A DNA stretch of 34,700 nt from a virus (taxonomy: Duplodnaviria > Caudoviricetes): positions 1-34,700 of IMG/VR virus record IMGVR_UViG_3300010042_000016; one strand, 5' to 3'. Each line of letters starts with the position of its first letter. The first letter of the stretch is position 1. The position numbers were made by a program, and so were the translations under genes. The notes below the pieces were generated by a model. That model was not told the origin of the DNA, made no database searches, and saw only the letters and a program-made list of their open reading frames with translations. This document shows positions 1 through 34,700 of the stretch, one piece after another.

Positions 1-376
1 TTGTACTAAGCCATTTGAAGAAAAGCGGAAGTCCTGCCGGCATTGCAACCCCGATCAACAAAGGCATGATGTAAAGCATGCTCTCTGGTGCGATGGTCAA
101 ACCGATGAACTTCTGCACAGCCCCGATGACAAGTCCTGCAACTGCTGGCGAGCCGTAGCCAGCCATTAACATAGCTAGGCCGATGCCTGCATATGTTTTT
201 TTTGGTTTATCAAATCCTTCCTGCCATGCGCATACAAGGAATGCTCCGAGAAGTCCGAGAATAAATGCTTCAGGTGCAGCACCCATGAATTGACCGTTGT
301 GATAAAGCGCTACCGTCTGGCCGGAAACGTAAGCTGCCCCGCCTATTGCCGCTGCGTGTGTAATTGGTTCAGCCAT
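1..376 (-). CDS. Probable holin / multi-TM lysis membrane protein (3' partial; not in ORF track)
   Basis: ATG at 376 overlaps the upstream TAA (TAATG). Hand translation MAEPITHAAAIGGAAYVSG...AFILGLLGAFLVCAW...GIGLAMLMAGYG...YIMPLLIGVAMPAGLPLFFKWLST is open to the window edge with several hydrophobic segments, directly after the tail fibre genes. Confidence 0.6.
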   Translation of the reverse strand, partial: MAEPITHAAAIGGAAYVSGQTVALYHNGQFMGAAPEAFILGLLGAFLVCAWQEGFDKPKKTYAGIGLAMLMAGYGSPAVAGLVIGAVQKFIGLTIAPESMLYIMPLLIGVAMPAGLPLFFKWLST

Positions 377-792
377 TATTCCCCCGGTAAAATTATCTCA
401 GGCATCAACAAAACAGCTTCTCCCCCGCTCAGCATAGGTTTATTGCCTGCAATCACTTCCTGTTTGTATGCTTCTGCCTCTGCCCATACAGTGGATTCCC
501 ATTGTGCGAAAGGCAGGGCGATTGCTTTGAATGCGTTTGGGAAGCTGGCATATAGCATGAGCGCGTTTCCGCCTGAGAATCCGAGAACTTGAGCTTTCAA
601 ATCAATGGCCATCTGCAACGCTGTACGCACAGATTCAGAAGCCGCATTTATGTTGGGAACCCAAGCACCGTTTATATATTTATCAGCGGCATGGTCAGGC
701 GGTGTGGCAACTTCTAAAGAACCTAAAGGCGGCGCTGCCCCATCGAAGCTTCCAAGGTAGTTGCCATCTGAATCTCTGAAATATTTAGTCAT
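376..792 (-). CDS. Tail fibre-associated protein / assembly chaperone-like (138 aa)
   Basis: Directly follows the tail fibre. N-terminus YFRDSDGNYLGSF...EVATPP...KYINGAW resembles tail fibre assembly proteins. Confidence 0.55.
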   Translation of the reverse strand: MTKYFRDSDGNYLGSFDGAAPPLGSLEVATPPDHAADKYINGAWVPNINAASESVRTALQMAIDLKAQVLGFSGGNALMLYASFPNAFKAIALPFAQWESTVWAEAEAYKQEVIAGNKPMLSGGEAVLLMPEIILPGE

Positions 793-794
793 GA

Positions 795-1958
795 TTAGCC
801 CCTCACCCTTATTCGCAGCCGGTAGTCGGAATTTACAGCGGCAATAATTACCCCTGTGTCGCCAGTTAGAAGCGTGAAAGTGTTGCTGTCATTGCCATAC
901 TTCGCATAGATATTCGTGGCATCGGTTGATATTGCAACGCCCCGATTGGTGGAAGTAGAAGCCGCCATCATGTTTGCAGGAATAGGAATTTCACGACCGG
1001 CTGTATATCCATTGATGCCGGACTGTGGGATCAAGAATAACTCTACCGATGTTGGAGTTCGCCCCAAGCTATGAGCGATTGTTAGGGCGCCGCCAGCCGT
1101 TATTGTCTGATCAGAAGATTGGAAATAAGCTGAGAAGCCGAGTGCAGACAGCAGCGCGGCCGGCGTGATTGCTGTGAGGGCATTTGAGCCTGTCCGTACC
1201 AATGCTGCCGTTGCAAGTGCCACCCTGCCCTTGACCGCCGTGGTTGCATCGACCACCTGGGCGGCGATAGCTTGGGCTACACGCAAGGGGCTCATGTATT
1301 TAGTGTTCAGCGCACCAGCTTCGGCTTCCGCCTGCGTGGCAGCGACGGTCGAACTGGCTATTACGTTGGCGGCTGTTACAGCAGAAGCCGCAGCGGCAGT
1401 GGCGGCATTACCAGCGGTGACAGCCGCATTTCCGGCAGTGGTTGCATATCCTGCGGCAAGATCGGCAGATGCATCGGAGTCAAGCGCGGAAGCGGCTGAG
1501 TCATTTGCTGAAGCTAGGGATTCGGCAGCGCTCGCTGCTGATTCTTGGGCGCTAGCAAATGAACTTCCGTCGCCTGATATCGGAAGCCACAGTCCTGAAT
1601 CGAAGCTTATGCCTGACGTATGGGGAATTACACAGAGGTAAACGATTGCGGCGTATTCAACGGCATCATTTTGAAGGTAAGCAAAGCCAGGAGCCCAATT
1701 GCCAAGGGCGCGGCCGGTGGCGGCTAATAGGGAACGTGTCTGCTCGGAAAGAGCATAGGGCTCAATAATGCCGTCTTGAATCTTATTATCGTCGCGCTGA
1801 AGTGCGCGGAGATTGGTTTCAATACCAGTGATCGAGGAACTTACGTTGGCAAATTCAGTGTCCAGCGCCACGGTGCGGACAAGCGAGCGGCCTGCTACGT
1901 TATTTGTTTCCTCGTTTGCAAAGGAAACCGTGGGTTCATATGGCGGCGCAAAAGACAT
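795..1958 (-). CDS. Tail fibre protein (387 aa)
   Basis: N-terminal anchor, a W...Y..ND.V.Y....Y.C...HTS CBM-like module, an Ala/Ser-rich coiled stretch, and fibre repeats ATQAEAEAG..MSPLRVAQAI and DATTAVKGRVALAT. Confidence 0.8.
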   Translation of the reverse strand: MSFAPPYEPTVSFANEETNNVAGRSLVRTVALDTEFANVSSSITGIETNLRALQRDDNKIQDGIIEPYALSEQTRSLLAATGRALGNWAPGFAYLQNDAVEYAAIVYLCVIPHTSGISFDSGLWLPISGDGSSFASAQESAASAAESLASANDSAASALDSDASADLAAGYATTAGNAAVTAGNAATAAAASAVTAANVIASSTVAATQAEAEAGALNTKYMSPLRVAQAIAAQVVDATTAVKGRVALATAALVRTGSNALTAITPAALLSALGFSAYFQSSDQTITAGGALTIAHSLGRTPTSVELFLIPQSGINGYTAGREIPIPANMMAASTSTNRGVAISTDATNIYAKYGNDSNTFTLLTGDTGVIIAAVNSDYRLRIRVRG

Positions 1959-1982
1959 AAGTTATATCCTGAAGTTTGAGCC

Positions 1983-2014
1983 ATGGTAATTGCTACATCA
2001 CAATTCCATGCGTT
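1983..2014 (-). promoter_or_regulatory. Putative late promoter (copy 1) for the tail fibre/lysis module
   Basis: AACGCATGGAA (2014-2004), 15 nt, TACCAT (1988-1983). Same architecture at three other sites. Confidence 0.7.
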
Positions 2015-5000
2015 CATTCTTTATTGATAATCCTGTCCATCTTTTCCTCAGCGGCCGCAACGGTTTCGTCATAACTGCGCTGGCTGATTGCACCCTTATC
2101 CAGCAGGCGCGCCGCCTGGCGAATCTCGCCCCGGATGGTGCCGATTTCCTTGCGGTCCTGGCCCTGCGCCATGTCGGCCGATAGCTCAAGATCGGTCGGC
2201 TTGACCTTGATGCCGAGCGTTTGCGGGATAGCGTACTTGGCTTGCACTGGCAGACCGTCCTTGCCCTTGCCGGTGTAATCCTTGAAGGGTGTTTCAATCG
2301 TGGTGTCCGCCATGTCAGCGCCGGCCTGCATCAATCGATCAGCATGGTAGCCAGTTGGCGCGATGGCCGGGCTCAGTTGCTTGATCAGCCATTCGCCGCG
2401 CTTCTTCGCCTTCTCCGTGCCGGTGTCGTTCGTGTCCACCACATCCTTGCCGGTGAACGTGTCTTTATTCCAAAGCATGGCCGCAATGGTGGTGAGCACT
2501 GGATTGCTTGGCATAATGGGCGCAGGCAGTGGCGTGCCTTCCACTTGGTTATTGATATCGAACATATCGCCGCCCGGGATAAAGCGCGACACATCCCAAT
2601 ACAGCGGCAGGCCAGTGCGCGGGTCATTGCCCAGGCGAATCGTCTTTTCAGTGCCGAGCGCTGACTTCCCCTGCATCCATGGCGGCAGGTTCTTGCGTTC
2701 CTCGGCTTCCAGTTCTTTACCTTTGGCCATCTTCTCAGCAAGGTCGTCGTCATCGTCGCCAGCGATCAGGCCGTAAGCGATGGCATTCAGCCCGGCAATG
2801 GCCAGCGCAGGAGCAGCAAAGCGCCAAGGGTAATTAGCCAGCGTGTGCGCCAATGCAGGCACGGCCTTATAGGTATAGGCAAAGAATGGGATTGCCGCGT
2901 CGCGCACGTTGCGAGCAGTCTTCGGCAAGTCGTCGTAATTGAATATGTACCGGGTAGCGTAATCCACGGCATCATCCGGCGAGGCGCCGTTCTCGCGGGC
3001 ATCGCGGTAGATGAGGTATTTAAAAAAGTCATCCTCAAAGCGGTATGCCGCCGACATAGGCCGCACCAGGCCGAACGTCAGCACCTTGTAAGTCATCTGC
3101 GATGTTTTGGTTATCTTCGAATCTTGTTGCCCCATGAGCGCCTTGATATCCGCCGGCATGTTGGCAAGCAATTCCGTCCGGGTAATGTCGCCAGTGAGCA
3201 GGCCTACGTCCTTGGCTTCATCCAGATACTTAGAACCTTTAACAAAGTCACGCAGCGCGCCGATGTATTTGTGTGTGTCCCAATAGCTCACCCCGGCAAA
3301 GTGAGCCATGGTCAAGTTTGAGACTACGTTATTCATGTGCGAAACAGGATTAAGCACCGTCTTGCCGGCCTTCCAAAACGACAAGGCCTTGCGGTAGAAC
3401 TTCAGCAGTTCGCCCGATTCTTCGTATTGCGTGATGTGCTGGATAATGTCGTCGCGTACGTAAAGCCCGGCCAGGTTGCCATACCGCTTAACGCCGCCAG
3501 TGCCTTCGATATCAGCATCCGGTATCTTGGTATATCCTTCAGAAGCGCGTGAACGTGTCCATTCCTGATTCTTGGCAATGGCATCAAACATGCGGCCAAG
3601 GGCGATATCATTCTGCATGGCGGTATAGCCCATGACGAAACGGAATAAAGCATCGCGGTTCTCGCCCATAGCTTCACGTTCTTCCGGGCTGAAGTCACGC
3701 CAGATCACCACCTTTTCAGTGTCGCGGGCCTTTTCTGCATCGATCAATTCAAGCCTGCCCTGACGGTCTTTCTTCCAAAGCGGGTCGCGCACTTCCCAGC
3801 CAAGTTGCTCAAAGGCTGGCAGTTCATCAACGGTCACTTCCTGGAATAAGCCCCGGCCTTTCAGTGAGCCGCCACCCAGGCCGCGCACCGGCAATGCAGT
3901 GCGAAGTAATTTCTTGCCGAGGGTATCAAGCGCAGGATCCTTATCACGGTTGTAGAAGCGCGGCAGATACTTTCCACGCCAGCGCTCAGCGGTATCTTTC
4001 GCCAGCATGCCAAGGTCCACCAGTTCGGACGTCTGTGCATCCATGGTCTGCGACATTGCGGCCGCTATCTTCATCACATGATCAGGCGGTGTAACGCCGG
4101 TCTTCACCATTTGCTCAACCACGTCCGAAACAAGCGCACGTTCCTCGGGCGACATTTTGTTCATGGTCTTAGCAACGCCGCTTGCTACATCCATAGCCTT
4201 CGCCATATCGGCTTTGAAGTGACGAATCTGCTTGCGCAGTTCAGGCGATGCCATGCCGAAACCTACCTTGTCGGAAAGGTTCTGCGTGACGGTCGCGGCT
4301 AAGTCGTATGCATTGCCAGTAGGTGCAAGCTGAATGCGGCCAAGCTCATCGCGGCGGAATAGCCAGTTGTCGCGGTTGTCTACGGTTACGGGCTTGCGGT
4401 TGCTGAAGTAGGTCTTTTCGATGTTAACTTTTTTATCATCAAAAACGACATAGTTGTAATTGCCATCACCTTTAGCCCTGCTGCTGCCATCAAGATATTT
4501 GATTCCTGAAATGCCTAATGAGTTTAGGTATTCGCTCGCATTCTTATCCGTTTGATAACTAGGTGTCATTCCAGCTTGTTTTTGAATGGCTGGGATTTGT
4601 AACCTGCGGTAAATATTTTCCCCTGTCGTGTCCTCGCCATATTGCAAAACAGATTTTGGAGCATTTTCAATGGCCTCCTTAACAGTTTTAGGCTGATCTT
4701 TGTAGGGCTTATCCCATAACAAATATTCGTTGTCATTCGGAATCTCAACCTCGTAAAGTTGACTGCTGCCATTGACAGCATCACGCAACTCTTGAGAAGG
4801 ATCATAATTTTCTATATCTCGATAAGCTGCACTGATAGCCTGAGAGGCATAATCAAAGCCAAGCCACCCATCAGCATCCAATGCCTTCAGAATACGGTCC
4901 TGTTCTTTTGTAAAGTGACCAGTACCAACCAAATCCATTACTTCATCAAAGTCAGCATCATCCGGCAATTCTCTTTGAAATTGCTTGATGACTTGGTTCA

Positions 5001-8000
5001 ATGGAATGTTTTGACGGTAAGATTCAGCAATAGCCTTGTTGCTGGCAAAGTAAAGACCATATCCAAATGCTTGAGCACCTTCACCGGTGCCAATGTTATC
5101 AGTGCTGAATTTGTCGAACCGATGTGGCGTTCCGTGGAATGCACGGCTAAAATCGGCAATATCACCATCCGCAATACCCTTCTCTTTCGCCTTCAAATAT
5201 TCAGTAGCATCACGCAACAACTGAGCAATACGCACGTCGGTAATATCTTCCTTGGTAAAGCCATGCTCCTTCAAGAATTTACGGATAGCATCCATGACGC
5301 GCTTCACGATATTGTTGTGAAGATTGCGCTCGGCCATCACGGCGATGATTTCCTTGCCACGGCGATAGTCGGATAAGCCTGGCTGAGTTTCGTCTACCAG
5401 CTTGGCAGCATCGATGATGGCTTTATTGCCAGCCTTCTCGGCGGTCAGCACGCGGGCGGATAGGCGCTGCATCAACTCCTTGCCGACCATGTTTTCTAAA
5501 CCATAGTGGCCAATAAGCTCATGCCGGGCTACAGCCTGGGCGCGCTTATCATTAGGCAGGTTATTGGCGATCAGTGCAACGCGGTTGGTGCGTCCATCAT
5601 AAAAGCCTTCCACACCCTCGGCGCCTTCTGACTTGGCTTGCGTCTTAATGTAATCAGGGGCGTCGTCAATGGATTGATAAACGTCTACTTCCTGGTTGAA
5701 TATGTCTTTGGCGATTGCGGAACGTACTGCGGCGACGGTCATGCCGCCAGGTGCGGCGCTGGACGAAAGGTTTATGTTGTCGTTTTCAGTGCTGAAGCCG
5801 CCTTTATTTTTAGTGGCTGACTTGATTTGATTCGGATTAAAGACAATGGCCTCAAAAGTGCCATCGCTATTAGGAAGGATTACGCCATCATATCCATAGC
5901 GGCTTTCCAACTCATCCAGTGAGTATTTGTCGTATTCTTTCCAGCCAGCCGGGTTCTCGATCTTGGCATATAACTCAAGTATGGTGCCGGTGCCGGCCGC
6001 GCCAATCTCGCCATCTTCAATGGCTTTCTTATTCGAGGTTACCCAAAACACTCCCTGCGCACCCTTGCGCATATTGACCTTGGAGAATGGCTTGCTGGTG
6101 CCGTGGTATACAACGACAGGCTTGCCGGCATCATCAACTGTCTTGCTGTTACCAAACCAGTTTTTAAATTCAGGCGAAGAAGTCTGCCCGGCAACGCTGA
6201 ATGAAACTTCATCCTCATCGTCCGGCTCGGCATACTTATCCTGAGCATCAAATACAACATCGTCCAGGTCTTGCGCCTGTTGATCGCTCAGATTGGTATC
6301 AGCCTGTATCTCCTTGGCAAGCGCCGTCAATGCTTCCGCGCTATCGGCATCGGCAATGCGTTGCTTATAGGTATCAATCAGGCTGGTTTTAACGGCCTTC
6401 CGCTCTTTCGCAGGTGCTTTTGCGATTTTGTGCAAGTCGTTGAGAGTGTCGGCAAGCTGCTGGTCGCCTTTCATGGCGCTGGCAGCATTCTTGAATTTGA
6501 TGGGGCTGACAGCTTCCCCGTTCATCAGGTCTTTTGCCAGCTGCAGGGCTACATCAAACTGTTTTGACTTACCAAGCTGGTTGGCGGCGGCACGGCGCTT
6601 GACTAGGCTTTCGACGTGGCGCTTGATTCCTTCGTCCGGCGCGGAGATTGCCGGTTCGCTTTGGCTTCCTGTTCCAGTTCGTGGCTGGCTTTCACCAGGC
6701 TCCCCGCCTTGCTGAGGCGGGCGCTCAGGCGTTTCACGAATTCCGGCCTGTCCTTCTCCGGTACTTTGCTCAGAAGTTGTTTCTGCTTGTCGTTCAGTTC
6801 CATCGTCTGCCCTCGCTGCCTCAGTATTAGCGTTGCTTTCGGTTTCGTAATACTGAGAGATTGTATTCGCAATATCATCAGTCGTTGCATTATTCGCAAT
6901 AAGTTCGTGCCAAGCTTCATCATTGAGAAGTTGGTTTAAATTGTCCTGTTCTTCCTGGCTGGCCAGCGACCACGTATCGGCAGCTGAAGGCATCATTTCA
7001 TCATGAAAGTCCATGAGGGCGTCTACTGTGGCCTGCTCCTTCTTGCCGAGCTTTTCACCACGCAGCGCCTTCTGTACGGCTTTCTGCATGTAGGTATAGG
7101 ATGTACCAAGCGCACTGCGGATGACCTCAAAGTTGTAATCCTTTGGCTCCCAGGTAGTGCGGGTAACCTTATCGGCTTCATCGCGTACCATGCGCCCGCC
7201 GACCGTCGCCCAATCAAGATCAGGAAGCCAGGCGCGCAGGGCATCTTGTTTGTCGATGACGCGTTGCTGAGTAGGATTGTCGCGCCCGGCATCGTCTGTA
7301 ACCGGCGCGGCAACAGGCGCGGCAGTGCTTATGCTTGCATCTTCAAAAGGCGCGGCCGGACCCTCCTCTATTGCATCCGCCCTTCCGGCAATAGCTCCAT
7401 CATCATTATTCTGTCCAGCACCAGCGCTATCGGCTCCGGTATCTCCACTTGGCTGTTGTAATACATCGATTCCTCGATCAGCATCACTTGGCATGCTTCC
7501 TTGTGGCTCAGCAATCTCAGCTTCAACGCTTTCCGCAGGTATTTGGGAATCTTCAGCTGGCACATTTGCGTTTTCCCCTTGTGGTAATTCTTGCAGGATA
7601 TCGTCGTAAGTGCCGGGCGCAGTTGCTTCAACTGGCGCAGGCGCTTCGGTCACGACAGGCGCTTCTACTACCGGCTGAGTTGGCGTATTCACAAGCTCGC
7701 GTGCGGCAGTGAGTGCGTCCAGAATGCCGGTGGAATCCTGCGCTGGTACGGTGGCGGGCGTCACTGGCGGAACGGTAGATGGATCAGGCGCAACATTCAG
7801 CGGACGCTCAGCAATAGTCTTCAATGCACTACCGCCCGCGCCCATGCCGCCCGATTGAAGGATGGTGGCCAGCGCGGTATCTTTCAATTGCGTGCCGAGG
7901 TCGTCAAGCGTGGCGTCCTGATTCGTGCCGATGCCTGGTAGCTTATCAACGCCAAACTGGCCTAGGGTGGTCAATTCTTCCGAGGGCAATTCTTTCAGTG

Positions 8001-8793
8001 AGCTTGCTACCATGGCATTGCCAAGGTCAGCCACACCGCCGCCACGTGTCGCAGCACGCAGGCCATCGGCCAGCTTATCGAAGCCACCTAGTTTTTCACC
8101 GCCGACTTCAAGCGCTGCCATAGGCAATGCACGCAATGCAGCACCACCAGGTTCAAGCCCTTGCTCACGACCAGCGCCGTATTCCTGCGCGGAAGTGGTA
8201 GCGAATAAAGCAGGAAGTGCGGCCGGGCCGGTAGCCAGGGCAGGTAGGGATTGAATAACCGAACTTACCGCATTGGCGCCGGCAGCTGGAATGTCCTGAA
8301 CGATTGATTCATTACTGAAGCCTTCGACCGGCGTGCCGCGTAATACAGCACTATCCTCGATCTGTCCGGCAAAGCGTTGCTGGCCAGCGGCGATATCGCT
8401 CAGGGTGTTTGAGCCCAATACATCCGCCAGCGCCTTGAGCGCGCCTGCTTCGATTCTACCCAGGCCGGCATAGCCTTTACGAGCTCCAACTTCCAGCACA
8501 CCGGGCAGGCCATCTACAATGCGAGCGCCGGGCTTTAACTCGGCAGGCTTACGGGCGTTATTGAATATCTCATCGACCACGCCATCTGTGCGCGTTGGGA
8601 TAACGGGATTGGTAACGGGTAAGGGCTGAGCATCAGTAGGCGCTTTAACGACACTACCGGGCTGGAAAACGTCATTCAGCGTCTTGTAGAGGCGGTCTTT
8701 GATGGATGGCGGATTAACAACAGGCTCAAGCAGGTCGTCATAGGAGCCCTTAGCCTTCGGCACATCAACAAGTAAATCGTCGTATGCGCCCAT
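2014..8793 (-). CDS. Large polyvalent DNA-ejection/internal virion protein (2259 aa) with two ART-like domains, a metallopeptidase motif and an LPD38-like C-terminus
   Basis: VVYHGT...GYDGVI...EAIVFNPNQIKSA (about 6170-5790); RHELIGHYGL (5523-5500); AFHGT...GEGAQAFGYGLYFA...NYVVFDD (about 5145-4435); C-terminal IPFFAYTYKA...LPPW region. Last of the ejection genes before the tail fibre. Confidence 0.8.
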   Translation of the reverse strand: MGAYDDLLVDVPKAKGSYDDLLEPVVNPPSIKDRLYKTLNDVFQPGSVVKAPTDAQPLPVTNPVIPTRTDGVVDEIFNNARKPAELKPGARIVDGLPGVLEVGARKGYAGLGRIEAGALKALADVLGSNTLSDIAAGQQRFAGQIEDSAVLRGTPVEGFSNESIVQDIPAAGANAVSSVIQSLPALATGPAALPALFATTSAQEYGAGREQGLEPGGAALRALPMAALEVGGEKLGGFDKLADGLRAATRGGGVADLGNAMVASSLKELPSEELTTLGQFGVDKLPGIGTNQDATLDDLGTQLKDTALATILQSGGMGAGGSALKTIAERPLNVAPDPSTVPPVTPATVPAQDSTGILDALTAARELVNTPTQPVVEAPVVTEAPAPVEATAPGTYDDILQELPQGENANVPAEDSQIPAESVEAEIAEPQGSMPSDADRGIDVLQQPSGDTGADSAGAGQNNDDGAIAGRADAIEEGPAAPFEDASISTAAPVAAPVTDDAGRDNPTQQRVIDKQDALRAWLPDLDWATVGGRMVRDEADKVTRTTWEPKDYNFEVIRSALGTSYTYMQKAVQKALRGEKLGKKEQATVDALMDFHDEMMPSAADTWSLASQEEQDNLNQLLNDEAWHELIANNATTDDIANTISQYYETESNANTEAARADDGTERQAETTSEQSTGEGQAGIRETPERPPQQGGEPGESQPRTGTGSQSEPAISAPDEGIKRHVESLVKRRAAANQLGKSKQFDVALQLAKDLMNGEAVSPIKFKNAASAMKGDQQLADTLNDLHKIAKAPAKERKAVKTSLIDTYKQRIADADSAEALTALAKEIQADTNLSDQQAQDLDDVVFDAQDKYAEPDDEDEVSFSVAGQTSSPEFKNWFGNSKTVDDAGKPVVVYHGTSKPFSKVNMRKGAQGVFWVTSNKKAIEDGEIGAAGTGTILELYAKIENPAGWKEYDKYSLDELESRYGYDGVILPNSDGTFEAIVFNPNQIKSATKNKGGFSTENDNINLSSSAAPGGMTVAAVRSAIAKDIFNQEVDVYQSIDDAPDYIKTQAKSEGAEGVEGFYDGRTNRVALIANNLPNDKRAQAVARHELIGHYGLENMVGKELMQRLSARVLTAEKAGNKAIIDAAKLVDETQPGLSDYRRGKEIIAVMAERNLHNNIVKRVMDAIRKFLKEHGFTKEDITDVRIAQLLRDATEYLKAKEKGIADGDIADFSRAFHGTPHRFDKFSTDNIGTGEGAQAFGYGLYFASNKAIAESYRQNIPLNQVIKQFQRELPDDADFDEVMDLVGTGHFTKEQDRILKALDADGWLGFDYASQAISAAYRDIENYDPSQELRDAVNGSSQLYEVEIPNDNEYLLWDKPYKDQPKTVKEAIENAPKSVLQYGEDTTGENIYRRLQIPAIQKQAGMTPSYQTDKNASEYLNSLGISGIKYLDGSSRAKGDGNYNYVVFDDKKVNIEKTYFSNRKPVTVDNRDNWLFRRDELGRIQLAPTGNAYDLAATVTQNLSDKVGFGMASPELRKQIRHFKADMAKAMDVASGVAKTMNKMSPEERALVSDVVEQMVKTGVTPPDHVMKIAAAMSQTMDAQTSELVDLGMLAKDTAERWRGKYLPRFYNRDKDPALDTLGKKLLRTALPVRGLGGGSLKGRGLFQEVTVDELPAFEQLGWEVRDPLWKKDRQGRLELIDAEKARDTEKVVIWRDFSPEEREAMGENRDALFRFVMGYTAMQNDIALGRMFDAIAKNQEWTRSRASEGYTKIPDADIEGTGGVKRYGNLAGLYVRDDIIQHITQYEESGELLKFYRKALSFWKAGKTVLNPVSHMNNVVSNLTMAHFAGVSYWDTHKYIGALRDFVKGSKYLDEAKDVGLLTGDITRTELLANMPADIKALMGQQDSKITKTSQMTYKVLTFGLVRPMSAAYRFEDDFFKYLIYRDARENGASPDDAVDYATRYIFNYDDLPKTARNVRDAAIPFFAYTYKAVPALAHTLANYPWRFAAPALAIAGLNAIAYGLIAGDDDDDLAEKMAKGKELEAEERKNLPPWMQGKSALGTEKTIRLGNDPRTGLPLYWDVSRFIPGGDMFDINNQVEGTPLPAPIMPSNPVLTTIAAMLWNKDTFTGKDVVDTNDTGTEKAKKRGEWLIKQLSPAIAPTGYHADRLMQAGADMADTTIETPFKDYTGKGKDGLPVQAKYAIPQTLGIKVKPTDLELSADMAQGQDRKEIGTIRGEIRQAARLLDKGAISQRSYDETVAAAEEKMDRIINKE

Positions 8794-9947
8794 TATTTCA
8801 CCACTTTATTCTTGCGTGCTCTCTCAGTGATTCGCTTCTGAACTTCGGGATTGCCCGCTGCTCGCTTGTAAGCATCAAGGTATTCCTGATAAGCAGCACT
8901 CGGCTCCTTGGTTTCAGCCTGGTCCGCTCCCCGGTAAAACTTGGCGGCATCGATGTTGTGCTCTTTAAGCCACTTGCGCTGATAGGCTTGGTAATCAGGC
9001 GCGCCATTGGGGCGCTTACTGTTCAGGCTGTTGATTGGGAATTCCGCATTGAAGTCTGCACGGATATCGTCGCGCACCTGGGCGAAGTCTTTTGATTCAG
9101 CTTTGCTTGCAGACGAGCCATCGCCCTTGCCGGATGCAACGCCTTTCTTGCGCTCCGTAGCAAGCCCCGCCTGAGCATAATTCTCAGCGGCGCCAGCATT
9201 GGATTGATTGGCAGAGGCCTTGTCTTTGATGATTTCAGCATCGCCCACGCCATTCAGTATTTGATCGCCAGTGAGCTTGTCCATGGTGCCAACGTTGCCG
9301 GTATTGTCATAGCGCGTCTTGCCATCGGAAAGAAGTAGGGCTGTGGCCATGTCGTTATTGCCAGCCTGTGGCCCGGCTAATTTCTGGCTGAGCACAGCTT
9401 GCAGAATCTTTAGTGGATCCTTACCGTCGATGGCATTGGCCTGCGTTGCGATATCCACCACGTTATCGGGCTTCATCTTTGCAGTGATCGCGTTGCGCTG
9501 ATCGCCACGTATACTGCCGGATAGGTGCTCAAGGTTTTTATCGCCTAGTGCAAGCATCTGCTTCAGCCCGGCAAACTTCTGCTGCAGCTCAGGGAATTTG
9601 CTTACATACTCAGGAATTGGCACGGCATTGTTACCGCTATCGTATTGCGCCTGGGTAGGTGGGCCAGCAGGTGCACGCAGCTCGCCTGCAGTGGCACGAT
9701 TGAAGTCTGCCCGGCCCATGGGTGAATTGAAGCCGCCAGCAACGGCCAACGACTTAACCAAGCTGTCATCGCTCGACATTTCCGTTTCGGCGCGCTTGGC
9801 TTCGGCTTGGGCATCCTGAAGGGCTATCTGTGAATTAAGCTCATTGATGCGAGTGCCATTCAGCGCCCCGGCATCGCGTGCGTATGGACTATTGCTGCTG
9901 GCAAGCAGTTGACCGAGGGAAGCGCCGAGCCGTGCATTGGTTTGCAT
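8793..9947 (-). CDS. Putative ejection (internal virion) protein (384 aa)
   Basis: Ala/Gln/Gly-rich and predicted helical; lies in the ejection cluster; TAATG coupling to the giant gene. Confidence 0.6.
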   Translation of the reverse strand: MQTNARLGASLGQLLASSNSPYARDAGALNGTRINELNSQIALQDAQAEAKRAETEMSSDDSLVKSLAVAGGFNSPMGRADFNRATAGELRAPAGPPTQAQYDSGNNAVPIPEYVSKFPELQQKFAGLKQMLALGDKNLEHLSGSIRGDQRNAITAKMKPDNVVDIATQANAIDGKDPLKILQAVLSQKLAGPQAGNNDMATALLLSDGKTRYDNTGNVGTMDKLTGDQILNGVGDAEIIKDKASANQSNAGAAENYAQAGLATERKKGVASGKGDGSSASKAESKDFAQVRDDIRADFNAEFPINSLNSKRPNGAPDYQAYQRKWLKEHNIDAAKFYRGADQAETKEPSAAYQEYLDAYKRAAGNPEVQKRITERARKNKVVK

Positions 9948-9955
9948 AAATTATC

Positions 9956-10561
9956 CTAAGCCGCCTTTTTACCTAACATGCCGATGCCCGGAGCCCCGGC
10001 CTGAAGCAATCCGCCAACCAGCGAGCCACGGTCCTGAGCGTTTTGCAGGGCAAGGTTAGTCGCGCCATTAGCACGTTGAATGCTGGAATTAATCCCGGCA
10101 ACATCACTGCGCAATTGGCCGGTATCAAGCTGCTCCTGGTTGTAAAGCAAGCCGCCAGCGCTGTTGCGTGCCATCAGCCGAGCGCGATTTAAAATGTCTT
10201 TGGTAGCCAGTGAGGTTGATTCGGCTTTGCGACGTGTGTATTCATCAGAAATGTTGCCTTCGGAGGTGGCATTGATCTCACCCTCTTTGCCACCATTGGC
10301 AGCAGTCAAGGCATCAACTAGACTGCCTTCGCGTTCAGTGGCGGCTGTTTCATAGCGTTGGTCGCGTGCGGCAGGGTCAAACGTATCGGCAGCGAAGTTC
10401 TGGACTAAGGCTTCCTTTTGCTTGTTTTTACTTTCGGTTTCAAGCGCGGCATTCCGGATGATTTTTTTCTGATTGTCGGCGGCATCGTCGGCCGACTTCA
10501 TTTGCAAAGCAGTGCCACCCAAGGCCGCACCAATCACGGCAATTTCAACTCCTGTGCACAT
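9956..10561 (-). CDS. Putative ejection protein, T7 gp14-like (201 aa)
   Basis: MC start followed by a hydrophobic Gly/Ala segment (MCTGVEIAVIGAALGG), Gln/Ala-rich middle, Gly-rich hydrophobic end. Confidence 0.65.
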   Translation of the reverse strand: MCTGVEIAVIGAALGGTALQMKSADDAADNQKKIIRNAALETESKNKQKEALVQNFAADTFDPAARDQRYETAATEREGSLVDALTAANGGKEGEINATSEGNISDEYTRRKAESTSLATKDILNRARLMARNSAGGLLYNQEQLDTGQLRSDVAGINSSIQRANGATNLALQNAQDRGSLVGGLLQAGAPGIGMLGKKAA

Positions 10562-10569
10562 ACAGTCCC

Positions 10570-11397
10570 CTATGCATAATTATTTATATTGCCGTCGTAA
10601 TTGGTGTTCACGCCGGCAGTTTTCTTGGGCTGGGCAATAACTGCACCATTTTGTCCGGCTACATAAGCTGCTTGTTGCTGCTGATTCTTGAGAGCGTCGA
10701 AGAATCCAACCAGGCTCGTAGCATTAGCTTCGTCCTGCGCCCTGCGTGAGTTGTTGGCCATGCCTTCATAAGATTGCTGAAGCGCACTGCCCTGATCAAG
10801 TCCTGTGCGGATGCTGTCAATCAAGCTGACGCGGGTCTTATCGTCCGAACTGCGTGCATTGTTGGCAACGGATAGGCCGAGGTTGGAGGCTTTCAAAATA
10901 CCCTGCTGATTCGTGTCCAGAATTTCCCGGTTCACGTCGATATCACGACTGCCGCCAGTGAGCCCGGCGCGCGCCAGCATGAAGCCAAGGTCGCGCTCAG
11001 TCGTCTTGCGCTCTTTGTTCAGGTCCAGGAGTGCGGCATTGGTAGCGTCATTGCCTATCTTTCCGTAAAGCTGTTCGCGGCCTGCGGCAGTTTTTGTGAC
11101 GGCATCTTTTGCGGTTGTTACAGCAGCGTTATATCCAGCCTCATCAAGCTTTGAATTGACCGTGCCATCTTTGCCTGTGGATTTCGTCACGAATGATTCA
11201 CGGCTTACACCATCAGCGCCTGGCGTTGCAATCCCAAACAGGCGGTTTAGCGCTTGTACTGCTTTTGCAGTCCTGCTAGTTTCTGCTGCGGCTCGATCTG
11301 CTGCGCCACCGTCACCACTGCTGCCTTTGAATAGACGACGAGGGCGTTTGGTATCGCCAGTTGGGGGCGTGAAGTAGATTGGATCAAATTGATGCAT
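10570..11397 (-). CDS. Putative ejection protein, P22 gp7-like position (275 aa; start reassigned to ATG 11397)
   Basis: MHQFDPIYFTPPTGDTKRPRRLFKGSSGDGGAADRAAAE start; GGGGAG upstream; the longer start would overlap the HNH gene by over 120 nt. Confidence 0.6.
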   Translation of the reverse strand: MHQFDPIYFTPPTGDTKRPRRLFKGSSGDGGAADRAAAETSRTAKAVQALNRLFGIATPGADGVSRESFVTKSTGKDGTVNSKLDEAGYNAAVTTAKDAVTKTAAGREQLYGKIGNDATNAALLDLNKERKTTERDLGFMLARAGLTGGSRDIDVNREILDTNQQGILKASNLGLSVANNARSSDDKTRVSLIDSIRTGLDQGSALQQSYEGMANNSRRAQDEANATSLVGFFDALKNQQQQAAYVAGQNGAVIAQPKKTAGVNTNYDGNINNYA

Positions 11398-11878
11398 GGC
11401 AAAACTCCCCGTGGATGCGCTTGGCACACGCGGCATACGCCTTGACTGCATCATCGATATTTTCAAAATAGCCAAGATGGTGACGAACGCCATCGGCTTT
11501 ACAGCCAACACGCCACTTTTGATATCTTGCGTACCAGCTGACGCCTTTGTGACCTGATTTATTATTCGCCCGGATGCCAGTATTCATAACGTTCTGCGCG
11601 TTCGTCGCGGGCCGGAAATTAGTCCAACTGTTATTTGATTTATTTGTGTCTCGGTGATCTATCTGGAATTGTGGGAACTCGCCGTTTACATAAAGCCATG
11701 CCAGCCGGTGCGCCAAGTAGGCCTTACCAAAAATCCTGATGGAAATATAACCGTGAGAAGTTACGCTGCCAGCCAATTCACCTTTGCCAGCCCGAGAACT
11801 AAACCTTTCAACCCACGTAAATAATCCAGTGAGCGGGTCATATTCAAGTTTTGTTTTTAACTTTTCCTGGGTAAGCAT
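11384..11878 (-). CDS. HNH homing endonuclease with C-terminal AP2 DNA-binding domain (164 aa)
   Basis: YDPLTGLFTW, YLAHRLAWLYVNG, IDHRDTNKSNN (HNH_3 type), then SGHKGVSW...W...HLGYF..IDDA..AY (AP2). Confidence 0.92.
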   Translation of the reverse strand: MLTQEKLKTKLEYDPLTGLFTWVERFSSRAGKGELAGSVTSHGYISIRIFGKAYLAHRLAWLYVNGEFPQFQIDHRDTNKSNNSWTNFRPATNAQNVMNTGIRANNKSGHKGVSWYARYQKWRVGCKADGVRHHLGYFENIDDAVKAYAACAKRIHGEFCHASI

Positions 11879-11901
11879 AGAAGTCCTTAATTATTCCGTA
11901 C

Positions 11902-11933
11902 AAGATAGCAATACATTAAGGTTTCCATGCGTT
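11902..11933 (-). promoter_or_regulatory. Putative late promoter (copy 2) upstream of the HNH and ejection genes
   Basis: AACGCATGGAA (11933-11923), 15 nt, TATCTT (11907-11902) with an extended -10 TG. Confidence 0.7.
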
Positions 11934-12366
11934 AAACATCTTTCAGAAACCATTGCCCGACGCTTCGGTAACCTAAGGCTTCGTACAGTCGGACTACATT
12001 CAAATCACCGGTACCAATGCCAGGCCGTAACTGCGTAGCCCCCATGCCGATGCACCATTCTTCGAAGCGTTTAATCATGCGGACTGCCATCATTCCATTT
12101 CGGTGCTCAGGCTCCACGTATAAGGTCAAATCAATGCCAACCCTCTCAGTCGAATACCAAGGCGTATGAACGTCACCCATCATCACGCCAACCACCGCCC
12201 CATCCTTTTCCGCCACAACAAGAAAGCCACTTACCATCATCAATCTACATGTCGCTTCAACACGCTCAGGCGAATACTCAACATGCTTATAAGAGCTTGC
12301 AGCATTAAGCTTTCGCCCCATTTCAACCAGGCGAGGAATATCCGCTTCAATGGCTTGTCGTATCAT
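11932..12366 (-). CDS. GNAT family N-acetyltransferase (144 aa)
   Basis: IRQA...D start, LVVAEKDGAVVG, LYVEPEHRNG, RLYEALGY. The position between nozzle and ejection genes is typical of podoviruses. Confidence 0.9.
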   Translation of the reverse strand: MIRQAIEADIPRLVEMGRKLNAASSYKHVEYSPERVEATCRLMMVSGFLVVAEKDGAVVGVMMGDVHTPWYSTERVGIDLTLYVEPEHRNGMMAVRMIKRFEEWCIGMGATQLRPGIGTGDLNVVRLYEALGYRSVGQWFLKDV

Positions 12367-14129
12367 TGCGTGCCAAGCACTTCGTAATAAAACGTCAGTT
12401 GATGCAGTTCAAATTCTTGATCGTCGTAGTTGCTGAAGACCGGTGCAATGTTGGTAGTGAGCAATTCAACCGGATATAGATAACCTGGGCGCGTATCGCC
12501 TTCCACGGTAACGGGCGGGTTCGTGACCAAATCCGTATTGCGCGGGTCAAAGCGGTGCGATATCTGGCATTGGCCGGTGACCACGGCATCCATTGCAAGA
12601 ATCTGCTTGAGCAGGCCAGGCGCTTTAAAGTCCAGGTAGCTCATTTCGATATCAACGTGGTACAGCACGCCATCGTCTGTTTTGACGTTGCGGTCTACCT
12701 TGTAGACGTCATCCCCGGAGCGAATATAAAGCTCGGCATTAAGTTCATCCAGGTAATCCAGCGGGAAGGGATATTCGTACAGGCTCCAAGCCGATACGCC
12801 GGATGTGCGGCTGAAGGTGTAGACCATCGCTTTGTTGCCGGAGTACAGCCAGTACTGCCCGCCACCACGATAGAACTGCGCCTTGGCAGTGCTGATATCA
12901 ATGAAGTTATTGGCCAGCAGGTCGCGGTCAATCGGTGAGCCCACGTCGGCATCGATCAGATTGGTAGTTACATCCTGCCGGGTGATGGTGCGTACACCGG
13001 CAGGGCTCAGGAAGAATACGTCGCCACTCATGTTGGCATGCGAGTAAGGCAGCGTTGAGCCCACGTCCACCGGCTGCTCGAATAGATGCTTGGCTGGATC
13101 CACATCAACAAGCCATATCTGCGACGCATCCGAAAAGAAGACGACTAGCTTGCTAGTGTAATACCCCAAGGCAGTTGCGGCTGTAGCGCCCGATTGCTGA
13201 AGGCCTACAGGCAGGAATCCGGCATCATTGGGTGTCGTCCAGTCTCGAGGGAAGTTCGTGCGGCTGAAATTGACTACATCGCCATCCTTGCCAACAGCCC
13301 ACATCTTGCTCGCCAGCTTCAGCACTTGCTTGGTATGCGGGCAGTTCAAGTCTTCAATGGCGGTACCGTAGGCCGTGATCGCCACGCCACCAGAATTAAC
13401 GAGCGTACCGATCACTGTTGGATAAACCGGAGCGCCAGCGGCCGTTACGTTCGTATCGCGGCAGGTCCATACGACCGTTCCATCCGTGACGGTAATACCC
13501 GCTTCAGTCGGCCATACAGGTTCAGTCGCGGCAGTGGTGCCGGCAGTCGTGCATTCATAACGGTAATTGTTGCTGACGGTCGGCTTGACGAATGCACCAA
13601 CTGTTTTTACGGCAGCTGCAGTCCATGCAGTCGTTCCCACGGAAACATCGGTCACCTTGTAGCGAAAGCCATTCGGTGCGGCAGGCTGGAAGTATTTGCC
13701 AAGCTGGACAGAGGTGGAAAGCGGGAACGTCCCCGGCACATCAAGGTAATGGTGGCGAATCTCGCCGGACGTGTAGCCGACTGAGGCATACAGGAATCCA
13801 TTGAACACATCCCCGTAATAGACTTCTGTGAGCAATAACGCAGGAGTGGTCGGGCTTTTGACATTGCGCGCCGCGAACAAAGGATTGGCATGAACAATCG
13901 GAGTATTGCCGCCATAGAAAGTATTCAGTTTGCCAAGGCCTGCGAATAGCCCGGTAGTGCCAGCCTCAAGCGTTGCGACCTTCGTAGTGCCTGGGCGCTT
14001 GCGGAGTGTACGGCCTTCGGTGACCTGGGCATTGCGCAGTACGCGCATGCGGTTGGCATCGGATGTGGATGGGCCTTTGCGCAGGTCCAGCCCGAAATCG
14101 AACCGCTCAAAGACGATGTTTCTAGGCAT
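12363..14129 (-). CDS. Tail nozzle / tail tubular protein B-like (P22 gp10/T7 gp12 position; 588 aa)
   Basis: FDFGLD...NA....G.LRKRPGT N-terminus, beta-propeller-like repeats, SAWS motif; follows the adaptor gene. Confidence 0.75.
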   Translation of the reverse strand: MPRNIVFERFDFGLDLRKGPSTSDANRMRVLRNAQVTEGRTLRKRPGTTKVATLEAGTTGLFAGLGKLNTFYGGNTPIVHANPLFAARNVKSPTTPALLLTEVYYGDVFNGFLYASVGYTSGEIRHHYLDVPGTFPLSTSVQLGKYFQPAAPNGFRYKVTDVSVGTTAWTAAAVKTVGAFVKPTVSNNYRYECTTAGTTAATEPVWPTEAGITVTDGTVVWTCRDTNVTAAGAPVYPTVIGTLVNSGGVAITAYGTAIEDLNCPHTKQVLKLASKMWAVGKDGDVVNFSRTNFPRDWTTPNDAGFLPVGLQQSGATAATALGYYTSKLVVFFSDASQIWLVDVDPAKHLFEQPVDVGSTLPYSHANMSGDVFFLSPAGVRTITRQDVTTNLIDADVGSPIDRDLLANNFIDISTAKAQFYRGGGQYWLYSGNKAMVYTFSRTSGVSAWSLYEYPFPLDYLDELNAELYIRSGDDVYKVDRNVKTDDGVLYHVDIEMSYLDFKAPGLLKQILAMDAVVTGQCQISHRFDPRNTDLVTNPPVTVEGDTRPGYLYPVELLTTNIAPVFSNYDDQEFELHQLTFYYEVLGTQ

Positions 14130-14131
14130 CG

Positions 14132-14797
14132 TTAAACGTCCTGGTCGCTGGTTACATAGCGGTAAGGATCAGGCGGGCATTTATCCCGCTTATCCCATAC
14201 CTGTTTACCGCGATTCTTGGCTTTCAGGCGCAATAGCAATGCGTCAAGCTGTGTAGAGTATGTCGCCGCGTCGTCCTGCTTGTAATGCTGCTTGGCAGTG
14301 GAAAGCGCGAACAGGAAGATTATTTCGTCATTGATGCTAACCCGGTCACTGTCCACCACCAAAGGCTTCAGGACTTTCGTGTATTCAAGACGGATGGTGT
14401 ATTGGTTGCTGATCGGTATCGGCCATAGCTCGTACTGATCGCGGCGCTCGTAGCGCTCAGGCACGCCAGTTGACGGCAGACTGCGGTGCTCAAGGTTGAT
14501 GCCCTCTTTCAAGGGACGGAACCGGCCACCCCAATTGATGGCGATGAGCTTGATTTCTTCCAGGTTGCAATCTTCTGGATAGTCGTAATATTGCTGGTCG
14601 GCACCGGTGAGGCGTTCACTTACCCCATCCAGCACGCGCCATTCGAATTGCTCATATAACTGTTTCTGCGCAGACCGAATCATTGAATCGATCAACGCGG
14701 AATTTACTACGCCCGCCTGGCCTGCTGAGCCGAAGCCACAACGGCTCTGAATATCAGAGCGAATATCGCCAAGCGTGCGGAGTAAAGGAAGTGCCAT
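14132..14797 (-). CDS. Head-tail adaptor / tail tubular protein A-like (221 aa)
   Basis: TLGDIRSDIQSRCG, YYDYPEDC, G.PERY...ELWPIP motifs; size and position. Confidence 0.75.
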   Translation of the reverse strand: MALPLLRTLGDIRSDIQSRCGFGSAGQAGVVNSALIDSMIRSAQKQLYEQFEWRVLDGVSERLTGADQQYYDYPEDCNLEEIKLIAINWGGRFRPLKEGINLEHRSLPSTGVPERYERRDQYELWPIPISNQYTIRLEYTKVLKPLVVDSDRVSINDEIIFLFALSTAKQHYKQDDAATYSTQLDALLLRLKAKNRGKQVWDKRDKCPPDPYRYVTSDQDV

Positions 14798-15318
14798 TAC
14801 TTGGCAGCTTCAGCCGGTGTAGCGGACTTCAACGACTTATTGAAGGCAATTTCCTTGGCCAGCGCGATTTCTTTCTTCAGCTTATCCACGCCCCAATTCT
14901 TGGTGGCATGCACGCCTAGGTCTTTAGCCTCAGCGATCAACTGTTCTTTCTCAAGATCGGCCTCAGTCTTTTCGGGCTCCTGTGCGGCGGCTTTCTTGGG
15001 CCTTTCATCATCCTCATCGTCAGCATCGAATGAATCTTCGAACTGCTTATAGGACGGCCAAACCGTTTGCACCATGCCAATGCCATTGCGGTCACCCTTG
15101 TAGATTTGCTCAAGGCGTGAATATTCTTCTTCGGTATCGAAGGTGGCGGTCGTGACGCCTTCTGGCAGCTGGATATGGCTACCGTCTAAAATCTTGTCTT
15201 CACCATGCACGGCACGAAGTACATCCACTTCATGGGGCAGCACGCAGAGCGGTGTTTGCTGCGCAATGCTGCGGGCAAGAAGCACCATTACATAGGGTAG
15301 AGTTACTTTGATGGACAT
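14797..15318 (-). CDS. Hypothetical virion-module protein with C-terminal helix-extension-helix-like motif (173 aa)
   Basis: AGGAG RBS; LIAEAKDLGVHATKNWGVDKLKKEI motif; lies between capsid and adaptor. Confidence 0.6.
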   Translation of the reverse strand: MSIKVTLPYVMVLLARSIAQQTPLCVLPHEVDVLRAVHGEDKILDGSHIQLPEGVTTATFDTEEEYSRLEQIYKGDRNGIGMVQTVWPSYKQFEDSFDADDEDDERPKKAAAQEPEKTEADLEKEQLIAEAKDLGVHATKNWGVDKLKKEIALAKEIAFNKSLKSATPAEAAK

Positions 15319-15350
15319 TTGAAATCTCCTGGTTGTACTGCTGTGAAACT

Positions 15351-15387
15351 AAAAAAATGGTGAAGGACCGCGAAGCCCTTCACCGTT
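15351..15387 (-). terminator. Intrinsic terminator after the major capsid gene
   Basis: Minus strand AACGGTGAAGGGC-TTCG-CGGTCCTTCACCATT followed by a T run. Confidence 0.8.
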
Positions 15388-15401
15388 CGTTACATCACCC
15401 G

Positions 15402-16460
15402 TTACGCAATCGACAGCACAGCATGCGTATTACGGCGTCCCATGCCCATAGCGAACTTGGCAGTGATGGCGTAATGGAATGTGTACTGATCGATTGGACG
15501 ACCTGGGAAACGCAGCTTCAGCCAATCATCCTTAGCGCGGCGCAGCTCAAGCTGGTTCTTGCCGAGGTTCAGCATGTAGCAACGCTTTGTCCAAGGGATG
15601 GTCGGTGCACCGAAACCGAAGTTGGTATCGAAGTCAGGAACGTACTTGATCTCGATGCCATCGAACTTCAGTGCCTTGGTGGCCATATCGATATCAAGCG
15701 TTGAACCGCCTGAGTATGTGATTTGGGTCACGTTGGCTGCAATCACCGCATTGCGCAAAGCGTCATAGAAAGCGGCGCCTGCAAAGATGTGAGTGAAACG
15801 GCCTTTACGGCGTTGGATATCACGCTTACTTTGCTCAAGGGCATCCAGCAGGATTGCCAGAGTGGTACCCAAGCCAGTACGCGCAATGTTTCTCCACCAG
15901 GCATTCGGTGTGGTAGATGGGTCAATCGAACCGATAACGCCAGCAGTTGGTGTAGTCGATACCAAAGCATCGATACCAGGGCGGGCATCAGCGAACTGCG
16001 AGCCATCCAGCCACAGTGCAGCGTGGATGAAGTCCTTAGCGCCTTCTTCCAGTGCCATCATGTTTGACTTCAACATGCTTGTCAGCTGAACGACTTCGCC
16101 CTTGGTGGCAGTGGATTTGCCGATATCATCATTTACCTGGATGCCGTTGCGGAACAATTCATCTTCGTTCAGCACCAGGCCATCGTGGTAGTTGGTGTGG
16201 TCATACTTGGCAATCGCATTCGGGTCGCGGCTGTTGTAGTTCACTTTGCCGTTACCAGAGTAATACTGGCCATTCGAATCGTTGGACTTGTAGACGTTGT
16301 ATGTGAAGCCATCCAGGCCACCGATCAGGTCTACCGCTTTAGGCAGCAGAATTTCCAGCAGTGGACGCTCTACATTGATTTGGTCGATAGGGTCGTTACG
16401 GCCCCAATTGGTGATGGTCGTGCGACCGATTTTTGCAATTTCGCCGGCATTTAAAGGCAT
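15402..16460 (-). CDS. Major capsid protein (352 aa; start reassigned to ATG 16460)
   Basis: GGAGAG RBS before MPLNAGEIAK; size; position after the scaffold and before a terminator; DALVSTTP..G.IG.ID....WWRN and FDGIEIKYVP motifs typical of podovirus capsids. Confidence 0.85.
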   Translation of the reverse strand: MPLNAGEIAKIGRTTITNWGRNDPIDQINVERPLLEILLPKAVDLIGGLDGFTYNVYKSNDSNGQYYSGNGKVNYNSRDPNAIAKYDHTNYHDGLVLNEDELFRNGIQVNDDIGKSTATKGEVVQLTSMLKSNMMALEEGAKDFIHAALWLDGSQFADARPGIDALVSTTPTAGVIGSIDPSTTPNAWWRNIARTGLGTTLAILLDALEQSKRDIQRRKGRFTHIFAGAAFYDALRNAVIAANVTQITYSGGSTLDIDMATKALKFDGIEIKYVPDFDTNFGFGAPTIPWTKRCYMLNLGKNQLELRRAKDDWLKLRFPGRPIDQYTFHYAITAKFAMGMGRRNTHAVLSIA

Positions 16461-16571
16461 GATAACTCTCCAAAAAGTTGTATAAAGTTTCTTAAACAAA
16501 CGGTTGGGTGAGTTCCATTACAACCCTTGCAGCTGGCGACTTCTGCGGTTCAGCCGGGCACTACAAAATTC

Positions 16572-17702
16572 TTATTCCAGGTCAAAGCCCATTTCGGCAA
16601 GTACTGCCTCCTCAACAGAGGTGGGCGCTGTCTTGCTGGTCATGCGGGCATTGCCGCGCAGTGGGTCGGTTGTTTGTTTCGCTGCGCCTTGCACAAGCAG
16701 TTTCTTGATCTGCTTGTAATCGCGTTCAATGATTGATGCCCATTGAGCAGGCGGGAAATTCTTGGCAATGGTGGCCATTTCAGGCAATAGCTCGTCCATG
16801 ACGGCTTCATAGTCAGGGTCGGTCTTCTTCCAGTTCGCTTGCATGGTGGCAATATTGGTGAATGCTTCTTCGCGCACCGCTTCGATCTGCTCGTTGGATT
16901 GTTGCGATTGCTGGCGTTGCTGAACCTCACGATTAGCGCGCTCAGTGATCTTTCTGCCCTTAACTATTTCAAGCGCATCATCTTCCGACAGGTCCAGGCT
17001 TTCAACCTTTGCTTTTAGCTCAGGGTATTCATCAAGCGCACTGCCTGAAATTGCCACCTTCTTGCCATGCAGAGCTTCGAACTGCTGAACCTGTTGCTCA
17101 ATGATGGCGCGGAATTTATCAACGTCGCCGGTGGCCAGCGTGTGACGGAATGCAGAGAATTCAACCAGGTCGCTTGCGGCGTTGGCATCGGTAAAGCCTA
17201 ACTGGCGGAGGCCTTCAATGGATTCTTCGTACCGCACCAGGTCGCTTGTGAGCTTCTCTACCTTGGCAACTTCGGCTTTATAGCCTTCGGTTACCTTCGT
17301 AAACCGTGCGTTCGTGTCCTTGTTCTTACTGTCAAGCGGCTTGAGGTCGTCCTCAGTGATGCCTTTCTTGGCTTCTTCGGCAGCGGTTGCATCTGCCGCG
17401 TCTTTCTTAATTTGGTCTTCAGCGCTGAGCGGCTCAGGCTTCGCTTCAGTTTCTTTATCCTTCGCTGTATCAGCATCCGCATCATCAACCACTTCAGCAA
17501 CGGTTTCGGAGACTTTTGCATTGGGGTCGTCCTTATCAAAGCCGAATTCAGCGGCAACAAGGTCTTCAGTGGAAAGCTCGGGCTCTTTTCCATCGTTGGG
17601 CTCGCCATCGGTGATGGTGGCACCAGATAGCACGCCGGACTGATCAGGATCGACTGCACAGAGGATTAAAAACGAGAGGATGAAGCGATAAAGCTTTGTC
17701 AT
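16572..17702 (-). CDS. Capsid scaffolding protein (376 aa; start ATG 17702)
   Basis: Acidic low-complexity N-terminal half and coiled coil, directly upstream of the capsid gene. AAGGTG RBS; the start lies downstream of the predicted promoter. Confidence 0.7.
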   Translation of the reverse strand: MTKLYRFILSFLILCAVDPDQSGVLSGATITDGEPNDGKEPELSTEDLVAAEFGFDKDDPNAKVSETVAEVVDDADADTAKDKETEAKPEPLSAEDQIKKDAADATAAEEAKKGITEDDLKPLDSKNKDTNARFTKVTEGYKAEVAKVEKLTSDLVRYEESIEGLRQLGFTDANAASDLVEFSAFRHTLATGDVDKFRAIIEQQVQQFEALHGKKVAISGSALDEYPELKAKVESLDLSEDDALEIVKGRKITERANREVQQRQQSQQSNEQIEAVREEAFTNIATMQANWKKTDPDYEAVMDELLPEMATIAKNFPPAQWASIIERDYKQIKKLLVQGAAKQTTDPLRGNARMTSKTAPTSVEEAVLAEMGFDLE

Positions 17703-17733
17703 TTGGTCGGCACCTTTATATACACGTGCCGCC

Positions 17734-17765
17734 AATATAAGCTATGGACTATTTTTCCATGTGTT
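17734..17765 (-). promoter_or_regulatory. Putative late promoter (copy 3) for scaffold/capsid
   Basis: AACACATGGAA (17765-17755), 15 nt, TATATT (17739-17734). An extra AACGCATA half-site lies at 17776-17769. Confidence 0.7.
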
Positions 17766-17786
17766 CACTATGCGTTACCTTTAGGC

Positions 17787-17812
17787 AATAAAAAACCCGC
17801 CTAAGCGGGTTT
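17787..17812 (-). terminator. Intrinsic terminator after the PEP-CTERM gene
   Basis: AAACCCGC-TTAG-GCGGGTTT followed by TTTATT on the minus strand. Confidence 0.85.
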
Positions 17813-17822
17813 AGAGAATATA

Positions 17823-18464
17823 TTACTTGATGTTTCGACTACGCCTTACAAAGGCTAATATACCCATTCCAAGAAACATTAGGGCATAGGTATCAGGTTC
17901 AGGCACTGGCGATCCAATTGGCGTGACGTTTGCAAGATAAACAAAGTCTAAAGTTCGTTTGTGAATGCCAGGGTACTCCTCATTAGTTTGAGCCATGAAT
18001 GAGCTATTAGTATCTCCTTGACCAACTTCTCTCCAACTTCTGACTTGTAAATATAGTTCTACCCAATTCCCGGTTTCCCGGTATGGGGATGTAGTTAAAT
18101 AAACGATATAGCGATGATTTGCTGGGAGCGTAACAGACTCCATATCGAAATAAACTGGCACGAAGTCTAAAGGGTTCTTTGCGACATTCTGTGAAGTTTC
18201 AAAGATTAGCGGATTATCTAGGGTATTTATGCCCGTATATTTATACACTGAAGCATGGAAAGTCAAATCATTGTAGGCATTAGCAAAGATTTGAAATGAA
18301 TCGAAAGTGACATCCCTATTGCCAACTGTGAATACCTGTCCAGCGCCTTCATTTTGGCCAAAATAATCAGTACCATTCCAAGGCCCAGCCGTAATCACAT
18401 CTGCTAGCGCATTGGTAAGGAATAAAGAAAAAATTGATGCGACTAATACTTTTGGAAAATTCAT
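17823..18464 (-). CDS. PEP-CTERM sorting domain surface protein (213 aa), moron-like
   Basis: Signal peptide MNFPKVLVASIFSLFLTNALA|D. C-terminal PVPEPDTYALMFLGMGILAFVRRSRNIK (VPEP, TM helix, basic tail). AT-rich, with its own upstream spacer and terminator. Confidence 0.92.
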   Translation of the reverse strand: MNFPKVLVASIFSLFLTNALADVITAGPWNGTDYFGQNEGAGQVFTVGNRDVTFDSFQIFANAYNDLTFHASVYKYTGINTLDNPLIFETSQNVAKNPLDFVPVYFDMESVTLPANHRYIVYLTTSPYRETGNWVELYLQVRSWREVGQGDTNSSFMAQTNEEYPGIHKRTLDFVYLANVTPIGSPVPEPDTYALMFLGMGILAFVRRSRNIK

Positions 18465-18677
18465 CTACCACCCTTTCAATAATATTAAAAAATTCATATG
18501 GCCATCAATAATATATGATGGTGGTTAATTTTTTAAAAATATAGAAGGGAAAGAAATTGAAGGAATCAACTTGGTTTCAATGTCTCTGTATAAAATTGCG
18601 CCATTTATTTCTTACTGAAAGCGAACTTAAAGGTCGCCAAGAAACATATGATGAATGGCTAGATCGTCAGTGGTAAC

Positions 18678-20195
18678 CTAAAGCCCCAACGTAGCGCGTA
18701 TGTTCCCAGTTCGCTCAATGACCTTATTGCCCTGGCTGGATTCATGTAACCCGTCAAAGGTAAATGCATTGGGGTCACCTGTTCCGCCAAACATCCATCG
18801 CCCACTATTCCTTTTGGGGAATCCTGATGGGCCAACTTCCATAATGTCGGCAATATCGATATAACCACCATTATCTGTACGTACTTCGTTGCGTATTAAA
18901 TCATTATAGGCAGTGCGAACAGCTTCATTGGCCGCCACTGTTTGATTAGCGTAGGTAGCAAATGAGTCCGAAGATGTGGCACTAGGCGCGATAGTGCATT
19001 TCCATACCCTAAGGCCAGCGGCAATTGCTAGATTTGCTAATACGTTTGTGGCAGTCAGCAAGTCAGCCGCACTTACTCCGTTAGTTATGTCATTAATTCC
19101 TGCTTGTAAAATTACATCAGTAAAGTTACTGCCTATAAATGTTTTTCTAACTGTTGAGTTAGCTGTCATCTGCGTAACCAGATCACCGCCAACTGCTAAA
19201 GATGTATAGGCATGTGTTTTACCTATTGATGGGAATATTTCACCCACGTCACCGGATTGGTCTTTATTGCCGAGGGTGGACAATGCGGCCATCTTGCTGT
19301 CACCGAAGCCCAAAAAAGACCGCTTTGCTGTGTTCCCGAGTATGCGAGTAGGCATATAAATATTGCCACCTGCTACCGTATTGCTAATGTTTCCGCCCAA
19401 TGTCAGATCGGTTATGCCCGTAGTGCCATAGTTAGCAGCTTCGCCAAGAACATTCTGGTTGTTGTTTGACGTAGTTGTGAGGAAAGTAAGTAAGCGGCCT
19501 GAACCTTGGCATACAACATAGCTACGAATCCAGAAGCGGGCATTTTTTGGAATGGTGACGGCTAAAGCATCAGATTGAAGCAGCGACACATCAGGTATGG
19601 AGCCTTGCGCAACTCCGCTGAATTTCAGTTGGGTAAATGTGCCCGCTGGATATTCTACAGATGCAGTAATGTTCATGGCACCGCCAGAGCCTACGTCCTG
19701 TCCAGATCCAGATGGTGTGGTTGTTCCATTAACACCCATTACATTGGGGAACTCAACCTTTAGGCTTGTTATTGCATCTCGCGCAATGTGAAAGCTGCGG
19801 TACATACCTTGTGTGTTAGTCGCATCTTTATTGCGCGGATAGTAACAACGTGTTGCCACTTGCCCAGTGTAAGCTGGCACTTCCCCACCCCCGCCACTAC
19901 CCAATGCTGCATAAGTGGTGCCGTTCCAGAAGTAGATTATGTTGGGTGTAACGTCATTGACTTTGTATTGAAGGCCAGCGTCAGAAGGAGTGCCGGCAGC
20001 TTGAATCGCTGCAAATCCTGCACTCGATATCGGTATCGGGATATCACTGGAATAGGGCTGACTAACAATGCTTACCGCCGCGCCTGAAGCCAATAGGGCA
20101 GTTGCATTCGCATCCGAAAGCGTATTGCCCATCCAGGCCACATACATGCCACGGTTTATATTTAAAGCGTTCTCACGAATGACCTGGATATCCAC
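18678..20195 (-). CDS. SGNH/GDSL hydrolase domain protein, possible virion-associated esterase (505 aa)
   Basis: Blocks GFGDSK, AVGG, QAGINDI and DGLH; N-terminal 100-aa domain and GSGGGG linker; no signal peptide; GTG start with GGGGA RBS. Confidence 0.85.
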   Translation of the reverse strand: MDIQVIRENALNINRGMYVAWMGNTLSDANATALLASGAAVSIVSQPYSSDIPIPISSAGFAAIQAAGTPSDAGLQYKVNDVTPNIIYFWNGTTYAALGSGGGGEVPAYTGQVATRCYYPRNKDATNTQGMYRSFHIARDAITSLKVEFPNVMGVNGTTTPSGSGQDVGSGGAMNITASVEYPAGTFTQLKFSGVAQGSIPDVSLLQSDALAVTIPKNARFWIRSYVVCQGSGRLLTFLTTTSNNNQNVLGEAANYGTTGITDLTLGGNISNTVAGGNIYMPTRILGNTAKRSFLGFGDSKMAALSTLGNKDQSGDVGEIFPSIGKTHAYTSLAVGGDLVTQMTANSTVRKTFIGSNFTDVILQAGINDITNGVSAADLLTATNVLANLAIAAGLRVWKCTIAPSATSSDSFATYANQTVAANEAVRTAYNDLIRNEVRTDNGGYIDIADIMEVGPSGFPKRNSGRWMFGGTGDPNAFTFDGLHESSQGNKVIERTGNIRATLGL

Positions 20196-20204
20196 GATAT
20201 TCCC

Positions 20205-22151
20205 CTATTGCATTGTTTGCGGTTGTTGTTGAAGCATCTGGACCAGGCTTGATACTGGCGGCATGCCTTGCGGCTCAAGTTGCTCCTCTTGAAGCTCAGG
20301 CTGCAATGCACCAGGCGCAGCCATGCCATTTTCGAGGTCGGTAATGCCGAGCAATGTCTTCGCGTCCAGCTTCTCATCGAAGCGTTTAAGCGTTTCATCG
20401 ATCAGGTTGACGGTGACGGTCGCAAGCTGTTGATTGTTCGATTGCAGAGCGCCCATATACACTTCAAGGCCTTTCTGAATCTCGGGAAGAATCTGTATCC
20501 ACTGATCGCGCTCGCGCATCTTGTTCGGCTTGCTGGTACTGCCGGCGCGAATGCCGATGTTGACCATGCCGAACATATCTTTCTTGGATAGCTCAGGCCA
20601 TACCGCTTCATTTCCGAAGCGCTTGATGATCATTTCCTTGGGCATATTGAGCAAAAGCAGCTGGCTTGCATAAATAGCAATGTCAGTCAGCCAATCCTCG
20701 ATCACGTCCAGGCTTTCACCGGTGCGGCCAGCCTGGCCAGCGGATGCAATCTCTGCCTCGGTGGCTGTCTTGGCTACGCGAATAGCGCCACTGGCTGCAT
20801 CCTGCGTATTGCCGACCTTCTCCATGTTGAAAAGAATGTCGGAGGTGTCATACATCTGCGGATTGTAGGGAATCTCAGGCAGGAAACCGAGCATGTTTTG
20901 GGCGTTCTCACCCGCGTTCATAGTGACGCCAACTACTTCGGTATTGATGGTGCGGTTGTTTATTGCGGAGATTTCTGTATCACTAGCACCGGATGCTTTG
21001 TTGATAATGCGAACCGGGATATTCTTTTCACGGTGGGCGGCAGCGCGTGTAAGGCGAGTGATGTACTCATCCTGCAACTGCATAAGCTGTTCGACCATGG
21101 ACTTCGGATATTTCTTGCCATCCACCCGGCGCAGCTGCAGGCCGAAGAATGGGTACCACTGCTCACCCAGGGCGGCAGGTTGATAAGGCTTGCGGATGTA
21201 CTGCCTTACGCCATCGCAGAGCGTGTAGACCGTGTTATCTTTCAGGCTCCACACTTCCCATATGATCATAAGCTGGTCGTCTTCATCAACGTCCTTGGCC
21301 TCAGCCTGGGCAACTTCATCACTAGTGGTGGTTTCAATGTACTTACGGAAGCCAGTAGGTGGAGCTTTGCCGAATTGCTGCTTGAATGCGCCGACCGTCA
21401 TCTTGATTTCGTGGGCGATCTCGGTAGCCATGGGGAATTCGTCAATGTCGCGCACCGAGGCATCCAGGATGATCAAGTCTTCAGCCGACAGGTTATCAAC
21501 GACAAGGCCTTCCGATACCACCACTTCGACCTTTGCATGCAGTGCGGCAAGCTGTTGCTTCATTTCGAACATCTGTGCGTCATAATCAGCGCTGATGCCG
21601 CCTGCGTCCTGCGTTTCCTTAATCAATACTTCGATCTGCTCAAGATTGTCCTGAGTATCGTTAATGCGATTGCGGATGACAGGGTCGTCCTTCTTTTCCC
21701 GCTGATAGATGACCTTGACGAAGCCGATGGTGCTGGTCAGAGCGCCACGCACGGATGATTTGCCACGCTTCTTCAGCTTCGCATCTTTCACCAGGAAGAC
21801 GTTTAAGGCATCCTCAAGGGTCAGAGCGAACTTGCCGAGCAACGGATAATCCTCTGTGCTGATGCGATCATCAACCTCAACGGATATCTCCGGCGCTTTG
21901 GCATAGATAGAAGGCTGGATGGTTTCCAGCATGGAGCCGATGAGATTGACCAAGACCAAGCCTTTGTCGGTATCACCGTCTGCAACATCACCATCCGCAT
22001 AGTTGCGCGCTTCAATCCAAGTCTTTGCTCGTTCCTTCAATGGCTTCTTGAAGGCGAGAATCCTTTTCATTAAGCGATTAACGTGTGCTTCTTCATCCGT
22101 AGGCGTCGGACTTTCACCCGGCGCCGGATCATCAAACTTCTCTATAGCCAT
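20205..22151 (-). CDS. Portal protein (648 aa)
   Basis: Position after terL; IWEVWS, YPFF, LMQLQDEY and KTATEAEI motifs; Gln-rich tail as in P22-like portals. Confidence 0.85.
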   Translation of the reverse strand: MAIEKFDDPAPGESPTPTDEEAHVNRLMKRILAFKKPLKERAKTWIEARNYADGDVADGDTDKGLVLVNLIGSMLETIQPSIYAKAPEISVEVDDRISTEDYPLLGKFALTLEDALNVFLVKDAKLKKRGKSSVRGALTSTIGFVKVIYQREKKDDPVIRNRINDTQDNLEQIEVLIKETQDAGGISADYDAQMFEMKQQLAALHAKVEVVVSEGLVVDNLSAEDLIILDASVRDIDEFPMATEIAHEIKMTVGAFKQQFGKAPPTGFRKYIETTTSDEVAQAEAKDVDEDDQLMIIWEVWSLKDNTVYTLCDGVRQYIRKPYQPAALGEQWYPFFGLQLRRVDGKKYPKSMVEQLMQLQDEYITRLTRAAAHREKNIPVRIINKASGASDTEISAINNRTINTEVVGVTMNAGENAQNMLGFLPEIPYNPQMYDTSDILFNMEKVGNTQDAASGAIRVAKTATEAEIASAGQAGRTGESLDVIEDWLTDIAIYASQLLLLNMPKEMIIKRFGNEAVWPELSKKDMFGMVNIGIRAGSTSKPNKMRERDQWIQILPEIQKGLEVYMGALQSNNQQLATVTVNLIDETLKRFDEKLDAKTLLGITDLENGMAAPGALQPELQEEQLEPQGMPPVSSLVQMLQQQPQTMQ

Positions 22152-22156
22152 TGAAA

Positions 22157-22468
22157 TTAATCAATGTCAGATAGCAGGGATGCCTGTATGCCGCCTGATG
22201 TGTAAGCGGTGCAATTCAAGCGCAGGTATTGCGCAAGCACGATAGATTGGATGTTCACGCCTGGGCCTGTGACAGCGGTAGCGCCGGAAGCGGTTGCCCA
22301 TGTAGTGCCATCGACCGAGCTTTGCAGAATCGCAGAGCCGACGAATGCGCCAGAAGGTGAGCCGAGGATTCCAACAACGGCCATGCCTGGCAGAAAGCCG
22401 GCTTCAAGGGTGTTAATTGTGGCACCGGCTACAACTGATGCCAGAACTGCCGATTGTTTTAATCTCAT
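22157..22468 (-). CDS. Small beta-rich putative virion (head decoration/spike base) protein (103 aa)
   Basis: AGGAGA RBS before MRLKQ; LQSSVDGTTW...YLRLN..YTSG pattern; first gene after the late promoter. Confidence 0.55.
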   Translation of the reverse strand: MRLKQSAVLASVVAGATINTLEAGFLPGMAVVGILGSPSGAFVGSAILQSSVDGTTWATASGATAVTGPGVNIQSIVLAQYLRLNCTAYTSGGIQASLLSDID

Positions 22469-22511
22469 GGTAAATCTCCTAAGTTTGCGGATAATTTCAA
22501 AGTGCAAACGA

Positions 22512-22543
22512 AGGGTAACTCACCATTTTATTTTCCATGCGTT
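22512..22543 (-). promoter_or_regulatory. Putative late promoter (copy 4) for the portal module
   Basis: AACGCATGGAA (22543-22533), 15 nt, TACCCT (22517-22512). Confidence 0.7.
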
Positions 22544-22555
22544 GCTAATTTAGGC

Positions 22556-22582
22556 AATAAAAAAGCCCGCCGAAGCGAGCTT
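22556..22582 (-). terminator. Intrinsic terminator downstream of terL
   Basis: AAGCTCGC-TTCG-GCGGGCTT followed by TTTTATT. Confidence 0.85.
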
Positions 22583-22663
22583 AATTTTTTGTGTGCGCTG
22601 AGTGGCTCCACGCGAATAGCGAATCTAACGACCGGGCTCTCTCACTTCGGTTAACGCTCTTTC

Positions 22664-22751
22664 ATTCACAACACAGCTGATCACTTACGTTCTACTACCC
22701 GGCGAACTCTCAGCAAATCGACGCTAAGAAGTGATCAGTTGTCTTATGAAT
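22664..22751 (-). ncRNA. Candidate structured small RNA (long stem closing two hairpins)
   Basis: 23-nt inverted repeat (22664-22686 / 22729-22751, 20 of 23 Watson-Crick) enclosing CTTAGC-GTCGATTT-GCTGAG and GTTC-GCCGGGTAGTA-GAAC hairpins on the minus strand. Confidence 0.55.
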
Positions 22752-22766
22752 AAATAAATTGTACTC

Positions 22767-24341
22767 CTAAGTTCGCCCTCTGTATTTAGAAACTTTCTTC
22801 GGCTCTTCAGAGTTTTGCAGCATCCATGCCACGGTATCAGGCTCAGGCGGCGGCTTGCGTGGAGGCTTAGGCTTACCGGCATTGCGCATGCTATCCAGGC
22901 CACGGCCAAGCAAGCCCATTACGTCCACGGCATCGTCATACTTGCCGCCATTGAATTTAAGCAGTTGGCTTATTACTTCATTCACCCACTCGGTTGCATC
23001 GGTGCTTTCAGGGAAATAAACCATGTTCATCGCCATGCGGCCTTGAATGCTGCGCGCCCGGCTCGGCTTGTCTGATATCGACGATATCCAATCGATAGCG
23101 AAATAGGCCTTGCGCTCACGCATGCGCTTAGTCAGGTAAGGATTAATAGATGCCTTGATGACACCACCTTCCCCGAACCATCGCACCGTGTTCCAGCGCT
23201 GCATCAGGTCTATCTTGGTTTCAATCCACACATCGCTGGTTGTCTGCCCACGCCACCAATCGACTACATAGATATTGCCTTCGGGATCCACACCGAACAC
23301 GCCATGCTCAGTAAAGTCGCCGCCGTTCAATGTCACGGCATAATCGCTTGCGCCGTAGTAAATCAGGTTCTTCGGCAGGTTCTTGTAACGATGGATCATC
23401 TTCAGCGTGAAGAAATCACCGTCTTCCGGCGTAGGCTTCTGCTGGTACAGGCTCGACCAGGTACGCGGATTGTTCTTAAATGGCGCCCAATGCTCATGAC
23501 TGAACCACTCAGGCCATAGCGTTTCACCAAGCTTGCGATTAAGCGGGTCGTCAGCACGATCGGCAATAGCAGGCAAACAGATGACATGCCACGTTCTACC
23601 ATCGCGCCCGGCGAATATGCCACTCTCACCGTCCCATTCCTCGGGGAGAATGCGGCCGGCCGGGTCGTCCTGATGCCACCGTGTAAGTATCATGATCTGC
23701 GGTGCACCAGGTATCAACCGACTGCAGAAGTCATCCGTGTACGCTTCCCACGTCTTTTTACGGATGATGGGCGATTCTGCGGCTTCACGGCCTCGTATCG
23801 GGTCATCCAGTATGCCAAGGGCTGCACGATTACCTGTTAAGCCTGAGAGTAGGCCACCCGACATATACTCGCTGCCATTGGTCATGCTCCACTGATCAGC
23901 GGCGGCATTGTCACCGCTCAAGCCTATGCCCATGAGATTGTAGAACGATGGCGATTTAATCAGCTGCCGGGCTCGCCTGCCCTGCTTTGCAGCGATATCT
24001 GAGGCATAAGAGGCAAGGATCACATTGCGGCGCGGCTTCCTGGCCATGAACCAAGGGACGAATACCACGTCGCTGTATGTTGATTTGGCGCTACCTGGCG
24101 GCATTAGAACCATAAGATTAGGGATTAAGCCCGCTTCGACCTTCTGCAAGCTTTCAAGCAATAGGCGGTGATGGTTGGCTAAGGTGCCAAGGCGCATGAC
24201 GCTGAATCGGTCTTCATCTGCTACGTCGGTAAGTGGAACAGTGGGAATGTCCACCATAGATGCGAAGTCGACTACATTTTGCTTGGCGAGGTATTGCCTG
24301 CAAGCAAGTATATCGGCGCTACTTAACTGGGATGGAAGCAA
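22767..24341 (-). CDS. terL: Terminase large subunit (524 aa)
   Basis: Walker A MPPGSAKST, Walker B GILDDP, ILTRWHQDD, LYQQKP, nuclease SDYA...DFT and YDDAVD. Confidence 0.95.
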   Translation of the reverse strand: MLPSQLSSADILACRQYLAKQNVVDFASMVDIPTVPLTDVADEDRFSVMRLGTLANHHRLLLESLQKVEAGLIPNLMVLMPPGSAKSTYSDVVFVPWFMARKPRRNVILASYASDIAAKQGRRARQLIKSPSFYNLMGIGLSGDNAAADQWSMTNGSEYMSGGLLSGLTGNRAALGILDDPIRGREAAESPIIRKKTWEAYTDDFCSRLIPGAPQIMILTRWHQDDPAGRILPEEWDGESGIFAGRDGRTWHVICLPAIADRADDPLNRKLGETLWPEWFSHEHWAPFKNNPRTWSSLYQQKPTPEDGDFFTLKMIHRYKNLPKNLIYYGASDYAVTLNGGDFTEHGVFGVDPEGNIYVVDWWRGQTTSDVWIETKIDLMQRWNTVRWFGEGGVIKASINPYLTKRMRERKAYFAIDWISSISDKPSRARSIQGRMAMNMVYFPESTDATEWVNEVISQLLKFNGGKYDDAVDVMGLLGRGLDSMRNAGKPKPPRKPPPEPDTVAWMLQNSEEPKKVSKYRGRT

Positions 24342-24819
24342 TTGCTCTTACCACTTCTTCTGTCAACAAGGCTGGATCAATAGAATGCTTTGCATCAAGG
24401 CCCAGGTGCCCGCCATGCTCTACCTTGTCTGTAAATATCTTCAGGTGCTTACCTAAAAGCTCACAGCCTTTAAGCACGCCGCCAGAATCAAACGTGAAGG
24501 CAGGCGCAACAGAGCCATTGGGCAGCTCAACCAAAACCGGGAAGCCTTTGCGATCTATGACCTGCTTGGCCTGACGGCAGCGCTCAATGGTGTCCATGAT
24601 GGTATCTAGCACATACTTTGCAGTGATACCGGTTTCTTCTGAGCGCTTTTCCATCTTGCTTTTTAATGCGTCTTGAACCTTGACAATTCTTAACATGCGC
24701 GAGGCTTGTGTATCAGCAGTCTTAACCGAATACCCCGCCCGAATAGCTGCCTGAGTAGCATTCAGGTCGATCAAATATTCATCGACGAAGCGGGATTGTT
24801 TTGGAGTTAGCTTAGACAA
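24319..24819 (-). CDS. terS: Terminase small subunit (about 166 aa; probable TTG start 24819)
   Basis: KLTPKQSRFVDEYLIDLNATQAAIRAGYS and ELLGKHLKIF are Terminase_2-type motifs. Confidence 0.92.
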   Translation of the reverse strand: MSKLTPKQSRFVDEYLIDLNATQAAIRAGYSVKTADTQASRMLRIVKVQDALKSKMEKRSEETGITAKYVLDTIMDTIERCRQAKQVIDRKGFPVLVELPNGSVAPAFTFDSGGVLKGCELLGKHLKIFTDKVEHGGHLGLDAKHSIDPALLTEEVVRAIASIPVK

Positions 24820-25063
24820 CTTCAGAAGTTCCAAGCACAAATGAATGAACGTTTGGATAGTCAGCCAATATCTTGTCAATGCCTTTCGATATAGCCACCC
24901 CATCGCTCATAGTCAAAGCTGCATAATCAGGAGCCTTGCCAAGTAAGAAATGTTTGCTCGCATGGAAGATGACCATAGTGTCGCCAACCGATAGGTTTAA
25001 TGTGATTTTTCCATCACTTGCTCTTTGTTGTGACGTAATAAGCACTTCGCCTTTTAGCTTCAC
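24812..25063 (-). CDS. Hypothetical protein (83 aa)
   Basis: GTGA coupling with the upstream gene; stop overlaps the terS start. Confidence 0.6.
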   Translation of the reverse strand: MKLKGEVLITSQQRASDGKITLNLSVGDTMVIFHASKHFLLGKAPDYAALTMSDGVAISKGIDKILADYPNVHSFVLGTSEVV

Positions 25064-25275
25064 GCTACCCCATCCCTCAGAATCAATGAATCTTCCATAG
25101 CAGCGCAGTAATCATGCTGAAAGCATTCAAAACTGGCATTAAATTGCGCCTTCTCCGGCTCCGTAAATAAATCACATGCCTTCGCTGCCATGTAGCGTGA
25201 TTTAATGGCCTGGTACTTTTCCAGCATCCTGTAGAAATATTTTTTATGTGCTATGTCAGCCATCGTAGTGTTCAT
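25060..25275 (-). CDS. Hypothetical protein (71 aa)
   Basis: ATGA/GTGA coupling on both sides. Confidence 0.6.
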   Translation of the reverse strand: MNTTMADIAHKKYFYRMLEKYQAIKSRYMAAKACDLFTEPEKAQFNASFECFQHDYCAAMEDSLILRDGVA

Positions 25276-25547
25276 GCTATTTCATCCTCAGAATTATCAA
25301 TGATGGTCACCACGCCCAATATCTTCTGGTATTTCGACCTCTTGAAGCACCAGACCTTGTTATGAGCATCAATACGAGCGCGTGCTCCTATGACCTTTCC
25401 GGCGTTATACATGTCGATCAGGATCGGTAAGGCTGTGTGAAAGTGCATCCCGGCGCGTACGGCGATAGCGGCTACAGGTTGCCAAGTGTTAAGCAGCTGT
25501 TCCTCGACCTTCTGTTCGTTTGATTTTTCCATCATCTCCCCGATCAT
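25272..25547 (-). CDS. Hypothetical protein, winged helix-like (91 aa)
   Basis: WQPVAAIAVRAGMHFHTALPILIDMYNAGKV helix-turn-helix pattern followed by a beta hairpin; coupled to neighbours. Confidence 0.5.
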   Translation of the reverse strand: MIGEMMEKSNEQKVEEQLLNTWQPVAAIAVRAGMHFHTALPILIDMYNAGKVIGARARIDAHNKVWCFKRSKYQKILGVVTIIDNSEDEIA

Positions 25548-25816
25548 CGCTTGCCCTTTTTATTGCGGGCATGGTTATGTAGCGGATGGTTACAAACATT
25601 GCGCCAGCCGCCTCCGAACATTCCATAGTCGCGAACTGGTTCAATAACTCGATCTGAAACGCCGCGCCTTGCTTTCTTCTCTCGGATAATTCCAGGCTGT
25701 TGCACTACCCTTGGGCTAGGATTGCTTGCGCCGCTATTCACAGGAGCGGCAATAGGCGCAGCCATGGTCGCCATTAATGCCATCGCCACCAAGCTTCCAT
25801 TCAGATGCTTCTTCAT
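25544..25816 (-). CDS. Hypothetical basic protein with hydrophobic N-terminus (90 aa)
   Basis: ATGA coupling on both sides. Confidence 0.55.
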   Translation of the reverse strand: MKKHLNGSLVAMALMATMAAPIAAPVNSGASNPSPRVVQQPGIIREKKARRGVSDRVIEPVRDYGMFGGGWRNVCNHPLHNHARNKKGKR

Positions 25817-26019
25817 AGCCCCGCCTTTCTCGAATTAAAGTTCTCGTATTCCTTCATCACCATGCGCACGTATTGCTGGCGGGTTGCCCGAAATGGCAGC
25901 ATGTGGAGCAATACCATGCCGACTTGGGTCTTGATGGCATACAGGTGCACAAGTGTTGTGACATCCGGCACCCAAAAGCATGAGGACCAATCGGCTTTGA
26001 TGTGATCGTGCTCAGGCAC
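25813..26019 (-). CDS. Hypothetical protein (68 aa)
   Basis: GTG start overlaps the upstream TAG; ATGA overlap downstream. Confidence 0.5.
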   Translation of the reverse strand: MPEHDHIKADWSSCFWVPDVTTLVHLYAIKTQVGMVLLHMLPFRATRQQYVRMVMKEYENFNSRKAGL

Positions 26020-26180
26020 TACGCAAGGCCTACTGCTAACGCTTGCTCAGCCAAATACTCAGCATTCGCCTTATCCCAAATATCTGGCAGCATGCAATAG
26101 CGAATCCCGATATGCGTTACCCGCTGTTGAGCGAAGCCGTAGGTGCCGTATACGGCTGAATATGTCTTTTTAGGTCGCAT
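26019..26180 (-). CDS. Hypothetical protein (53 aa; start ATG 26180)
   Basis: MRPKKTYSAVYG... preceded by GGAGG; fills the gap in the coupled operon. Confidence 0.5.
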   Translation of the reverse strand: MRPKKTYSAVYGTYGFAQQRVTHIGIRYCMLPDIWDKANAEYLAEQALAVGLA

Positions 26181-26580
26181 GCTTCTTGCCCTCCAAATAA
26201 TCCTCAACGAACTTAATTGCCTTCCCGCTTGTAACCAGGTGGCCAGTGAATCGGAATAGCGTCCAACCCATAGCGGCCAAAGTGTTGTACTTGATTGAAT
26301 CAGCCTCAAATCCTGCCGCCCGGTTATGCCTGCCGTTGCTATGCGTGCCGCCTTCAATCTCGATGGCCAGCTTCATTGCCACATTGGCGAAGTCCACGCG
26401 CCATTTCCGCGATGGATGGAATTTATGCTCAGCTATCCAGCCTTGCGCGAGGCCTGCCGCCTTCAGCTGAAACTCAAACGTCTTTTCCAGGTGATCGCGC
26501 ACTGCCCGCTTCGCTTCAGCTGCTAGGTGTTCTTGTAGTGATTGCGGTTTCTTCACGGTAAAGGCACTTCCTTCGGCCAT
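26170..26580 (-). CDS. PD-(D/E)XK / DUF559-Vsr-like endonuclease, possible resolvase (136 aa)
   Basis: EHKFHPSRKWRVDFA...LAIEIEGG...GRH...DSIKYN...GW..FRFT. Confidence 0.8.
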   Translation of the reverse strand: MAEGSAFTVKKPQSLQEHLAAEAKRAVRDHLEKTFEFQLKAAGLAQGWIAEHKFHPSRKWRVDFANVAMKLAIEIEGGTHSNGRHNRAAGFEADSIKYNTLAAMGWTLFRFTGHLVTSGKAIKFVEDYLEGKKHAT

Positions 26581-26873
26581 ACTCCAGATTTAACAAGTAG
26601 AGCGATGGTCTTATCATGCGCGGCCTGCCATATTTCCATGGCTTGTTCGCGGGTGATTCCGATGAATAAATCTATGATCCGGTGGCAGTAGACGCACAAG
26701 CTGGCTGCGTATTGGTCACTAGCCTTGATTCCCCGGCCTTTGCCATGGGCTGAAGCGTTGCTATGGCAACCGGCAACGGTACCGTCTTCCCGGCCGCAAT
26801 GCTGGCAAGGGATAGTGCGGTAAAGTTTCATCAGCTTGGGGCTGCGGGTGTAGTTGAACTTTTGTAGTGTCAT
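26553..26873 (-). CDS. DUF1364/DUF968-like Zn-binding HNH-fold nuclease (106 aa)
   Basis: PCQHCG...CHSN...GKGRGIKASD...LCVYCH. Confidence 0.75.
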   Translation of the reverse strand: MTLQKFNYTRSPKLMKLYRTIPCQHCGREDGTVAGCHSNASAHGKGRGIKASDQYAASLCVYCHRIIDLFIGITREQAMEIWQAAHDKTIALLVKSGVWPKEVPLP

Positions 26874-27163
26874 GGCTTGAATACGAGCGTCCGCATATCT
26901 TCAAGATGTTTCTGAACCGCCGCCAGCTGTCCAGCGCTTCCGCTTCCCTCACTTGGCCGGATGCCGCATTGCCATAACTGGTCCATCAAGTCCTGAGCGG
27001 CAATAGCGTCGAAGCTCATAGTTGGCTGACCAATAATTGAATTTTCAGGAAATTGGTTCAGCGTGAGAGGTGCGGCAAGGAATGTTTTACCGTTACCTTC
27101 TTGCACGAATACGGCCATTTCAATCTGGTCGCTCCATGGGCTCATGTGTAATCTAATTTTCAT
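26870..27163 (-). CDS. Hypothetical protein (97 aa)
   Basis: GGAGG RBS; ATGA coupling. Confidence 0.65.
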   Translation of the reverse strand: MKIRLHMSPWSDQIEMAVFVQEGNGKTFLAAPLTLNQFPENSIIGQPTMSFDAIAAQDLMDQLWQCGIRPSEGSGSAGQLAAVQKHLEDMRTLVFKP

Positions 27164-27240
27164 TTAAACGACCTCCCGACAACAATCCCGGCACCAAATG
27201 CAACAAGCATCATGTAACACGCTACAGTTTCAAGAATCAT
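27160..27240 (-). CDS. Small single-TM peptide (26 aa; not in ORF track)
   Basis: MILETVACYMMLVAFGAGIVVGRSFK with ATGA overlaps at both ends and GAGG upstream. Confidence 0.5.
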   Translation of the reverse strand: MILETVACYMMLVAFGAGIVVGRSFK

Positions 27241-27761
27241 CGTTCGAACCTCTCAATTATCGTTTCCATAAACTCAGCCCTGGCCGCTTCACTCAGGTGC
27301 TTCCATAAGGTCTTTTGCGCATACGGTGTACGCAGGAATTCAATCGCTGCAGCGTGGAAGTCGCGCATTTCGTGTTCTTCCATGTCGGCGTAGCTGATTG
27401 ACTTCGGTACCGGGAAAACACCGCCTTTAGGTCCAGGGTGCCAATCGCAGTGACCGGCTCCAACCTTCAGCCAATCGCGGAAGCCTTTATCGAAGTTATC
27501 AAAGCGCTCCGGGGCAGCGAATACTTTCTGCTCCATCAGCATGTGGAAGTTATGGAACGGGCCGCTGCGGGCTTTGTGGGTGATTATGCGGGTAGCTTCA
27601 CCCTCGCCCATCTTGAACATGTCGCTGAAGAACCGGCGCCACTTCTTTTTGTTGATCGGTCCTAGTCCATCGACCTTGCCAAATAGAACCTTGCGCGTGA
27701 TGGCAAGCTCCTCCTCGGTAAATTGGGTGTCGTTAGTGCAGACTAGGACGATTTCAGACAT
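27237..27761 (-). CDS. DUF1367-like (NinB-related) protein (174 aa)
   Basis: RS..FH..., F..FRDWLKVGAGH, PKSISYADME..E...F motifs. Confidence 0.7.
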   Translation of the reverse strand: MSEIVLVCTNDTQFTEEELAITRKVLFGKVDGLGPINKKKWRRFFSDMFKMGEGEATRIITHKARSGPFHNFHMLMEQKVFAAPERFDNFDKGFRDWLKVGAGHCDWHPGPKGGVFPVPKSISYADMEEHEMRDFHAAAIEFLRTPYAQKTLWKHLSEAARAEFMETIIERFER

Positions 27762-27763
27762 AG

Positions 27764-28021
27764 CTAAACCTTGGTGTACCCTTCCTCGAAGGCCTTGGCC
27801 GGCGAATAAGATTCATAGCCATCTTTGTAACGGACGTAATAACCGCCGACTTCTGGCAGGTGCTTTGCAAGCCACGAATGCTCAACTTCCACAAAGCCGC
27901 CGTTATCCAGAAAAATACGACCTTTCCCGCTAGCATCGACCTGCTTCAAATCGGTGATCTTGTTCGCAAAGACTTTCTTGTGGCTTTGCCATTCCGTCAT
28001 TGCTGTAGCTGCTTCACACAT
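27764..28021 (-). CDS. Conserved small phage protein with GYYVRYKDGYESYSPAKAFEEGY motif (85 aa)
   Basis: AGGAG RBS; recognisable recurring phage motif. Confidence 0.7.
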   Translation of the reverse strand: MCEAATAMTEWQSHKKVFANKITDLKQVDASGKGRIFLDNGGFVEVEHSWLAKHLPEVGGYYVRYKDGYESYSPAKAFEEGYTKV

Positions 28022-28031
28022 TTCACTTCTC

Positions 28032-28841
28032 CTAATGCACGCCGAGCTTGGCGTTGATCTTTGAAACCATTTGCGGCTTGGTAAGGCCTGTTGTGGATAT
28101 TTTTGCGGTTCGGGCTAGGTTCATCAGCAGGTTGTCATCCATGCCAAGGTGCGCAGTCGTTGACTTGGATCCATTCACCGGCTTAGGGTCATGCAGCACT
28201 TCATCCGTCCACAATGAGCCGTTGATGTAGGTCATTGGCGCTGGCTCGAATCCATCCATCCACTTGCGGGTGAGTTTCATCGCCTTAACGTGATCGATAA
28301 TCAGGCTGGCTTTGTCATCCAGCTTGCGGGCTTTCCACTTGGCGAGGCATTTGGCTTTGCCGGTACGGCGCTCAGTCTTTGGCCATTCATTCCAGAAATC
28401 TTCGAATCGTGAGGGCGGAGCGCTCACAAGGGTTTTCTTAGTATGGTTAATGGTTAATGGTTTATGGTTAGTTGCCTCTGTGTTCAACACGTGTTCAACA
28501 GTTGTTGCCTTAGCGCTTGCCCTTTGTTCAGCACTTGCTTTGCCAGCACGACTACGGGATTCTTTAAAGCCATGATATTTAACAATTTCTTCATTGCAAC
28601 GCTTATTGAAATAACCGGTATCAGTGAGTGTGAAGAATTCGGAAAGAACAGTCCTTAATGAGGTTTTTTCTTCATCAGAGTGAGCTAATAGCAACCGAGC
28701 GAGCTTTTCAAAGTCGCTAGTCAGTTCTTTTTCAGTGTCGTAATAGAGCTCAATTGCATCAGAAAACAACGAGCGTTCAACACGTGTTAAATGACGTGTT
28801 GCGTTGTTGAAGTCACCGATGTGTTTTTGGTAGAAGTTCAA
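28032..28841 (-). CDS. YdaU/DUF1376 family replication initiation protein (269 aa)
   Basis: MNFYQKHIGDF...HLT..E...LYY.TE, NKRC.EEI, and FEDFW..WPK...GK...W...P.TYIN...W.DE. Confidence 0.85.
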   Translation of the reverse strand: MNFYQKHIGDFNNATRHLTRVERSLFSDAIELYYDTEKELTSDFEKLARLLLAHSDEEKTSLRTVLSEFFTLTDTGYFNKRCNEEIVKYHGFKESRSRAGKASAEQRASAKATTVEHVLNTEATNHKPLTINHTKKTLVSAPPSRFEDFWNEWPKTERRTGKAKCLAKWKARKLDDKASLIIDHVKAMKLTRKWMDGFEPAPMTYINGSLWTDEVLHDPKPVNGSKSTTAHLGMDDNLLMNLARTAKISTTGLTKPQMVSKINAKLGVH

Positions 28842-30304
28842 GCTGCCACCGCTATCTTGTCGATTGATTCAACTGCAGCAATGCGCTCACCTATCCATTC
28901 CATTACCGGGCGAGCCATGGAGTTGCCTACTGCCTTGTATCTAGGTCCATCAACGTCGCGCACTCGCCATTTACCAGACTTCTTGCTTTGTTTGATTTCC
29001 AAGCCTTCGGCAATACATGATTCTGGTGTTTCAGAAGAATCCATCTTCCGCCAGCCTTTCCAGTTTGGAATTTTGGTATATTCATCTTCAAAGCCTTGCA
29101 GCCTTTCACACTCCACAGGTGTCAGACGTCGAACCTGCATGCCGAGCATCAAAGTTGGAGTCAAGTTACTTCCGCTATCGGCTGCGCCAAGCGTCGGAGA
29201 AGTGGATTCCGAATAGCCTATGCCACCAGCTTTTGAACCTTGACCGCCTTTGAATGCAGCAACGGCAGGAGATTTACTTTTATCTAGTGTCGGGCAGATA
29301 ACATCCGGATTCATGCTTTGCGATGAGCTGGCTTGGTGGTGAAATGCTACAGGGTCAAAATTAGGGCCCGAGCCTTTTAATTGATCTAAAGCTACAGCGT
29401 GACGATCTGTTGCTGTAAGCGTGTACATCAATCCGGAAGTATCTGCACCCAATCCATTTCCGCCATTTTCTGGGGCCCTGTCGATCGTTGTGCCTGCCAA
29501 TGCAATGACCATGGTTTCAGTTTCGTAATCTTGCCGGCCCATGCCACCCGCATTCAAGCAATGGGATATTTCGCCGGTGCTTGCAATTAATAACCCTTCC
29601 CGGGATGGGTTGTCCCCATACGGCTTGGTAGTTAATGGAGGTGTTACTGCTTGAAAGTGCTCTGCAACTGCTCCGTCAACTCTTCCGCCTGCACCACCTG
29701 AGAAAGCGCCTGCTGTAATTGCTCCGGCAAGTTTTTCTTTCGCTTTACGGCGCGGTGCAGGATGCCCCGACATGCTGTGGCGCTCAAAAAGTACCGCTGC
29801 GGCACTTCTCCAGTCTCCAAGACATCCGACAACGAAGACGCGACGGCGGCGCTGTGGAACTCCGAAGTACTGAGCGTCAAGAACTCGGTAGGCGAACCCA
29901 TACCCGAGTTCCCCCAACCCTCCGAGCAAGGCGCCAAAATCTTTTCCGCTGTTACTGGACAGGACGCCGGGGACGTTCTCCCATACCAGCCATTTGGGGC
30001 GATATTTGTCAGCAATGGCAAGATAGGTAAGCATGAGATTGCCACGCGGGTCATCCAATCCTTTTCTAAGTCCTGCGATTGAGAAGGACTGACAAGGGGT
30101 TCCTCCAACGAGAACATCGATTGCTGCATCTGGCCACTCCTTGAATTTAGTCATATCGCCAAAGTTAGGCGTATCGGGGTAATGATGTGCAAGCAATGCA
30201 CTCGGGAATTTCTCGATCTCTGAGTATGCGAAAGCTTCCCAACCAAGCGGATGCCAAGCGACGGTCGCAGCTTCGATGCCGGAGCAGACGGACAAATACT
30301 TCAT
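28838..30304 (-). CDS. DNA (cytosine-5) methyltransferase (488 aa; start ATG 30304)
   Basis: Motifs I SVCSGIEA, IV GGTPCQSFS, VI WENVPG, VIII PQRRRRVF, IX RRLTPVECERLQGF, X YKAVGNSM. Confidence 0.95.
   Translation of the reverse strand: MKYLSVCSGIEAATVAWHPLGWEAFAYSEIEKFPSALLAHHYPDTPNFGDMTKFKEWPDAAIDVLVGGTPCQSFSIAGLRKGLDDPRGNLMLTYLAIADKYRPKWLVWENVPGVLSSNSGKDFGALLGGLGELGYGFAYRVLDAQYFGVPQRRRRVFVVGCLGDWRSAAAVLFERHSMSGHPAPRRKAKEKLAGAITAGAFSGGAGGRVDGAVAEHFQAVTPPLTTKPYGDNPSREGLLIASTGEISHCLNAGGMGRQDYETETMVIALAGTTIDRAPENGGNGLGADTSGLMYTLTATDRHAVALDQLKGSGPNFDPVAFHHQASSSQSMNPDVICPTLDKSKSPAVAAFKGGQGSKAGGIGYSESTSPTLGAADSGSNLTPTLMLGMQVRRLTPVECERLQGFEDEYTKIPNWKGWRKMDSSETPESCIAEGLEIKQSKKSGKWRVRDVDGPRYKAVGNSMARPVMEWIGERIAAVESIDKIAVAA
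29644..30129 (-). CDS. Nested out-of-frame gene, M.EcoHK31I polypeptide beta-like (161 aa)
   Basis: AAGGAG 7 nt before ATG 30129. WGNSGM...SSLSDVLET...RYFLS...ILHRA..R...LPE.L..A resembles the beta subunit as recalled from memory. Confidence 0.65.
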   Translation of the reverse strand: MQQSMFSLEEPLVSPSQSQDLEKDWMTRVAISCLPILPLLTNIAPNGWYGRTSPASCPVTAEKILAPCSEGWGNSGMGSPTEFLTLSTSEFHSAAVASSLSDVLETGEVPQRYFLSATACRGILHRAVKRKKNLPEQLQQALSQVVQAEELTEQLQSTFKQ

Positions 30305-30654
30305 GCACGGATCCACCGACTGGCAGGCGTCCCATGTGCCTTCGGGTTAGTCGTCTTGCCATAACCAGCATGCATGATCTTTCCATCCTTAACCGCTTTC
30401 GAAATCACGCCACCGAATGCCCTGTTACTCGGCGGACTTTCCAGCCCAAGCAGCTGCGCATACGCCCGAAAATCTTCAGCCAGAAACGTAGTCGTGCAGA
30501 TTTCCAGCCAGCTATCCATAAAGCCCGCCGCACGCTCAGCCCATCCTTCTGATTTAATTTCTGCGTTGGCCAGGGCCAGGTTCATACCGCCCTTGGCTAG
30601 TTCGCTGGCGTTGAATGGGTGGAAGTTGAAACCTTGCTGAATAGCTACTTGCAT
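30301..30654 (-). CDS. Hypothetical protein, possible winged helix (117 aa)
   Basis: GGAGG RBS; F.AEDFR...P...AFGGV...A.K.G.I...GY...H...W pattern; ATGA coupling to the methyltransferase. Confidence 0.65.
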   Translation of the reverse strand: MQVAIQQGFNFHPFNASELAKGGMNLALANAEIKSEGWAERAAGFMDSWLEICTTTFLAEDFRAYAQLLGLESPPSNRAFGGVISKAVKDGKIMHAGYGKTTNPKAHGTPASRWIRA

Positions 30655-30915
30655 TTAGTTGCCTCCAGTAGTGTTGGATATGTCGCCAATGGCTTTCACG
30701 ATACTGTTCGCTTCATCGATCTTCGTATCTACAAACAGGGCCAATATGCGATTTACAATGTCAGTGCGTGAAACCATCTTGCCGCTGCTCCGCGTTTCCG
30801 AGATAGCCAGGGAATCCAGTACCGATAAGACGACGCGAGGCGAATTGACGCGCAACTCAGCCATTTCCTCGCCCACCCTGTTCGTGCGGGAGAATGAGAT
30901 TTCTTCTTCGCTCAT
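30655..30915 (-). CDS. CII-position regulator, ribbon-helix-helix-like (86 aa)
   Basis: ELRVN.P....VLD.LA...SRTDIVNRIL; directly after cro. Confidence 0.55.
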   Translation of the reverse strand: MSEEEISFSRTNRVGEEMAELRVNSPRVVLSVLDSLAISETRSSGKMVSRTDIVNRILALFVDTKIDEANSIVKAIGDISNTTGGN

Positions 30916-30984
30916 GAATTTAATCCTTGTGATTGGCTGGCTTGCGTATTGCGCTGGCCTGCTCGTTGGTTTTACAAATCTCGG

Positions 30985-31206
30985 TTACGCTGCTTTTTCT
31001 AAGCCATCAAAAACATCAGGACGCAAAGAAGCCATCGGGACTGAACCGCCAGAGTTTTCATCCAGACGACGACAAAGCGCCCCATCCAACTTAGCGTTAA
31101 CCGACAATGCTTTTCGCAAATAGCCGATTGTTGTTCCGCTATCAGTTGCATATGCGCTTTGTTGTTCGGTGCTAAGTGAATTTAGATATGTTCGAAGTTT
31201 TTCCAT
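30985..31206 (-). CDS. cro: Cro/YdaS-like regulator (73 aa; start ATG 31206)
   Basis: YA...GTTIGYLRK...LC..LD..SGG.V....LRPD motif; divergent from the repressor. Confidence 0.85.
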   Translation of the reverse strand: MEKLRTYLNSLSTEQQSAYATDSGTTIGYLRKALSVNAKLDGALCRRLDENSGGSVPMASLRPDVFDGLEKAA

Positions 31207-31213
31207 GTGAAGA

Positions 31214-31271
31214 AGTTTACCCACGGGTAAATCCAATGTCAATACCTACAGGTCAATTACTTTCGGGTAAT
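31214..31271. promoter_or_regulatory. OR-like operator cluster and PR-like promoter
   Basis: Palindromes TTTACCCACGGGTAAA (31216-31231), AATACCTACAGGTCAA (31241-31256), ATTACTTTCGGGTAAT (31256-31271). Minus-strand TTGACA (31242-31237), 17 nt, TAAACT (31219-31214). Confidence 0.85.
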
Positions 31272-31289
31272 GATTTGCAACAATGGGGA

Positions 31290-31769
31290 ATGGATAAATT
31301 TGATGTAAGACGCTTGAATTTCTTGGAGTTATTGCGCCTTAAATGCGATAACAAGCCAGCAAGATTCGCAAATATTACGGACATGGATCCGTCCTATGTG
31401 ACGCGAATGAAGTATGCGCAGACAAAGAAAGGTCATAAAAAGATAGGCGATGAAACTCTAGAGTTGATCCAGGACAAGTTCAATATTGCGCCAGGCCTGA
31501 TGGACACTGTAGATGGTATTAGGGATTTATTTGATCCTAAGCAAGCAGCGCTTGGCCTTCCCCAGCCAAAGAGCCCTGTAAAGACCAAGCTCATTTTGCC
31601 CGAAGGGGATGAGTATGATTTTCAGGTAAGTAAGCTGTATAAGGAATTGTCCCCAGATATGCGGGAGGCGGTTCTATCTCTCATTCAATCCATCCACTCA
31701 GAAAGTAGTACGACCGGCACCACAAGCAAGCCCTTCCCTGCCATCAAGCCCAAGAAGGTAAAGGCATGA
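31290..31769 (+). CDS. cI: Prophage repressor (CI-like HTH, no S24 peptidase domain; 159 aa)
   Basis: RRLN...FA....DPSYVTRM...KKIG...I...F....G.MD N-terminus; divergent from cro across the operators. Confidence 0.75.
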   Translation: MDKFDVRRLNFLELLRLKCDNKPARFANITDMDPSYVTRMKYAQTKKGHKKIGDETLELIQDKFNIAPGLMDTVDGIRDLFDPKQAALGLPQPKSPVKTKLILPEGDEYDFQVSKLYKELSPDMREAVLSLIQSIHSESSTTGTTSKPFPAIKPKKVKA

Positions 31770-31957
31770 AAGAGATTGCCATTGCAGGCCTGGTGATCGC
31801 GTTTGCGATGATGACGGTCAACGCTGTTTTCTATGCAGCTGGCAAGGCCTCCTGGGTGAAGAACAATAAAGCAATCATGGCCGGCGAAGCTGTATTTGGC
31901 TTGCTGGCAGTTATCTATTTTATGTATTCCCTATATACGGAGAAATGGTTTGTATAA
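31766..31957 (+). CDS. Two-TM membrane protein (63 aa)
   Basis: ATGA coupling to the repressor; two hydrophobic helices. Confidence 0.7.
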   Translation: MKEIAIAGLVIAFAMMTVNAVFYAAGKASWVKNNKAIMAGEAVFGLLAVIYFMYSLYTEKWFV

Positions 31958-32252
31958 ATCTATAGTCCTGATGGGCCTTCTGCTTACGGCCTGCTCTACC
32001 GCTCCGACCAATGAAAAGCCGGCCGGCATGCGCGTCGCTACGTCTAAAGATGTGACTGACTGCGAATTAAAGGGTGATGTTCATGGCGTGAGCATGCTAT
32101 ATGGCGTCTTTGCCGAGGGCGCAATGTCCAAGGCCAGGCAACAAGCTTTCAAACAAGCGCAAGATATCGAAGCCAATACCGTTGTATGGGAACCGTTCCA
32201 TACTGAAGTCGGCGCTACATCGGTTCATGGCAACGCCTATTCCTGCAAATAA
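31950..32252 (+). CDS. Lipoprotein, DUF4156-like (100 aa; TTG start 31950)
   Basis: GGAGA RBS, lipobox LLTA|C, C..KG.V.G...A...A....ANTVV...GNAYSC pattern. Confidence 0.7.
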   Translation: MYKSIVLMGLLLTACSTAPTNEKPAGMRVATSKDVTDCELKGDVHGVSMLYGVFAEGAMSKARQQAFKQAQDIEANTVVWEPFHTEVGATSVHGNAYSCK

Positions 32253-32271
32253 TTAAACGCTTCTTTTAAAT

Positions 32272-32296
32272 AGCCCGCTCAATGCGGGTTTTTTTT
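32272..32296 (+). terminator. Intrinsic terminator closing the repressor operon
   Basis: AGCCCGC-TCAAT-GCGGGTT followed by a T run. Confidence 0.85.
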
Positions 32297-32358
32297 CGCC
32301 CAAATATTTTCAATCACTTATCTGATGTTCTTCAGGTAAACAAAATATATTAAATTTA

Positions 32359-32401
32359 TTTACCTACAGGTATTGACACGTAGTTTACCTGCGGGTAAAG
32401 T
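32359..32401 (+). promoter_or_regulatory. OL-like operators and PL-like promoter
   Basis: TTTACCTACAGGTATT (32359-32374) and TTTACCTGCGGGTAAA (32384-32399); TTGACA (32373-32378), 17 nt, TAAAGT (32396-32401). Confidence 0.85.
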
Positions 32402-32407
32402 TTACCC

Positions 32408-32575
32408 ATGCACTCTCAAAACACAGAAGAAACATTCATAAACCTTCACGGCGACAAAGCCCAGGTCATTCGCACAACCACACAAGGCTATGCGGAATAC
32501 CTGAAGCAGTACGCAGCTGCGGAGAGTTATGAAGATCGACTGAAGGTAAATCAGGAGGCCGGCCGTGAACTTTAA
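32408..32575 (+). CDS. Small early protein (55 aa; not in ORF track)
   Basis: MHSQNTEETFINLHGDKAQV...EAGREL; ATG 6 nt after the -10 box. Confidence 0.5.
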   Translation: MHSQNTEETFINLHGDKAQVIRTTTQGYAEYLKQYAAAESYEDRLKVNQEAGREL

Positions 32576-32666
32576 AAAATGCGAGAAGTGCGAAAAGGTT
32601 CATCTGTCGCCCGTGATCATCTGTTCGCTATGCGGATTCACTAGGAGGAAGCAATGCGCAAAATAG
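32565..32666 (+). CDS. Zinc-ribbon microprotein (33 aa; not in ORF track)
   Basis: AGGAGG RBS, GTG start, MNFKKCEKCEKVHLSPVIICSLCGFTRRKQCAK with two CxxC motifs. Confidence 0.6.
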   Translation: MNFKKCEKCEKVHLSPVIICSLCGFTRRKQCAK

Positions 32667-32809
32667 TTCCGATTCCAACCGGCTTAATGATTAAGCACAT
32701 GGCGCTGATGGCATTACAGCCTAAGCCTTCGCTGGAAGTTACCTCATTGCAACGCCTGCGCGCCAACCGTGATGCTGATCGCAGGAATGCTCCGAGAGGT
32801 GCGGCATGA
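32654..32809 (+). CDS. Small early protein (51 aa; not in ORF track)
   Basis: AGGAGG RBS; MRKIVPIPTG...RGAA; ATGA coupling to the next gene. Confidence 0.6.
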   Translation: MRKIVPIPTGLMIKHMALMALQPKPSLEVTSLQRLRANRDADRRNAPRGAA

Positions 32810-33006
32810 ACAACCTAAAGATGGTCCTCAGCGAACTCCTGAAACTGATCCTGCTGCTGGCATTCCTGTTCGTTGGCATTCCAATGCTCAGTTACTACTC
32901 AAGCCCGCCGCCTGCGCCAGTAATTAAGTACCAGGAGCCGCGCTTCACGCCTGAGCAGAAAGAGATTTTAGACAGCCTGGCTAGTCCAGTTAGTTACAAA
33001 GCGTAA
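32806..33006 (+). CDS. Single-TM membrane protein (66 aa)
   Basis: GAGGT RBS; hydrophobic LLKLILLLAFLFVGIPML segment. Confidence 0.6.
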   Translation: MNNLKMVLSELLKLILLLAFLFVGIPMLSYYSSPPPAPVIKYQEPRFTPEQKEILDSLASPVSYKA

Positions 33007-33033
33007 GTTTTATTTAACCAAGGAGTAAATACC

Positions 33034-33909
33034 GTGACTGCAAATACAAAGGTGGCAACGCTGCCAAAACGCAACAACCTGACTGCAAAATTTGCAGAGC
33101 GGTTTAGCGTTGATGAAAACGAAGTTATGGACATACTGAAGTCCACAGCATTTAAACAACGGGAAGGCCAGCCGCCGCCTACTGATGCACAAGTAACGGC
33201 ACTGATGATTGTTGCAGATCAGTATGGCCTCAACCCATGGACTAAAGAGATTTACGCCTATCCAGATAAAAACAACGGCATCGTTCCTGTTGTTGGTGTG
33301 GATGGCTGGTCTCGAATCATGAATAGCCATCCGCAAATGGATGGTATTGATTTCAGGTATTCCGAAGCCACGCTTACGCATAAAGGCAAGCTAGCTTATG
33401 AGTGGATTGAATGCGTAATAACTCGCAAGGACCGCACAAAGCCTATCGTCGTCCGTGAATACTTTGATGAAGTCGTGAGGACGCTGAACTTTGCAACACC
33501 CTGGGACACACACCCAAAACGCTTGCACCGCCACAAATCAGAGATTCAATGCGCCCGCGTGGCATTCGGTTTCGCCGGCATTTATGACGAAGACGAAGCT
33601 CAGCGGATTATCGAGAAAGATATCACGCCAGAATCGACCGCCAACAATGCCAGCGCCTATGTTGCTCCTGATTATTACTCTGATGAGGAGTTTGCGGCCA
33701 ATGAGCCAGCCTGGCGCAAGGTGATCGACAACGGCAAAGAGCCTGACCGCTTCATTTCATTCATTGAGGCCAACGGCAAGCTGTTTACCGAAGTCCAGAA
33801 GAAAACCATCACTTCCTGGAAGAAAGCGCCAGCCACTATCGACGGTGAAGCAACCCAAGTGGAAGACGACTTTGTTAAGGATTTAAAAGATAACGAGGTG
33901 ACAGCATGA
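33034..33909 (+). CDS. bet: Phage recombination protein Bet (single-strand annealing; 291 aa)
   Basis: LK.TAFK, ALMIVA.QYGLNPWTKEIYAYPDKNNGIVPVVGVDGWSRI.N, PW..HPKR..RHK..IQCAR.AFGFAGIYD.DEA match lambda Beta. Confidence 0.95.
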   Translation: MTANTKVATLPKRNNLTAKFAERFSVDENEVMDILKSTAFKQREGQPPPTDAQVTALMIVADQYGLNPWTKEIYAYPDKNNGIVPVVGVDGWSRIMNSHPQMDGIDFRYSEATLTHKGKLAYEWIECVITRKDRTKPIVVREYFDEVVRTLNFATPWDTHPKRLHRHKSEIQCARVAFGFAGIYDEDEAQRIIEKDITPESTANNASAYVAPDYYSDEEFAANEPAWRKVIDNGKEPDRFISFIEANGKLFTEVQKKTITSWKKAPATIDGEATQVEDDFVKDLKDNEVTA

Positions 33910-34700
33910 TTGTTCATAAACTGATTCAAGGTTCCGCAGAGTGGCATGCGCACCGGGCCAAATTCGATAACGCCAGCGATGCGCCGGCAATGCTTGGCGA
34001 ATCGCCATACAAGACGCGCACCGAGCTTATTGCTGAACGTGCTACAGGCATTACCAAAGAGCATGACGCTGGCACCCAGGCACGCTTTGCAGAAGGCCAC
34101 GCATTTGAAGCGCTGGCACGCCCTGTAGCTGAAGGCATCATAGGTGAAGCCTTATACCCGGTCACCGGCACCAATGGCACGCTTGGCGCTTCCTTCGATG
34201 GCTTGACCATGATGGAAGACGTTGCGATGGAGCACAAGCGCCTGAACAACGAAATCCGCGCATGCAATAGCGTTGATGAATTGCCGATCATGTACCGCAT
34301 TCAGATGGAACAGCAATTGATGGTATCGGAAGAAACCGAGAAGGTTTTATTCCTGGCGACCAATTGGGAAGGTGAAACGCTGATTGAGGAAAAGCACTTT
34401 TGGTACACAACGGATCCGGCTTTGCGCAAACGCATTGAAGCTGGTTGGGCTCAGCTCCATAAAGACGTTGCCGTTTATGTACCGGTTGAAATCATCGAAA
34501 AGCCCAAGGCTGAAGTAGTTATCGAGCTGCCTGCCCTATTCGTTCATGCCAAAGGTGAGATCACTACAAGCAATATGGAGGAATACGGTACCGCGCTGGC
34601 TGCACGCCTGAATGATGTGCGTTCGATCGTGCTGGTAAGTGATCAAGACTTCGCCAATGCCAAGGGAGCGGCCAGCATGTTCCGCGACCAGATTACCAAA
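33906..34700 (+). CDS. YqaJ-like viral recombinase/exonuclease (3' partial; not in ORF track)
   Basis: ATGA overlap with bet; MIVHKLIQGSAEWHAHR...NASDAPAMLG.SPYKTR, GH.FE..AR, ASFDG...EHK, QMEQQL. Confidence 0.9.
   Translation, partial: MIVHKLIQGSAEWHAHRAKFDNASDAPAMLGESPYKTRTELIAERATGITKEHDAGTQARFAEGHAFEALARPVAEGIIGEALYPVTGTNGTLGASFDGLTMMEDVAMEHKRLNNEIRACNSVDELPIMYRIQMEQQLMVSEETEKVLFLATNWEGETLIEEKHFWYTTDPALRKRIEAGWAQLHKDVAVYVPVEIIEKPKAEVVIELPALFVHAKGEITTSNMEEYGTALAARLNDVRSIVLVSDQDFANAKGAASMFRDQITK

What the first reader, a model, noticed from the sequence alone, without database searches (positions are those of the whole stretch)
22664..22751. Structured RNA candidate after terL whose loops are antisense to the capsid gene leader
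Seen: a 23-bp near-perfect stem encloses two hairpins, forming a three-way junction. Its minus-strand interior GC-GTCGATTTGCTGAGAGTTC-GCCGGGTAGTAGAA aligns by hand to the plus strand of the scaffold-capsid spacer 16532-16566, GCTGGCGACTT-CTGCG-GTTCAGCCGGGCACTACAA. That is 27 identities in 37 columns with 4 gaps, and two differences would be G-U pairs. The RNA would therefore pair with the capsid mRNA leader 6 kb away. Established analogy: P1 C4 and P4 CI RNAs are processed multi-loop antisense RNAs acting in trans. Inference: a trans-acting riboregulator of capsid expression. The alignment is gapped and could be chance.
Basis: partly seen in the sequence, partly recalled or inferred. Interest (0 to 1): 0.7.

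Follow-up and report, generated by a model that had tools for sequence, protein, structure and literature searches.

The report
Stem-framed phage RNA cassette after terminase
The hairpin is real and is the first half of a roughly 220-base non-coding insertion whose second half is a conserved folded module shared with unrelated phages; the long stem is likely a cutting site for the host enzyme RNase III that would release two small RNAs, while the proposed pairing with the capsid message is no stronger than chance matches.

Summary
Observation confirmed: the stem (23-26 bp, z -5.4 to -6.7) and the 27/37 hand alignment are there. The antisense reading is not supported. The capsid leader is the best or near-best partner in the phage, but 20-100% of shuffled queries and 53-68% of random 42-mers match somewhere as well. 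Relatives keep the leader without the hairpin, and four other framed interiors do not target their own capsid starts.

What is there: a ~220-nt insertion between the terL stop and a late-promoter-like motif, absent from 11 of 11 relatives examined, ending in a terminator. Its 3' half (22581-22680) is a covarying three-way-junction module with no Rfam match, found in six other viral contigs in varied gene contexts. In five of the six it directly follows a 16-22 bp stem that encloses an unrelated folded interior, as here.

The stem's inner helix fits the weak RNase III consensus, so I infer a processing frame that releases two small RNAs (about 66 and 118 nt), most likely protein-binding or decoy RNAs. 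Expression, cutting and targets are untested. Capsid-leader antisense stays a minority possibility (~0.12).

The parts
22767..24341 (-). terL, terminase large subunit; the insertion begins right after its TAG stop
   Evidence: PHROG 38, E 1e-92
22758..22763 (-). -10-like hexamer (5 of 6) placed so that +1 would be A22751, the first base of the 23-bp stem; the -35 is only 3 of 6, so an own promoter is uncertain
   Evidence: such hexamers occur 1.4 times per kb on this strand; not listed by the promoter scan
22729..22754 (-). 5' arm of the frame stem
22687..22728 (-). 42-nt interior (module X): two hairpins with 6-nt and 11-nt loops; no homolog found
   Evidence: searches
22661..22686 (-). 3' arm of the frame stem; its outer half is also the 5' strand of module Y's closing helix (mutually exclusive pairing)
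22674..22740 (-). predicted RNase III cuts after 22740 and after 22674 (2-nt 3' overhang), next to the A-C mismatch that follows a 10-bp inner helix
   Evidence: inference from consensus match 10/16 and 11/16 (consensus from PMC4357697); geometry
22581..22680 (-). module Y: conserved three-way-junction RNA; closing helix, helix 22658-22655/22621-22618, helix 22651-22648/22634-22631 with a 13-nt loop, hairpin 22613-22595 with an 11-nt loop
   Evidence: homologs in 6 viral contigs; covariation
22557..22582 (-). intrinsic-terminator-like hairpin and U tract closing the insertion; similar to the one after the PEP-CTERM gene (17812-17793)
22512..22541 (-). late-promoter-like motif (CGCATGG, 16-nt spacer, TAnnnT-like hexamer); in relatives it follows the terL stop within 2-8 nt and so marks the insertion's 3' edge
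   Evidence: promoter function is inference
16461..16571 (-). scaffold-capsid spacer, the proposed target; holds its own conserved pair of short covarying hairpins

Best explanation
The hairpin is the long frame stem of a two-module non-coding cassette inserted after terL, and it is likely an RNase III site whose cutting would release the enclosed module and the conserved downstream module as separate small RNAs. Shown: the insertion is lineage-specific, ends in a terminator-like hairpin, and joins an orphan interior (X) to a covarying module (Y) that unrelated phages carry next to the same kind of stem. Inferred: transcription comes by read-through from terS-terL or from a weak promoter at the terL stop. 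Inferred: RNase III cuts beside the mid-stem mismatch, which leaves X closed by a 10-bp helix (about 66 nt) and frees the strand that closes Y (about 118 nt to the terminator). Inferred: Y, whose loops are nearly invariant while its stems and neighbouring genes change, binds or decoys a conserved host factor rather than pairing with a phage mRNA. X most likely works in the same way.
For: Insertion: in 11 of 11 distinct relatives aligned the CGCATGG motif follows the terL stop after 2-8 nt (read), against 225 nt here; one of them (L115) carries a different ~330-nt insert at this junction. Of 65 distinct terL-downstream regions scanned, only the window's own copy (L106) has a stem of 21 bp or more. 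Module Y: 6 of 6 hits to a 17-mer extend over the module. A pattern that leaves that 17-mer largely free returned the same 6 plus 1 unrelated hit. Ten of 20 pairs change on both sides and 99% of cells pair, 0 of 500 shuffles as high; G-U variants point to this strand. Frames: 5 of the 6 other loci have a 16-22 bp stem with an unrelated interior directly 5' of Y (four, L209), and 3 have another on the 3' side. Seven of 9 frames have a 10-11 bp inner helix and then a mismatch. RNase III consensus half-site 7 of 8, reached by 0.18% of positions in the window. Gene contexts differ: terminase, helicase, recombination and lysis-facing. [quoted passage not shown]
Against: No RNA data show expression or cutting. 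The RNase III consensus is called weak by its source, and none of the best-scoring consensus sites in the other loci clearly marks a mid-frame cut, with L208 the one exception by position. The matching stagger on the two arms follows from the symmetry of an inverted repeat and is not independent evidence. Five of the 7 mismatch frames are one sequence family, so only 3 are independent; 2 frames are uninterrupted and L204 has no frame. The window's frame and X have no sequence homolog, so their conservation is untested. Folded alone, the predicted Y product is weak (z 0.19) and, with the terminator attached, prefers a different fold that uses the terminator arms. Only 7 Y sequences, 3 of them nearly identical; alignment A5 was fitted to the structure. 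The decoy role rests on conservation pattern alone.
Confidence: 0.55

Rival explanations
1. One reading: released module X pairs through its 11-nt loop with the first conserved hairpin of the capsid leader and changes capsid translation or mRNA stability.
For: Leader is rank 1 of 1359 mRNA-strand windows by duplex energy and about 4th among some 120 windows rescored for accessibility. The loop offers an 8-bp seed whose strictest form occurs once on the minus strand, at 16560. The site overlaps a conserved leader hairpin. Intergenic-only chance is 2-6% under two gap-tolerant scorings.
Against: Genome-wide chance 20-100%; 53-68% of 120 random 42-mers do as well; a coding stretch near 3421 ties or beats it under gap-tolerant scorings. 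The hexamer seed has 11 sites on the minus strand and the 8-bp seed with any G-U has 24. The site ends about 60 nt before the Shine-Dalgarno sequence. Four other interiors rank their capsid start 1273 of 3209, 1101 and 899 of 1696, and 212 of 762, though those phages have other capsid families. Only 1 of 10 relatives' leaders matches X, and that phage lacks the insertion.
Confidence: 0.12
2. The stem acts only in cis on the terS-terL message: a 3' stabiliser or RNase III decay signal (like lambda sib or T7 R sites, recalled) that, with the terminator, keeps terminase low and uncouples it from head genes.
For: It lies 13 nt after the terL stop and before a terminator; a long duplex is what such sites need.
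Against: Does not explain the conserved, covarying module Y or its presence next to unrelated genes, upstream rather than downstream of terminase in 3 of 6 loci.
Confidence: 0.15
3. The whole ~195 nt from A22751 to the terminator is one unprocessed small RNA from its own promoter, a non-coding moron in which the frame stem and Y's closing helix are alternative folds.
For: A -10-like hexamer puts +1 on the first base of the stem; the L209 array has a 10/12 sigma-70-like promoter upstream.
Against: The -35 is 3 of 6 and such hexamers occur 1.4 times per kb; no promoter was found before the L210 array.
Confidence: 0.1
4. A decayed, non-functional remnant of a longer RNA array picked up by recombination.
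For: Absent from all relatives examined; X is an orphan; only one frame is present.
Against: The window's Y keeps compensatory pairs and matches L208 at 95% over 66 nt; the stem is almost intact.
Confidence: 0.08

Closest known systems
DicF small RNA of the E. coli Qin prophage (bioRxiv 10.1101/2023.04.14.536235, passages; PMC12197685, passages)
   Same: A prophage small RNA cut out of a polycistronic transcript by RNase III and ended by a terminator.
   Different: DicF is a single base-pairing RNA with known host targets (ftsZ, manXYZ) in an early operon. Here two modules share one frame stem after terL, the module recurs in arrays with swapped neighbours, and no target or cut is shown. No Rfam match.
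RNase III processing stems of phage mRNA (T7 R sites, lambda sib; recalled) and the E. coli consensus (PMC4357697, one passage)
   Same: About two helical turns of duplex with a mid-stem mismatch; half-site match 7 of 8.
   Different: Those stems close short loops and process the mRNA itself; this one encloses a folded interior and overlaps the closing helix of a second conserved module.
C4 RNA of P1/P7 (PMC12197685, passage) and CI RNA of P4 (recalled)
   Same: Small multi-loop phage RNA; one loop could seed pairing.
   Different: C4 pairs around the ribosome-binding site of the antirepressor mRNA. Here the proposed target is a capsid leader, about 60 nt from the Shine-Dalgarno site, at chance-level strength, and no Rfam family matches.
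Stem-framed variable-cargo phage RNA cassettes
   Same: Long stem with a mid-stem mismatch, variable folded interiors, further modules between stems, tRNA-like neighbours (L203).
   Different: Those notes describe a near-constant stem sequence shared by many phages; this window's frame is a single copy with no sequence homolog found, tied to the class only by module Y and the architecture.

Membership tests
C4/CI antisense RNAs | Match to the family's sequence and structure model | tested here: not met
   No Rfam hit at gathering score in the window; at E up to 10 only weak hits, below gathering score, that overlap the terminator
C4/CI antisense RNAs | Target in an antirepressor or immunity transcript, around the ribosome-binding site | tested here: not met
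   Proposed target is the capsid leader and ends about 60 nt before the Shine-Dalgarno sequence
C4/CI antisense RNAs | Complementarity in exposed loops, above chance and covarying with the target | tested here: inconclusive
   8-bp seed in the 11-nt loop; overall strength at chance level; no homolog of the interior for covariation
C4/CI antisense RNAs | Maturation by RNase P (recalled) | not testable with these tools
   No RNA reads; ARAGORN finds no tRNA in the window
RNase III-processed prophage small RNAs (DicF type) | Duplex of about 20 bp or more | tested here: met
   26-position stem, 22 Watson-Crick pairs, 2 G-U, 2 mismatches
RNase III-processed prophage small RNAs (DicF type) | Fit to the RNase III cleavage consensus | tested here: inconclusive
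   11/16 and 10/16 here, half-site 7/8; consensus is weak and most other frames fit poorly
RNase III-processed prophage small RNAs (DicF type) | rnc-dependent ends in vivo | not testable with these tools
   No RNA run available to lay
Stem-framed variable-cargo cassettes (scan notes) | Long stem around an interchangeable folded interior, with conserved modules between stems | tested here: met
   5 of 6 other module-Y loci show it
Stem-framed variable-cargo cassettes (scan notes) | Frame sequence shared with other phages | tested here: not met
   1 hit in a P2-type replication gene and 51 hits without extended stem or similarity
Phage morons | Insertion absent from relatives, with its own terminator | tested here: met
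Phage morons | Own promoter | tested here: inconclusive
   -10 5/6, -35 3/6
Phage morons | Protein-coding gene | tested here: not met
   Only 27-50 aa frames overlap it; homologs vary as RNA helices
Catalogued self-cleaving ribozymes and riboswitches | Rfam model match for module Y | tested here: not met
   None in the window or in six homolog loci at E up to 1, apart from a tRNA-like neighbour in L203

The most novel reading that the evidence does not exclude
Phages swap small RNAs as cassettes, and this phage has loaded the frame with a self-targeting guide: RNase III releases X, whose loop opens the first conserved hairpin of the capsid leader and couples capsid synthesis to terminase transcription, while Y decoys a conserved host factor.
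Probability: 0.12. Interest if true: 0.82.

Novelty: new variant of a known kind. Interest (0 to 1): 0.5.

Why it matters
If the frame is cut as predicted, a late-operon insertion site normally discussed for protein morons also takes non-coding cassettes, and module Y is a portable, uncatalogued phage RNA whose invariant loops point to one conserved partner. With only ~220 nt, two modules and one predicted cut, this is a minimal version of the longer arrays and simple to test.

Tried and rejected
Expression: no RNA holder listed; this says nothing about expression. Homologs of the frame or interior: none in phage or plasmid records, none in 400 scored bacterial genomes (1 more not scored) or the two genomes; 11 hits to a 16-mer of the interior, mostly inside long reading frames, without extended similarity; L103 lies in a P2-type replication gene; 51 hits to a looser stem pattern do not extend. 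Module Y: not found in the phage and E. coli collections nor as a full module in 401 genomes (3 partial hits). X as an inverted or same-sense copy of the capsid-leader motif: not detected by profile HMM or covariance model. The 5' arm as a relic of the ancestral terL spacer: resembles 1 of 11 spacers (L050, p 0.004), unresolved. tRNA or tmRNA: none. Loop-loop pairing within Y: two 4-bp registers both pair in 27 of 28 cells with no two-sided change, so undecided. attC, IS-end or invertible-segment readings were considered by eye and dropped: no flanking duplication or core sites seen, and module Y varies as RNA. L106 is the window's own record and was left out of counts of relatives. The G803 capsid rank used an internal ATG and is replaced. 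Literature: searches listed no paper describing this cassette or module. The model files of the Fremin catalogue (PMC10690425; passages read, 3 of 6 held supplements searched) could not be read and may contain module Y or the leader motif.

Full report
Setting. The window is a single virus record of a temperate-looking, short-tailed phage type: terS, terL, portal, capsid and tail genes on the minus strand, recombination genes on the plus strand. The closest portal relative among named genomes is an uncultured betaproteobacterium, so the host is probably betaproteobacterial (inference).

The observation. The stem is real: 23 positions as given, 26 when extended, minus-strand z -5.44 with 0 of 200 shuffles as stable. 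It encloses two hairpins. The hand alignment to the scaffold-capsid spacer has 27 identities in 37 columns, as stated.

Is the complementarity more than chance? The leader is always near the top: ranks 13, 1 (tied), 2, 2 and 2 of 3464 windows under five scorings, 3 of 2756 by duplex energy and 1 of 1359 on the mRNA strand. It is not an outlier. Of 150 shuffled queries, 56%, 20% and 100% found an equal match on either strand under three scorings; of 300, 6%, 2.3% and 54% did so in intergenic DNA alone. Of 120 random genomic 42-mers, 53-68% had an equal or better match elsewhere, as did 7-14% of 255 intergenic 42-mers, many of them true repeats. Four framed interiors from other phages reach z -3.4 to -4.2 at their best genomic site, against -3.5 for the leader, and rank their own capsid start 1273 of 3209, 1101 and 899 of 1696, and 212 of 762. 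In favour: the 11-nt loop has an 8-bp seed whose strictest form is unique on the minus strand, but the hexamer has 11 sites and the relaxed seed 24. Among 10 relatives only L049 has a leader that matches the interior, and it lacks the insertion. The target sequence therefore probably predates the hairpin (inference).

Where the hairpin sits. In 11 of 11 distinct relatives a CGCATGG motif follows the terL stop after 2-8 nt; here it follows after 225 nt. The hairpin is thus part of an insertion of about 220 nt that ends in a terminator-like hairpin at 22582-22563. L115 has a different insert at the same junction. No distinct relative among the 65 terL-downstream regions scanned has a comparable stem.

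A 17-mer from the 3' half of the insertion hit 6 viral contigs, and all 6 align over the module. A looser pattern gave the same 6 and 1 unrelated hit. This module Y folds as a three-way junction with covarying helices: 10 of 20 pairs change on both sides, 0 of 500 shuffles as high (also on the unfitted alignment). The sample is small and three sequences are near-identical. Rfam has no match. Its neighbours differ: upstream of terminase genes in 3 loci, before a helicase, before recombination genes, and facing lysis genes.

In 5 of the 6 other loci Y directly follows a 16-22 bp stem around an unrelated folded interior, and in 3 another such stem follows it. L207 shows an alternating array, and L203 a tRNA-like neighbour. 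In the window, L205, L207, L209 and L210 the outer half of the frame's 3' arm is also the 5' strand of Y's closing helix; in L208 that strand starts just after the perfect stem. The finding's hairpin is therefore the positional equivalent of these frames. Seven of 9 frames have a 10-11 bp inner helix followed by a mismatch, from 3 independent sequence families.

Mechanism. A duplex of two turns with a mid-stem mismatch is a plausible RNase III substrate (established knowledge). The weak E. coli consensus (PMC4357697) scores 11/16 after 22674 and 10/16 after 22740, with a 7/8 half-site found at 0.18% of positions. A second 11/16 position lies at 22747, and most other frames fit poorly. Cutting would leave X closed by its 10-bp helix (z -2.96) and free the strand that closes Y. 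Single-sequence folding does not favour Y's covarying fold, so a protein or tertiary contacts would have to stabilise it. Because Y's loops stay constant across phages with unrelated genes, I infer that it binds or decoys a conserved host factor. Expression, cutting and partner are all untested.

Comparison. It works like DicF maturation and like phage RNase III stems. It is not a C4/CI member: no model match and the wrong kind of target. I saw the architecture; later look-ups showed that unreviewed notes of this scan describe the same class in other genomes. These are not independent support. My paper searches listed no description of it, but the Fremin catalogue's models could not be read.

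Verdict. Real structure and a real, wider element; headline antisense claim about 0.12; processing-frame model about 0.55; new variant of a known kind; interest 0.5.

Noticed in passing
window 16470-16580 (minus); L049, L050, L055, L104, L112, L113, L114, L116, L118, L120: The capsid leader holds two (three in L118 and L120) tandem short hairpins of the form GGCUG(A/U)...UCGCC; 6 of 7 consensus pairs have a two-sided change. No credible Rfam hit. More distant relatives have similar-looking leaders by eye, but model R1 did not detect them. Probably a cis element for capsid control.
   Followed up: partly
window 22541, 11931, 2012 and, with one change, 17763 (minus): A repeated CGCATGGA motif followed, in the first three, by a TAnnnT hexamer 16 nt downstream, in front of several late genes and conserved in relatives: a candidate phage late promoter.
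   Followed up: partly
window 17823-18464 (minus): AT-rich PEP-CTERM protein gene (PF07589) with its own terminator-like site; looks like a protein moron between portal and scaffold, beside a GDSL-like gene at 18678-20195.
   Followed up: partly
window 11384-11878 (minus): Free-standing HNH endonuclease gene among the virion genes.
   Followed up: no
window 31213-31263 and 32352-32402: 51-nt inverted repeat, 75% complementary, around the repressor-like gene; candidate operator and promoter pairs.
   Followed up: no
L115, about 2510-2840: A different ~330-nt insert at the same terL junction, bounded by two copies of the CGCATGG motif and holding hairpin-rich modules, one resembling by eye a module in L200.
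   Followed up: no
L207 (L200) and L205 (L199), around module Y: Arrays of alternating repeats of one 19-21 bp stem with a central U-U mismatch and several unrelated interiors; one interior is shared between L205 and L210.
   Followed up: partly
L215 7969-8065 (G803): The capsid gene of this provirus has two in-frame TAG codons near its start: a decayed gene or stop read-through.
   Followed up: no
window 22770-22761 and 22484-22475 (minus): A 10-nt direct repeat containing a Shine-Dalgarno-like sequence occurs at the terL stop and again before the next gene; the first copy has no start codon behind it.
   Followed up: no
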